A stretch of 64,000 nt of DNA. Source: Nitrospirota bacterium (lineage in GTDB: Bacteria; Nitrospirota; UBA9217). The notes under the pieces were generated by a model that made no database searches, had not been told where the DNA came from, and saw only the letters and a list, made by a program, of their open reading frames with translations. Made by a program: the position numbers and the translations under genes. The DNA lies in NCBI GenBank assembly GCA_963796285.1, contig CAWCKW010000012.1, positions 1,792,001 to 1,856,000 on the forward strand. The letters run 5' to 3'. This document shows, piece by piece, positions 1 to 64,000 of this stretch; position 1 is the stretch's first letter, and every line of letters begins with the position of its first letter.

Positions 1-1018
1 CGGGAGGTTTGTCCGCGAGTGCTGCCATGAGCGCGGGATTGATCGAGTTGTCGAGAAGGTGGATCAGGACAGGTTTCGTTTCTTTCACTAATACAGCAAG
101 CTCTGCCATGGCCCGTTTCACGGGAACAGGGACATAAGGATTGTCCTCGGCTGTTTCCGGACAGAAGGAGCATTTATTCCAGTAGCACCCGCTCGAGCCG
201 CTGTATGGAAGAATGGGGCCCGGCGAGAGATACTCATGAAGGGGCATGGACGAGTAGTCCGGTGCAGCGCTCTTTTGCTTTTTCCCATGGGCGCCCAGCA
301 GCTCGAGCAGCGGCCCCTCCCCCGGGCCCGCGATAAGGTGATCGACAAAACAACCGAACGGGTCCTTCCACGCCGGACCTTTCATCCAGGACGTCACCAA
401 ACCGCCGCCGAGGACGATCTTCACGCCGGGATACTCCTGTCTGATATAGCCGATCATGGCAAAGGCGCAGAGCGCCTGGCTCAGATAGTTCAGGGAAAAA
501 CCGACGAACTTTGCCGTGCGCCACTGGTCTGACCCGGGCAACGACGAAGGGTACCTTTGCGAAAAAACAGATTCTTCAAATACTGCCGGCAATCGCCTGC
601 TGAACCAGGGATAGAAGGGGTCCTGCTCCGGATGCTCGGCAGCAGTGATCAGGTCTGCGCTGCGCAACGGAGAAAGCTGTTGATGATGATAGTCCGCCAG
701 ACCCAGGACCGCATGATACGCTTTGGCGGAAGCCATGAGCACGCGATTCACATCTTTTACAGCCCTGCTATAGCGGTCAGGGGATCGATAGGTTCGCGGG
801 TCGCGGAGTGCCGTGAGATTGGATGAAATATTTTTCGCGGCCCGCCGGGTCCAGGTATCCGACGCGGTCCGCGGCTGCCGCAGAAGATACAGAAGTCCCT
901 CGAGATTCGCGTCCAGGATCGCGCAGGAAACGCCATGCGTCTTCAACGCGCCGGCAAGTTTCGCTATGCCCGCAGGCGGTTCGCAGGGTTTTGCAACAGG
1001 AGGAAAGATGAGGAGCAT
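1..1018 (-). CDS. B12-binding-domain radical SAM protein (3' partial)
   Basis: Not in the ORF track because it runs off the window. Manual translation from ATG 1018: MLLIFPPVAKPCEPPAGIAKL...VGFSLNYLSQ...KIVLGGG...GPGEGPL...GCYWNKCSFCPE (CxxxCxxC at about 161-187, same frame). Confidence 0.85.
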   Translation of the reverse strand, partial: MLLIFPPVAKPCEPPAGIAKLAGALKTHGVSCAILDANLEGLLYLLRQPRTASDTWTRRAAKNISSNLTALRDPRTYRSPDRYSRAVKDVNRVLMASAKAYHAVLGLADYHHQQLSPLRSADLITAAEHPEQDPFYPWFSRRLPAVFEESVFSQRYPSSLPGSDQWRTAKFVGFSLNYLSQALCAFAMIGYIRQEYPGVKIVLGGGLVTSWMKGPAWKDPFGCFVDHLIAGPGEGPLLELLGAHGKKQKSAAPDYSSMPLHEYLSPGPILPYSGSSGCYWNKCSFCPETAEDNPYVPVPVKRAMAELAVLVKETKPVLIHLLDNSINPALMAALADKPP

Positions 1019-1071
1019 GGGATATTATGCCGGATGCGGGATGCGATATCAAGGGCATTGTTTTTTTGTGG

Positions 1072-1428
1072 TCAAGTCATGGTGACTGCTCTCCAATGCG
1101 TGTCGTTTGTCCAATCGGCCTGGTGATCATTGACGCTGCTCGCTGCACGTGTTGTCTTTTCCATTTCCATTTCTTGACCTTCATGCCATTTTTTGTTCTT
1201 TATCAAAAAGATCATAAGATCACTCGTTTTAAATACATGTAACAGTTTGCACATAATAAGTCTGCACATGGCGGGGATATCGTTAAGCATGGACGCTTTG
1301 TCTGACACCACCATCAGAGTATCGTTTTCTTTCATGTCCTTCAGCTTTCCGACGACCGCCAGAATAGGTGGTCCTCAGCACAAGCCCCTGATGTCAAGAA
1401 CACATCCTTCTTCGATCATATGATCCAT
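1072..1428 (-). CDS. TusA/SirA-like sulfurtransferase, probable selenoprotein (UGA at 1375-1377)
   Basis: ATG 1428 with GAGGG RBS. Reads MDHMIEEGCVLDIRGLC*GPPILAVVGKLKDMKENDTLMVVSDKASMLNDIPAMC, matching the TusA pattern LDxRGLxCPxP...L.V..D...DIP with TGA at the catalytic Cys position. In frame with track ORF 1072..1335. Confidence 0.7.
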
Positions 1429-1493
1429 GTGCCGCCCTCTTCCGGCATTCCCGGAATATTCCTTCTAAAAGATTACCTCTGGATACAGAGAAC

Positions 1494-1524
1494 AAAAAGC
1501 CGGTTCGATTGCCGAACCGGCTTT
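1494..1524 (-). terminator. Rho-independent terminator
   Basis: AAAGCCGGTTCG-5 nt-CGAACCGGCTTT hairpin followed by a U-run on the minus strand, about 30 nt after the 1555 stop. Confidence 0.75.
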
Positions 1525-1554
1525 CCCTTCACAGATGCTTCGGCTACCATGACG

Positions 1555-2466
1555 CTAAATTTTCCCCCCTGCTGCGTTTGTCAGCGCCTTACGGATCGCC
1601 TCAGGGCTTTTCATAATATGCATGAAGCTGTTGCTCCCCATCATGGAAAGGTCCGGGAAGCTGATCGCGATGCGGAACCGAGCATAGAGCGCATACACTT
1701 TGTTGCCTGAAACCAGCATCTCATAGGGAAGGTGGGCAGTGGACCGAATGTCCTTGAAATCGATCTCGCTCATGATGAACCTGTCGTCCATATACTTGTC
1801 CGCCTCTGTCGCACCCTTCAGGGCCACACCGAACACTGACTCTTTCTTTCCAGGGAGGTCGATCCGGTAGACCCTCGTCACTCCGCCCCTGCCCGCGGCA
1901 AGGCCCGCCTCTACAGCCGCCGCTGCTTCTTCAAAGCTCCCGTATTCGGCCAGCATGCTGGGCTCATTAAAATATTCCATGCCCATCATATAGTGATAGG
2001 AGCGGAGCTTCTTGGCCGTCAGACCCTTTGCGCCGAATTCCTCCTGTTTGCCCAGCGCGGCACCAAGCTTGACAGCAACATCTGCCAGATCGCCCTGCAT
2101 CCGGTAGGCATTCGCCATATAGACGGGATTCACGTAGGCCACCTGCACGTCGTCCTTGACCTTGGTGATTGAGACGCGGATTGCCGCCCCGAACCCGCCG
2201 CGTTCGGATTTCGCCGCATTGCTCTTCAGCTCGTCATTCGTTGCGACGATGACCACGGCCTCGGGATAGGGCGCGTACTCTCCTGCAATGGTGAAACCCT
2301 GTGCTATAAGGGCGGACTTGACCGCAGTGGTTTTTTCCGCCACCGTTCCGGGACCCCGGGACCCGAGAACGAAGGGCTTCAGGAGCGCTTCATCCGCACC
2401 GGCCACGTTCAACAAAAAGAAAACGAACAACGATGCCAACGACAGACTTCTCAATGCCTTTTTCAT
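1555..2466 (-). CDS. Secreted/periplasmic conserved hypothetical protein (possibly DUF302-like fold)
   Basis: 303 aa ORF, GGGAGG RBS, signal peptide ending VAGA, AHLPYEMLV motif. Confidence 0.7.
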   Translation of the reverse strand: MKKALRSLSLASLFVFFLLNVAGADEALLKPFVLGSRGPGTVAEKTTAVKSALIAQGFTIAGEYAPYPEAVVIVATNDELKSNAAKSERGGFGAAIRVSITKVKDDVQVAYVNPVYMANAYRMQGDLADVAVKLGAALGKQEEFGAKGLTAKKLRSYHYMMGMEYFNEPSMLAEYGSFEEAAAAVEAGLAAGRGGVTRVYRIDLPGKKESVFGVALKGATEADKYMDDRFIMSEIDFKDIRSTAHLPYEMLVSGNKVYALYARFRIAISFPDLSMMGSNSFMHIMKSPEAIRKALTNAAGGKI

Positions 2467-2550
2467 AGTTCCTCCCTTTCTTTATAATAAATTTAGGCTA
2501 TCATTATATTCCAAGCTTTGCAAGAAAATTTATCACCAGGGTCATGCCCC

Positions 2551-2580
2551 TTGACATCAGACATTTTTTCTTGCTATTGT
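2551..2580 (+). promoter_or_regulatory. Sigma70-type promoter
   Basis: TTGACA-18 nt-TATTGT with extended TG, upstream of the kinase. Confidence 0.5.
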
Positions 2581-2639
2581 TGGTCAACCAGATCGAAGGC
2601 TCTACTTGAACTATTCGATCCAGTCCAGTCCGCGGCTCC

Positions 2640-4112
2640 ATGAAAGGCCGGATCATGTCTCAGTCATGTTTTATCGGCATAGACCAGGGAAGCAGCGCGA
2701 CCAAGGCCGTTGTGCTGAGCGCTGCCGGTCAGATCCTGTTCAATACCCGGCAGGACCTTCTCCCGCCCTTTCGTGACGGCTTCCGCATCGAGCAGGACCC
2801 TCTGCAACTCCTGACCTCCGTCCGGGAGGTGTTGGATGAATGTATCCAACAGGTCCAGGGTTCGGGCGTCTCCGTTGTCGGCATCGGTCTTTCGTGTCAG
2901 CGGTCGTCCTGCCTGTTATGGAACGAATCAACGGGCGAACCGCAGTCACCGCTTCTCAGCTGGCGCGACACGCGCGGCAGGGACATCGTCCGCCGGCTCG
3001 CTCAGCAGGAGCCCATGATCTTCAGGCAATCGGGGCTCCCGCTCACCCCTTACTATTCAGCATCGAAGCTCAGCTGGCTGCGCGATAACCTTGCTGCTGG
3101 AAAACTTGCCAACATGGTGTTTGGCACGCTCAGCAGCTTTCTGGTGCAGCAGCTCACCAACAACACGCAGGCATTGATCGACCACACCAACGCGGCCCGG
3201 ACACAACTTATGAGCATTCATACGCTCTCGTGGGACGATGAATTGCTCGGGGCCTTCGGGCTAACGGGGATCCGGCTTCCGGGGATCCGGCCAACGGCCC
3301 ATGAATATGGAAAGGTGCAGACCGCGGCAGGGGCAATCCCGCTCCTCGCCTCCCTGGGAGACCAGCAGGCGGCCATGCTCGGCCTCGGCGTGCTGACCAA
3401 GGGCGCCGCAGGGATCAACTACGGCACCGGCGGGTTTCTGATGGTGAATACGGGCACAACGCTGGTCCCTGCCCCTGGCCTCATGGCATCCGTGTATTAT
3501 TCCAATGACCGGCAACAGCGGTATTTGCTCGAAGGAAGTGTGAACGCGGTGGGCGATGCGCTGGAATGGGTCCGGAGCCGTCTCGGCCTGTTCAAGGAAT
3601 ACAGCGAGGTGGACGACCTCTGCTGGAAAGCAACAACACCTGTGACAGCCTTTATCGGACTGAACGGGATCGGGGCGCCGCATTGGGAAGCTGAGATGGC
3701 AAGCTCGTTCCATGGCCTGGAATTGGAAAGCACCTCTGCAGACATGGTCCGGGCCGTGGTGGAGGGTGTCGCCTTTTTCATGAAGGACATTGCAGACGCT
3801 ATGCTCACAGCAGGGGTCGAACCCGTTTCGGTCATACTTTCCGGAGGCCTGTCGTCGCTCAGCTACCTGGTCCAGATCCAGGCCGATATCCTCGGCAAAG
3901 ACATCCACATAAGCGCGGCAAGGGAGGCCTCGGCATTGGGCGCCGCACTTCTTGCCGGCATGCAGCACGGTACATGGACGGCTGAAGACATAACGCGAAT
4001 GATGACCCCGCACGGCGAGACCATACAGGGGGAGCCGAATCCAGGCCTGGCAAGAAGATACCGACAGTGGAAGGAACTGCACCGGATGACAAGGGAACTG
4101 GACAGGCTGTGA
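2640..4112 (+). CDS. glpK: FGGY-family kinase, glycerol kinase-like
   Basis: IGIDQGSSATK, DHTNAART, GDQQAA, YGTGGF and GAPHW motifs. Start may be ATG 2655. Confidence 0.8.
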   Translation: MKGRIMSQSCFIGIDQGSSATKAVVLSAAGQILFNTRQDLLPPFRDGFRIEQDPLQLLTSVREVLDECIQQVQGSGVSVVGIGLSCQRSSCLLWNESTGEPQSPLLSWRDTRGRDIVRRLAQQEPMIFRQSGLPLTPYYSASKLSWLRDNLAAGKLANMVFGTLSSFLVQQLTNNTQALIDHTNAARTQLMSIHTLSWDDELLGAFGLTGIRLPGIRPTAHEYGKVQTAAGAIPLLASLGDQQAAMLGLGVLTKGAAGINYGTGGFLMVNTGTTLVPAPGLMASVYYSNDRQQRYLLEGSVNAVGDALEWVRSRLGLFKEYSEVDDLCWKATTPVTAFIGLNGIGAPHWEAEMASSFHGLELESTSADMVRAVVEGVAFFMKDIADAMLTAGVEPVSVILSGGLSSLSYLVQIQADILGKDIHISAAREASALGAALLAGMQHGTWTAEDITRMMTPHGETIQGEPNPGLARRYRQWKELHRMTRELDRL

Positions 4113-4147
4113 TCATACTGGATCAGAGAATCAGGGCGAGATCATGA

Positions 4148-4345
4148 TCAAATTCCACTCAAGACGGCAAGAGAAAATATTTTCCGCGAAGACGCACAGG
4201 ACGCCAAACGAAAATCTTTAAGCCTTGCGTTTAAAACAAACAAATAATTTGAGCTTTTGCTTTAATACAAGACCTGCAAGCTTTTCTTCGCGAGAGATGC
4301 CCTTTCGCTGTTGTCATGGTTTGGTTCCCGCTTGTCCGGGTTAGG
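4148..4345. repeat. Palindromic intergenic repeat, family R1
   Basis: Starts AAATTCCACTCAAGACGGCAAGA, ends GGTTCCCGCTTGTCCGGGTTAGG. Homologous to 10330-10553 and 32978-33337. Confidence 0.7.
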
Positions 4346-4361
4346 GCGGACAGGAATAAGA

Positions 4362-5903
4362 TCAATGAACTGCAGGTGGTCCACCCGCGGCAGGCGCCTT
4401 TGCCCACTGCATAATGAACACCAGGGGGATAACGCAGAGGATAAGGAGGCAGATCACGAGAAACGCGTCCGTGAACGCGAGGGTCGTTGATTGCCTGATC
4501 AGTTCCCGGTACATCAGACCGTCGGCGCCGGCGGGCGGCAGTCCCTTCAGGCTTAAGGCGCCCGCTATCTTTTCATGAGCCATGACGTAGCCCGGGTCCA
4601 GCGGCGATAGATGTTCCACCAGCCGCGTCTGGTGGAACTGCGCCCTGCGCGAGAGAATGGTCGTTGTCATGGCAATGCCCACACTCCCTCCCAGGTTCCG
4701 CAGAAGGTTGTAGACCGAGGTTGCCTCGGTCATCCGCTCTTTCGGGATATGCGAGAGCGTCAAGGTCGTGAGCGGGATGAACGTCATACCCATACCGAAA
4801 CCCAGCGTCATCCGCGGCCAGACAAAGGTCCAGAAGTCAGTTGTAAGATTAAACCTGGACATCATGTACGTGCTGATCGCGCAGACCGACATGCCGAATA
4901 CGAGGAACCGTTTCGGGTTCACCCTGCCGATGAACTTCCCGGCGATCGGCATGGCGAACAGGGTGGCGATGCCTCCGGGGCCGAGCACGAGCCCGGCATA
5001 GAACGATGTATAGCCCATCATCATCTGGAGGTAGATCGGCAGCAGCACGATGCTGCCGAAAAGGTTCAGAAAGACGAAGAACATCACCAGGGAACCGCTC
5101 GTGAACGTCCGGTCCTTGAACAGCTTCAGGTTGACGATGGGGGTCTCTGAATAATATTCATTGATCGCCAGGAGCGTGAGGGATACGGCCGCTATGATGC
5201 CGAAGGTCACGATCTTGCCGGAGGCGAACCAGTCCTCGCTCTCACCCTTGTCGAGCATGAACTGGAGCGCGCCGAGCCCGACAGCAAGGAACAAGAGCCC
5301 CCAGTAGTCGATCTTCATCTTCTGGCGCTTCATGTACGGTGGGTCCTCGATCACGATGACGTTCATGATGATCGACAGAATGCCGATCGGTATGTTGATA
5401 TAGAAGATCCAGCGCCAGGAGAGCGTGTCGGTGATCCATCCGCCGAGGAGCGGGCCCACGATCGGGCCCACCATGGCTCCCAGTCCGAAAATGGCCATGG
5501 CCTGGCCGTGTTTCTCCCGGGGGAAGGATTCGAGCAGGATGGACTGGCTGATCGGGACGAGACCGCCGCCGCCGATGCCCTGGAGGATCCGGAAGAATAT
5601 GAGGCTGTTCAGGCTCCACGCCGAGCCGCACATGAAGGAACTGAAGGTGAACAGCGCGATGGAGGCGATCTGGTAGTTTTTTCTGCCGATAAGCTTGGCC
5701 AGCCAGCCCGCCATGGGGATCACGATGGCGTTCGACACGAGGTAGGCGGTGATGGTCCACGTTGCTTCGTCGTACCCGGCGGAGAGCGAACCCCTGATGT
5801 GATCGAGCGATACGTTCACAATGGAGGTATCGATGATCTCGATCAGGGTAGGGAGCATCACCGTGAATGCAATTAATCCCCTGCTCCTGCTGCTCATGTT
5901 CAT
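4362..5903 (-). CDS. emrB: DHA2-family MFS efflux permease (EmrB/QacA)
   Basis: 513 aa multi-TM protein with DTSIVNV, RILQGIGGG, GPLLGGWITD.LSWRWIFYINIP and NLLRNLGGS motifs. Confidence 0.92.
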   Translation of the reverse strand: MNMSSRSRGLIAFTVMLPTLIEIIDTSIVNVSLDHIRGSLSAGYDEATWTITAYLVSNAIVIPMAGWLAKLIGRKNYQIASIALFTFSSFMCGSAWSLNSLIFFRILQGIGGGGLVPISQSILLESFPREKHGQAMAIFGLGAMVGPIVGPLLGGWITDTLSWRWIFYINIPIGILSIIMNVIVIEDPPYMKRQKMKIDYWGLLFLAVGLGALQFMLDKGESEDWFASGKIVTFGIIAAVSLTLLAINEYYSETPIVNLKLFKDRTFTSGSLVMFFVFLNLFGSIVLLPIYLQMMMGYTSFYAGLVLGPGGIATLFAMPIAGKFIGRVNPKRFLVFGMSVCAISTYMMSRFNLTTDFWTFVWPRMTLGFGMGMTFIPLTTLTLSHIPKERMTEATSVYNLLRNLGGSVGIAMTTTILSRRAQFHQTRLVEHLSPLDPGYVMAHEKIAGALSLKGLPPAGADGLMYRELIRQSTTLAFTDAFLVICLLILCVIPLVFIMQWAKAPAAGGPPAVH

Positions 5904-6780
5904 TTTGCCAGTACCACCGGCTCAACGGACATGCCGACTCTCAAAAGATGCTCTTTGTCCGTTCCTTCCTGGAAAACGATCTTGATCGGGATCCGCTGGA
6001 CCACCTTGACGTAGTTGCCCGTGGCGTTCTCCGCGGGAAAGAGAGAAAAGGTCACGCCGGTGCCTGCCATGATGCTGTCAACCTTTCCCTTGAACTCCTT
6101 CCCGGGAAAAGAGTCGATCGTCATCTTGACCTCCTGCCCCGGGCGGATGCGCTCCATCTGGGTTTCCTTGTAGTTGGCGACGACGTACAAACTGTCCAGA
6201 TCGACAATCGCCATCAAGGGCTGGCCGGTCTGCACTTGATTACCCGTTTGGACGGATTTTCGTCGTGACATACCCGTCCGCAGGCGCCACGACCGTAGTG
6301 TATCCCAGATTGAGCTCCGCATTGCCGAAGCTGCTCCTCGGCGAGTTTCACCTGCGCCAGGGAGATCTCATATGTTGAGACGGCCTTATCGTAACGCTCG
6401 GTCGAACTCGCATCCTGTTCGTATAAGGCTTTGGCGCGCTTTCGATCGCTTTCAGCGAGGCGCAGCGTAGCGCGCTGGAGTTCGCGGTTCGCTTTCGCGG
6501 CCTCGGCCTTCGACTGGTAATCCGCGGGATCGATCTCGACCAGGAGGTCACCCTTCTTCACCCGCTGGTTGTCGTTGACGAGGACGGCCTTCACATTGCC
6601 GCTGACCCGCGCCGAGATGGTATGGATGTTGCCGTCAATGAAAGCATCGTCGGTCGAAACATGCGTCTTGCGATAGGCGCTGTAGAAATAACCGAGGGTG
6701 AGTCCGATGACCACGACCACCCCGACGATCATGAAGGCTTTTTTCTTTTTCTGTCCGCTGCCCGCCTGTTCTTCTGCCAT
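5900..6780 (-). CDS. emrA: EmrA/HlyD membrane-fusion protein (frameshifted near 6290-6320)
   Basis: N-half STDDAFIDGN (6214..6780), C-half ANYKETQ...PAENATGNYVKVVQRIP (5900..6322). Confidence 0.88.
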
Positions 6781-6801
6781 GCTGTCTCCTTGATGATTAC
6801 T

Positions 6802-6873
6802 GCTTAGAGCTTAGAGCATAGAGCTATCAATGCTTCACCCTCAATGCTTTACGCTCTGCCCTCTGCGCTCTGC
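6802..6873. repeat. Inverted heptamer array (TAGAGCW / GCTCTGC), empty
   Basis: GCTTAGAGCTTAGAGCATAGAGC ... ATGCTTTACGCTCTGCCCTCTGCGCTCTGC between tolC and emrA. Confidence 0.7.
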
Positions 6874-6878
6874 TGCAC

Positions 6879-8171
6879 TCACTTCCCATACGCTCCAACC
6901 ATGTCCTTGCCTGCCGCATTAAGGAGGACGGCCTCCGCCCGTTTGACGCCGTAAAGCGATTTCCAGGAATTCGATTCGGCCGTGGTCAAAAGCGCCACCG
7001 CATCGAGCACTTCGGTCGCCGTGCCCACGCCTTCCTTATACCGGAGATGCTGGAGCCTCAGGTTCTCCTCGGCCTGTTCAACCGCGGCCTTCGTGACCTC
7101 CATCTTTTTTGTCGAGCTTTGGAGGTCGAGATAGGCGCTCTTAACCTCCAGCCGGATAGTATCAAGCAGCTTGTCCCGTGACAGCTTGAGCGACCGCAGC
7201 TCCGCCCTTGCCATACCGATCTTCGAATCGCTTGCCCCGCCGGAAAAAAGATTGATATTCACGCCGACAATGGCGGACCAGTTGTCCTGGTGCACCATGT
7301 ATTTGTTCTCTGAATATTCATACCCGCCGGAGACGTAGAAGGTCGGCAGGTATTCCGCCTGTGTGGACTGGACGTTCTGTTCCTTCGCCGCGATGGCCGC
7401 ATCCATTTCCTTGAGCACGGACCGGGAGGCCTCGGCGCCGGCCCATGCCTCATCGAGCGTCAGGCCCGCAGCCGGGCTTGCCCTGATCTCCTCAGGCTGT
7501 ACGGCATCGTTCAGCGGTTTCAGGAGCAGGCTGTTGATCTTCGATTCCCTGACAGAGCACAGGTTCTCCGAGGTCAGGAGCCGCTGTTGAGAGTCGGCAA
7601 GAGTGACGTTCACCTGGAGCACTTCGTTCTTCGTGATGACGCCTGCGCGATACCGCGTTTCCGTGTCCTTTTTGTGCGCCTCATACTGCTTAACTTCTTC
7701 CTGGGCCACGGTGAGCAGTTTCTCCGATTCCAGAAGGTCCAGGTAGGCGACAATGAAGTCCAGCGCCGCCTGGTTCTTCGACTGGCTGGTCATGATCTCG
7801 CGGGCCTTTAATCCATATTTTGCGGCATCGATCGACGAAGACGTCCTGCCGAAGTCATACAACAGTTGCGTGGCCTTCACGCCGTAGGTCAGGAATTGGT
7901 CCTGCGATGTGGGGACCGTCAGATCCCCGAATTTTGCCTCCGGAATGTACCGGAGCCACGTCTCGCGGCCGTAGAGGTCGACCGACGGGAGCCAGGGGGA
8001 GCGTGCGAGCGATACGGCACCCCGTGCCGCATCCTCATCGGACCGGGCGATCATGATGTCCCTTCCCGTCTCGGTGACGATCCTCAGGCCATCTTCAAGC
8101 GAGAGGGCATGGGCCGTGAGCGGAAACAAGAAGGATAGGAAAAGAATGAGAGCACTGTGTGAGCGTTTCAT
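6879..8171 (-). CDS. TolC-family outer membrane efflux protein
   Basis: 430 aa with signal peptide, two OEP repeats (LYDFG, RYKEGVGTATEVLDA), first gene of the emrAB operon. Confidence 0.9.
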   Translation of the reverse strand: MKRSHSALILFLSFLFPLTAHALSLEDGLRIVTETGRDIMIARSDEDAARGAVSLARSPWLPSVDLYGRETWLRYIPEAKFGDLTVPTSQDQFLTYGVKATQLLYDFGRTSSSIDAAKYGLKAREIMTSQSKNQAALDFIVAYLDLLESEKLLTVAQEEVKQYEAHKKDTETRYRAGVITKNEVLQVNVTLADSQQRLLTSENLCSVRESKINSLLLKPLNDAVQPEEIRASPAAGLTLDEAWAGAEASRSVLKEMDAAIAAKEQNVQSTQAEYLPTFYVSGGYEYSENKYMVHQDNWSAIVGVNINLFSGGASDSKIGMARAELRSLKLSRDKLLDTIRLEVKSAYLDLQSSTKKMEVTKAAVEQAEENLRLQHLRYKEGVGTATEVLDAVALLTTAESNSWKSLYGVKRAEAVLLNAAGKDMVGAYGK

Positions 8172-8333
8172 GGCAATACCTCGGAAGCAGCGTTGTGAAA
8201 TGTTAGTGACCGCTATACTACACGAAATTACTTAAAAAGTGAAGCGGTCTTTCCGGTTCATGATTACGATTACTATCCTTATCTCACTCTATTGCGTCTG
8301 CCCCTGACGACCCTTTTCGGATCGAAATCGCAA

Positions 8334-8362
8334 TTGACAAGTTTAAGGGAAAGTCCTACATT
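8334..8362 (+). promoter_or_regulatory. Sigma70-type promoter
   Basis: TTGACA-17 nt-TACATT. Confidence 0.55.
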
Positions 8363-8485
8363 AATATTGATAAGCAGCTCTGCACCAGACCCGTGACCAA
8401 GTACAGATAACGTACTGCAACTTTTCTCGGAGAGCTATGCTGCCTATAGTAAAATCAGCATGGCAAGGTCAAAGAAAACTAAATC

Positions 8486-8890
8486 ATGTCCAATCTGAGT
8501 GAAGACCTAAAGAACGAACACAAGATCATTCTTAGGATTCTCGACGAGATGAAGACTTTCGGAATTTCATCCGCGTCGGGACAGGAGAAACTGCTCTCAG
8601 CAAAAGGTCTTTTAATTGCTCATATGAAAAAAGAGGATGAACAATATTATCCCGCGTTGAAAAGAGCTGCTGAGAACAATAAAGATCTAAAGATCATGAT
8701 GGATTACTTTATCAAGGATATGGAAGATGTCAGCAAAAAGGCGATGTGTTTATTTGATAAATATTCCCAGGGCGGGGATGAGACGGATTTTGCAGGAGAC
8801 GTAACATTATTGTATATGACCCTGAAAGACAGGATCCGCATAGAGGAAAAAACTCTTTTTGAGAAATTCAATCCGCTGAGCAAAGAATGA
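8486..8890 (+). CDS. Hemerythrin/HHE cation-binding domain protein
   Basis: 134 aa: LKNEH...AHMKKEDEQYYP...RIRIEEKTLF. Confidence 0.8.
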   Translation: MSNLSEDLKNEHKIILRILDEMKTFGISSASGQEKLLSAKGLLIAHMKKEDEQYYPALKRAAENNKDLKIMMDYFIKDMEDVSKKAMCLFDKYSQGGDETDFAGDVTLLYMTLKDRIRIEEKTLFEKFNPLSKE

Positions 8891-8905
8891 ACAGTAATCA
8901 TATTT

Positions 8906-9036
8906 GAGGATCTCGTAAAAAGTCATTATCCACCGCCGAGACGCGGAGACACGGAGAAGTGCATATTGAAAATAAAGAGGGATTCCCTCTGCGCCTCTGC
9001 GTCTCAGCGGTTAAATTCGATTATTGGGGGTTCATC
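8906..9036. mobile_element. MITE-like palindromic repeat, family R2
   Basis: Ends GAGGATCTCGTAAAAAGTC...GTTCATC flanked by direct ATATTT. Core CCGCCGAGACGCGGAGAC...CTCTGCGTCTCAGCGG. Relatives at 29354-29541 and 63582-63745. Confidence 0.65.
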
Positions 9037-9083
9037 ATATTTGGCTTCTCCATATTTTGTGATCGAAAGTAGAATAATTGAAC

Positions 9084-10271
9084 ATGAATAAAACGATAGC
9101 AACAATCATTGCCCTCCTCTCCCTTTTCGCCTGCGCCAGGCCGCCGGTGACGGTGACGAGACCGGAAGATTCTTTGACGCATCTCTCGTCATGGAAGTCG
9201 ATCACGCCCCGTGACGACAGGGATTTCAAAGATTTCGCCGCTGCGGCGCGCCAGAGCCTGGAGTATTACAAGAAGCTTCCGCAGGACACCATGTTCGTTC
9301 TGGGGCCTGACAAAGTAAGCGCCCTCGATATGGCCGTAACACTCCAGAACTTTATCCTGATCGTCGAGAACAATTCGCTCACCTATGATCAGAAGGTGGA
9401 GCGCATCAAAAACGATTTCATGCTGTACCGTTCCGTCGGGTCAGATGGAAACGGCAAGGTGCTCTTTACCGGCTACTATGAGCCACTGTTGTCTTGCCGC
9501 ATAACGGGTGATGAGACCTTCCGTTTTCCGTTGTACCGAAGGCCCGATGATATCATCGAGGTCGATCTGACGCTGTTTGGGAATGGATTCCCCAGGAGCA
9601 AGCTCTTCGGCAGGCTTGCCAACAAAAAGGTCATCCCCTATTACTCCCGCGAAGAGATCGACCAGAAGAAGGCGCTCGCGGGCAAAGACCTTGAGATCCT
9701 GTGGTGCTCCGACATCGTTGACATCCATTTTCTTCAGGTGCAGGGCTCGGGCAGGGTTGACCTGGGAGACGGGAACATCCTGAGCGTGTTGTACGACGGT
9801 GCAAACGGCTGGCCGTACAAGGGCATCGGCAGATATTTGATCGATACCGGGGCCATGACCAAAGAGAACATGTCCATGCAGGCGATACGGGAGTATCTGC
9901 GGACCCATCCTGACCAGCTCACCACGGTCCTGAACCAGAACCCCAGCTACGTCTTCTTCCGCCTCGACACGGGCCCATCGATCGGCAGCATCGGTGTGCC
10001 GCTCACGCCGGGCCGGTCCATTGCCACGGACAGCAAGTTGTTCCCCAAGGGTGCGCTGGCTTTTATTGCAGCGCAGAAGCCGGTGATCGAGAACAATGTG
10101 ATCAAGGAATGGGTGCCCTTCACCCGGTTCGTGCTGAACCAGGACACGGGCGGAGCGATCAAGGGGGCGGGAAGGGCGGATGTGTTCTTCGGTTACGGCG
10201 CCGAAGCGGAGCTCACCGCGGGGTATCTGCAGCATGAGGGGGAGTTGTATTTTCTGATGAGGAAAAAATAA
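9084..10271 (+). CDS. mltA: Membrane-bound lytic murein transglycosylase A (lipoprotein)
   Basis: LFAC lipobox, FTGYYEP, FLQVQGSG, NPSYVFF and QDTGGAIKG motifs. Confidence 0.93.
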   Translation: MNKTIATIIALLSLFACARPPVTVTRPEDSLTHLSSWKSITPRDDRDFKDFAAAARQSLEYYKKLPQDTMFVLGPDKVSALDMAVTLQNFILIVENNSLTYDQKVERIKNDFMLYRSVGSDGNGKVLFTGYYEPLLSCRITGDETFRFPLYRRPDDIIEVDLTLFGNGFPRSKLFGRLANKKVIPYYSREEIDQKKALAGKDLEILWCSDIVDIHFLQVQGSGRVDLGDGNILSVLYDGANGWPYKGIGRYLIDTGAMTKENMSMQAIREYLRTHPDQLTTVLNQNPSYVFFRLDTGPSIGSIGVPLTPGRSIATDSKLFPKGALAFIAAQKPVIENNVIKEWVPFTRFVLNQDTGGAIKGAGRADVFFGYGAEAELTAGYLQHEGELYFLMRKK

Positions 10272-10329
10272 TCCATTTATCATAGAAACGGCATTTGCCA
10301 AGAGAAGGTTCGCATTAGTGACTAAGGAA

Positions 10330-10553
10330 TCAAATTCTACTTCAAAACGGCAAGAATATTTCTCGCAATGGCCAAGAAGAGGGCCACACTGAGGCGCAAA
10401 GCTCGCAAAGAAAGGCTAAACTATTTGTTTTTTTTAAAACAAGGCTTAAAGATTTTCTTGGCGTCCTTTGTTTATGGCCGCAGAGCTGGGGCTACGTCTT
10501 TGCGCGAGACGCTTTTCGGTTTTGACCTTCCGGTTCCGTCTTTTCGGGTTAGG
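10330..10553. repeat. Palindromic intergenic repeat, family R1, with two small inserts
   Basis: Aligns with 32978-33337. Extra 23 nt at 10369-10391 and 24 nt at 10471-10494. Confidence 0.8.
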
Positions 10554-10574
10554 TTTATCAGAAAGGAGATCCAT

Positions 10575-11183
10575 ATGAAAGAGTTTATCATCTCGATGAT
10601 GGGACTGTCGGTGGCGCTCATTGCCGCCACCACGGTCACGGCCGCAACGAATCTTGAGAAAGCGACGTTTGCCGGCGGCTGCTTCTGGTGTATGGAACAC
10701 CCGTTCGACGAGATTCCCGGCGTTGTATCGGTCACCTCCGGCTATACCGGCGGACAGAAAAAAAATCCCACCTACGAAGAGGTTTCCGCAGGAGGAACCG
10801 GGCACGCCGAGTCGGTCCAAATAGTTTATGACCCGGCAAAGGTGACGTATGAGAAGCTCCTGAACGTATTCTGGCATAACATCGACCCGACCGTCCAGGA
10901 CAGGCAGTTTTGTGATGGAGGGCATCAGTATCGCAGCGCCATCTTTTATCATAACGAGGAACAGCACCGGCTGGCGCTTCAATCCAAGGCCATGTTGGAA
11001 AAGAACAAGCCCTTCAAAGAAGCGGTCGTGACCGAGATCGTGCAGGCCACCGAATTCTACCCGGCCGAGGATTATCACCAGCACTATTACAAGAAGAACC
11101 CGATCCGTTACAAATTCTACCGGACCACCTGCGGTCGTGACAAGCGGCTCAAGGAACTGTGGGGCAGTGAGGCGGGGCACTGA
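10575..11183 (+). CDS. msrA: Peptide methionine sulfoxide reductase A with signal peptide
   Basis: AAGGAG RBS then MKEFIISMM. FAGGCFWC, GHAESVQ and AEDYHQHYY motifs. The track's longer N-terminus is translated repeat DNA. Confidence 0.95.
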   Translation: MKEFIISMMGLSVALIAATTVTAATNLEKATFAGGCFWCMEHPFDEIPGVVSVTSGYTGGQKKNPTYEEVSAGGTGHAESVQIVYDPAKVTYEKLLNVFWHNIDPTVQDRQFCDGGHQYRSAIFYHNEEQHRLALQSKAMLEKNKPFKEAVVTEIVQATEFYPAEDYHQHYYKKNPIRYKFYRTTCGRDKRLKELWGSEAGH

Positions 11184-11303
11184 TAAGGTTGGAGGAGCTG
11201 AAAGTCGCTCTCCGGAGAAGCCTTGAGATAGGCGTTTTTATAACAGTCTCCTTACATGAATTTGAACCCAGGCAACGCTTGCGATTTTATGCTGCCCGCC
11301 CGG

Positions 11304-13607
11304 CTATGTGCTATCCAGTGATATCGAGGGGGGGCGTAAATAATATTCCGTGCGAGGTCTCAGATCCAGGTTGATTGGCGCAGCCCCCATTTTTTTCGCG
11401 ATAAAATCCTGGTCGCCAAGATATTTGGTCACTCTCCAAATGCCGTCTTGAGTGCCTTTGGGAAAGGCATTTAGCAGCTCATGATACCTTTGGTCAACAT
11501 GATCAAAGGTTCCCCGGGAAGCCAGGAAGAATGAGTCATATCCGCGTACATAGGGAAAAACCTGGCCTAATGTCTTGCCTATAATTCCTTTCTTGGCCCC
11601 GAGCATAAAAATACCATCGGGACTGAGGCGCTTATTGACCAAGGCAAAAAATTCGCGTGATTGGACGTTATTGCTATAAGCGGTCGTGCTGCGTATGGGA
11701 TCTGCCAGGACAAGGTCATAAACATCTTTAGTCGTGTTTAGATAGCGCCTGCCGTCGTCTATGACCACCTTGATCCTGCTGTCGGCGAGCATCTTCTGGT
11801 AAAGAGGGATCTTCTTCAAATTCGATATGGATGTCGGACACAGCTCAACAATCGTGATACTTTTAACTGTGTCCATTTTTTGGACGACCTCCAAGGTCGA
11901 GCCTGCCCCAAAACCGATGATCAGGATATGGTCCGTCTTGCGCGCGTATTTCAGGGCCTCAAGTGATTCAGCATAAAAAATTTCTCCCGGGCGGAATCCA
12001 TGCCCCTGCCCGTTGATGAAGTTGCGAACGAACTCGCCCTTTTTGTAGGCGACAACAACGCTATCCACCCCCTCGCTGAAATAAGTTTCCGAATCGCCAA
12101 AAGGATCGGAATGCATGAGTCTATAAAGCTGACCGTTTTTAGGAAACAGCAGAAAGCCGGCAATAATCACGGCCATTACCAAAACAAGCGTTCTGGGGAA
12201 TGGACGGTCGGCCAATTCATCTATGAAAAGAACATACATCAAGCCGACAGATACAAACAGGTATATGGTCAATTCCGTTCCCAGGAGCGGCAGCAAGACA
12301 AATCCTGTAACAATTCCCCCAAAAAGATTTCCTAATGTATTAAAAAAATAGACCATGCCGACCGTGCGGCCTTCCTTTCGAGGATCCGCTATTGCCAAGG
12401 ATGAAATGAGCGGCAGGCTTGCCCCCATGACCAGGGTTGGGATAAAGACAAAGACCATGGGCCAAAAAAAGACGTCGAGCGCCAGATAAATGCTCTGGAA
12501 CAGCTCCTGCATTGTGGCGCTTGAATGACCAAGCGCCAAAGGATGCACATCACTGCCAAACGAAAGCCGGGTCAAGGCGCCGAGGGGAGAATATTTTGTG
12601 AGGGTGAAATAGCCCAGGATTATGACGCTCACGCTGATGCTCAGGAGAACCTGGAGAACAAAATAAAGACTTCGATGGCTTGTCTTACGACTGCGACCCA
12701 GGTATTTCTGAATACAGAAACTCCCGATGGCGAGCCCCAACAGGTAAACCGACAATATGCTCGAAAACGCGTAAGGCGAATCCTTGACCAGAATGCCGAT
12801 GACCCTAAACCAAACGATTTCATAACCGATCGCTAAAAATCCGGCGATGCATACCAGAAGGTAGGCGATCTTTCCCAGAGAAATATCACCGGGATGACTT
12901 CCCACGGTTGTGTCTATTGTTCGCGCAGGCGGATTCCGGATAGTCCTGGTCCCCAATATCATAAACGCGAGGACTATATTAATGGCGGCGGCCGCGTAAA
13001 TCCCCACGTCCAGACCGAAAAAGGTTATCAAGATATAACTGGCGAATAAAGCCCCTGCAGCCGCCCCAAGCGTATTGATGAAATACAGGAAGCCGATGGA
13101 ATGAAGAAAGTTCCCCGCATATTGATTAAATATTTTCATGAGCACAGGCAGCGTCATGCCCATCAAGGTCGTCGGGATGGATAAAAACAGAAAGATATAA
13201 AAAAAAGAAAGGACGTAGTTACTCCCTGCCGTATATCGGCCCAAGAAATCAATGATGGGCAAGCTTGCCAATCCGAAACAACCCACCGACAGTTCAATGG
13301 CAAAATATAAGATGGTTCTATTAGCTACCCGCTCAACCAGAATACCGCCCAGCAGGTAGCCGACGCCTAAGCCCAACATAAAAACGCTTACGATGATCGT
13401 GGTAGAGATTGGGCCTACTCCGTAATAAAGTGTCAGCAATCGCTGCCAGGCCACTTGATAGATAAGGCTGGCGAAGCCGGAGAAGAAGAATACAAAAGAT
13501 AGGATAGGCGCAAGACGCGTATGTATGAGACCGTTTCTTTTATACAGATTATATTGCATAACGTTCCAGCAAAAGTGCATGGCTTCAAGGCTCTCGCGTG
13601 AAGACAT
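11304..13607 (-). CDS. Fused membrane domain / spermidine synthase-like SAM-binding protein
   Basis: FFSGFASLIYQVAWQR and YFINTLGAAAG repeats, IIGFGAG and DDGRRYL motifs. More AT-rich than neighbours; start uncertain. Confidence 0.85.
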   Translation of the reverse strand: MSSRESLEAMHFCWNVMQYNLYKRNGLIHTRLAPILSFVFFFSGFASLIYQVAWQRLLTLYYGVGPISTTIIVSVFMLGLGVGYLLGGILVERVANRTILYFAIELSVGCFGLASLPIIDFLGRYTAGSNYVLSFFYIFLFLSIPTTLMGMTLPVLMKIFNQYAGNFLHSIGFLYFINTLGAAAGALFASYILITFFGLDVGIYAAAAINIVLAFMILGTRTIRNPPARTIDTTVGSHPGDISLGKIAYLLVCIAGFLAIGYEIVWFRVIGILVKDSPYAFSSILSVYLLGLAIGSFCIQKYLGRSRKTSHRSLYFVLQVLLSISVSVIILGYFTLTKYSPLGALTRLSFGSDVHPLALGHSSATMQELFQSIYLALDVFFWPMVFVFIPTLVMGASLPLISSLAIADPRKEGRTVGMVYFFNTLGNLFGGIVTGFVLLPLLGTELTIYLFVSVGLMYVLFIDELADRPFPRTLVLVMAVIIAGFLLFPKNGQLYRLMHSDPFGDSETYFSEGVDSVVVAYKKGEFVRNFINGQGHGFRPGEIFYAESLEALKYARKTDHILIIGFGAGSTLEVVQKMDTVKSITIVELCPTSISNLKKIPLYQKMLADSRIKVVIDDGRRYLNTTKDVYDLVLADPIRSTTAYSNNVQSREFFALVNKRLSPDGIFMLGAKKGIIGKTLGQVFPYVRGYDSFFLASRGTFDHVDQRYHELLNAFPKGTQDGIWRVTKYLGDQDFIAKKMGAAPINLDLRPRTEYYLRPPSISLDST

Positions 13608-13905
13608 TTCGCATCTATATGCTTTTCCAGCGCTGTTCCTTTAATTTTCCCTTATCGGATGAACCACAATCTTACGTCCGCGTTCCATCTACCTTTTGCA
13701 ATCCTCGCTGACTCGATCATATCCTTTTCTGGGTATCCGATCCGTACAGTCACAATATCGTTGTCGCCATATTTTCGTGCCCGCGGGCGCAATGCTGTCC
13801 TCTCAACAATGAATTCGATGGTCTATAATCTCGTACGGCTCACCTTATCATACCGATAGCGCACACAGAATAGTGATTCGCCATGTTTCTCGAGTAGTTT
13901 TTTCT
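13605..13905 (-). pseudogene. Decayed conserved hypothetical gene (CVRYRYD motif)
   Basis: KKLLEKHGESLFCVRYRYDKVSRTRL*TIEFIVER...VRIGYPEK...KGRWNADVRLWFIR*GKIKG. Two in-frame stops, no start codon. Confidence 0.6.
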
Positions 13906-13909
13906 TTCC

Positions 13910-16233
13910 CTACCCTTCCAGGATCCTCCGATACAGATTTTTCGTCTGCTCATCCGGTTCGAGATCAATATCCCTGCACAAGGCGCGTTCACACCGTTCA
14001 TAGGTCCGTACCGCCTCCCTGCGCCGGTCGTCAGATTGGTACCGCATCATGAGCCAGCAGCAGGCCTTCTCGTTGCAGGGGTCCGCGATGAACATTTTCT
14101 CGTAGAACCGGAGCGCCCGGTCCCGGTCACCCGAAGACTCGGCGATGCCGGCCGCGTCCTCGAGCGCCCGCAGATAACGGATGCGCAAGTGATCCCGCAT
14201 TGGTGCGGCCCAGTCGCTGTAAATATCTTCAGGCAAAAAATCTCCCGCATAAAGGTCGAACGCCTTCTCATATTCTCCTACGATGTTTTCAGGTTTTCCG
14301 CTTGACTTCATGCGGTCCGTTGTGTCGAGATGGGAAAGCACCTGTCCGACATCGGTCCAGACGAGGTCCCTGTTCAGCATGATGAATCCGTCTTTGTGAA
14401 GAATGCATGAATCGATTATGCCCGGAACGTTCTCCGGCTCCAGCACCTTCCGTACGCGGTGGAACATGCTGTTGAATGTCTGATGGAGCGTGTCAGGGTC
14501 CTTGTCCGGCCATAGTAACTCCATGGCCCTATCGCGGGATACGGTATGTCCGTCCTGGGCAACGAGCAGTTTGACAAATGTCTTTGCCCGCTTGCTTTTC
14601 CACTCGGAGTCCCGTATCGGGACCATTTCCCGAATTGCCCTGAACCCCCCAAGACACTTGATCATAAGAAAAGGCTTTTTGTTCGAACGGGCCTGGTTAT
14701 CGATCAGCGTGGAGCAATAGTCACTGCAGATGCCGTGGGCGAGCGCCGCATTCGCCAGCTCGGCCAGTTCCGCGGCATTGAACAGGGCATAGTAGGTGAA
14801 CCCCCGCTCCCGGCCGATGGAAAAACCTTCCCGCAGGTGTTTGCGGACCCTGTCCGTTTTTTTCATCTTCCCGTAGAGCCGTGCCAGCACGAGGTGGGCG
14901 TTCGCCTCCTGCTGAGCGGCCTTGATCTGCTGAAGCATCTTAAGGGCCGTGAGCAGCTCTGTTTCCGCCTGACAATGCTTTGCGAGCTTCAGGTGGATCG
15001 CGCCGCTCGCGATAAGGTAGATCGCATGGAACAGCTTGCTTCCTGACTGCGTCCGGATCGCCAGGGCATAGTCCGACTCTTTCTTTGCCTGCACCAGCTT
15101 GCCCTGGAACAAACAGGCGATCGCGAGAAGATGGGCGGCGGAGGCGCTGAAAAATTTCCTGTTTCTTCTCCTTTTTTTCCTCTGCGCCGGCATTCCTCCT
15201 CTTCCCCCGCCTTCACAGAACACCTCTCCTCCCCCCCCCCCCCCCACCCCCCCCACTCCCCCCCCCGCGCGGTCACGAAGAGGTTCCTGTCCCGGAGTTC
15301 CTTCACCATTGAGGAAATGGACGCTTTGCCTGATGGCGCGGTGCCCGGCAGGCCGGTCAGCAGTTCGATGAGCGGAACGGGAATGAAGTCCACGATCGCG
15401 GTCTGAAGCAGGAAGCGCTGCATTGCCTGCGGAAGGTGCGCGAAAACCTCCTGCGCAAGATAATCAAAGACGTTGGTCCGGAACCCGGCAGCGCGTTTGT
15501 CGATAAGCGCCAGCGCCCGCGCGCCCGGCGCAAGGGTGGAAAGATATTCGTGCATCAGCACAAGACCGGCCGGCCAGCCTTCCGCCGTGCTGTTGATAAG
15601 CACCGCTTCGTTCACGGAGATGTGCATGCTGAAGACGATGCTGAACAGGTCCTGGACCTCGCCATCGGTGAACCTGAGGTCTTCGCCGGTGAGTTCTCCC
15701 ACGGACTGTGTTGCGCGAAGTTTCGCGATGTCCAGTTCAGGCCGCAACCGTGAAATGATCATGAACCGGACATGGGGCGGGGTGTTGTCGATCAACTGTT
15801 TCATGAGGTGCTGCAGGTCAGGCGAGGTCGATGTTCCGATATAATCGTCGAACACGAGCAAACAAGGCTTCGGGATGTTCCTGAACACCTGCTCGATCCA
15901 GGTGCCGATGTCCTGTCGGACACCGTTGATGCCATAGCGGTTCAGCGGAATGGAGGGAACCGTGGGAACACTCTCAGGCCAGACGCGCCGGATCGCCGTG
16001 CCCAGCGCTGACAGGAAAACCGCGAGGTCCATGTCCTCCTGGTCCATGGTGTACCACACCGAGGGGGCGGCGAGCGACTGGACATGTCCAGCCGCCAGCG
16101 TGCTCTTCCCCTGGCCTGCCTGCGCATGGATGATCACCAGTTTTTTGTCCTCCCACGCCAGGAGTTTGCTCGTGAGCCGTTCACGATCAAGGACGTGAGC
16201 GGGCTTGGGTGGAAGGAACTTGGTAAGGTTCAT
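13910..16233 (-). CDS. MalT-like NTPase / TPR / BTAD transcriptional regulator (disrupted at 15130-15270)
   Basis: N-part HAQAGQGKST, AEGWPAGL, VFDYLAQEVF. C-part KCLGGF...WKSKRAK...LWPD...LYAGDFLPED (wHTH + BTAD). The junction is low-complexity poly-C. Confidence 0.8.
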
Positions 16234-16342
16234 GCGCGTACACCCCCGTCAGGGTCATTGTGAACAGCGTCATGGGAGAAAAAACAGCAAAAGTATAGAG
16301 GCCTTTCTTTGAAAAATCAACAAATTTTTTTGGTCCGGGGGA

Positions 16343-17161
16343 TCAGCGCTGTCGGGACGTGAGGATGTTCAGCGCCAGCACGTGGGTCGCGTCGTTCTTG
16401 CTCGCGAGCAGCGGAACGGTCCTGCCGAGTCCCACGACAAGGTGGTCGAGCGATGTTCCCTCGAGATCGGTGATCACGCCGTCCGCTTCTTCAAGGATCA
16501 GCATTCCGGCCGCGTAATCAAAGGCGCGCGAGGCAGTGGCCGTGGCGAACACGCTGATGGCGCCCGACGCGAGGTACGAGAGGTCAAGGGCCGTGGATCC
16601 GAAGCACCTCGTACGCCTCGCCTCCCCGAGGAGCGGCATGATGCGCGGCAGATCGGTCTTGGGTGACGATGCCTCGTAGGCCACGATCGTGATGCCCTGC
16701 GTGGCCGCGGTCCTGATCCGCTTGCCGTTCTTGTACGCGCCCTGGGCGCGCACGGCCCAGAACTCGTCGCCCACGGCGAGGTTGATGATGTAGCCCACGG
16801 CGAGGGTGGAGAGCGTTTCGTCGTTCAAGAGCGCCAGCGACGTGGAAAAGAACGGGATCCCGCTCTTGGCATTGTTGCTCCCGTCGATGGGATCGACCAA
16901 CACGATCTTCTTCCCCTCGCCGAACTTCCTGATGCCGAGTTCCTCGGAGATGAGCGTAAAGGACTCGCCCTGCTTGTGCGCCTTTTCGAGTGCGGCAAGA
17001 ATGATGTCCTCGGCCCACTTGTCCACCGGAAAGGTCTTGTCTCCTGCGGCGCCCTTGCCGAGCGGGATCGTGCCGCCCTCCTTGGCGAGGATGACGGACA
17101 GTCCGTCGCGCATTTTCTTGCCGATGCCTTTGAAGAGTTCCAACCATTGATCGTTTGTCAT
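16343..17161 (-). CDS. Inositol monophosphatase / FBPase family protein
   Basis: ISEELG, VDPIDGSNN, GSTALDL and DYAAGMLILEEA motifs. Confidence 0.9.
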   Translation of the reverse strand: MTNDQWLELFKGIGKKMRDGLSVILAKEGGTIPLGKGAAGDKTFPVDKWAEDIILAALEKAHKQGESFTLISEELGIRKFGEGKKIVLVDPIDGSNNAKSGIPFFSTSLALLNDETLSTLAVGYIINLAVGDEFWAVRAQGAYKNGKRIRTAATQGITIVAYEASSPKTDLPRIMPLLGEARRTRCFGSTALDLSYLASGAISVFATATASRAFDYAAGMLILEEADGVITDLEGTSLDHLVVGLGRTVPLLASKNDATHVLALNILTSRQR

Positions 17162-17708
17162 GAATGCTCCTTAAAAGATGAAGGGTTAAGTAGGCAAGGG
17201 ACAAGGAATGCAAAACCTGCTACTTGCCCCTTATTTCTCCGCCATGATAAAACCTTGTGATTTGATGGGCATGGAGGCTTGTGGATATGAAAATAGACTT
17301 GACTAGAGACTGCTATTTCTGAGCAGTAGAACTGATTGGCAGATGGCGAGAAGGACAGGCTCTGCAAACATCTCGCTTTGACGACAACGGAGGTAGTTTC
17401 AAGATTTGATAAAGACTAGGCATCGACGTCGAGGCTTAAGAGAAGGGCCATGCACATATGCTTGTGTTTGCGGACACAGAGAGAGGCGGGATAGTGAAAA
17501 GGTTCACAAAGAAGTTTATGCATTAGGTGGAGGAACTCTGCACAGGGCGCATTTAAAGAAAAGCTTCATACTTTTGCAGGAGCATGTGGACACAGGCAAT
17601 AGGTGGTAAAATAAAACAAGAGAGGCAATTTCGAGCTTTTGTTGGCACACAGCGGTAGCAGGACATAGGTTGTACTTTGTATAAGATAATGAAAGGAACG
17701 GGAGAATA

Positions 17709-18535
17709 ATGAAAAGAATAAAAAATCATCTGAAACGATTCTTCACGACAAGACGAAGACTGCCGGACACGCTCGGACTATTGGTTCTCATCACCGTACT
17801 GCTGTCGCCAGGCCCTCTCTTAGCGGCTCCGATCCCGGTACGCTTCGTCGAGGGCGCTGTGCATGGTTTTCTTGTTCTGCGCACAGTCGACGACGTCCTC
17901 ATTGCATCGGGCGATCTTCTCCAGGTCAGCCGGGGCGGACAGGTCGAAAGCCGCATGGTTTTTCGATTTAAGGACGGGTCGGTGTTCGACGAGTCGGTGG
18001 TATTTTCACAGGATCAGGTCTTCACAATGCAGAGCTACCATTTAGTGCAGCGCGGGCCTGTATTCAGCGAGGATACAGAGATCCGGCTGGAACGGGCTAC
18101 GGGGAAATACAGCGTAAAGACCAAAGCACACAAAGACGGACGGGAGAAGACGCTCGACGGCACGCTCAAGCTGCCTTCCGATGTATACAACGGAATGGTG
18201 CTCACCGTCGCGAAGAGCCTCCAAAGGACACGAGAGAGACCGTACACATCGTGGCTTTCACGCCTAAGCCCATGATCATCGAGTTGAGACTGGCAGCAGT
18301 GGGCGAGCAGCAGGTTCTGATCGGCGAACTTCCAAAGACCGCGATCCATTACGTGTTCAAGCCCCAGCTCGGGAGCTGGCTCAAGTTTTTCGCCAAGCTG
18401 ACCGGACGCACGCCGCCGGACAACCACGCCTGGATTGTCACTGAAAAGGTGCCGGCGTTCGTGAAGTTCGAGGGGCCGCTCTACATGACAGGACCGATCT
18501 GGCGGATCGAGTTGACGATCCCCCGTTGGCATTAG
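17709..18535 (+). CDS. Secreted hypothetical protein (frameshifted near 18225-18250)
   Basis: Two consecutive ORFs (17709..18275 and 18251..18535), GGGAG RBS, hydrophobic leader. Confidence 0.65.
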
Positions 18536-18672
18536 CCGGACAAGCTCTCCGTGCCCTGCCCGCGACCTCCATGTGTCAGGTGTACCTATTGATCTGCATC
18601 CTTCATGCCTGAAGGACAGTTTTCTGCTTCAACGGATGAGTCATTTCCTCATCAGTACATTTCCATAATGCT

Positions 18673-18734
18673 ACCTAATCAAGCGTTTGCAGCCGACCCA
18701 AAAAAGAGCGTGGCCGGATGAAACGAGGTATCAG
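18673..18734 (+). other. Degenerate attC-like site
   Basis: CCTAATC-AAGCGTTTGCAGCCGAC...GGATGAAACG. L-box-like pairing with an extrahelical G; R boxes decayed. Confidence 0.35.
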
Positions 18735-18829
18735 ATATTATCAGATTTTTATCCTGTAATCCTGTCAAAAAGGTTTTGACTCCTGTTTGTCCATTTTAGG
18801 CAACGTTTTTTATAGAGTCATCTTAATTG

Positions 18830-20647
18830 CTACTTGGAATTAAAATACTTACCAGCGCCGCATTTCTTCGACATCCCCTTGACCGTGGAAATATCCTGCG
18901 TCGTCGCCTGCTTGATCTTCTCCAGGCTCCCGAAATGCCGCAGCAGTTCCTTTTTTCGCACCTCACCGATACCGGGGATATCGTCAAGCTCGGACTTGAT
19001 AGCGCGCTTCTCGCGCAGCTTGCGGTGATACGCGATCGCGAAGCGGTGCGCTTCGTCTCGCGCGCGCGCGACCAGGTGCGTGGTCTGGCTCGTGGGCTCG
19101 AGGATGATCGGCTCGTCCACACCGGGCAGGAAGACCCGTTCGAACTCCCGTTCCGAACCCTCTTCACCGCTCCGCGCCTTGGCAAGGCCGATCACGTCGG
19201 GCGCGTCCATCCCGAGCTCGCGCAGCACCTCCAGTCCTGCGTTCAGCTGGCCTTTGCCGCCGTCGATCAGGATCAGGTCAGGCAGTATACCCTCTTCCTT
19301 TGCCTTTGTATAGCGCCGTCTGATCACCTCTGCCATGCTCGCGAAGTCGTCCTGGCCGCTCACGCTCTTGATCTTGAACCGCTTGTAATTCCGTTTGTCA
19401 GGCAGGTTGTTCTCGAAAGACACCATGCTCGCGACCGCTTCGGTGCCCTGGATGTTCGAAACATCGAAGGCCTCGATCCTGCGAGGAAGGTTCCTGAGCC
19501 CCAGCTCTTCCTGGAGCCGCAGCAGGACCCGTTCCTTGCTCTTGCGCGAGAGCAGGTGCTCGCGAAGCGACTGTCCCGCATTGTCCGATGCCATCTGGAC
19601 CAGTTCTCGCTTCCTGCCCCGCTGCGGCACGAGGACCTCCACCCTCGCTCCGCGCTTCTCCGTGAGCCAAACCTCGAACAGTCCCCGGTCCGGCACATCA
19701 AAAGGCAGGAGCACCTCGGCAGGCACGATCATCTCCTTTGCATAGAACTGGCGCAGGAAGTCGGTAAACACTTCCTCGTCCGTCATGCCCTGCACGTCGG
19801 GGATGGTGAAATCCTTTCTGCCGAGCAGCATGCCGTTCCGGATAAAGAGCGCCTGAATGTCCGCGTGGCCGCCCTCCGAGGCCATGCCGATCACGTCCTG
19901 GTTCTCGAACCCCGGGGAGATGATCTTCTGCTTCTCGAAGGCCCCTTCGATCTTCGCGATCCGGTCACGGAGCTCTGCCGCGCGTTCGTACTCCATCTTT
20001 TCCGACGCCTCTGCCATGCGCTGCTTCAGCAGATCGAGCAGGTCGCGGTTCTTCCCTTCGAGGAACAACCGCACCTGGCCGACCATGTCCTGATAGGCGT
20101 CCTTATCAACCTCCCCCGAGCACGGCGCCATGCACCTGCCGATCTGGTGCTGCACGCAGGGCCGCTCGGGCCTGTCCTTTTTGAATTCCTTTTTGCACGT
20201 TGCAAGCGGGAACGTGCGCCGGATGAGCGAGAGCAGCTCCCACATGCCGCCTGCGGGGACGTAGGGGCCGTAGTAGAGCGCGCCGTCTTTTTTCAGTCCC
20301 CGGACCACGTCCAGGCGGGGATACTCGGCCTTCAGGTCGAACCGGAGGTAGGGATAATTCTTGTCGTCCCGAAGGATGATGTTGTAGCGCGGGTGGTGCT
20401 TCTTGATGAGGTTGGCCTCCAGGATCAGCGCCTCGAGCTCGGTGTGCGTCATGATGGTCTCAAGGTCAACGATCTGGCGCACCATCATCTCGGTCTTTTC
20501 GCCCTTCGCGCCCTTCTGAAAGTACGAGCGCACGCGGTTCCAGAGGGACAAGGCCTTGCCGATGTAGATGACGCGCCCCTTTGCGTCCTTCATGAGGTAG
20601 ACGCCGGGCGAATCCGGGAGATTCTGGAGTTTTTCTTCAAGGGTCAT
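18830..20647 (-). CDS. uvrC: Excinuclease ABC subunit C
   Basis: LPDSPGVY, YIGKA, YNIILRDDKNYPY, RIEAFDVSN, IDGGKGQ, RDEAHRFA and HhH GIGE motifs. Confidence 0.97.
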   Translation of the reverse strand: MTLEEKLQNLPDSPGVYLMKDAKGRVIYIGKALSLWNRVRSYFQKGAKGEKTEMMVRQIVDLETIMTHTELEALILEANLIKKHHPRYNIILRDDKNYPYLRFDLKAEYPRLDVVRGLKKDGALYYGPYVPAGGMWELLSLIRRTFPLATCKKEFKKDRPERPCVQHQIGRCMAPCSGEVDKDAYQDMVGQVRLFLEGKNRDLLDLLKQRMAEASEKMEYERAAELRDRIAKIEGAFEKQKIISPGFENQDVIGMASEGGHADIQALFIRNGMLLGRKDFTIPDVQGMTDEEVFTDFLRQFYAKEMIVPAEVLLPFDVPDRGLFEVWLTEKRGARVEVLVPQRGRKRELVQMASDNAGQSLREHLLSRKSKERVLLRLQEELGLRNLPRRIEAFDVSNIQGTEAVASMVSFENNLPDKRNYKRFKIKSVSGQDDFASMAEVIRRRYTKAKEEGILPDLILIDGGKGQLNAGLEVLRELGMDAPDVIGLAKARSGEEGSEREFERVFLPGVDEPIILEPTSQTTHLVARARDEAHRFAIAYHRKLREKRAIKSELDDIPGIGEVRKKELLRHFGSLEKIKQATTQDISTVKGMSKKCGAGKYFNSK

Positions 20648-20707
20648 GGCGGGGTCATTTTACCACGGATTCGGCTCGGTGAGAAACGAAGATATAAAAC
20701 AATGTGG

Positions 20708-20813
20708 CTCACACGAAGACACGATGCCACAAAGAACACAAACGACAAATACGCCTTTTGTTTAAAACCAGGTTCTAAATATTTTCTTCGTGCCTTTGTG
20801 GCTTCGTGTGAGA
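20708..20813. repeat. Palindromic intergenic repeat
   Basis: CTCACACGAAGACACGATGCCACAAAGAA...TTCTTCGTGCCTTTGTGGCTTCGTGTGAG inverted arms around an AT-rich spacer. Confidence 0.7.
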
Positions 20814-20914
20814 TAGATCTCAGAAGTTTCATTCACTTTTTATCAATGTCTAATCTCACGGCGGACATTTGTGGTATGAAGGTACAAAATTGTCGAAGCC
20901 ATGATGAATAGCAA

Positions 20915-21045
20915 AATCAACCAGTTAATTAATAAAGGCCGGAAAATCATTCGACAAAATTTTCCGTCCTCTTTCCCATTCAATCCCCTATATGCTACAA
21001 ACTTATATAAAACCAGCATGTTATGTGTTTGGCATGCTTGTTGTA
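20915..21045 (+). promoter_or_regulatory. Putative sigma54 promoter with IHF-consensus site
   Basis: TGGCATGCTTGTTGT at 21030-21044 (GG-N10-GT, one mismatch at -12). AATCAACCAGTTA at 20915-20927 matches WATCAANNNNTTR. Repeated ACAAAATT motifs nearby. Confidence 0.45.
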
Positions 21046-21199
21046 ATAGAAAGTACCAGAGCATGAACGATGGGCGCTGTCATCCCCCCCCCTTTTTCCT
21101 CCTTTACCGGAGGATAACCCCTGGCAGCGTCCATTGTTCTGCTTCTTTACAAAGTAGCCAAAATGAAACCGAATGACCGGAAGCGTGAAGGAGATTACA

Positions 21200-21538
21200 A
21201 TGTTTTTTAATACCAATAGATGTCAGAACATAGGACCTGAAGATCTGATCGAAAAAAGAGAGGCGGGTGAGGACTTTCTCCTGCTCGACGTGCGGACCCC
21301 CCAGGAACACGCTGCGCAGGCCATCACGGGGTCTTACCTGCTCCCGCTCCAGGACCTCGGCAGCCGGATCGATGAGCTGCCGAAAAATAAAGAGATCGTG
21401 GTCTACTGCAGGGTCGGGAACAGAAGCGCCTATGCCTGTTCGTATCTTTCGCGCATGGGATACAACGTAAAAAATCTTGAAGGCGGGATCATGACATGGA
21501 ATCTGACCGAACATGCTTCGATGACCAGGGCGTCATAA
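21200..21538 (+). CDS. Rhodanese-like domain protein
   Basis: AAGGAG RBS; LLDVRTPQE, VYCRVGNRS and NLEGGIMTW motifs. Confidence 0.92.
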   Translation: MFFNTNRCQNIGPEDLIEKREAGEDFLLLDVRTPQEHAAQAITGSYLLPLQDLGSRIDELPKNKEIVVYCRVGNRSAYACSYLSRMGYNVKNLEGGIMTWNLTEHASMTRAS

Positions 21539-22890
21539 TGAAAAGCAGCGCGTGCAGGATCACACTGTTCGCAACGTATCTGATCCTGACCACACTGTTG
21601 ACCTTTATCGTAGCAGCCTACAGCTACGCTGCCGAGACATTGGCACTTGATCAGGCGATCGACATGGCGCTCAAGCACAACCCGGGGCTCAAGGCCGCTG
21701 ACGCGCAGGTAGACGCCGCCGATGCAGGCGTGCTCAGGTCCGCGTCCGGGTTTCTGCCCAAGGTGACGGCGTCAGAGACCTGGAGCAGGACCGACAGCCC
21801 GCTCATGGCGCTCGGAACCAAGTTGAACCGGGAGATCGTGACACCCGCGGATTTTGATCCCTCCGTCATGAACCACCCGGACGCTATCTCGAATTACAAC
21901 ACGAGGCTGGCGGTCATGCAGCCGATCTGGAGCGGCGGGAAAGAATATGTCGGAAGAAAACAGGCAACGCTCGCCAGGGAAGCATCGATCCAGGACCGCG
22001 AGCGAGCGCGTCAGGAGACGGTTTTCAACGTGATCAAGGCATACTACGGTGTGCTGCTTGCCAAAGAATATTACAAGGTAGCTGTCCAGTCGCTCGAAAC
22101 AACGGCGGCAACCGTCACCTTAGCTGAAGCTCGCTACAAAGCAGGGGCGGTCCTCCAGTCGGACCTTCTCCGGGCCACTGTGCAGCGTGCCGAGGTCCAG
22201 GAGATGGCAACGCGCTCCCAGAACAGCGTAAAGCTCGCGATCGCAGGGCTCAATTTCGCCATGGGCGTGCCGCAAGGTACGGAGTACGAAGTCATAGGGG
22301 CGCTTTCAACCCAGGACATGATAACAGGGATGGATGCCATGCTTGAGGAGGCCGCTACTAAACGTCCGGACCTCATGTCCATGGAACTGAACCGCGGGAA
22401 TGCCGAGACGTCGGTGACGATGGCGCGCGCTGATTACCTCCCGAGCCTGAACCTTATGGGCCAGATGGACTGGAACAGCGACAAGCCTGCAGGCGATGAG
22501 GCAAAGAGCTGGGCAGTGATGGCAGTGCTCCAGTGGAACCTCTTCGATGGGCTGGTGACCAGATCGAAGGTGAAGGAAGCTCTCGCGACAAGCAGCAGGA
22601 TGAGATCGCTGGAAGAACAGACCCGGTCGGCGGTGCAGCTCCAGGTCAGGCAGGCCTACTTCAATCTTACCGCGTCCCTCGACCGGATAGCGGCAACCTC
22701 GTCATCGGTCCAGGAGGCGGAGGAAGGCCTCAGGATCGTGCAGAAACGTTATGAAGTCGGCATGACCACCTTCGTCGACGTGCTTGGCGCGGAGACCTCA
22801 CTCATACGGGCGCGCACGAATGTGCTCCAGGCGCTGTACGATAACAACATCGCGCAGGCTGAGTTGAAGCTCGCAGTGGGAACGTTGTAA
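21538..22890 (+). CDS. TolC-family outer membrane protein
   Basis: TAATG coupling to rhodanese, signal peptide, OEP repeats (WNLFDG, RYEVG). Confidence 0.9.
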   Translation: MKSSACRITLFATYLILTTLLTFIVAAYSYAAETLALDQAIDMALKHNPGLKAADAQVDAADAGVLRSASGFLPKVTASETWSRTDSPLMALGTKLNREIVTPADFDPSVMNHPDAISNYNTRLAVMQPIWSGGKEYVGRKQATLAREASIQDRERARQETVFNVIKAYYGVLLAKEYYKVAVQSLETTAATVTLAEARYKAGAVLQSDLLRATVQRAEVQEMATRSQNSVKLAIAGLNFAMGVPQGTEYEVIGALSTQDMITGMDAMLEEAATKRPDLMSMELNRGNAETSVTMARADYLPSLNLMGQMDWNSDKPAGDEAKSWAVMAVLQWNLFDGLVTRSKVKEALATSSRMRSLEEQTRSAVQLQVRQAYFNLTASLDRIAATSSSVQEAEEGLRIVQKRYEVGMTTFVDVLGAETSLIRARTNVLQALYDNNIAQAELKLAVGTL

Positions 22891-22935
22891 GGACAGGAGA
22901 CAGAGGTCAGGGTTCGGAGTTCGGCAGTTCGAAGT
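22891..22935. repeat. Degenerate heptamer array, single arm
   Basis: GGACAGG AGACAGA GGTCAGG GTTCGGA GTTCGGC directly after the tolC stop. Confidence 0.45.
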
Positions 22936-22968
22936 ATCACAACGCAATACAGGAAGGAAGATAAGACC

Positions 22969-24029
22969 ATGGATAAAATAAGATCGCATGGATACAGCAT
23001 TTCCCTTGTAGCGCAGCAATTGCAGTGCTCGGCGCCGGCTACCTGTTCTTCAGAGAAGAAAACAGCTATGCCGAAGCGCCAAAGGCCGAAGCGCCGGTGT
23101 CAGTGGCTGCCGTCATTGTGGAACCGAAGATCATTGACTCCGTGGTAACAGCGGCAGGGGCCTTGAGTTCCAAGAACACCTCGGTGCTTTCGAGCAAGAT
23201 CATGGGCAGGGTGGTCCGCCTCAGCGTGCAGGAAGGCGACCGCGTTGACGCAGGCAAACTGCTGATGAAGATCGACAGCGGCGAGATCACGGCCCAGGCG
23301 ATCCAGGCCAGGGCAGCATACAACAACGCCAGGCTCCAGTATGACCGGATCAAGAGCCTCTATGACGCGAAGGCATCGACCCAGATGGAGATGGACCAGG
23401 CGACCCTCGGACTGGAGAACGCGCAGGCCGGCCTGCAGGCGGCAAAGGCCATGGAAAGCTATACCATCATTACCGCGCCCATCTCGGGCCAGATCGTGGA
23501 GAAACGTATCAACCTCGGTGAGATGGCGCTCCCCGGCCAGCCCCTCATCAAGATCGAGGACAACAGGAACCTGCGGCTCGAGGTGACCGTGAAGGATCTG
23601 GACATCCTCTCCATTCAGCCCGGCAAACCGGTCAAGGTCCAGATCGATGCCATGCCCGGTGTGGAGATCAGCGGCATTGTGTCACAGGTGGTCCAGGCCT
23701 CGGATGTGCGGACCCATTCGTTCATCGTGAAGGTCGACATCCCGGCGCGCAAGGGGCTCATTACCGGCATGTATGGCAAGGCGTTCTTCACCATCGGCAA
23801 ACGTGAGGCCATCCTGGTCCCAAAGAGCGCCGTGGTTGAAATGTCCGGAATCTCGGGCGTGTATATCGTCTCCGGTGACCGGGGTGCCGTGTTCCAGATG
23901 ATCCAGGTCGGCGAGGAGCGCGGAAATTTCGTGGAAGTGATCTCGGGCCTTAAAAAAGGCGACCAGGTGATCAGCGATAAGCACCTCGGCAGAATGGATG
24001 GGAAAAAGGTCGTGGTTGCGCAGAATTAA
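22969..24029 (+). CDS. RND periplasmic adaptor (MFP); N-terminal frameshift
   Basis: SSKIMGRV..L.V.EGD, ITAPISGQI and VEVISGL motifs. ATG 22969 with RBS is out of frame with the 23025 ORF. Confidence 0.88.
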
Positions 24030-24057
24030 CGATCGACGAAAAGCCGTCAAAGGGGCA

Positions 24058-24225
24058 TCTCGCGCAAAGCCGTAGCCTGCTGTTGCCCCCTGCTCTTGCG
24101 ATAGCGCGGGACAAGCCAAAACGCGGCCATAAACAAAGGCGCAAAGAACGTCAGAACTTTGGAATATAGAGTAAACCAAAACCAGGATTTGCTTTCCTTT
24201 GCGACTTGGCGTCTTTGCGCGAAAA
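24058..24225. repeat. CGCAAAG-type palindromic repeat with 61-nt insert
   Basis: TCTCGCGCAAAGCCG|insert|CAAAGGCGCAAAG ... CTTTGCGACTTGGCGTCTTTGCGCGA. Confidence 0.75.
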
Positions 24226-24278
24226 AGTTTTTGCATTTTGTCCGTTCGTACCTGCGTAGATATAAATAAGGATTAAAC

Positions 24279-27200
24279 ATGAAACTCAATATCAGCGGCA
24301 AGATAACCCAATACTTCATCAATTCCCAGCTCACCGTGCTGCTCATGGCGGCAACGGCGCTGCTCGGGCTCTTCGCCCTTATTTACACTCCCCGTGAGGA
24401 AAATCCCCAGATCGTCGTCCCCGCTGCGAACGTGATGGTCATGATGCCGGGCTCCTCTGCCAAAGAAGTGGAAGAGCTCGTGTCCAAACGGCTCGAGTCC
24501 ATTCTCTGGGAGATCCCCGGCGTCGAGGACGTGTACTCGGTCTCGATGAACTCCATGGCCGTGGTGACCGTGAAGTTCTTCGTGGGACAGGACAAAGAGC
24601 GGTCCATGGTGAAGCTCTACGACAAGATCATGTCCCATATGGATTTTGCGCCTCCCGGAGCGTCCCAGCCGCTGGTGAAGCCCATTGACGTGGACGATGT
24701 GCCGATCGTTGCCATCACGCTCTCTCCGGAAAACGGAAGCGCCTATGACGATGCGCAGCTCAGGCTCGTGGCCGACAACGTGCTCGACGAGCTCAGAAAG
24801 GTCCCCGGCGTCGGCAACACAACGGTCATCGGCGGACGCAGCCGCCAGGTGCGCGTGGTCCTCGACCCGCTCCGCATCGCAGGCTACGGCCTGTCGCCGC
24901 TCCAGATCGCAGGGGCCATCACCCAGTCGAACGCCAATCTTCTATCCGGTGAGCTTGAGCAGGGCAGCAGAAAGATCACCCTCGAGACCGGCGGCTTCTT
25001 TACCCGGGCAAGCGATGTACGGAACGCCGTGGTCGGCGTTGCGAACAACAAGCCTGTCTATCTCGGCGATGTTGCCGAGGTTTCGGACGGGTTCGAGGAG
25101 ACCGTAAAACTCACGCGCATCGCTTTCAACAATCATCATGCCGCGCATGCGGACATCAAGGAGAACAGCGAGGGTGCGGCAGGCGAACGCCCAGCCGTGA
25201 CCCTGGCCCTGGCCAAACGGCAGAAGCTGAACGCTGTTAAGATCTCGGACCAGATCCTTGCAAAGCTCGATGAATTGAAAAAAACCAGCATCCCGCCGGG
25301 AATCCGCGTGACTGTTACCCGGAACGACGGCAAGACGGCCAACAACGCGGTGAACGAGCTGGTCTTCCACCTAGCGGTCTCGATCATCGTCGTGATCATC
25401 CTGCTGTTCCTGACCCTCGGTTGGCGCGAGGCAGCCATCGTGGCGCTCGCCATACCGCTCACACTCTTCATCACCCTTGCCATAGGCATGCTGGCGGGGC
25501 AGACCATCAACCGGATAACGCTCTTCGCGCTCATCCTTTCCCTTGGTCTTCTGGTCGATGATGCCATCGTGGTGGTCGAGAACATCCATCGCCATTACAA
25601 GCTTCAGCAGCATTCGAGACTGCAGGGCGCGATCATGGCCGTGAACGAGATCGGCATGCCGACCATCCTCGCGACCATAACCGTGGTGCTGGCGTTCATC
25701 CCCATGGCGTTCGTCACGGGCATGATGGGCTCCTACATGAAGCCGATCCCCTTTAATGTGCCCGTGGCAATGGTCACGTCTCTCTTCGTGGCCTTCATCG
25801 TGACGCCCTGGGCGAGCTACCGTATCATGAAGACCGACCATCAGGGGGAACAGCCGCTGCCGCTGGAGGATACGAAGCTCTATAAGGGCTATAAGAAGAT
25901 ACTCGGGCCGCTGCTCGAGAACCCCGGCAAGCGCAAACTGTTCATGAGCATCATCATCGGCCTGTTCCTGATCACCATGACCTTTCCGCTCGTGCAGTTG
26001 GTGAAATTCCGTATGCTGCCCAAGGCGAACAAGAACACGTTCCTGGTCTCGATCGACATGCCTGCGGGCACGGCGCTCGAGAACACGGACCGCGTAGCCA
26101 GGACCATAGGCGAATATCTCGGCCGCATTCCCGAAGTGAAGGACTACGAGACCTTTGTAGGCACCGGCTCGGTGATGGACTTCAACGGCCTGCTCAGGGG
26201 CAGCGCGTTCCGCGAGGCGAGCCACTTCGCCGACGTGCGCGTGAACCTCGTCGATAAGGAAGAGCGTTCGATTTCGAGCGAGAAACTGGTGCTCAAGATG
26301 CGGCCCGACATCACCAAAATTGCGCAGGAATACGATGCGAACATCAAGCTGGTGGAAGACCCGCCCGGACCACCGGTGCGCGCCACCGTAATGGCCGAGA
26401 TCAGCGGCCCGGATTACAATACCCAGCGCGAGATCGCCGGGGACATCAAGGCGCTTTTCGCGAAAACGGACCAGGTCGTGGATATCGACGACAGCGTGAA
26501 GGAAAACCAGGAAAAATACCAGCTCATCGTTGACAAGGAAAAGGCGGCGCTCGCGGGCATCTCCACGGAACAGATCGTCCAGACCCTTCGCATGTCCGTA
26601 GCTGGCATGGCGATCTCGACCCTGCATAAGTCTGACGCAAAGAACCCGATCGCCATCTTCCTTCGGCTTCCCAAGGAAGAGCGCTCAAGGATGTCGGATA
26701 TGGACAAGGTGTACGTTTCGGGTCCGCAGGGCAGCCAGGTGGCGCTCTCGTCGCTCGTGAAGGTGGTCTCGTCGGAAATGGACAACGCCATCTATCACAA
26801 GAACCTGGAACCGGTAACGTATGTATATGGAGAAATGGGGGCCCGGAGCCAGGTCTATGCAGTGATCGATATGATGAAGCATCTCCACAGGAATCCACTC
26901 CCTGCGGGGTATACGATCAAGTGGGACGGCGAGATGAAGCTGACCCTTGATGTGTTCCGCGATCTGGGAGCGGCCATGGGCGTGGCGCTCATCGCCATCT
27001 ATCTCCTGCTCGTGGGCAGGTTCCGGTCCTTTACGATCCCGGTGGTCATCATGGCGGCGATCCCGCTCTCGATGATCGGCATCATGCCGGGCTTCGCCAT
27101 GACCGGCGTGTACTTCAGCGCAACGTCGATGATCGGCGTGATCGCCCTGGCGGGGATCGTGGTCAGGAACTCCATCGTGCTCCTGGAGTTCATTCTCGAC

Positions 27201-27443
27201 AAAAAGCACGAGGGACTGCCGCTCGCGCAGGCGCTGATCGAGGCAGGGGCTATCCGGACCCGGCCGATCGTGCTGACGGCAGCGGCTGCGATCCTGGGTT
27301 CGGCCGTGATCGTGACCGACCCGGTCTGGTCCGGTCTCGCCCTGGCGCTCATTTTCGGAATGCTGGCGTCCACGGCCCTCACCCTGGTGGTGATCCCGGT
27401 CTTCTACTATATGGTTGAAAAAAAGAACTGGGAGAACGCGTAA
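24279..27443 (+). CDS. RND efflux permease (AcrB/AcrD/AcrF family)
   Basis: 1054 aa; PREENPQI, GLLVDDAIVVVEN, GIVVRNSI and RTRPIVLT motifs. Confidence 0.95.
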   Translation: MKLNISGKITQYFINSQLTVLLMAATALLGLFALIYTPREENPQIVVPAANVMVMMPGSSAKEVEELVSKRLESILWEIPGVEDVYSVSMNSMAVVTVKFFVGQDKERSMVKLYDKIMSHMDFAPPGASQPLVKPIDVDDVPIVAITLSPENGSAYDDAQLRLVADNVLDELRKVPGVGNTTVIGGRSRQVRVVLDPLRIAGYGLSPLQIAGAITQSNANLLSGELEQGSRKITLETGGFFTRASDVRNAVVGVANNKPVYLGDVAEVSDGFEETVKLTRIAFNNHHAAHADIKENSEGAAGERPAVTLALAKRQKLNAVKISDQILAKLDELKKTSIPPGIRVTVTRNDGKTANNAVNELVFHLAVSIIVVIILLFLTLGWREAAIVALAIPLTLFITLAIGMLAGQTINRITLFALILSLGLLVDDAIVVVENIHRHYKLQQHSRLQGAIMAVNEIGMPTILATITVVLAFIPMAFVTGMMGSYMKPIPFNVPVAMVTSLFVAFIVTPWASYRIMKTDHQGEQPLPLEDTKLYKGYKKILGPLLENPGKRKLFMSIIIGLFLITMTFPLVQLVKFRMLPKANKNTFLVSIDMPAGTALENTDRVARTIGEYLGRIPEVKDYETFVGTGSVMDFNGLLRGSAFREASHFADVRVNLVDKEERSISSEKLVLKMRPDITKIAQEYDANIKLVEDPPGPPVRATVMAEISGPDYNTQREIAGDIKALFAKTDQVVDIDDSVKENQEKYQLIVDKEKAALAGISTEQIVQTLRMSVAGMAISTLHKSDAKNPIAIFLRLPKEERSRMSDMDKVYVSGPQGSQVALSSLVKVVSSEMDNAIYHKNLEPVTYVYGEMGARSQVYAVIDMMKHLHRNPLPAGYTIKWDGEMKLTLDVFRDLGAAMGVALIAIYLLLVGRFRSFTIPVVIMAAIPLSMIGIMPGFAMTGVYFSATSMIGVIALAGIVVRNSIVLLEFILDKKHEGLPLAQALIEAGAIRTRPIVLTAAAAILGSAVIVTDPVWSGLALALIFGMLASTALTLVVIPVFYYMVEKKNWENA

Positions 27444-27541
27444 TGAATTGCGGATTGCGGATCTCGGATTTCGGATTTTAAATCCGCATTCCGCAATCTG
27501 TTTATGCCAGCGCTCTCGCAAGAGCAGGTACAATCCGCAAT
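27444..27541. repeat. Inverted heptamer array (TTGCGGA / TCCGCAA), empty, with 30-nt insert
   Basis: TTGCGGATTGCGGATCTCGGATTTCGGATTT-T-AAATCCGCATTCCGCAATCTG|insert|CAATCCGCAAT. Confidence 0.8.
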
Positions 27542-27557
27542 AAAACCGGAGGTTCAT

Positions 27558-28298
27558 ATGTCAAATACATGTGTAAGTTCTGATTGCAAGGACTGGATCA
27601 TCACCGTGACGATCGATAATCCGCCGGATAATTACCTGGACAAGGATGTCCTTTCAGGGTTGAACAAGACCGTCAGTGAGATAATCTCATCCAGGACCGA
27701 CCTTCGCGTGGTGCTGCTCACGGCAAAAGGGAAAAACTTCTCAGCAGGCATCGACTACGCCCGGTTCGTGAACATAACCAAGGAGGAGGCGGGCCATGTT
27801 GCCGAAGTGGGATACAGCCTGCTGAAGAACATCGAGAACCTTCCGATCCCGGTGATCGCCGCGGTCAAGGGCGAGACCACGGGAGCGGGCCTCGGCCTGG
27901 CGCTCGCGGCGGACATTCGGATCGCATCATCGGACGCGGTATTTTCGTTCCCTGAGGCGCAGTTCGGCGTGCCGCCTGTATTCGGGTCGTCGCAGAGATT
28001 GTATAAGACCATCGGCATCGGCCGGGCCAAAGAGCTGCTTTTCACCGGCCGGACAGTGGACGCTGAAGAAGCTCTCAGGATTGGACTCGTGAACAAGGTG
28101 GTCCCGCTCGATGCCCTCGACGAGGAAGCGAACCGGCTCGCGGTAAAGATCGGGGGAAACAGCATGAGTTCCCTGCGATCAATCAAGATGCTCGTGAACT
28201 TCGGACTGAACGAGGGCTACGAGGTCGGCCTGCAGCAGGAGGTCACTGCGTTCAGCGAAGCGTTCAATCTGGACACAAAGCAGTGGGAGCGGCTATAA
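27558..28298 (+). CDS. Enoyl-CoA hydratase/isomerase family protein
   Basis: GGAGG RBS; FSAGID, PVIAAVKG, DIRIAS, FPEAQFG and AEEALRIGLVN motifs. Confidence 0.9.
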   Translation: MSNTCVSSDCKDWIITVTIDNPPDNYLDKDVLSGLNKTVSEIISSRTDLRVVLLTAKGKNFSAGIDYARFVNITKEEAGHVAEVGYSLLKNIENLPIPVIAAVKGETTGAGLGLALAADIRIASSDAVFSFPEAQFGVPPVFGSSQRLYKTIGIGRAKELLFTGRTVDAEEALRIGLVNKVVPLDALDEEANRLAVKIGGNSMSSLRSIKMLVNFGLNEGYEVGLQQEVTAFSEAFNLDTKQWERL

Positions 28299-28396
28299 TA
28301 AGAAGATCACGAAAGCACGTATTTGGGGAAACCGGATTCAAGGCATTTCCGTCGCGGATAAAAGCTGCGGGAAAACAAGAAGGGGAGGGAGAAAAA

Positions 28397-28825
28397 ATGA
28401 ATATCAGTGCGTGGCATATCATGCGGGAGAAGATCAAGGTGGGGCCCGACGCAACAGCGAGGGAGGTTACGATGAAGATCATCTCATCGGGACTGGCAGC
28501 AATGCCGGTCGTAGGTGACGCTCAGGAGGTCCTGGGTGTCGTATCGGAGAACGCAATTCTGGACGCGATACGGGAAGGCCAGGACCTGGAAAGCATCCCG
28601 GCGTCAAAAATCATGGTGCCTGCGCCGATCATCGCCGATGCAGTCACCTCGACAGACGAGCTTATTAACCTGCTTCTGAAGAGCTGCTGTTCCATCGTCG
28701 TGGTCGTGAAGGACAAAAAGTATGTCGGTGTGGTGAGCCGCCACATGCTGATGGATATCTTCACATCCCCGCACTATTCGCGTTTTGCCGCAAAAGACAG
28801 GAAGTCGCCGTTCGCCTGCAAGTAA
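28397..28825 (+). CDS. CBS-domain pair protein
   Basis: MPVV...VLGVVSE and VVK..KYVGVVSR motifs; GGAGG RBS. Confidence 0.85.
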   Translation: MNISAWHIMREKIKVGPDATAREVTMKIISSGLAAMPVVGDAQEVLGVVSENAILDAIREGQDLESIPASKIMVPAPIIADAVTSTDELINLLLKSCCSIVVVVKDKKYVGVVSRHMLMDIFTSPHYSRFAAKDRKSPFACK

Positions 28826-28940
28826 GACAACAAGGGCCTCGGGTCAGGCGGTCAGGACTCCCGGGCTCCTCAGTCCATTCATGCACCCGAATTGCCCTCT
28901 TTTCAGCGGCTTCGGAGGCGCCAGGCACGCCATTTTCACC

Positions 28941-28969
28941 TTGACAGGCCTCTGCCCGATGAGTATTAT
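28941..28969 (+). promoter_or_regulatory. Sigma70-type promoter
   Basis: TTGACA-17 nt-TATTAT upstream of the FmdB gene. Confidence 0.6.
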
Positions 28970-29042
28970 GCTGTATCTGGCAGGCGCGTAAGCGTGGCAA
29001 ATGCCAGTATAATTGGAACATTTGTTGAAAGGAGTACACACC

Positions 29043-29246
29043 ATGCCGTTTTATGAATACGTATGCGAAAGTTGCAAAAAAGAGTTCGTGCTTTTGCAGT
29101 CCATGACCGCAAAAGCTGAGGATACTGTCTGCCCCTATTGCAACGAGAAAAAAGCCAGGAAGCTCGTGTCCACATTCTCGTCCAGTGGCAGCGGCGCGGT
29201 CTGCAGCACCGGGGGACATTCCTGGGGCGGCGGCTGAGGTAGCTGA
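29043..29246 (+). CDS. FmdB-family zinc ribbon protein, possible C-terminal Sec
   Basis: MPFYEYVCESC...CPYC; ends GGG*GS* (TGA at 29235 and 29244). Confidence 0.85.
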
Positions 29247-29279
29247 TCGCTCCGCCGTGCGCGGATCAATAACACCAGC

Positions 29280-29312
29280 AGCCTGAGAGTCATAGGATTC
29301 TCAGGCTTTTTT
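29280..29312 (+). terminator. Rho-independent terminator
   Basis: AGCCTGAGAGTC-ATAG-GATTCTCAGGCT followed by a T-run. Confidence 0.8.
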
Positions 29313-29353
29313 GTGCAACGAGAGGTCGTGAACAAATCATCTGGCGCCAAATT

Positions 29354-29541
29354 GATGATCTGGTAACGATGCATAATCTACCGCGGAGACCCGGAGAAAT
29401 ACATGTTGAATATAATGAGGATTTTCTCTGCGTCTCTGCTTGTGCCCGCGTTTTGGCTTGTCCCCGCGCTATCGCAAGAGCAGGGGGCAACAGCAGGGTA
29501 CGTCTCAGCGGTTAAATTCGATTTATGAATGTGGATCCACC
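29354..29541. mobile_element. MITE-like repeat, family R2, with 62-nt insert
   Basis: GATGATCTGGTAA...GTCTCAGCGGTTAAATTCGA...GATCCACC flanked by direct AAATT. Confidence 0.6.
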
Positions 29542-29559
29542 AAATTTGAAATCTACAGT

Positions 29560-30480
29560 ATGAACACCGTCACCCTCAAAACATTCCTCCATCCCCGGTA
29601 CTGGTATGCATGGCCGGTCCTGGCGCTCATGCTCGTCATGAGCTGGATGCCTTCACGCGTGCTCTGGGTCCTGGGCAGCGGACTCGGTGCGTTCGTGTCC
29701 TGGTTCCCTACCTCCAACCGCCGCTTTGCCGAGCGCAATATCGAGCTTTGCTTTCCGGAAATGGGCACACAGGATCGCATTCATCTCGTGAAACAGCATT
29801 TTCGCTTGACTGGTTTTGCCATGATAAGCCTCAGCGTAGCCTGGTTTGCGCCACGATGGAGAGTCGAACGATTTATCACCCTGCGCCATCAGCATCTGCT
29901 GGATGAGGCGCTGGCAAGCGGGAAAAAGGTCATCCTGTTCGCACCACATTTCATCAGCCTGGACATGGGAGGCGCCCGCCTGTCTGCAATGAGGGACAGG
30001 AAGTTCGTCAGCATGTACCGCAAATCCAGGGACCCCTTGCTCGAATACCTGTTCCAGCGACGGGGCAGGTTTGGCGGCGTGGTGGTGGAACGTATGGCCA
30101 GCTTGAGACTGATCATCCGCGCTATCAGGGAAGGGCGGGTTTTTTACTACCTGCCGGACCAGGACATGGGGGAGCGCGCGAGCGTCTTTGTTCCCTTCTT
30201 CGGCATCCCCACGGCGACCGTCACTACGCTCAGCCGCATTGCAGAGACCTCGAACGCCGTGGTCATCCCCTGCCTTACCCGCATCCTGCCGCACGGCCGC
30301 GGTTACGAGGTGATCCTGCACCCGCCGTTAGAGAACTTCCCTACCAGTGACCCTGTTGCCGATGCACGGTACATGAACGAGCAGATCGAGCAGTGGGTCC
30401 GCGAAATGCCGGACCAGTACATGTGGTCCTACCGCCGCTTCAAGACCCGGCCGAACAACGAGCCGTCGTTCTACGAATAA
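29560..30480 (+). CDS. Lipid A lauroyl/myristoyl acyltransferase (LpxL/HtrB family)
   Basis: PHFISLD (HxxxxD), YLPDQD, FVPFFG and QYMWSYRRFKTRP motifs. Confidence 0.9.
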   Translation: MNTVTLKTFLHPRYWYAWPVLALMLVMSWMPSRVLWVLGSGLGAFVSWFPTSNRRFAERNIELCFPEMGTQDRIHLVKQHFRLTGFAMISLSVAWFAPRWRVERFITLRHQHLLDEALASGKKVILFAPHFISLDMGGARLSAMRDRKFVSMYRKSRDPLLEYLFQRRGRFGGVVVERMASLRLIIRAIREGRVFYYLPDQDMGERASVFVPFFGIPTATVTTLSRIAETSNAVVIPCLTRILPHGRGYEVILHPPLENFPTSDPVADARYMNEQIEQWVREMPDQYMWSYRRFKTRPNNEPSFYE

Positions 30481-30718
30481 GATCCCTGCATCAATGCCGT
30501 ACTGTGAAATAATCTGCCGATCGACTTGCCGCAAGAGCAACGAATATACGGGATGGAAGCACTGTCCGGATTATTGGCTGGTGTATGAACGTTCGAAGAG
30601 GTTTGCTGATCTTCAGGAAATGGTTTGGATCTCGGACGTCGCTACGGGCAAACGACTTTATTTGACGGAGCGATCCCGCGTGGTTACGCTGAATGCGGCT
30701 GGCCAGAGCGTGCCGCCC

Positions 30719-32905
30719 TTATTGATTTGCGGTCTTGTTCTCCCTCCGGGAAATGCTTCCGATCTCTGTTGACCGGGAGATCATGGTCCCTGACGAGAAG
30801 AGCAGCCTGCCCGCGGTGATCACCTCCCGCTTCAGGATTGAATCGGATGAGAGCGAAAGGTCTGTATCTGTTCCATGAAGAGGCGACAGATCCTTTGCCC
30901 AGCAAGCACCAACAACGAGGTACCGGTATGCGGGTACGACGGCCTTGATCTCTTTCATGATAGAAGAACTTGAACCATAGTTCATCGATGCGCCCATCTT
31001 CCGGGCCAGAGCCTGTATGATCTGCCAGTCCGGCCTCGATTCCCCTATCGGCTCCTCTGCCTTGTCAATACGCCCCAACCGCCGTTCGAGATTCGTGACC
31101 GTCCCGGTCTTCTCAACAAAACTAGCCGCGGGAAACACCACGTCGGCTATTTTCGCTGTCTCGGTCAGGAAGATGTCCTGTACAACCAGAAAGTCGAGCT
31201 TCCTGAGCACGGATGCGATCTCAGGGGAATTGCCGACCGGGTCATCTCCCATGATATAGAGGGCGGCGAGCGTTCCCGATGCAATGCTGTTCAGCATTTC
31301 GATGGCGTTCAGGCCCGGCGTCTCCGGCAATACAATGCTCCCTGTTGTTTTATATTGTGCAGCGGCGACCGGGCTGATCGATTGATAGCCGGGATAATAA
31401 TCCGGCAGGATCCCCATATCGAGCGCGCCCTGAAGATTGCCGCGCCGGACGAGCGGAACGAGGGTCGTCTGTCCCAGCAAAAGAGCGAGATACCGTGCGC
31501 GGTACAGTACCGCGGGCGGCGGTTCAGACGGCAGGATGATCGAAACGCGTCTCGCCGTCATGAGCAGGCTCACCGCCGCGGCAATGTCCTTACCTTTCTG
31601 GCGGGTATCTCCACCAACCGCTGCGATCAGGTCGATGAGCGCCGCTTCCGCGTCCCTTGCAATCAACAGAACCGACGCGAGCCGGTCGAACTTGTTGACC
31701 TGGCCGTTCAGCAGGATCAGCTTTTTCCCCTTTTGGTTCACCGCGCGCACGATCTCGATGCCCGTCAATGGATTGATCTCGCCCACGTCACGCTCCAGAA
31801 CAAGGACCGCGTCACTCTCGCCAATGGACACAAGTTCGGGTGAGAAGTATGCCGTATTCATACCCACCGGCATCTTGAGCCGCGCGAGCAGGTCGATGTT
31901 GTTCGTGCCGACCACCATGCGCATGAACTTCTGGAACAGGTAGTTGTCCTCGTTCGTCGTCCTGATGGAACCCAGGCCCCCGATGCTCGCCGCGCCGCGC
32001 TTTCCCTTGATCATTTGCAGCGTGTCGGCAACACGGGTCAATGCCTCGTCCCACGTGCAGTCGATCAACTCGCTGCCCACCCGCATCTTCGGCTGGGTCA
32101 GCCGCTCTTCGTGGTGCACGGCGTCCCATCCGAAGCGGCCCCGTGCGCACAGAAAATTGTTTTGTGCCGGACTGACCCGAACCACGCGGCCCTTGTGGGT
32201 CTGCAGTTTTATCGGGCAGCCGTTGCCGCAGTACAGGCACGTCGATCCTGCTTCTTCAAGGCTCCACGTCCTCGCCTTGTACTTGAACTGTCTCGTCGTC
32301 AGGGCCCCGACCGGGCAGATCTCCACGCACTCCCCGCAGAACTCGCAATCGAGCGGCCGGTCGCACGACGTGCTGATGCGCGACTTGCCGCCGCGCCGCG
32401 TGAACGCGAGCTCGTTCACCGCGTTCTGTTCCTTGCAGATACGGACGCACTTGCCGCACAGGATGCAGCGGTCCGTATTGCGCTCGATGACAGCCGACGC
32501 GAAATCGGGCGGCAGCTTCCTTTTTACCTCCGCAAACGCGCCCTGGTCCAGCCCATGCTCATGCACGAGGTCCTGGAGCCGGCAGTCGCCCGCCTTGTCG
32601 CATACCGGACAGTCGAGGGGATGGTTGATGAGCAGGAATTCAAGAATGGACTTCCGGGCCTCGAGGATCGCCGGGGACATTGTCCGGATCACCATGCCTT
32701 CCGCTGCCGGCGTGACGCATGAGGCCACCATCCTGCGCGGAGTGCCCATCACCTCGACCATGCAGATCCGGCACGCGCCGTAAGGATGGAGCCGGTCGTC
32801 ATTGCACAGCGTCGGCACCCGCGCTCCTGCCGCGTTCGCCGCGTCGAGGAGGGTGGAGCCGATGGGAATAGTCACGGTCTTGTCGTCAATGGTCAGGGTA
32901 GGCAT
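30719..32905 (-). CDS. NuoG/FdhA-like Fe-S protein with molybdopterin-fold domain, probably non-catalytic
   Basis: GACRICMVE, HPLDCPVCDKAGDC, CILCGKCVRIC, CEFCGECVEICP and CLYCGNGC motifs. GTNNIDLLARLK has no FDH Cys/Sec ligand. Confidence 0.85.
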   Translation of the reverse strand: MPTLTIDDKTVTIPIGSTLLDAANAAGARVPTLCNDDRLHPYGACRICMVEVMGTPRRMVASCVTPAAEGMVIRTMSPAILEARKSILEFLLINHPLDCPVCDKAGDCRLQDLVHEHGLDQGAFAEVKRKLPPDFASAVIERNTDRCILCGKCVRICKEQNAVNELAFTRRGGKSRISTSCDRPLDCEFCGECVEICPVGALTTRQFKYKARTWSLEEAGSTCLYCGNGCPIKLQTHKGRVVRVSPAQNNFLCARGRFGWDAVHHEERLTQPKMRVGSELIDCTWDEALTRVADTLQMIKGKRGAASIGGLGSIRTTNEDNYLFQKFMRMVVGTNNIDLLARLKMPVGMNTAYFSPELVSIGESDAVLVLERDVGEINPLTGIEIVRAVNQKGKKLILLNGQVNKFDRLASVLLIARDAEAALIDLIAAVGGDTRQKGKDIAAAVSLLMTARRVSIILPSEPPPAVLYRARYLALLLGQTTLVPLVRRGNLQGALDMGILPDYYPGYQSISPVAAAQYKTTGSIVLPETPGLNAIEMLNSIASGTLAALYIMGDDPVGNSPEIASVLRKLDFLVVQDIFLTETAKIADVVFPAASFVEKTGTVTNLERRLGRIDKAEEPIGESRPDWQIIQALARKMGASMNYGSSSSIMKEIKAVVPAYRYLVVGACWAKDLSPLHGTDTDLSLSSDSILKREVITAGRLLFSSGTMISRSTEIGSISRRENKTANQ

Positions 32906-32977
32906 AATGTACAATTCCAAATCGCAAAACAATAAAAGTGCATCCGGCTAGTCTCGTCCGGGTTAGTAACTAAGTAA

Positions 32978-33337
32978 TTAAATTCTACTCAAAACGGCAA
33001 GAATATTTCTCGCAAAGGCGCAAAGCGCGCAAAGAAAGGCTACATTATTTGTTTTTTTGTAACTATTCAGCTTGCTCGCAATTATTGAGAATAACAACCC
33101 GTTCAGTTCTGCGATAACAACCAGTTTCGTCATTCCCGAACGCTTTAATCGGGAATCCAGAGATTTTTAAGGCCGCTGGATCCCCGACAGGGTCATTCGG
33201 GGATGACGGACATCGGAGACGTGAATAGTTACATTTTTTTAAAGGCCAGTACTAAAGATTTTCTTGGCGTCCTTTGCGGCTTTGCGCGAGACGCCTTTTA
33301 GACGTTGCCTTTTGGTTCCGGGGCTGGTCCGGGTCAG
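32978..33337. repeat. Family R1 repeat interrupted by a MITE
   Basis: Both halves align with 10330-10553. Confidence 0.8.
33059..33232. mobile_element. 174-bp MITE carrying a CGTC-type REP dimer
   Basis: Perfect 11-bp TIR GTAACTATTCA / TGAATAGTTAC, flanks GTTTTTTT / ATTTTTTT. Internal CGTCATTCCCGA...CGGGAATCCAG...CTGGATCCCCG...CGGGGATGACG at 33128-33208. Confidence 0.8.
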
Positions 33338-34635
33338 ACCCTGGCGTTCGCCTTCGCCCGGCACGACCTTTCATCGCAGCCTTCCTTGCGGATACAGCGT
33401 TCGTAATCACCACGGAAATGCCTAATGCTCGACATCACCGGCTGAAGCGCCCCTTCACCGAGGGGACAGAAGCATTTGCCTTTCATCTTGCCGCAGATGG
33501 AGAGCAGGACATCGATGTCGCTCTCCCTGCCCTCGCCCCGCATCATGCGATCGTAGATTTGGGAGAACCATCCCGTGCCTTCCCGGCAGGGAGTGCACTT
33601 GCCGCACGATTCGTGCTCGAAGAAGCGGACGATGACCGACGTCGCCTTCACCATGCAGGTCCTGTCGTCCATAACGATCACCGCGCCCGAACCGAGCATG
33701 GACCCGGTAGCAGCGAGCGAGTTGAAGTCCATCCTGACATCAAGATGCCTGGCCGTAAGCATCGGCGTCGATACCCCGCCGGGAATGATCGCCTTGAGGT
33801 CCCTGCCTTCCCTGATGCCGCCGGCATGGATATAAATGATCTCCCGGAGCGTCGTGCCCATCGGGAGCTCGTACCCGCCCGGTCTGTTCACCGCGCCGCT
33901 GACGCTGAAGATCTTCGTTCCCGTCGAACCTTCCACGCCGATCCCGGCGAAGGCATCGGACCCGAGGCCGATGACAAAGGGCACATTGGCAAGCGTCTCT
34001 ACGTTGTTCACGACCGTGGGCTTGCCCCAGGCCCCCGCATTCACGGGAAACGGCGGCCGCACGCGGGGCTGGCCGCGCCTGCCCTCAAGAGACTCGATAA
34101 GCGAGGTCTCCTCGCCGCAAATGTACGCGCCTGCTCCACAATGGACCGTGAGACCGAAGGAGACGCCTTTTTCCCCGATCTGCTTCCCGAGAAGCCCTTT
34201 CTCACCGGCCTGGTCGATCGCTCGTTCGAGAATACCGGCAACAGCGGGGTACTCGCCCCGCACGTAAATGTACCCCTGTTCAGCACCGATGGCGTAGCCG
34301 GCTATGATCATGCCTTCGATCAGAAGATGCGGGTCCTGTTCAAGGATGAAGCGGTCCTTGAACGTCCCCGGCTCGCCCTCGTCGGCATTGCAGACAAGGT
34401 ACTTCGGCGTTTTCCAGTCCATGGCCGCAAACGACCATTTCGTACCCGTTGGAAAACCCGCGCCGCCCCTTCCGCGCAGCCCGGAACGTCTTACCTCATC
34501 GATCACATCCACGGGCCGCATCGCGTACGCCTTCGTGACCGATGCGTAGGCCCCATACGCCATGGCCACATCAATGTCCGTGGAGTTCTGGATATGGGTC
34601 CTTTTGAGCAGCATTGTTTCCATCAGGTCATCCAT
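33334..34635 (-). CDS. nuoF: NADH dehydrogenase flavoprotein subunit (NuoF)
   Basis: SGLRGRGGAGFPTG, CNADEGEPGTFKDR, GAGAYICGEET and ESCGKCTPCREG motifs. Confidence 0.93.
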   Translation of the reverse strand: MDDLMETMLLKRTHIQNSTDIDVAMAYGAYASVTKAYAMRPVDVIDEVRRSGLRGRGGAGFPTGTKWSFAAMDWKTPKYLVCNADEGEPGTFKDRFILEQDPHLLIEGMIIAGYAIGAEQGYIYVRGEYPAVAGILERAIDQAGEKGLLGKQIGEKGVSFGLTVHCGAGAYICGEETSLIESLEGRRGQPRVRPPFPVNAGAWGKPTVVNNVETLANVPFVIGLGSDAFAGIGVEGSTGTKIFSVSGAVNRPGGYELPMGTTLREIIYIHAGGIREGRDLKAIIPGGVSTPMLTARHLDVRMDFNSLAATGSMLGSGAVIVMDDRTCMVKATSVIVRFFEHESCGKCTPCREGTGWFSQIYDRMMRGEGRESDIDVLLSICGKMKGKCFCPLGEGALQPVMSSIRHFRGDYERCIRKEGCDERSCRAKANARV

Positions 34636-34763
34636 TCATGACAGGCGCACAACCAATAAAAAAACCGATCGGAGACATATTCGAACAACGGTTAGAATAC
34701 GTTTTACTACGTCTCATCCTTAATATTGAGTCAAGTTTTTAAGGCTGACCGTGAAAACTCAAG

Positions 34764-34844
34764 CCCCTCACCTTAAATCCGCGTCCCGATCGGAGAGGAA
34801 AGAAACTCCCTCGCCCCATGGGCGGAGAGGGCTGGGGTCGAGGG
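34764..34844. repeat. CCCCTCACC...GAGGG palindromic repeat
   Basis: CCCCTCACC..TCC..TCCC..GGAGAGG and TCCCTCGCCCC..GGAGAGGGCTGGGGTCGAGGG between nuoE and nuoF. Confidence 0.55.
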
Positions 34845-34914
34845 ACCTGGTTTTTGCGATGCACTCGTCAGGTCTCGAGGTATCTGCCTCGTTACCTGCT
34901 TTTATTCAGGACCA

Positions 34915-35379
34915 TCACTCGTACTGTTTCAGGATCCCGTCTATTTTCTCCGGCGTCAAATTTCCGTGATAGTCCTCATCGACCAGCATGGCGGGAGCGC
35001 CGTCGCATCTGCCGATGCACTCGATCCTCTGGAAGGAGAAGCGTCCATCAGCGGTGACCTGCCCTTCGCCAGCACCGAGTGTGCGGCCGAGATGGTCGAG
35101 GATCGTTTCTGCGCCGAGGAGCGAACACGGGAGGTTGTGGCAGACGGAGATCACGTGTCTTCCGGCGGGCTTCCACCGCAGGAGCGCATAGAAGGTGGCG
35201 GTGCCGTAGACCTCCGACTCAGGCACGTTCAGCAGGTCCGCGATGGACCGCATCGCGTCATCGGGAAGGTGGCCGATCTCTTCCTGCACGATGTGCAGGG
35301 CGGGCAGCACGGCTGCGCGGGCGTCGGGATAGTGAAGGCGCTTCTCGTGGATCCGCGCTATTGCGCCGGGGCTCAGCAT
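34915..35379 (-). CDS. nuoE: NADH dehydrogenase 2Fe-2S subunit (NuoE)
   Basis: ATFY, VCHNLPC and ECIGRCDGAP motifs. Confidence 0.92.
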   Translation of the reverse strand: MLSPGAIARIHEKRLHYPDARAAVLPALHIVQEEIGHLPDDAMRSIADLLNVPESEVYGTATFYALLRWKPAGRHVISVCHNLPCSLLGAETILDHLGRTLGAGEGQVTADGRFSFQRIECIGRCDGAPAMLVDEDYHGNLTPEKIDGILKQYE

Positions 35380-35381
35380 GA

Positions 35382-35861
35382 CTACCGTCTTGTCCTGCCG
35401 AACATATAACCGGCCATGTCAACATGGCTCGCGTTCATCCTCCGGATCACCGTGCTGATCTCATGGATGACATTGATCAGGACCTTGTTCCCGATGCGGG
35501 GATAGGACTCCAGGACGCGGTCGAAATCGGGACGCTGGAGCGACAACACGACGGTGCCGTCCTCCGCGACGATCGTTGAAGCGGAGTGCGGTTTGCTGTC
35601 GAAGAAGGAAAATTCGCCGAAGAAGTCGCCTGCTCTCAGCACGGTGAGCGTCATGGGGTCGCCATCGATGCTCGTCTTGGTCACATCCACCTTGCCCTTG
35701 CGAATGATATAGACGCAGGCGCAGCCTACTTCGTTCTCGCGGTACACCGTGTGACCTTCGGGAAAGGTATCGCGGGTCATGGCATTCGCCATGATCATGA
35801 GCTCTTCTTCGGTCAACCCGGCGAACAACGATATACTTTCAATGTCCCTGCTCGGTATCAT
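35382..35861 (-). CDS. Stand-alone cyclic-nucleotide-binding domain protein
   Basis: LFAGL, GDFFGEFSFFD..PHSAS motifs; no HTH; 2 nt upstream of nuoE. Confidence 0.88.
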   Translation of the reverse strand: MIPSRDIESISLFAGLTEEELMIMANAMTRDTFPEGHTVYRENEVGCACVYIIRKGKVDVTKTSIDGDPMTLTVLRAGDFFGEFSFFDSKPHSASTIVAEDGTVVLSLQRPDFDRVLESYPRIGNKVLINVIHEISTVIRRMNASHVDMAGYMFGRTRR

Positions 35862-36311
35862 GGCGTCCTCCCTGATATGACGACTCTGTTTGTCGGCTTC
35901 TTATCGCTCATCCCGCTAACGCGATCTGCTGCCGGATCCCCGGTTAAGCGAAAAACGATTGGACGTACACCACCTCAATTCACAGTTAGCAGAGGTTGTG
36001 CTGTATTGATTTCATGGCCATGGCATGAGGTCATTGTAGGTAACATATTTATTTGCAAAGGTCAATATTATTTGAAGCACCGTGTTATATTATTGTATCA
36101 AAAAGAGAACGACTGAGATCGTTGTGCGTGATCTAAAGGTACATAAGGCGCGCCGGCATATTCCACTGGTACTTTAGTCATCTCACTAAACGCCTGACTG
36201 TATAATGCACACCACTCCAGCATGTTTTTCTAATTGCAATACCTATTGAAAGAGAGTATTTTTTTCTAACTGGCCCCCCGTGAAGCAACGAATAACAATG
36301 AGAGAAACCGT

Positions 36312-39000
36312 ATGAAACGCAACGAGGCACCCATGGCATGGGAGACGATCTTTCAGGCGATCGGGCATCCTGCCATTCTTCTCGATCCTGAACATAACGT
36401 GATCGCCGCGAACAGCGCGAGCATCCGGTTAACGGGCAAGTCTCATAAGGATATAATCGGCAAGAAATGCTTTGAGATCTTCCATGGACCAGGCGCCAAC
36501 ACTCCTCCCGAGTGTTGCGCGATGAAAAAGATGCTTGCGTCGGGACGTCTGGAAACATCCGAAATAGAGATCGAATTTCTCGGAGGTTTTTTCCATGTTA
36601 CGTGCACACCTATTTTTGATGAACAGGGCAATCTGGACAAGATTCTCCATATCGCCACGGACATCACCGGGCTCAAGCGGGCCGAAAAAGAGCTGCGTGA
36701 AAACGAGGCCAAACTCAGAGCGATCTTTGAAAATTCCATCGATGCTATCGGCGTAACAAAACAGGGGACCATTCTTTTCGTGAATCAGGCGTATGTTTCC
36801 CTTTTTGGATACACCAGCAGCGCCGAACTGGTCGGTACGTCGATCCAGAAGCTCGTCGCGCCAGAAGAAGGCGATACAGTCATGGACTACACCGTAAAGC
36901 GGGAACGAAAAGAAAAGGCTCCCAATTTCTATGAAACGCGTGGGTTGAGGAAGGACGGCACGGAATTTGACCTCGATATCCACGCCTCAACCTATACGCT
37001 TGATGGTGAGATCTATTCTCTTGTCATCCTCCGGGACATCACCGAGCGCAAGCAGACGGATCAGTTGATTTCCGAATCGCTTCGATTCAACCAGGCTATC
37101 GTCTCGACCTCGCCTATCGGGATTTTCACGTACCGGGCATCCGGCCCCTGTGTCTCCGCCAACGAGTCTGCAGCTCAGATCGTCGGCACCACGTTGAACT
37201 CGCTGCTTTCTCAAAATTTCCACAAGATTGAATCATGGAAGCGATCTGGGCTCTACGCTGTTGCGATGGAGGCTCTGAAAACGGATCGATCGGTCTCATC
37301 AGAGATCCATATCATCACGACCTTTCATGCTGACAAATGGGTATATGCGGTATGCACTCCCTTCCGGTCCGCTGGAGAACCGCACCTGCTTCTCATGTTA
37401 AATGACATCACCGAGCGCAAACAGGCAGAGACCGCACTGCTCGAGGCACGGGGATTTTCCGCGAATCTGCTCCGGTATTCCGCAAACGCTGCCTTTGTCC
37501 TGGATAAGTCGCACCGGATCATGCTCTGGAACAAGGCCTGCGAAGAGCTCACCGGCTGCCGTGAGTCCGAGATGATCGGCACCACTGATCAATGGAAACC
37601 CTTTTACGGCTCCATGCGGCCAACGGTCGCAGATGTCATTATCGACAACGACCTTGGCCGTCTTCCGGATCTCTATAAGAATTATTCGCAATCAGCGCTG
37701 AACCCTCAGGGGATCAAGGGTCGAGGGGTGGTACAAGAACCTTGGAGGCAAGGACAGATACATAGTCTTTGATGCATCGCCGATCTACAACAGTACGGGG
37801 GAGCTGATCGCCGCGATCGAAACGCTCCAGGACATAACGGAGGGCAAGCGGCTTGAAAAACAGCTACTGCAGTCACAGAAGATGGAAGCGATCGGCATCC
37901 TCGCGGGCGGGGTTGCCCATGATTTCAATAATATCCTTTCGGCGATAGTCGGCTATTCTCATTTGATGCTTTCGAAAATGCCTGCGAACGATCCGCTCAA
38001 GGGGAACCTGAAAGCGATCCTCCAGGCATCGGAACGGGCAACGACCCTGATCCAGGGCCTTCTTTCGTTCAGCAGGAAACAGCTCATCAGCCCGAAGCCC
38101 ACCGGCCTCAACGATATCGTGCTTCGATTTGAAGAGTTCCTGACAAGGCTGATCAGGGAAGACATCAAGATCATCACCACCTGTGCCGGTGGTGACCTCA
38201 CGATCTTTGCCGACCGCGGACAGATCGAACAACTGCTCATGAACCTCGTTACGAACGCACGGGACGCCATGCCGAAGGGCGGGACGATCACGATCCAAAC
38301 GCGGTCCGCGCATATTGACAAGCAGTACATCGAGGAACGCGGTTACGGAAAGGCAGGCCGCTACGCGCTCCTTACGGTTTCAGATAGCGGGGAAGGGATC
38401 GATGCGGAAACGAAGAGTAAAATTTTCGAACCCTTCTTTACAACCAAGGAGCAGGGAAAGGGCACCGGCCTCGGGCTTTCGATGGTGTATGGCATTGTCA
38501 AGCAGAATAATGGATACATCGATGTCGACAGTGAACCGGGCAGAGGCACCACATTCGAGATCTACCTGCCGCTCCTGGAAGGAGTTGTTGCGGAGAAACG
38601 AAGTGAGACGGAAGACCTCCCGGCAAAGGGAGGTTCAGAAACAATAATGATCGCAGAAGACAATGAGAACATTAGAGAGCTGTTCTCCACGATACTGCAG
38701 CATTATGGATACCGCGTGATCACGGCGGTAGATGGGGAAGATGCCGTCATCAAATTCTACGAGAACAGGGACCAGGTGAAGCTGGTCCTCCTCGACGGCA
38801 TCATGCCGAGGAAGAACGGAAAAGAGGCCTACGAGGAGATTCGGGTCATCAACCCCACTATTAAGGCAATCTTTGTAAGCGGATATGCTGAAGACATTAT
38901 CAGCAGGGAAGGCCTGCTGGACCAGGGCATCAACTTTATCCAGAAACCAGTCACGCCAGTGGTTCTGCTGAATAAAGTGAGGGAAGTCCTGGATGGGTAG
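36312..39000 (+). CDS. Multi-PAS hybrid histidine kinase with receiver (frameshift near 37720)
   Basis: Four PAS/PAC units (DITERK), LAGGVAHDFNN, NARDAM, GTGLGL, C-terminal REC. Confidence 0.9.
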
Positions 39001-39340
39001 GTGAGCAGCTTCGTGTTCTTACGAATGACGTGCGAACATAGAATAGAGTGGTTCAAATAAAACGCGTGATCTACCCATGGTTGCCCAGGGCGGACACCTG
39101 CTTGTCCACCAACCTCCGGCCTTCCTGGAAAAGACAACCGTCACTTCTTCGCTATCAACGCGATCGCCTTCTTCGCCTTTGAGCTTTCCAAGCGCGACCG
39201 CGGCATTCACCCAGGTCATGCCGAGGCAGGACCTCCTTGATTTTGACCTGCATATCTGATAAGGTAATCCGTACGTATCATCACTATCATATTGTGCGTG
39301 CCAGCTGATAAGATTACGTACGCGGGAAGGAAAATATCCT

Positions 39341-39928
39341 ATGGCTAAAATGGAACTCCCCCATCTGAAAGAACCCGCGGAAATAAGCGGATCGACCTTC
39401 ACGACACGTATCGTATTCACCATACTGCTCTTCGCCATGCTGCTTGCCATCACGTCCCTTGGCGAAAATAACGCCACGAAAGAAATGCTGCGCACCCAGC
39501 AGCTTGCAGCTGACCAGCGGGCATCCTACCAGTCGCAGATCATCGGTGAGAATCTGTATAAGACGAATGGCCTTCGCATGGAAGCGGACCTTCTCGAACG
39601 CGGCCGGGCAATGAAGCCGAATATCAGGAAACTGTATGGGGCCATGCTGAAAGACATGAAGGCTGAAGAGATTCGCTACCGTGAGGAAAAAAAGAAGAGC
39701 GAAGCAGAGGCCATAAATCTCGAAGCAAAACGGGACAGGAACCGCGCCAAAGGTCCCTATTTCGATTATGCCGAGTTCCTCTTGCTGCTATCCATCGTCA
39801 CCGCATCGGTCTCGATCCTTTCCGTCTCTCTCCGGCTTTTCACTTTCTCCATTGGCAGTGCAGCGCTCGGCACGCTCTTTATGCTGAACGGTTATTTTTT
39901 GATCTTCACGCTTCCTTTTTTCCACTAA
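39341..39928 (+). CDS. Membrane protein, DUF4337-like
   Basis: N-terminal TM, coiled coil, two C-terminal TMs after FDYAE. Confidence 0.65.
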   Translation: MAKMELPHLKEPAEISGSTFTTRIVFTILLFAMLLAITSLGENNATKEMLRTQQLAADQRASYQSQIIGENLYKTNGLRMEADLLERGRAMKPNIRKLYGAMLKDMKAEEIRYREEKKKSEAEAINLEAKRDRNRAKGPYFDYAEFLLLLSIVTASVSILSVSLRLFTFSIGSAALGTLFMLNGYFLIFTLPFFH

Positions 39929-40141
39929 GCGATCAAATGAATCTGAGAAGGTCTTCTCACGACTTTTATTCGCGTGATACTTGTTGTGGATTACAGGCCG
40001 GCCTTTTCATTGTCGCAAAACATTGGCTCCACGGCAAGAGTGAATATTGTGCTACACATTACCGGCCGGGTGCAAAGATTTTTCAAATCTGATATAATGA
40101 TTTTATTCTGTTGGCTTATTTTCTGAAAGGAGGTTTGTCAC

Positions 40142-40303
40142 ATGAAAAAAAGTTGGCTGTACTTATTGATTATGCTTGTCAGTTTGCTTGTTCTTTCAGC
40201 ATGCTTTCCGGTTGTTGTACCGGGACCGGGACCGGGACCAAGACCAATGCCAGGGCCGCGTCCCATTGCCCCGCTGCCGCCACCGCCGCCGCCATTTCCG
40301 TGA
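40142..40303 (+). CDS. 53-aa proline-rich lipoprotein
   Basis: AAAGGAGG RBS; MKKSWLYLLIMLVSLLVLSA-CFPVVVPGPGPGPRPMPGPRPIAPLPPPPPPFP. Below the track's length cutoff. Confidence 0.75.
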   Translation: MKKSWLYLLIMLVSLLVLSACFPVVVPGPGPGPRPMPGPRPIAPLPPPPPPFP

Positions 40304-40445
40304 ACACCGTGATCGTGATAACGGCAATGCCTCGCATTACATCCGATGCCAGCGGACGGGGGTTCCCGTTTCTTGTGTTGACTGGATCGGACGGTACCGG
40401 GTTGATGTACAGGCGAAGAAGATTAAACCCCTTGTAATTGTACTC

Positions 40446-40486
40446 GGCCTTCAGACGTATTGTATACTGTCTGAAGGCCCTTTTTT
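40446..40486 (+). terminator. Rho-independent terminator
   Basis: GGCCTTCAGAC...GTCTGAAGGCC followed by T6, between convergent genes. Confidence 0.75.
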
Positions 40487-40549
40487 ATGCTAATTGAAAA
40501 GCAATCCTTGCATGTTCCCGCTGTCGATAAACATGCGGTTGCCGGCATT

Positions 40550-41944
40550 CTATCGTTGCACCTTCTCCCGCTTCAACACCTCCCTTGCTGCAACCACACC
40601 TGAGATCGAAGCCTGTATCAGCCCTCGCGTCACCCCTGCGCCGTCGCCGATCGCAAATAGGTTTTTCACCTCGGTCTCAAGACCCTGCGTCAGCTTGATC
40701 TTCATGGAATAGAACTTCACCTCAACGCCATAGAGCAGAGTATCACCGGAGTTCACTCCAGGCGCCACATTGTCAAGCGCTTCGAGCATCTCGGTGATAT
40801 TATGAAGATGACGGTACGGCAGGACAAAGCTCAGGTCGCCGGGCGTTGCATCTTCGAGCGTGGGCCGCACCGAACCCTCGACAATGCGCTCCGGCGTTGA
40901 ACGCCTTCCCATCTTGAGGTCCCCGAGCCGTTGCAGGATCACCCCGTTGCCAATCAGGTTTGCAAGGCCGGCGATGTATCTGCCGTACGCGATCGGCTCA
41001 TCAAACGGCCTGGTGAAATCCGTGCTTACAAGCAGAGCAAAGTTCGTATTGTCCGTGGTCCTGCTCCGGTAACTGTGGCCGTTCACGCTGTATACTCCCT
41101 CGCTGTATTCCTTCACCACCTCGCCATAGGGATTCATGCAGAACGTACGCACCCGGTCGCGAAATCTTTTTGAGTAATAGATGAACTTCCCCTCGTACGC
41201 GATATCCGTTATGTCCTTCATGATATGCGCCGGGAGCTCTACCCGCACGCCGATATCCACGGGGTTTTTATGGACCGACAGCCCGAGACGCTTTGCCTCT
41301 CCGGAAAGCCAGGTCGAGCCTTCCCTGCCGGCTGCCGCTATGACGTAGTGTGCGTCAAATGAATTCCCGTCCTTCGTTGTGACGCCGGTCACCTCCCCGT
41401 TCGCCGCCCTGATCTGTTCTACCGGTACATCAAATATGATGTCTACTTTTCCGGTGAGATGTTCTCTGACCTTTCTCAGGACCTCCTTGCAGAGGTCCGT
41501 GCCGATATGGCGAATGCGCGCGGGGATCAGTTCGAGGTTGTAACCCGCGGCCTTTTTCTTGAGATTGGCAAGTGCCGCATTGTCCTCGCCATGCACCGCG
41601 CCTCCTGCGCCAAAGGACAGGTAGATTGCGTCCACGTAGTCTATATAGGTTGACAGTTCTGTTGCGGAGAGGTAATCCTTCAGCCACCCGCCGAATTCGG
41701 GAGTGAGCGTCAGCTTGCCGTCGCTATACGCGCCCGCCCCGCCCCAGCCGCACAGGATGCTGCAGAGGCTGCACTGTATGCAGGGAATTTCTGATTCGAT
41801 CATGGGGCAGGAACGTTGCTGAATATCGCTGCCCTTTTCAATAAGAAGGACCTTGAGGCCGGAGCTCTTGACAAGTTCAAGCGCCGCGAATATGCCCGCG
41901 GGCCCGGTGCCGATGATGATGACGTCGTAGGAGGAGGAAGGCAT
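40550..41944 (-). CDS. FAD-dependent oxidoreductase (COG2509-like)
   Basis: IIGTGPAG, GWGGAGAYSDGKL, RTFCMNPYG and GDGAGVTRG motifs. Confidence 0.88.
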   Translation of the reverse strand: MPSSSYDVIIIGTGPAGIFAALELVKSSGLKVLLIEKGSDIQQRSCPMIESEIPCIQCSLCSILCGWGGAGAYSDGKLTLTPEFGGWLKDYLSATELSTYIDYVDAIYLSFGAGGAVHGEDNAALANLKKKAAGYNLELIPARIRHIGTDLCKEVLRKVREHLTGKVDIIFDVPVEQIRAANGEVTGVTTKDGNSFDAHYVIAAAGREGSTWLSGEAKRLGLSVHKNPVDIGVRVELPAHIMKDITDIAYEGKFIYYSKRFRDRVRTFCMNPYGEVVKEYSEGVYSVNGHSYRSRTTDNTNFALLVSTDFTRPFDEPIAYGRYIAGLANLIGNGVILQRLGDLKMGRRSTPERIVEGSVRPTLEDATPGDLSFVLPYRHLHNITEMLEALDNVAPGVNSGDTLLYGVEVKFYSMKIKLTQGLETEVKNLFAIGDGAGVTRGLIQASISGVVAAREVLKREKVQR

Positions 41945-42226
41945 GGCTTATTATAGCGCCTGATGAGACAAAAATCAATTTCACCTGTCACGAACGCGCT
42001 CGTATCTGTTCGGTTAGCGTAGATTTAAATGCAAAGAGATTGCAGAGTGGTTGCGCAAAAACAAAAGGGATTCCCGGATATGTTAATTGTGTAAGGGAAG
42101 TAATCAAAGCGGGAAATATTTCTCCCGCTGGTCGAAATGACAAAACGAAACTATCGTTGTGACTTTTGCAAGAGACTCCGCTTTAAAACACATCTGCGCC
42201 CGCAGCTACCCACTCAAGCTGCCGGC

Positions 42227-43189
42227 TTACAGCATGTCTGACAATGCCATATTTCTCATCTTTGTCTGCTTCCTGATTTTGTCGATTGCCTTCTCCTCGA
42301 TCTGTCTGACGCGTTCCCGCGTGAGACCGAGCCGTTTACCGATACTGTTCAGGGTCCACGGGGAATCATCATGGAGACCGAAACGCAACTCGACGACCCT
42401 GCGCTCCGCGTCGTTGAGTTCGGATATCCATTTGTCGATCTGCTTACGCCTGCTCATGGCATCACACGTGCTCTCCGGAGACGGGGCCAGGTCGTCTGCG
42501 ATATAGTCCCCGAGCGTCTCATCCCCGTTATCCATGACGATAACATCAAGCGAATGAGTATCCCGCGAGACCTGTGAGTACATCCGGACCTTCTCGATGC
42601 TGACGTGCATGGCTTCAGCGATCTCTTCGAGATGCGGATTTCGTCTCAGCTGCTGCTTCAATTTTTTTTCTGTGAACGAATACCGATATACTTCCTCGGA
42701 AACGTGCACAGGCAGACGGATGGTCCTGACCTTATTCACGATGGCCCGCTCGATCGCCTGCCTGATCCACCACGTAGCGTAGGTACTGAACCGGAAACCG
42801 CGGTTATACTCAAATTTTTCAACTGCCCGGATCAACCCGATATTTCCTTCTTCGATGATGTCGGAAAAGGGCAGTCCCCTGTTGATGAACCGCTTGCCGA
42901 TGGATACCACTAGCCGCAGGTTGGATTCGATCATCTTACTGCGCGCTTCCAGGTCGCCCTCTGAGACCCTCTTTGCAAGCTCCTGCTCCTGCTCGAACGT
43001 GAGCAGCGGCATCTTCCTCATTTCCTTTAAATAGAACGATATAACATCGGAGGCCCTCGACGGGGATTCCTTCTCTGCGCGGCCAAAGCGAACATCAGCT
43101 GCTTCCTCTGTTGAACTCTTTCCGTCATACATATCATACGAAAAATCAATATCATTTTTGCCTTCAATAGCCTGATGAATTGCGCTCAT
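42227..43189 (-). CDS. RpoS-like sigma70-family sigma factor
   Basis: [39 protein letters not shown] and [10 protein letters not shown] motifs; no region 1.1. Confidence 0.9.
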
Positions 43190-43343
43190 TGTTTTCTCCT
43201 TGCGTAATAACGCTCATGATGGGTACTGCGCTGCCTAAGCTGCCGGTTTAAGTAATCCTCTTTTTCACAAAAGGCTGCCACATTCTTGAAGAGAGCCGGG
43301 ATGAACGATCTGATTACCGATTATCGTTCCCGCTGCTATTCTC

Positions 43344-43778
43344 TCACATGATCACGCCGTTTCCTGCGGATTGTTGCAGCAGTGGGTGGTTGCTCTTAAC
43401 AGTATCGATCGGTTCAACGTTCAGGGCGCACGCTATTTTGTCTGTGAGCTGCTCAAAGAAAAAGGGTTTTTCGATACATTCTGATACGCCCAACTCACCA
43501 AGCTTCTCCCTTTCGTCCTGGCAGCAGCGACCGCTCATCACAAACAAGGGGACCTGTGGACAGACCTTGTTCCTGTGGTTGATCACCCCGTAGCCGTCCA
43601 TGACAGGCATCTCCAGGTCCGTCAGGATAAACGCGACTGGCAGGGAATCCATCATTGTGATACCTTCCCTGCCGTTTCTCGCGATAAGAGTATTACAGTC
43701 CTTCAACTGTTCGCCGATCACAGCGGCCAGCGCATCCAAAAGTAGAATGTTGTCATCAATGAGAAGAAGGTTGTTCAT
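43344..43778 (-). CDS. Single-domain response regulator
   Basis: LLLIDDN, LTDLEMPVMDG and EKP motifs. Confidence 0.85.
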   Translation of the reverse strand: MNNLLLIDDNILLLDALAAVIGEQLKDCNTLIARNGREGITMMDSLPVAFILTDLEMPVMDGYGVINHRNKVCPQVPLFVMSGRCCQDEREKLGELGVSECIEKPFFFEQLTDKIACALNVEPIDTVKSNHPLLQQSAGNGVIM

Positions 43779-44217
43779 AGTCGTACTTTCCCGGCGGGTT
43801 CGTCCGGTTATTGTCATTGGAGAGCGCATGCTGCACAATCCGTTCTAACTCAATTTTTTTTATCGGCTTGTTGACAAACTCGAATGCGCCAAGGCTGATC
43901 GAATGCAAGTAGGTCTCGATGTTCGCATGCGCAGTGATCATGATCACCGGCAGACTCGGACGCAATTGCCTCAGCTCAACAAGGAAATCGAGTCCGGATT
44001 TGCCGGGCATTCGATAATCGGTAATGACCAGATCGACCGCAGTATTGTTCCGGATCAGTGACAAGGCGGAATCTACATCCCCGCGGGCTATCACCCGGTA
44101 ATCCAGGTCTATCAGTATTTCACAGTAGTTTCTGACATTCTCCGAATCGTCATCAACTACAAGAATGGTTTTTATGCTTTTCTTCTTTTGCGCGCATGCA
44201 GACACAGCCGGCACCAT
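43756..44217 (-). CDS. Single-domain response regulator
   Basis: ILVVDDD, ITDYRMPGKSG and NKP motifs. Confidence 0.85.
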   Translation of the reverse strand: MVPAVSACAQKKKSIKTILVVDDDSENVRNYCEILIDLDYRVIARGDVDSALSLIRNNTAVDLVITDYRMPGKSGLDFLVELRQLRPSLPVIMITAHANIETYLHSISLGAFEFVNKPIKKIELERIVQHALSNDNNRTNPPGKYDYEQPSSH

Positions 44218-44262
44218 GAGTTACCATGAACGGAATAAAATGAATGATGTTAGAAGCAGTAT

Positions 44263-44278
44263 AGCAAGACTGGTACCA
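44263..44278 (-). promoter_or_regulatory. Sigma54 (-24/-12) promoter
   Basis: TGGTACCAGTCTTGCT (GG-N10-GC) 45 nt upstream of the 44217 start. Related motifs TTCATTTTGAAC, TTCAGTTTGGAC and ATCATATTGATC at about 44344-44388. Confidence 0.6.
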
Positions 44279-44426
44279 GATCTGAATAGTGCAGAGAATA
44301 AAGGGAATAGCAAAAAGAGCAGACAGTGGAAAGCAGAAGACTCTTCATTTTGAACGGTTCAGTTTGGACAGATCCGATCATATTGATCGGGTGCGGGTAT
44401 GATCGGAGCTTACAAGGAATGCTTCT

Positions 44427-45756
<1,330 letters not shown>

Positions 45757-45770
<14 letters not shown>

Positions 45771-48144
45771 AAGATCCCTGCGGAAGCGTAACAGTCACGA
45801 CGGTCCCGATGTCCTTCTTGCTTTCTATGGCAATGGTGCCGTTCATCCTGGTGATCATTTTCTTGACGATAACGAGCCCGAGACCCGTCCCGGTCGCCTT
45901 GGTCGTGTAAAAGGGTTTGAACAGGTCCTTCACCTTGTCCTCCGGGATCCCGCATCCATTGTCTTCCACCTGGATGAGGACCATGTCGTCCGGCCTGGAG
46001 ATGCGCATGGCGATCTTCGGATGGTCGCGTTCTCGAACAGCATCGGTGGCATTGGTGATAAGGTTCAGCAGCACCTGTTGCAGCGCCCGCGGATCGGCAT
46101 ACAACCGGTCCGCCTGCGGGTCCATCTTGACTTCGAACGCGATGTCCTTTTTCTGGAAGCCGTCTTTCACGAGCGGCAGGAATTGTTCCATGAATGACGT
46201 CATCATCAGAGTCTGCGGTTCCTGGGTCTCGTACATGTTGAAGCTCTTGAGCGAGCTCAAAAGAAATTCCACACGCCCGATCTGGCCCGCGATCCGGTCC
46301 AGATAGTCCCTGATCGCATCCTTGGTCAAGTCCGGCAGTTTGTAGCTCAGGATGCCCAGGATCATATTGACCGCGTTGATGGGGTTCCCGATCTCGTGCC
46401 GGACACTGGAAAAAATATAGCCGATGCTGTCCATGGTACTGACCGACTCGGCAATGGCCTCGAGCCGGAGTTTCTCGGTGATGTCCCTTTTCAGGGAAAC
46501 ATAATTCAGGATCTCTCCCGAAGGGCCCTTCACCGGAGATATCGTGCACTCTTCGTAGTACAGGGTCCCGTCTTTCTTCTTACTGACCATCTGTCCCCGC
46601 CAGACTCCGTCACGCAGCATCGTTTCCCTGAGCTCCTGGTAGAACTGAATGCCCTGCTTGCCGCTGTCCAGCACGTGCAGCTTGCGGCCAAGCAACTCAT
46701 CCTTCGTATACCCCGTTAACTGCTCGAATGCCGGGTTCACATACTGGATCAAGCCCAGCGACGGCTCGGTGATGACAACCCCCTCGGGCGTGGATTCCAC
46801 GGCGGAAGCCAGCCGCGCTCGTTCTTCCTCAATGCTGAACCGGTAGACCGCCTCGCCGATGATATGCCCCAGATGTTCAAGGAATTCCACGTTTTTGAGC
46901 GGCGCCAGGCCTTCCCGCTGATCGGCAAGATGGATCGCCCCAAGCGGCTGGCCCCGGTATCGGATGGGGATGACGGCAAGGGATTTGAAACCATTCTTCA
47001 TGCACGTGCCGCGATAGTGCCTCTTCTCATCATCGGCCAGATTTTCAACGAACTGAAGCGAATTATTGGAATAGAACGAACCGTTCATTGTCAGGGAGGG
47101 AAGGTCCGAAGACTCCGGCATTCCCGCTACGATCCGCGTACAGATGCAATGGTCCCCGGCCAGCGACAGCTCGTTCTCCTGCTTCAGAAACGCCTCGCCA
47201 TACCCCTCGCACGCCTCGAACGGCGCCTTCTTGTCCGGAAGTGCGATCCGCACCCCGACACTGCGGCAGCCGCTCCAGTCGCTCAGCAGACCGCAGACGG
47301 CCTCCAGATATTCCTTGCGCGTGATCTTGAAGGTAAACAGCTTGAGGAGCGCGTTCATGATGTCCGTGCGCTTTTGGGTGTCCCTTCGCTCGGTGATGTC
47401 GCGCGCGATGATGCTGAGCATGGGGTTGCCTTCCCTGTCCCGAAACAGGACAGAGGATATTTCACAAGGGACCGCCGTTCCATCCTTTCTGATAACATCA
47501 ACCTCGCCGCGGGTCCTTCCGGTTCGCTCACGCTCGGTGATCAGGGATGCGACGTAAGGGTCCGCCTGATTGACAATGGCTGATCTGCCCGCCCGGCAGA
47601 TCTCCTCCTCGGTCATGTCGAGCAGATGACGGGCAGCCGGGTTCGCCGACACAATGGTCCCATCGGGTTTCATGAGGACAATAGCATCAAGACTGGAGTC
47701 AAACAGCCGGTGGTATTGTTCCTCGCTCGCCCGCAGCTCTTCCTCGGCCTTCCTGCGCGCACGGCGCGTGCCGGCTTCGCGCAGTTCCCGTTCCACCGCG
47801 GGAACGAGCCTGGATAGATTGCCTTTGATGATATAATCGTGGGCGCCCGCCTTCATCGCCTCCACGGCGATGTCCTCGCCGATATTGCCCGACACGATGA
47901 TGAACGGCAGGTCCAGTCCGCTGTCCTTGAGAACGGCCAGGGCATCGAGTCCGCTGAACGTGGGAAGGACGTAATCCGAGATGACGATGTCCCATTCCCG
48001 GTTCGCGAGCGCGGAGCGCATGGCTTCAGGCGTCTCGACGCGTTCATGGGCCGGATCATAGCCGGCGCGCCGCAGTTCCCGCAGCAGGAGCAGACAGTCT
48101 TCCTCGTAATCCTCTACGATCAGTATGTTAAGAGGCTTGGTCAT
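45757..48144 (-). CDS. Hybrid kinase REC-PAS-GAF-PAS-HK
   Basis: ILIVED...ISDY, VRHEIGNP, NATDA and GTGLGL motifs. Confidence 0.9.
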
Positions 48145-48153
48145 ATGTTGAGA

Positions 48154-48245
48154 AGTTGCAGGTTTCAAGTTTCAAGTTTAAGGTTCCAAGTCTCGGGTTT
48201 GCAAACTTGAGACTTGAGACTGTTTTTATTCTGAGACTTGAGACT
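48154..48245. repeat. Inverted heptamer array (GTTTCAA / TTGAGAC), empty
   Basis: GTTGCAG GTTTCAA GTTTCAA GTTTAAG GTTCCAA GTCTCGG ... CTTGAGA CTTGAGA .. CTGAGA CTTGAGAC. Confidence 0.8.
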
Positions 48246-48248
48246 ATT

Positions 48249-48680
48249 TTACGGCGATTCATTCAACACCAGCCAGTACAGCCCCAGCTGGTTTACGGCT
48301 TCGGCGAACGAGTTGAAGTCCACGGGTTTTCTGACGTAGCTGTTCGCGCCAAAATGGTAGCTTTCGACGCGGTCCCGGTCCTCGCTCGACGTGGTCAGAA
48401 CAACAACGGGCAAAAGCTTCGTCCGCTCGTCTTTGCGTATGCGCTGAAGCGTCTCGAGGCCGTCCATCCTGGGCATCTTGAGGTCCAGCAGCACTACCTG
48501 GGGCAGGACCTTCGTATCGCGGCCCGCGTACTTGCCGGTCCCAAACAGGTACTCCAGTGCCTCAACCCCGTCCTGCGCGACCACCACCTCATTCATGATC
48601 TTGCTTTTCTTGAGGGCCCGGAGCGTGAGCTGCACGTCGTCGGGATTGTCCTCGGCTAAGAGAATGACTTTTGTCTTCAT
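48249..48680 (-). CDS. Single-domain response regulator (Rcp1-like)
   Basis: ILLAEDNPDD, LLDLKMPRMDG, VLTTSS and GANSYVRKP motifs; GGAGG RBS. Confidence 0.92.
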   Translation of the reverse strand: MKTKVILLAEDNPDDVQLTLRALKKSKIMNEVVVAQDGVEALEYLFGTGKYAGRDTKVLPQVVLLDLKMPRMDGLETLQRIRKDERTKLLPVVVLTTSSEDRDRVESYHFGANSYVRKPVDFNSFAEAVNQLGLYWLVLNESP

Positions 48681-48759
48681 GAGACCTCCGTGAATAGTTT
48701 TCACTTGTAAGTCGCAGGTTTCAGGTTTCAAGTTTCAGATTGGAGAAACAGTTGATAGT

Positions 48760-49173
48760 GTCACTTTTCACATATTGACCTCCACATCGCACCTGAAGAA
48801 CCCAAAGGGATATGAGTCATGAATCCACTGATCATTTTACAGGATTTCGAGACGTATTCACTTGTGAGCAATCTTTCAAAGTCTCTTTATCTAGATATTC
48901 TTGATCAACGGCTATATAAAGTTGAGCTTCACTCATCCCGAGCTGAACCTTTTGCTATCGACAGAAATTGTCCGAGTATCACCGTTTCCGCACCGTTCAA
49001 AACTCTGCGATATTCGACATAACTGACGAACTTGCATTGCGTATCTGATCGCGAAGCCTGAAATCTTTTGAGATACAAGACCCCTTGCTCGGTAATGCAT
49101 AAATATCCTTGCGTCTCTTCACGGTGATTTCTGCCAGGCGTTGATTTCTTCAAATCTCTGATAATGTCGCCAT
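48760..49173 (-). pseudogene. Four-helix-bundle protein (23S rRNA IVP / TIGR02436 family), many indels
   Basis: Manual frame-jumping: MAT.QRFEEINAWQKS...SKDFRLRDQIRNASSSVMSNIAE.FER...QFLSIAKGSA...QLYIA.DQEYL. GAGGAG RBS; 3' end approximate. Confidence 0.75.
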
Positions 49174-49202
49174 GTCTTCTCCTCTAATTTGAGACTTTAA
49201 AT

Positions 49203-49226
49203 CACGCAGGCTGAAGCCTGAGCTAC
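49203..49226 (-). repeat. GTAG-type REP
   Basis: Minus strand reads GTAGCTCAGGCTTCAGCCTGCGTG. Confidence 0.6.
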
Positions 49227-49258
49227 CAATTGACAACCTTTGCAGCTTGAAACAGTCT

Positions 49259-52200
49259 TTACCCCAGCGTAAAATAGACCGTCGTTCCCTTGTCCGTTTC
49301 GCTTTCGATCCACACCCGGCCGCCGTGGCGGTTGATAATGCGCTTGACCGTGGCAAGGCCGATGCCGGTGCCGGGAAATTCCTCGATCTTGTGCAGCCGC
49401 TGGAAGGGGCTGAACAGCTTGCCCGCATAGGCCATGTCGAACCCCACGCCGTTGTCTTTCACATAGAATGCTTCGGCATTCTCCCTGTGGGCGACGCCGA
49501 ATTGTATCACACTCCGGCTTGCTTTTTCACTAAATTTCCATGCATTGGAGAACAGGTTCTCAAGCGCCACGGTCAGGAGGCGGGCGTCACCGTATGCGGT
49601 AAGGCCGTCGGCAATGTCGAATTCCGCGGACCGCTCGGGGTGGCTTTCCGCGAGCCTTCCCGCAACGTCCTTCGCGATGACGCTCAGGTCGACACGTTCG
49701 CGGTTCATTTCGCTTCGGGTGACGCGGGAAAGTTTGAGGAGATCGTCAATGAGGTGCCCCATCCGCACGGTGGCATTCCGGACGCGGTCAAGGTAGCTTT
49801 TGCCCGTATCGTCCAGCTTGTCCACATAATCTTCGAGAAGGGCGAGGCTGAAACCCTCGATGCTCCGGAGCGGGGAGCGGAGGTCGTGGGACACCGAGTA
49901 CGCGAAGGCCTCCAGTTCCTTGTTCATGCTCTCAAGCTCGGTCGTGCGTTCGATCACGCGCGCCTCGAGCTCCTGGTTGAGCTTTTGGATTTCCTCCTCG
50001 GCCTGCTTGCGCTCGACTATTTTCCAGACCGAATCCATCAAGAGCGTCATTTGGTTGGAGTCGCTGTGCGTGTACTCCGCGGACCTGTTGGCAAAGCCTA
50101 CAACCGCAACGATGCGGCCTTCGCTGAAAACAGGGACACTGAAGAAGCGAAGCAATGGCGCGTGGCCTTCCGGATAGCCCTTCTTCAAGGGATGCGGAGC
50201 GGCAAAATCATTTACGATGATGGGCGTGCGCTGCCTGACCACTTCGCCCCAGATGCCGGTTTTTTCGAGCTTGTAATCTGTCTGCGGGTTGGCGATCGTG
50301 CATTCAGCCATCACGTCCTTTGACCAGGCGTGAAGGATAAAATCCTGAGTATCTTCACGGTAGAAATAGAGATAGCCGAACTTGCTGCCGGAAAGAGCGA
50401 TCGCCTCGTCAAGCGCAAAATCCAGCAGCTCCCGCATCGATGCCGCGGGATATTGCGAAATCCTTAAAATACTTTCGGTGCGCGCCTCGTCCTGCCTCGC
50501 GATGTCTTCCGCCTTCTTGCGCTCGGTGATGTCGCGGGCGGCGGCGAACACGCCGATGACGTTCCCCGACTCGTCGCGGTAAACCGCAGCGTTGTACAGC
50601 ACGGGGGTAAGATGTCCGTCCTTGTGCCGGAGTTCGAGGTCGTAGTCCTTGACCGAGCTTTCACGGAACACCTGCTGATACCCCGCGCGCGCTTTTTCCG
50701 GGTCCGTGAAATAGTCGGAGAAATCGGTGCCGATCAGTTCTTCGCGGGACCGGCCTGTCACGGTTTCCGTGGCAACGTTCACGTCAGTGATCTTGCCGTT
50801 CGCGTTAATGGTCACCAGCGGGTCGAGGCTGGCTTCGAGCAGACTGCGGTTGTAGACATTGGCCAGCCGAATGGCTTCCGCCTGCTTGCGCTCGGTAATG
50901 TCCCGGAAGGCGCCGATGACCTTTACGACCCTGCTGTCCTCGCGGATGGCCTTGCCCACGGCTTCCACCCAGATCAAGCGGCCCTTGGCCGTGACCAGCT
51001 GCAGTTCCAGGGAGAAATCCTTCCCCTGCTCGATGGCCTCCTTGACCGCGGCACTGATGAGCGGCACACTCTCGGGCGCGTAGAAGTCAATGGCCGTTTC
51101 CACCGTCGGCGAGAACTCAGCCGGCGACGTTTCGTGGATCCGGTAGGTTTCCTCGGTCCAGTAGAGGGTGTTCTTAACCAGGTCCAGTTCCCACCCGCCT
51201 ACGCGGGCGATGGCCTGGGTTTCATCGAGCAGGGTGGCCGTTCGCTGCAATTCCTCATTCGTCTTCTTGCGTTCGTCGATCTCTTTTTCGAGATCAGCAT
51301 GGGATTCGCGCAATTTTTCCGTCATCGTATTGAACGAGCTGGAAAGCCCGGCGAATTCATCTTGTGCGCCATTTCCGACCCGGTGGCTCAGGTCGCCCGC
51401 GGCAATGGCTTCCGCGCCTTTTTGCAGGGACAGTATCGGTCCGGTAACCGTTCTGGAGATCGCCAGCGCCGCAAGTGCCCCGAAAAACACTATAAAGATA
51501 CCGATGGAGATCACGAGAATCAGCAGCTTCCGGACAGGGGCGAATGCTTCCGATGCATCGATCTTTGTAACCAGCCCCCACCGCAAAAAGGGAATATAGC
51601 GCCACGAACCCAGCACCTCGTTGCCGCTATAATCATACGTAATGCCTGAACCGTTTTCTCCCTGGGCCGCTTTTATCGCCGGGACCCCTATCTGTTTCCT
51701 GCAAAGAAACGACCTTTTTTAATGCCGCGTTCGGATCATGCCGCAGGGGACTCAAAAATAATATCTGGTCCCCTTCCTTTCTGGCAATCAACGCTTCCCC
51801 GGTTGTTCCCAGGCCGGTGGTGTCCTGGATAAATTTGAAAATGGGGACCATATCAATTTCAATGGCGACCGTGCCAATGAAAGCGCCTTGCAGGTCGCGT
51901 ACCGGAGCGATCCCGATCATTTCAGCGCGCCGGTCCTCTTCCATGCCGAAAAAGACATCGGTAAAATAGATTCCTTTTTTGCCTTCCTCAAAGAACGTCC
52001 TGTTTTGAAAAGGTTTGCCCAGTTGAGCGGCGGAGTGCTCGTTATTGCTGGCGTAAACGACCGTTCCCCGCGCGTCCGTGAGCATCACATCCAGATATCC
52101 AGAGGCCTGCTGAAACGTCTTGAGCTGATCGTCCAGGTCTTTCTTGGCCTTCACATATGCGGGGTCGGTACTATCGCGCTGCCGCGCGTTCAAAACAGGA

Positions 52201-52430
52201 AGGTTGCGCCTGATGTTACGGAAATCCTGGGCCGAGCTGAGGTCGGCCTGCCGCTCCTGAAAAAACGCCTCGATCTTGTCTTTCTTGAAGTCCGCGCTGT
52301 TGTTCAGCTGCGCCATACGGACTGTCTTCAAGATGTCCTTTGCGCGCGAAAAGACAAGAGAGCCGAACAGGACAAGCGGGACCAGCGTGAAGGCCATCAA
52401 TAAGATAATCAGTTTTGTTTTAATCGGCAT
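49259..52430 (-). CDS. Membrane sensor kinase Cache-HAMP-PAS-PAS-GAF-HK (frameshifted near 51620-51690)
   Basis: ORFs 51633..52430 (TM + periplasmic domain) and 49259..51616 (YSVSHDLRSP, NAWKF, GTGIGL). Confidence 0.88.
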
Positions 52431-52450
52431 GAGTTAATCCTCAAAAAATA

Positions 52451-52544
52451 AGTCTCAAGTTTCAGGTCTCAGGTTTCGGGTTTCAGGTTTCAGATTTCAA
52501 GCCTTTGTTCGTAACTTGAGACTGTAAACATGAGACTTGAGACT
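52451..52544. repeat. Inverted heptamer array (GTTTCAG / TTGAGAC), empty
   Basis: Seven GTYTCRR-like units, 13-nt spacer, four ACTTGAG-like units. Confidence 0.85.
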
Positions 52545-52925
52545 AAATCCACCTTTCCAGCTCATTCCGTATATGCTTCGTGAATTGGTCCAGGTCCACG
52601 GACTTGTTCAGAAAACTGTTCGCCCCGTTTTTATAGGAGCTGCCTTGTCCGATTCGAGGTCCGAGTGCGTAACAATGATCACGGGTATCGGGCGGAGGCG
52701 TTCATCAGACCGGATCTCGCGCAGGACGTCGAGTCCATCCATGCCCGGCATTTTCAGGTCAAGCAGGATCAGCGAGGCAGCGCGCATCTCCGCCCGGAGG
52801 AACGCCAGGCCCACCTGGCCGCTCGGGGCGGATTCAACCTTGAGGTGTCCCGGCTGATTTTCGTCAGGACCATTTTCGTCGAGCAGGATATCGTCTTCAC
52901 TGTCGTCGATGATGAGGACGCATTT
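52543..52925 (-). pseudogene. Response regulator, multiply frameshifted
   Basis: NKCVLIIDDSEDDILL...LILLDLKMPGMDG...IIVTHS; start codon not visible. Confidence 0.75.
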
Positions 52926-53030
52926 GTTGCGGATTGCGGATTACGGAATTTTATCGGATTGCGGACTTATTCGTCATTGCGGAAAGCGGGAATGCATGCG
53001 GCAGTTTATGAAGCTGTCATTATTGTTCAT

Positions 53031-53389
53031 TTACATTGTCCTTGTTGCCGTTTTGATCGATGAAACTGTGATTGCCAGCAACTCGTCGGCTTCCTTCATG
53101 AGATCTGCTGCATTTGGTGATATTACAATGCCGGAATCTATCAATAGCTCCATCCAATAGATGGATTCATCAGCCTCTTCCTCCATGAATGCCCATTTTC
53201 GCTATAAAATCCGCTGAAGAACGCGCCCTGCATGCCGCCCGATAATTATGCTCCAACCGATGTCCCTGATCGTAATCAATTGTCTTCCAAGAATATCCGC
53301 TGTCTTTCCTTTGGGAGCGATTAAACGCAAATTGAATCACATTCCGAAGCAAATTTCTTCGTCCGTTTTCTCAGATCGTCCTTGTTCAC
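53031..53389 (-). pseudogene. Four-helix-bundle protein (TIGR02436 family), several indels
   Basis: VNKDDLRKRTKKFA...TADILGRQL.RSGTSVGA.NYRAACRARSSADFIAKMGI.EEEADESIYWMELL...MKEADELLAITVSSIKT. Flanked by TTGCGGA (52926-52966) and TCCGCAA (53405-53431) arrays. Confidence 0.82.
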
Positions 53390-53444
53390 ATTCTTCTCCG
53401 CTTTTCATTCCGCAATCCGAAGATCCGCAATTGAACCAATCGCA

Positions 53445-56400
53445 TCATCCCAGCGTGAAAAATACCGTCGCGCCCTTCCCGACTTCTCCCTCGGCCCAGA
53501 CCTTCCCGCCGTGCCTTCGGATGATCCGGTCGACGATGGTGAGGCCTATGCCCGTGCCATCGAAACTCATTTTCCAAATGCAGCCGCTGAAAGGGCCGAA
53601 CATCTTGTCCGAGAAGGCCGGATCGAACCCCGCGCCGTTGTCCCTGACAAAGTATACACACTCGGTTCCCTCTCCGTGTTCGAGGCTGCCGAACTCGATC
53701 CTGGCTTCTCCGTTTCGAGGTGAACTTCCACGCGTTGTCGATCAGGTTTGTCAGGACGACCCTCATCAGGTTCGGGTCGGCAGAGGCCCTGATGCCTTGC
53801 TCATCAGGACCTCAACATTTCTGCCGTGGTCCGTCTCGCGCAGGTTATGGATTGCGGCTTCGGCCATTTTGCTCAGATCGACATCCATGCGGTCGAGTTC
53901 CTGGCGAGATAGCTTTGAAAGGTGCAGGAGGTCGTTGATAAGCTGGGTCATCTTTATCGAACCGTTGAATATGCGTGTCAGATAATCCTTTGCCTGGTCG
54001 TCCAGCTTGTCCGCGTAATCCTCCTGCATGATTTTTGCAAAGCCGGACATGGTCCGAAGGGGCGCTCGCAGGTCGTGCGATACGGAGTAGATAAAGGCCT
54101 CGATTTCTTTGTTCAGCGTCTCAAGCTCCAGGTTCCTGGTCGCCATGTCTTCGGAGAGTTTCAAGAGGTCCTCTTCGGCCTTCTTGCGCTCGGTGATATC
54201 GAAAAACACCACGGCGAAGCGGCCGGGCTCGGTCCGGTAGGCGCTGACCTCGAACCATTTATCGAGGGGGCCGAAGCGTTCTTCGAAATGCGCGGGCTCT
54301 CCCGTGAGAACTACCTGTCCGTACCGCTCGAACCAGACTGGCTCGGCCTTCGGGGAACAGCTCGTGAACTGTTCGGCCGACGATGTCCCCGGACTTCAAT
54401 CCCGTTTGCTGCTCGAACGCCGGGTTGACCGATAGATAGCGGAGATCGACGGGCTTCCCTGCGTCATCCAGGATGATCTCATCGAGCGAGAAGCCTTCGG
54501 TCATCGTCTCGAAGAGTGTCCGGAAACGGTTCTCACTCTCGCGCAACGCCTCCTCGGCCTGCTTCAGCGCGGAGATGTCGGTATTAGTGCCGAACCACCG
54601 AAGGACATTGCCGGCCGAATCCTTCAATGGCAGCACACGCGTCAGGAAGGCGCGGAAAATCCCATCGGCCCCGCGCAGCGGGAATTCCATTTCAAACGGC
54701 TCACCGGTGGCGATCGACGCCTGCCATCGTTCCAGAACCTTCGGCAACGCCTCCGGGTCGTGAACCGATTGCCAGCCCCAACCCTCCATCTGTTCCGGGG
54801 TTGTGCCGGTGTACTCATACCAGCGCCGGTTGTACCACGTGATGTAACCGTCCGCGTTGGCCCACCACGCCAGGTTGGGAATGGAATTGGCCAGGGTGCG
54901 GAACTGCTCTTCGCTTTTCCGCAGCGCCTCCTCGGCCTGTTTTTGAGCAGCTCGTATCCGCAGGATTTCAATACCGTACGCCACGTTATCAGTGAGTTCG
55001 GTCAATAATCTGATCTCGTCTTCGGTGAATGGGTCGGCCTCTTTGGAATACATGGTGATCGCGCCGAAAACCCTGCCATTAGCTCGCAGCGGAAAAACGA
55101 TCGAGGACGCGTAGCCGCGCTTGATCGCTTCTTCGCGCCACGGCGCGAAGGCCGGATCGGTCAGCATATTCCGGCATACGGCAACGTTGCCCATGCGGAT
55201 GGCCGCGCCCGTCGGCCCCCGGCCCCGTTCCGTATCGGCCCAGGTAAGTTTCAACGTTTCAAGATATCCTTCTTCGAATCCTGAGTATGCTGCGGGCCGG
55301 ACCGATTTCGTGTCGTCATTTTCCGCAAATCCGATCCAGACCATGCTGTAGCCACAGTCGTATACGATTATCCTGCAAACGTCGTTCAGGTATTCTGGTT
55401 CGTCCTTTGCTCGGATTACTGCCTGGCTGCTGTCACTCAAAGCCTTGAGCGTCTTGTTCAATCTGAGCAGCGCCTCCTCTGCCCTCTTGCGTTCCGTGAT
55501 GTCAATGTTAACGCCGGTCATGCGAAGCGGCTTGCCTTCGGAGTCCTTGAAGACCCGCCAGCGTCCGGCCACCCAGTGGATGCTGTCATCGGGCCAGATG
55601 ACGCGCCATTCTCCCTCTGTTGGCTCGCCCGTCTCAATGGCTCGAGCATTCAGCCGCATGACCTCGGCACGGTCCTCGGGATGAACAAGATTCTCGAAGG
55701 CCGGCTGCGTTCTGCCGAATTCGCCTGGCTGCAGGCCGTACATCGCCTCCAGCTCCGGTGTCCAGGTGTTCACTCCTGCCTGGACGTTCCACTCGAACGT
55801 ACCGATGTGCGCCACCTGCTGCGCAAGACTCAACCGCGCCTCGCTTTCCCGAAGCGCCTCCTCCGCCCGCTTGCGCTCGGTGATGTCGCTCAGGTTGCCG
55901 CTGCGGTACAGCGGCCGACCGGCGCTGTCTTTGGAAAGGGCCATATGATTGAACAGCCAGCGGTAATCTCCCCCCTTGGTCCGCTGGCGGTACTCCACAT
56001 CTCCCTCGCCGGTCTCCAAAAGACGTTCATGCGCCGCCCGGACCGCGGGCAGATCATCGGGGTGGATCATGGTCAGGACCGTATCGAGCTCGAGCGTCAT
56101 TAATTCGTTTGCTGAAAAACCGGTTACTTTCTCAACCGACGGGCTCATGTACTCGTAACGGCCGGTTTGCACGTTCAGTCGGTAAATAACATCAAGAGAA
56201 TTGTCCAGCACGGACCGGAAGCGCTCTTTGCTCTCCCGGAGCGTTTGTTCGGCCTGCTTGCGCTCGGTGATGTCACCGACAGTACCGACCAAGCTCACTG
56301 CCCGCTTGTCCGCGCCTTCGCCCTCGAAGGTGGCGATGCCATGAGCTTCTATCCATCGCAGTGCGCCGTCCGGACGGTTGATCCGATACTCCGCGGCGTA

Positions 56401-59400
56401 TGGTTGCGGGTCAACGGGGTTCAAAGCCGCCTCCACCCGGCCCACAGTCGGGCAAGTCATCGGGATGGATGCTCTGCGCGAGGATCTCGTCGTTCGGTCG
56501 GGTATAGCCGCTGACACCGAAGATCGCCTTGTACCCGTCGTCCCACTCCGAGATGCGCGTAATGGGGTTGTATTGCCACCATCCCAAGTGCGCCGCGTCC
56601 AGCGCTATCTGACGCTGCTGGGCAAGCGTCTGAATTTCGTACTCGGACTTCTTGCGCCCGGTGATGTCGTGCGCGATCTTGGACGCGCCGATAATCTTGC
56701 CGCTCGCATCCTTGATGGCGGAGAACGTAAGCGACACGGGGATGATCGAACCGTCTTTCCGCATGCGCACGGACTCGAAATTCTCGATATGTTCTCCCTG
56801 TTTGATCCGTGCGAGAATTTCGGGTTCCTCGTTAATGTGCCCCGGCGGAATCAGGAGAGAAATATTCCTCCCGATTACCTCCTCTGCCTTATATCCGAAG
56901 ATATTCTCCGCTCCCACGTTCCACGTCTGAATGATACCGTCCTGGTCCTTACCGATAATCGCGTCATCCGCGCTCTCGACGATCGCTGCCAGACGGCCCA
57001 GTGCCTTTTCCGCTTTCTTGCGCTCGGTGATGTCGTGAGCGACGTGAACAGAACCGATCATCTGTCCCTTATCGTCATAAAGCGGGGTCGTGCTGATGAT
57101 AAAGTCTCCCCCAAAGCGATCTTCATGCACTTCTTCTATGTGTTGACGGCCGTCCTTAATAGTTCTGGCATGAGGGCAGAAAGCGGGCGGACAGGAAAGA
57201 CCGTGCACGGATTCATAGCAATGTTTGCCGATACACTCCTCGGGCGTGAGCCCCAGTTTCCGAGCCATGGCCGCATTCACCCGTTTGATGCGGTGGTTAT
57301 TGTCCAGGATCGCGATCAGGTCGGGAACGCTGTCGAAGGTCCGCTCCCACTCTTCTTTGGCCCGAAGTACGGATTCCTCCGCCCGCTTGCGCTCGGTGAT
57401 GTCGTAGGCGTAAATGCGGACAACATTGAATTGAGGCATGAGATGGACGGTCATGCCGAAAACGCTGTCCCTGACGACTCTCTCGCGATAGATGAGATTT
57501 TTCTTTTCCCCCTCCCAGATCACGTAAAATGTCGTCCATGTCTTCGGGCAGGAACACGGCTAAATCTTCTGTGTCCATCCCCAGGTTTGCCAGAACTTTT
57601 ACCGTGGCCGGATTACAGAAGTTGATCTTACCCGAGGAATGCACTTCGCAAATGGGATTCGGGTTCAGCTCCGGGAAAGAGGCAAGATGCCGCGTGCGCT
57701 CCTCGGACTTCTTGAGTTCGGATACGTCGTTATAGGTGATGACGACGCCCTCGATGCGGTTGTCCGCGGTGCGGTAGGGCAGGGTCGTGCGGACATACCA
57801 TGCGCCGCCCAGTTCAAGCTCCTGACGCGCGGGCACGAGACGTTCTAGGACCGCCTGAGCGTCGGAGGTGAGGTCGGGACCGAGGTTTTCCTGCGACATG
57901 TCGGCGATGGGACGCCCCACGTCCGAGGGCAGGAGTTTGATGAGCTTGAGCATCGCGGGCGTGAAGCGCTTCACCCGGAAGTGAGTATCCAGGAAGATCG
58001 TGGGGATGTTCGCGCTCGCGAGGAAATTGTTCAGATCGTCGTTCGTGGTCTCCTGTTCCTCGATCTTTCCCTGGAGCTGCGAGTTAACGGTGATCAGTTC
58101 TTCGTTCAACGACTGGAGTTCTTCGCGGGAAGTCTCAAGCTCCTCGTTCGCGGCCTGCAATTCCTCGTTCGAGGACTGGAGCTCCTCGTTCAGGCTCTTG
58201 AGCTGTTCGATGTGGCTCTGAAGATCCTGGCGTGTGGCCGAGAGTTCGCCTTCGAGCTGATGGATCGCGGTCTCCTCGATGACGGTGGCATCGACCTGCT
58301 CGGCGGCATCCTCCTTGGAGAGCGACGCCTTTCTCCTGAAAAACGACGATGAAAAGGTTCTCCGCTGCTTTCGTGATCCGGAGCGAAATTTGTCTTACCG
58401 GCTGCAAATCCCCCCTGCCCCCCTTTGCTAAAGGGGGGATGATTTTACTTCCCCCCTTGGAAAGGGGGGACCGAGGGGGATTTTCACCCGCGACAGGGAG
58501 ACTTGCCCGTATTGAAACGGTTTTCCCCTCGTGGCTCGACCGGTAGAGCGCCCCGCGAATCCTGCTCCGGAGATTCTCGGGCAGAAGCTCGAGCAGGTTC
58601 TGCGTCGGCACGCCCCGGGGCTGGAGGAGATATTTGTTCGTGGGGCCGTTGTGGTAGATGATCTCGTAATTCTGATCTATGGCCACGGAAGCGGGCGCGT
58701 ATTCTTCGAGCAGTTTTTCCTGGACGATTTCCGTGAAGGACCGTCTCTGCTCCGCGAGCTGCGCCTGTTTCGAGGCTTGTTGCGCCGAACGTTCAGCCGC
58801 ATACGGGACCGAGATGGGCAGGCGCGATGCGGGTTTTGTCTCAAGCTTCCGGTAGACGCGGCACTGCTTGTGGCCGATCGATTGGAAGAGCCTGCTTTTT
58901 TTGCCCACGGTTTCCGCGTTCCCGAGGAAGAGAAAGCCCCCCTCGTTGAGCGCGTAATGAAAAAGGGTGATGCATTTTTCCTGGGCGTCGGGCTCCAGGT
59001 AGATCATGAAGTTGCGGCAGATGATGAGGTCGAGCTTGGAGAAAGGCGGGTCGGTCAACAGGTCCTGCCGGGCGAAGACCACGGTTTCCCGGACTTCTTT
59101 GTTGATGACGAGAAAGTTGCCGTCCTCGGTTGGCATGAAATATTTTTGAACGTACTCCTGCGGCACGTCCGCGGCGATGCTTGCGGGATACTTGCCCTCG
59201 CGTGCCCGCTCCAAGCGCCCGCTCGTTCACGTCCGTGGCAAAGACGTGGACGTCCCGCTTTTCCCCGGCAAGAGCAAGCTCATGCAGAAACATCATGGCG
59301 ATGGAGTAGGCCTCCTCGCCCGTGGAGCTCGCCGGGGTCCAAACGCGGATGGGAAGGTCGGTGTTCCCGGCCGCGATCTTCCGGACCGCCTCCAGGTTCA

Positions 59401-60263
59401 GCGCCTTCCATGCAACCCGGTCGCGGAAGAAGGAGGTGACGCCGATCATGAGGTCGGCGGCGAGAAGGGCGGCCTCTGAGTCATTGGTTGAGATGATGCC
59501 CAGGTAATCTTTGACCGCCGAGAGCCCTTGAAGATACATGCGTCTTCTGATCCTTCGGGTGACCACGCTCTTTTTGTAATGATTGAACCGGCCGCCGGTC
59601 TTCTCCTGGAGCAGCCGGAAGAAGCTGTCATACTCTTCGGCGGAGATGGCGCACCTCCCGGTTTGCTTCAGCTTCGCCGAGCCGCTGGAGTTTCAGGAGC
59701 TCGCCGGCGATCTGCTCGGGAGAAAGCACGGCGTCCGCCAGGCCGCTCGCGATGGCCGCGAGCGGCATGCTGTTGAATTCCGCGGTCTCGGGGTCCTGGA
59801 CGAACACCGTCCCGCCAGCGGACCGGACCGCCTGGCAGCCGCGGGCGCCATCCGTGCCCGCGCCGGACAAGATCACGGCAATGGAACGCTCGCCCGCGTC
59901 CTCCGCGAGAGAGGAGAGAAATTCATCGATCGACAGATGGATGAGACCTTCGGTGTGTACGGTCGTCTGAAAGAAGCTGTTTCGCAGGCGGACCTCCCTG
60001 CCCGGAGGTGCGAGGTAAAGGCGTCCGGCCTGGATCTTCAAGCCGTCGGATATTTCCTGGATCACGAGAGAGGGACGCCGGGCGCTCAAGAGCTCCGGCA
60101 GGAGGCTTTTGTGTTTTGCGGAAAGGTGCTGGATGAAGACCAGCGCGAAGTCGAAGTCCTTTGGGAGGACGGCGAGGAAGCGCTGGAGAGCGTCAAGGCC
60201 GCCGGCCGAGGCGCCGATGCCGACGACCAATAAAGATTTTCCCGGTTTATCGTATTCGGTCAT
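53445..60263 (-). CDS. Giant CheB-CheR-multi-PAS-GAF-histidine kinase fusion (many frameshifts)
   Basis: Contiguous ORF pieces in order: CheB (GASAGG, QH, SGAGTDG), CheR (GVTSFFRD, STGEEAYS, CRN), ELQSLNEEL coil, many DITERK PAS units, GAF, YSVSHDLRAP, NAWKF. Confidence 0.8.
58405..58485. repeat. CCCCCC..AAGGGGGG palindromic repeat inserted in-frame
   Basis: AAATCCCCCCTGCCCCCCTTTGCTAAAGGGGGG...CCCCCCTTGGAAAGGGGGGACCGAGGGGGATTT; translates ENPPRSPLSKGGSKIIPPLAKGGRGDL. Confidence 0.8.
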
Positions 60264-60627
60264 TCGGATAGGCCCCCAGAAATCAATTTGGATTTCTTTT
60301 CAGGATTATATAGGGAATTTGCTCGTGAAGCAAAGGGAAATTTCCGTGAAATCTCGGGCTTTGCATTTTGCCTGGATCAAGAGCTCAAAACTATTATCCC
60401 GGCGTGAAATAAAACGCCGCCCCCTTGCAGGAAGGCAGGATTAAGTATAGCTCGTTTGCCGCCAAGATCGAAGAATACGCAGAGAGTTAAGTTTAATCTT
60501 CAAAATACCAATGCCAAATCAAAAATCAATGGCCAATGAATCGATCAGTTTGTAACGTAATTGACACGCCCTATTTGTTCCCCTGATTCATTTTTCAAAC
60601 TGACCAATCCCCCATAACCGCTCCGGT

Positions 60628-60656
60628 TTGACAGCCGGGGAGATGTCTGCTATTAT
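60628..60656 (+). promoter_or_regulatory. Sigma70-type promoter
   Basis: TTGACA-17 nt-TATTAT with extended TG. Confidence 0.65.
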
Positions 60657-60718
60657 AATTTTACTGGATCGAGCTTAATCCTGATCGTCATTTTCCCGGT
60701 CTCTCCCTGGTAAACAGC

Positions 60719-61234
60719 ATGAAAATATCGTGGCTTATCGGCGGGCTGGTCGTTGCAGCGGGCGCTCTCATCGCCGGCCTGGCATTGATGTACAATCTGC
60801 CGCTGGATCTTCGGGACCGCTCTCCGATCCAGCCGATCGCCTTCAGTCATAAGGTGCATGCCGGCGACAACGGCATCCCCTGCCTCTTCTGTCACCGCTA
60901 CGCTCCGAAGTCAATGGTCGCCGGCATCCCTGCAGTGGCGGATTGTCGGGCCTGCCATCTGTTCATCGCCCAAAACGCCCCGGAAATTAAAAAGCTGATG
61001 GCGTACTGGGATAAAAAGGAGCCGGTCCCCTGGGTCAGGGTCTACCGCGTGCCGGACCACGTCTATTTCCCTCACATGATGCATATCCGCGCCGGACTCG
61101 TCTGCACCGCCTGCCACGGCGATGTGGCCGCGATGCAGCGGATCACCCGATCGATCAAAATAGAAATGGGCTGGTGCCTGGGCTGTCATAAACAGCATAA
61201 GGCCAGTATCGATTGCTGGACATGCCATAAATGA
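60719..61234 (+). CDS. Membrane-anchored pentaheme cytochrome c (ActA/QrcA-like)
   Basis: Five CxxCH motifs; QPIAFSHKVH, VYFPH and MGWCLGCH. Confidence 0.9.
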   Translation: MKISWLIGGLVVAAGALIAGLALMYNLPLDLRDRSPIQPIAFSHKVHAGDNGIPCLFCHRYAPKSMVAGIPAVADCRACHLFIAQNAPEIKKLMAYWDKKEPVPWVRVYRVPDHVYFPHMMHIRAGLVCTACHGDVAAMQRITRSIKIEMGWCLGCHKQHKASIDCWTCHK

Positions 61235-61238
61235 GGAG

Positions 61239-61365
61239 AAATTCCAAATTACAAATTCCAAATAATATCCAAATTCAAAATATCAATACTCGAAACTCGT
61301 TTTAGTTATTCGGTCATTCGTGCTTGAAATTTATTCGTTATTTGATGCTTGGGATTTAGTGCTTT
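61239..61365. repeat. Inverted heptamer array (AAATTCC / GGRATTT-like), empty
   Basis: AAATTCC AAATTAC AAATTCC AAAT ... TATTTGATGCTTGGGATTTAGTGCTTT. Confidence 0.65.
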
Positions 61366-61380
61366 TACTTAGGAGTATAT

Positions 61381-63580
61381 ATGGATCGAAGGACCTTTCT
61401 GCAACTGAGCGGGCTGTCGGCTGCCGGCGCCATGCTTGCGGGCTGCAAGTCGGCTAATGAAAAACTGATCCCCTACCTGCTTCCGCCTGATGAGGGCGTA
61501 ACGCCGGGAATAGCCAACTACTATGCCAGCGCCTGCAGGTCCTGTCCTGCCGGCTGCGGCATCCTGGTCCGGGTATCGGAAGGGCGGGCCAAAAAAATCG
61601 AGGGGAACCCCGAGCACCCGGTCAACAGGGGAAAACTATGCGGCCGGGGACAAGCCGCTCTCCAGGAGCTTTACCATCCCGACCGCTTACCGCAGCCGCT
61701 TAAACGTACCGGGCCCCGGGGCTCGGGAGCATTCGCGAAGATCTCCTGGGAAGAGGGGCTGGGCCTCCTCGTCGGCAAGCTCAAGACCTTAAAGCAAGAA
61801 AGATCCACCGGCACCCTGGCCCTGCTGACGCCGGAGCTTCGAGGCACACTGGCGAAACTGACAGCCGGTTTCATGCACTCCTTCGGTTCTCCCCATCACA
61901 TTACGTATGAGTTGCTCGGCCCTGATTGGCTCCGCGCCGCCAACCGACAAAGCTTCGGCCAGACAAGCCTTCCCTATTATGACGTGGCTGAGACCCGCTA
62001 TCTGCTCAGCTTCGGCGCCGATTTTGTGGAAAGCCATTTATCTCCTGTCCATTACGGCCAGGCCTTCGGCCGGATGCGCCAGGCACGGGACACGGTCCGC
62101 GGTCATTTCACCTATGTCGGCGGCCGGCTGTCGTTGACGGCTGCGTCGGCCGATCGATGGATGCCGGCTCGTCCCGGAAGCGAAGGGGCACTCGCCCTCG
62201 GCATGGCCCGGCTGATCCTGGCTGAGTCCCTATACGACAAAACCGCCCTTTCCGCTAACGGGCTCCGGGCGGAAGAGCTGCTGGGCCGATTGAAGGCTTA
62301 CGATCTTCCCCGCGTGGCGGAAGAGACCGGTCTGACGCAAAAGTCCATTGCCGAGGTGGCCCGGGAGTTTGCTACGACCCATCCCTCGCTGGCCATGGCC
62401 GGTGAGACAATCGCCTTCCAGAACAACGGTCAGGAATCGGCCCGCGCTGTCCTATTGCTGAACGTGCTGATGGGGAACCTGAACCGGCCCGGCGGGGTCT
62501 ACCCGGACGGGGGGGCAACGGACGGCCCAACAACCTCTTTTGACGAGATCCTCTCTTTTGTTAAGAAAATGCACGGCGGCGAAATCCGCATGGCCCTGAT
62601 TCACGGCGACCCGGTCCACACCATTCCCTCAACTACGGGCTTCCAGGAGGCACTGACCAAGGTGCCGTTTATCGTCAGCTTCTCTTCGCTCATGGACGAC
62701 ACTGCAATGCAGGCCGACCTGATCCTGCCGGACCACGCTGCTCTGGAAAGCTGGGGAGACGTGGTCCCGCTGGCAGGCACGCGGGATGGGGTGATTGGTT
62801 TGATGCAGCCGGTGGTGATGCCCGTGTTCGACACACGCCAGTTCCCCGAGGTGTTGATGACTGCGGCCCATGAACTTGGCGGGGAGATGAAGGCGGCATT
62901 CCCCTACGAGTCTTACCTGGATATGCTGAAGGCTGAGATGAAAAAGCATGTTGGTCTTGCGAGCGGGAAAGATTTTGAAGCAACGTGGGTCGACCTGCTC
63001 AGACAGGGCGGACTTTTCAAAACGAACAGCAGCCAGGTCAAGAGTTATCGCTGGGCGGCAGGCGCGAGCGTTCCCGAACCTGCAAAACCCACGGTTCTCC
63101 GGAAATGAAAAGGAATTCCCTCTGCATCTTTCGATATATCCCTCCACGGCATTTTATGACGGCCGTGGCGCTTCACTTCCCTGGTTGCAGCAACTGCCGG
63201 ACCCGATGACCACCGTGGTCTGGGACAGTTGGGTCGAGATCAATCCCAAGACCGCCGCTGAACTGGGGATCGGCTTCGGCGATCTTGTCGAGATAACTTC
63301 CTCCCAAGGCTCGGTGCGCGTGCCTGCGGTGATCTACCCCGGCATCCGGCCGGACATGGTGGCCATTCCCCTGGGGCAGGGACATCGTGAGATGGGACGC
63401 TATGCCAAGGGAAGGGGAGCGAACCCCCTCCAGCTTTTGGTGCTGACAACTGAAGGAACAAAACCCCAACCGGCCTGGAACGCGACCCGGGTGCGGATAA
63501 AGCGAATTTCGGACAAGGGGGAATTGGTTGACGCCGGGCATCCGCAGGGGAGCTACCGCAGCGATTTGATAGAGATATAA
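61381..63580 (+). CDS. Molybdopterin-fold subunit (ActB1/QrcB-like), Tat lipoprotein; frameshift near 63090
   Basis: MDRRTFL...LAGC, CRSCPAGC...LCGRG, ESWGD and WLQQLPDP motifs. Confidence 0.85.
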
Positions 63581-63581
63581 C

Positions 63582-63745
63582 GATAAATTCGAAAGAAGTT
63601 AAGATCCACCGCCGAGACGTAGCCTGCACTTGCGTAAGCGCGGCCATAAACGAAGACGCGGAGAAAAAGATTCTAAGGGTTGGTTAATAGTTTTCCTTAG
63701 CGCCCTCTGCGGCTTTGCGGTAAATCCGACTTTTAGCATTTATTG
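63582..63745. repeat. Family R2 repeat with 31-nt insert
   Basis: CACCGCCGAGACG|insert|CGAAGACGCGGAG...CTCTGCGGCTTTGCGGTAAATCCGACTTTT. Confidence 0.65.
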
Positions 63746-63768
63746 CGGCCATGAGGATTGTGCAACAT

Positions 63769-64000
63769 ATGGAAAAATTGACGAGCCCGTACAAATGGGG
63801 AATGGTTGTCGATCTCGACCGCTGCACCGGATGCGGCGCGTGCGTGGTCGCCTGCCAGGCGGAAAACAACGTGGCCATCTGCGCCAAAAAGGAGATCGCA
63901 GAAGGCCGCAACATGCACTGGCTCAGGATCGAGCGCTTCTGGGTGGGTGAATACCCGGATGTTCGCGTACGCTTCCTGCCCGTGCTCTGCCAGCATTGCC
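63769..64000 (+). CDS. 4Fe-4S subunit (ActB2/QrcC-like), 3' partial
   Basis: MEKLTSPYKWGMVVDLDRCTGCGACVVACQAENN...WLRIER...LCQHC. Confidence 0.88.
   Translation, partial: MEKLTSPYKWGMVVDLDRCTGCGACVVACQAENNVAICAKKEIAEGRNMHWLRIERFWVGEYPDVRVRFLPVLCQHC

Follow-up and report, generated by a model that had tools for sequence, protein, structure and literature searches.

Tandem-heptamer hairpin cassettes with four-helix-bundle genes at operon junctions of a Nitrospirota bacterium: possible relatives of 23S rRNA intervening sequences in messenger-RNA operons

Four consecutive gene junctions of a signalling operon, located in the 64,000-nt stretch of Nitrospirota DNA analysed here (the window), carry tandem arrays of 7-nt repeats, and at two of them the arrays enclose a gene of the PF05635/TIGR02436 four-helix-bundle family. 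Since the design of these elements agrees with that of the ORF-bearing intervening sequences (IVSs) of 23S rRNA, we lean towards reading them as hairpin cassettes of the IVS type that reside in messenger-RNA operons. The initial annotation had considered the system undescribed. This is true only of its location between protein genes, which we did not find in print; the design itself, heptamers included, is already present in the 23S rRNA IVSs as described in the available part of PMC4990558. Our literature search found no paper treating such cassettes as a class outside rRNA.

The junction arrays noticed initially are real. Inverted period-7 arms had been reported for all four junctions; we observed arrays at four of four and clearly inverted arms at three, whereas the partner arm of the fourth is degenerate. 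All the elements of this operon lie on the minus strand. Junction A (48154..48245) is a gene-less hairpin of GTTTCAA and AGTCTCA units, flanked by a response-regulator gene with its stop at 48249 and by the next kinase gene, which starts at 48146; its 18-nt arms show 89% complementarity, and the sense-strand RNA folds with -21.4 kcal/mol (z -2.6). Junction C (52451..52544), also gene-less, presents GTTTCAG and AGTCTCA units in the gap from a kinase start (52430) to the stop of a response-regulator gene, with 32-nt arms of 75% complementarity and an RNA fold of -31.8 kcal/mol (z -3.8). At junction D, cassette 2 is composed of a 3' arm in operon sense (52926..52983, ATTGCGG units on the plus strand), the cargo gene (53031..53389) and a 5' arm (53405..53431, TCCGCAA units on the plus strand). 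Its arms face each other with a perfect core of 12 nt, and the inverted-repeat (IR) score of the flanks is 30, exceeding the value of 28 that corresponds to the 99.9th percentile of 3000 random segments and that we used as flank cut-off. ORF-bearing IVSs have a stem of at least ~20 bp formed by terminal inverted repeats; cassette 2 presents such a stem, and another, intact cassette folds with its arms paired.

Cassette 1 occupies junction B. Its 3' arm in operon sense (48705..48741, GTTTCAG units on the plus strand) was called as an array by TRF, the cargo gene lies at 48761..49173, and the 5' side (49188..49253) keeps remnants of GTTTCAA and AGTCTCA units. Taken alone, this partner arm is not above chance, since the flank IR score of 20 is only at about the 90th percentile of random segments. 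In the related genome G004, the orthologous cassette, with 92% identity, retains an intact GTTTCAA/AGTCTCA array at the partner position, and therefore we interpret 49188-49253 as a decayed arm with an insert of ~40 nt within the array, the insert carrying a small hairpin of its own.

Further arrays had been listed in other operons of the window, and most of them stood up to analysis. The gene-less hairpin at 6802..6873 (minus strand, GCTTAGA and CTCTGCC units, co-directional junction) is inverted with a weakly stable fold, and that at 27444..27500 (plus strand, ATTGCGG type), which starts right after a stop codon, folds into a strong hairpin (-40.6 kcal/mol, z -3.6). The array at 22891..22935 (plus strand, GTTCGGA-type units) is a single arm, as reported. 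The one at 61239..61263 (plus strand), however, is a direct AAATTCC array with no inverted partner, and its sense RNA forms no hairpin (z +1.05). In addition, a gene-less hairpin with 8-nt units, GAGACRCG, absent from the initial list, was found at 8938..9009 on the plus strand.

The two enclosed genes were correctly recognised as co-oriented members of the four-helix-bundle family, each on the operon strand. Gene 1 matches PF05635 with 42.8 bits (cut-off 33.8) when read through three stops, and a GGAG Shine-Dalgarno motif is found immediately 5' of its ATG at 49173. Gene 2 is of a divergent subtype and frameshifted; its fragment 53031-53186 reaches 24.7 bits against TIGR02436 (cut-off 24), and its G004 orthologue is an intact protein of 109 aa with 81 bits against TIGR02436 and 56.8 against PF05635. 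The G004 orthologues of the two genes give no BLASTP alignment to one another, in agreement with the divergence pointed out before. Because of the frameshifts, neither window gene retains an intact ORF of ~110-130 aa. It should be noted that the kinase genes adjoining the cassettes also carry indels, so part of the frameshifting may be assembly error. Nevertheless, gene 1 shows at least seven indels against its G004 orthologue, one of them removing 2 nt from the NIAEG motif, as well as indels against contigs from three sequencing runs; seven indels inside 350 nt indicate real decay. The profile search recognised no catalytic domain in the cassette proteins, the only match being PF05635/TIGR02436. 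The residues Q34, N45, E48 and E71 are invariant polar positions of the four-helix-bundle protein, and the solved relatives 2gsc and 2rld contain five chains apiece.

The enrichment of arms at genes of this family, proposed as a check on the system, proved to be strong both within the bacterial family and across phyla. In the same bacterial family, 47 of 60 four-helix-bundle genes reached a flank IR score of at least 28, as did only 2 of 314 control segments; in the cross-phylum survey the figures were 60 of 78 genes and 4 of 279 controls (107/138 genes in both surveys pooled). Among the small genes of the host genome only 9 of 1301 reached this score, two of which were four-helix-bundle and two GxxExxY genes. 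For 84 of 120 arms, and for 99 of 120 in the cross-phylum set, the best self-lag was 7 nt; the arm sequence is very variable, and the structure is retained. Both neighbours lie on the strand of the cassette gene at 39/55 and 56/70 loci in the two sets, and both on the opposite strand at only 2/55 and 1/70.

Gene and arms behave as a single unit, as had been suggested, given that arm similarity tracks protein identity. The same gene-plus-arm type recurs at more than one junction and in contexts that are unrelated, and a relative of gene 2 with 74% nucleotide identity is located at junction A in the related genome G003. A recognition code by which each protein subtype would read its own heptamer was another expectation, and it is not supported. 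Over 44 cross-phylum loci the Spearman coefficient was -0.077, a value reached by 86 of 2000 permutations, and in several pairs that share a unit the proteins are no more identical than the baseline. Protein and heptamer are thus weakly linked across phyla, and a subtype code beyond co-inheritance is not supported.

The comparison of orthologous junctions among relatives revealed the absent, empty and filled states that had been anticipated. The window and G004 both have a filled junction B, which measures only ~32 nt in G005, G003, G024 and G021; as for junction A, it is empty in the window, filled in G003 and ~35 nt long in G020 and G022. These states differ between congeners though the flanking genes remain 84-92% identical. 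The mobility of the cassettes is suggested by comparison of sequences. Filled junctions, set against absent ones, showed neither target duplication nor a sharp end, and copies of one heptamer family have no conserved loop, so the hairpins are not copy-paste MITEs; an assignment to MITEs or insertion sequences was rejected, as the copies have neither conserved ends nor interior and no visible target-site duplication.

The arrays are abundant in the host genome (3.58 Mb, 96% complete, with seven four-helix-bundle loci). We counted 215 raw period-7 arrays, or 176 after merging, against ~7 after shuffling; there are about 20 arrays for each four-helix-bundle gene. A reverse-complement partner was located within 150 nt of 55 of the 176 merged arrays, while complement-only and reverse-only controls gave 3/176 and 6/176. 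Of 158 array loci, 106 are at co-directional junctions. The commonest empty type, ATTGCGG-like (42 arrays), is the type of cassette 2; its members have only the units in common, loops and unit order being variable, and in general neither loops nor unit order nor unit number is conserved within a heptamer family. The CAGGAGT type, in contrast, counts 35 arrays, yet we saw no arms of this type at any of the seven four-helix-bundle loci. Read in the sense strand, the single arms of 24 of 38 loci are rich in purines and those of 4 in pyrimidines, and many resemble repeated AGGAG. Where arms are paired, the purine-rich one precedes its partner, a rule that is strand-symmetric, and the arms mirror each other even in variant units.

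Across six related genomes, some of them kin, the arrays accompany the gene. The three genomes without a PF05635 match have 2, 1 and 1 period-7 arrays per 400, 400 and 241 kb (background), and the three with PF05635 have 7 and 24 per 400 kb and 176 per 3.58 Mb; the contrast is also seen within a genus, between G050 and G076. Together with the variation at orthologous junctions, this agrees with the initial proposal that an empty array is the cassette element without its gene.

According to the IVS-type reading, a cassette would be inserted between two genes of an operon, in the operon's own sense. It would consist of a PF05635/TIGR02436 gene, probably promoterless, looped out by a long stem whose arms are mirror-image arrays of ~7-nt repeats. 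The arms would pair within the operon transcript and, by analogy with the IVSs of 23S rRNA, the host RNase III would cleave the stem. Cleavage would free the cassette RNA and keep the flanking cistrons usable, and we propose that the insert is therefore tolerated. The element could then persist, occasionally spreading as selfish DNA, and the gene-less hairpins may come from loop loss or may spread by themselves. The host genome does contain an RNase III gene (rnc), and both MFE and centroid folds of a whole intact host-genome cassette pair the two arms over ~400 nt; this fold is no more stable than those of shuffles (z -1.2). Stem mismatches in the sense strand showed no significant excess of G.U over A.C (52 vs 36), with transversions dominating (144), so selection for an RNA stem is not demonstrated. 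In a single RNA run, 5% of the words of the stretch were found. The host 23S rRNA gene, of 3002 nt against a model of 2925 positions, has no large insert. Two considerations count against the IVS-type reading: cleavage of an mRNA between cistrons could harm the host as well, and tolerance through RNase III leaves unexplained both the tandem-heptamer arms and the joint disappearance of arrays with the gene.

This joint disappearance, in three of three relatives without the gene, as opposed to frequent arrays in three of three with it (the G050 and G076 pair included), favours instead a partnership like that of REPIN-RAYT, in which the four-helix-bundle protein would bind the tandem heptamers in single-stranded RNA or DNA and would be needed for spread or maintenance, filled cassettes being autonomous copies and empty hairpins non-autonomous ones. 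We regard this partnership as possible, if rather doubtful. The co-inheritance of gene and arms, with one type at different junctions, the predominance of the cassette 2 type among empty arrays, the pentameric rings formed by relatives of the protein and its invariant polar residues all fit with it, and in G021, which has four GxxExxY genes and no four-helix-bundle gene, heptamer arrays are at background, so that they do not follow that other cargo. However, the protein has no recognised catalytic domain, the weak cross-phylum link with the heptamer is consistent with co-inheritance, and the CAGGAGT type is abundant though never found at the four-helix-bundle loci of a nearly complete genome. 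Furthermore, both window genes are broken and yet their own arms and the nearby empty hairpins remain, and six partly kin genomes are a small sample.

The numerical excess of arrays over genes, their preference for co-directional junctions, the AGGAG-like purine-rich single arms and the unconserved loops, unit order and unit number could also be understood if the repeats were born by replication slippage and kept by the host as intergenic RNA elements (e.g. for stability, processing or ribosome standby), the gene being a passenger that merely lands or survives preferentially in array loops. The available parts of PMC2700814 and PMC4679880 propose heptamer repeats as regulatory sites in Geobacter and Beggiatoaceae. 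We find this explanation unlikely: general slippage would be expected to persist in relatives without the gene, most of the surveyed genes are flanked by arms, these arms are mirror copies down to their variant units, and junction states change among closely similar congeners. Still more improbable, in our opinion, is that the arms are single-stranded or cruciform DNA sites, as in attC or REP, moved by some recombinase or nuclease whose gene lies elsewhere; the GxxExxY PD-(D/E)XK proteins of similar cassettes would be one example. The three GxxExxY genes of the host genome are all IR-flanked (scores 51, 40 and 33), the strand-symmetric order of the arms equally fits a DNA feature, and structure is kept over variable sequence; but G021 has the GxxExxY genes with heptamers at background, and filled junctions show neither target duplication nor sharp ends relative to absent ones.

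Returning to the IVS-type reading, several known systems can be compared with the cassettes. REPIN-RAYT systems combine REP doublets with a REP-associated tyrosine transposase (HUH Y1, IS200/IS605-like). They have in common with the cassettes a small single gene within its own inverted repeats, many gene-less intergenic hairpins and a repeat type that follows the gene lineage. Their repeats differ from the short tandem units observed here, with many words per genome and loops that are not conserved, and membership was rejected because the cargo, a four-helix bundle without a known catalytic fold, matches only PF05635/TIGR02436 and no HUH Y1 transposase. Avd, the accessory protein of diversity-generating retroelements (DGRs), binds nucleic acid and shares fold superfamily and pentameric ring with the cassette protein. 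Membership in DGRs was also rejected, since the intact cassette protein of the host genome scored 20 bits against NF033474 (Avd; cut-off 80) and the ORF list for 46500-55500 has nothing but kinases and regulators besides the two small genes, with no reverse transcriptase or template repeat seen in that region. GxxExxY (TIGR04256) cassettes resemble ours in that inverted short-repeat arms enclose the gene in 3/3 host-genome cases, but their cargo has a PD-(D/E)XK fold, the arm period is ~9 nt (CGCAAAG words) in 2/3, and heptamer arrays do not track the gene.

Intergenic 7-nt tandem repeats comparable to these arrays include the STRR repeats. The heptamers of Cyanobacteria and Beggiatoaceae (TAACTGA) are likewise abundant tandem units with a patchy phylogenetic spread; in the available part of PMC4679880 they are mostly one word, in direct orientation 5' of start codons, and no gene cargo is described. 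Other published multicopy intergenic loci have five tandem heptamers drawn as paired strands, with a CTGA core resembling the CTGAAAC units seen here; the accessible text describes them as protein-binding sites and makes no link to four-helix-bundle genes or IVSs.

As regards ORF-bearing 23S rRNA IVSs, the cassettes differ in being placed between kinase and response-regulator genes instead of in helix 25 or 45, both of their arms are entirely heptamer arrays of many different words, and there are hundreds of gene-less copies per genome. Cutting by RNase III, shown by experiment for the IVSs, is proposed for the cassettes. Short IVSs without an ORF also exist and may parallel the empty hairpins. 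As far as the available part of PMC4990558 describes them, ORF-bearing IVSs occur in helix 45 of Coxiella burnetii and, as cited there, in Leptospira, Brucella and Xanthomonas; that of Coxiella has an S23p ORF, a terminal stem of 28 bp that RNase III cleaves at its middle in vitro, and two to three tandem GACAGAT heptamers 5' of the ORF, in a strain-dependent number. The same GACAGAT word is present in an arm of one host-genome cassette. Both kinds of element have a decay-prone cargo of the same family (S23p corresponds to PF05635) in sense to the host transcript, terminal inverted repeats forming a long stem around it, and purine-rich tandem heptamers of variable copy number upstream of the ORF.

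Genes of PF05635/TIGR02436, a very large family of proteins whose function is unknown, are normally packaged between mirror-image heptamer arrays within host operons. The enrichment of such arms around four-helix-bundle genes, to be expected under the initial annotation, was borne out by two surveys. Of 61 genomes from the bacterial family that includes the genome of the window (G000), 48 have a PF05635 match. From the 150 listed rows, 116 were typed, rows that had internal stops or covered little of the model being left out; four of the 116 were discarded for their closeness to a contig start, and of the 112 that remained the first 60 were fetched. A flank inverted-repeat (IR) score of at least 28, the 99.9th percentile of 3000 random segments of G000, was reached by 47 of these 60 genes and by 2 of 314 same-length control segments from the same loci. 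The cross-phylum survey drew 80 named loci (two later removed because their flanks were short) from Bacteroidota, Patescibacteria, Chloroflexota, Planctomycetota, Acidobacteriota, Cyanobacteria, Proteobacteria, Bacillota, Verrucomicrobiota and others; since the search was built on a 9-sequence alignment, it covered only the subfamily with the motif RA[AV][VA][SF][IV]P[AS]NI, and within this one subfamily 60 of 78 loci were flanked, against 4 of 279 controls. Among the predicted genes of 80-200 aa in G000, 9 of 1301 attain an IR score of 28, two of them being four-helix-bundle genes and two GxxExxY genes (TIGR04256, with a PD-(D/E)XK nuclease fold). The best self-lag of the arms was 7 nt in most cases (84/120 in the family, 99/120 across phyla), followed by 8 nt (17 and 16), and the arm words vary greatly from locus to locus. 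Furthermore, both neighbours lay on the strand of the gene at 39 of 55 (family) and 56 of 70 (cross-phylum) scorable loci, and both on the opposite strand at 2 and 1, a sense bias that fits a cargo riding on host transcription.

In the window, a minus-strand row of PAS histidine-kinase and response-regulator genes extends from 45.7 to 56.5 kb, and four successive junctions of this operon (A to D) each carry tandem repeats of about 7 nt, as had been claimed. Junctions A (48154-48245) and C (52451-52544), both on the minus strand, hold short hairpins with GTTTCAR/AGTCTCA mirror arms, for which the sense RNA folds at -21.4 kcal/mol (z -2.6) and -31.8 kcal/mol (z -3.8), respectively. At junction D, arms of ATTGCGG units (52926-52983) and TCCGCAA units (53405-53431) enclose a 360-nt gene (gene 2, in cassette 2), with an IR score of 30. 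Junction B presents a clear GTTTCAG arm (48705-48741) adjoining gene 1 (cassette 1); the proposed partner arm (49188-49253) has an IR score of just 20, which is not above chance by itself. In the alignment with G004, a sister genome 92% identical, an intact GTTTCAA/AGTCTCA array stands in the place of this partner, and the copy in the window is broken by an insert of approximately 40 nt. Elsewhere in the window, the arrays named in the initial annotation at 6802 and 27444 (plus strand) are inverted and the one at 22891 (plus) is a single arm, as described, whereas the one at 61239 (plus) is a direct array only; a hairpin with 8-nt units at 8938-9009 had not been listed. A run of about 36 C residues (15231-15266, 82% pure) and 2.6 copies of a 21-nt tandem unit, probably within a coding region (58138-58191), were also observed.

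Both enclosed genes match PF05635/TIGR02436 and have the orientation of the operon. The divergence attributed to the two proteins was confirmed, their G004 orthologues giving no BLASTP alignment with each other. Both genes are broken in this assembly. Compared with G004, gene 1 has at least 7 indels, one of which removes 2 nt from the best conserved motif; some gene breaks may be assembly errors, since occasional indels are also seen in the neighbouring kinase genes, but indels as dense as those of gene 1 point to genuine decay. A large kinase gene lies in two pieces (51633-52430 and 49259-51616), with one base at 51694 missing from the contigs of sequencing run X2, and the response regulator at 52545-52920 is frameshifted too; these splits could be either assembly indels or real operon decay. 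The sequencing runs are stored as contigs and share at best 30% of the words of the stretch, the sole RNA run 5%. In one DNA contig of X2, at a depth of 4.8, position 48700 is linked to 49258 through 18 heptamer-like letters, which gives just a hint of a relative lacking cassette 1, as joints at a likeness below 95 can belong to other organisms. With regard to the protein, an alignment of 32 family members showed Y17, Q34, N45, E48 and E71 to be invariant and W6, R37, S41, G49, S68 and Y84 nearly so, giving the motifs Q-x-R-R-A-x-x-S-x-x-x-N-I-A-E-G and G-S-x-x-E. This polar constellation suggests a defined binding or active site; the fold and the pentamer are covered by 2gsc and 2rld, the solved structures of relatives.

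The operon DNA was searched in 40 relatives and the fetched loci were aligned. When the junctions were compared in this way, as the initial annotation had proposed, absent (no hairpin), empty (hairpin without gene) and filled states were found to differ among relatives. The window and G004 both have a filled junction B; in G005, G003, G024 and G021 this junction measures only about 32-38 nt and has no repeats. Junction A, an empty hairpin in the window, has a longer array in G004, another word (GTTCAGA) in G005, arms around an unrelated 130-nt loop in G002, and about 31-40 nt in G020 and G022; in G003 it is filled by a four-helix-bundle gene with 74% nucleotide identity to cassette 2 and flanked by AATGCGG arms, the type of cassette 2. 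In G009 it is junction D that is filled: the gene there is related to that of cassette 1 (72% over 187 nt) and has GTTTCGA arms. The states thus differ while the flanking genes are 70-92% identical, and a given type of gene moves to different junctions together with its type of arm. In the 60 loci of the family survey, similar arms were found in 73-100% of pairs with at least 70% protein identity and in 1-2% of pairs below 50%. Most of the similar pairs share an orthologous context, so that many cassettes are long-standing residents conserved across genera; in some pairs, such as L077/L079 and L036/L046, protein and arm type are common to unrelated flanks, a sign that the whole unit has moved or been duplicated. 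The idea that each protein subtype recognises its own heptamer gained no support: over 44 cross-phylum loci, heptamer word and protein identity correlated weakly (Spearman -0.077, reached by 86 of 2000 permutations), and co-inheritance predicts the same. Identical words went with a mean protein identity of 64% (4 pairs) against about 49% overall, and several same-word pairs were at 39-52%.

Intergenic heptamer repeats have been reported from several phyla and are unexplained. In the 3.58 Mb of the genome, a detector requiring at least 12 of 14 self-matches at lag 7 found 215 period-7 arrays (176 after merging), and in a shuffled version 7; period-8 arrays numbered 46 against 2. A reverse-complement partner, for which a 14-mer of that unit had to occur within 150 nt and up to 2 mismatches were allowed, was present at 55 of 176 arrays, and the reverse-only and complement-only controls gave 6 and 3. 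By rough gene calls, 158 array loci were distributed over co-directional junctions (106), gene interiors (33), divergent (11) and convergent (8) junctions, the baseline of the genome being 2628 co-directional, 414 divergent and 417 convergent junctions, so these are not ordinary terminators. Gene-less hairpins are the commoner form of the cassette. Their reading as MITEs was rejected, because loops, unit order and unit number are all unconserved among the 42 arrays of the ATTGCGG-like word family in G000, which argues against copy-paste elements of that kind. Single arms at co-directional junctions have a purine-rich sense strand in 24 of 38 cases and a pyrimidine-rich one in 4, many resembling repeated AGGAG; this bias is the one strand-specific signal. 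At G000:C12:537770-537900, a G-rich ATTGCGG/ATTTCGG array is directly followed by CTGACTC arrays, which are pyrimidine-rich and belong to a different word family, the two adjoining without mutual complementarity.

The same detector was applied to samples of five more genomes of the family. Where PF05635 had no match (genomes 98-99% complete), G055 showed 2 arrays in 400 kb, G050 1 in 400 kb and G021 1 in 241 kb; where it was present, there were 7 in 400 kb in G076, which belongs to the genus of G050, 24 in 400 kb in G005 and the 176 of G000. Genomes with and without the gene were therefore fully separated by their array frequency, although the six compared are few and some of them kin. G021 carries four GxxExxY genes and lacks the four-helix-bundle gene; with its background level of heptamers, it shows that these follow the latter and not the GxxExxY cargo. 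A double dissociation, with 9-nt arrays tracking GxxExxY genes, was not seen: G021 has 1 period-9 array. In G000, the three GxxExxY genes (G000:C12:1321466-1321813, G000:C12:332635-332973 and G000:C1:83716-84056) all lie between inverted arms of short repeats (IR scores 51, 40 and 33), two of them with CGCAAAG words spaced about 9 nt; 122 doublets of CGCAAAG occur genome-wide, and a single arm of this type lies at 33009-33036 of the window. Another small gene, a 91-aa ORF that looks GIY-YIG-like by eye (G000:C10:73053-73325), is flanked by an inverted repeat of 20 nt that is nearly perfect and contains no heptamers (IR score 65).

Architecture, generality, sense orientation, junction polymorphism, joint inheritance and co-occurrence are all direct observations, and to explain them we lean, by a small degree, towards a process at the RNA level. 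The arms would pair in the operon transcript, RNase III would excise the cassette RNA and make the insert tolerable to the host, and the element would persist as selfish DNA with its gene decaying, as both genes of the window have. The MFE and centroid structures of an intact G000 cassette both pair its arms over a distance of about 400 nt, and an rnc gene was found in the genome. A strand test on stem mismatches (G.U 52, A.C 36) was not significant and lends no support to an RNA role. The purine-rich arm coming first (36/47, 34/60 and 43/54 elements) was initially taken as polarity relative to the gene, and was dropped as evidence for such a role because the rule is unchanged by reverse complementing an inverted repeat and is uninformative on the direction of transcription.

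In the main rival explanation, the heptamers would be bound by the four-helix-bundle protein itself and would depend on it for their spread, in the manner of REPIN-RAYT systems. The co-occurrence of arrays with the gene speaks for this partnership, but the link between protein and word is weak, CAGGAGT-type arms were found at none of seven four-helix-bundle loci inspected in G000, and a catalytic fold is missing; we regard it as doubtful. A bolder version, which we judge improbable as it stands, would make the pentamer a trans-acting partner that binds tandem 7-nt units in single-stranded nucleic acid, about one subunit per unit, and is required to generate, spread or maintain the hairpins; PF05635 genes, 23S rRNA intervening sequences (IVS) and the intergenic heptamers of many phyla would then be one selfish protein-plus-hairpin system. 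If true, this pentamer-heptamer system would be a new mechanistic kind of selfish element. The inserts may split polycistronic transcripts, which would be relevant to annotation and operon biology. The window and its relatives put the PF05635 family, heptamer repeats and the origin of rRNA IVS in one frame, and the sister genomes catch the same junctions in absent, empty and filled states. An old puzzle becomes open to direct experiment.

In the literature searched, subscription journals aside, we found no description of this cassette class outside rRNA. Paired tandem heptamers are listed as putative regulator sites in Geobacter metallireducens (PMC2700814), and abundant heptamer repeats are described in Beggiatoaceae and Cyanobacteria (PMC4679880); the accessible sections of both articles make no tie to a four-helix-bundle gene. 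The closest likeness is the 23S rRNA IVS of Coxiella, for which the accessible sections of PMC4990558 describe a sense S23p ORF, now decaying, in a stem-loop with a 28-bp terminal inverted repeat that RNase III cuts mid-stem in vitro, and, 5' of the ORF, an AG-rich stretch with 2-3 tandem GACAGAT heptamers in strain-variable number. The same sections cite older proposals of the IVS as a transposition remnant or mobile element and, referring to work of 1990 and 1993, leave the origin of rRNA IVS open. The same GACAGAT word occurs in one G000 cassette, locus L163 (G000:C12:142738-143091), an intact four-helix-bundle cassette with purine-rich arm units CAGACGA, CAGAAGA and GACAGAT, whose 3' arm abuts the start codon of the next gene, where no Shine-Dalgarno motif is visible. 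The 23S rRNA gene of G000 has no large insert. The design of the cassette is that of an ORF-bearing IVS, with the differences that the cassettes described here lie between protein genes and not in 23S rRNA, that both of their arms are whole repeat arrays, and that they are accompanied by a large population of gene-less copies.
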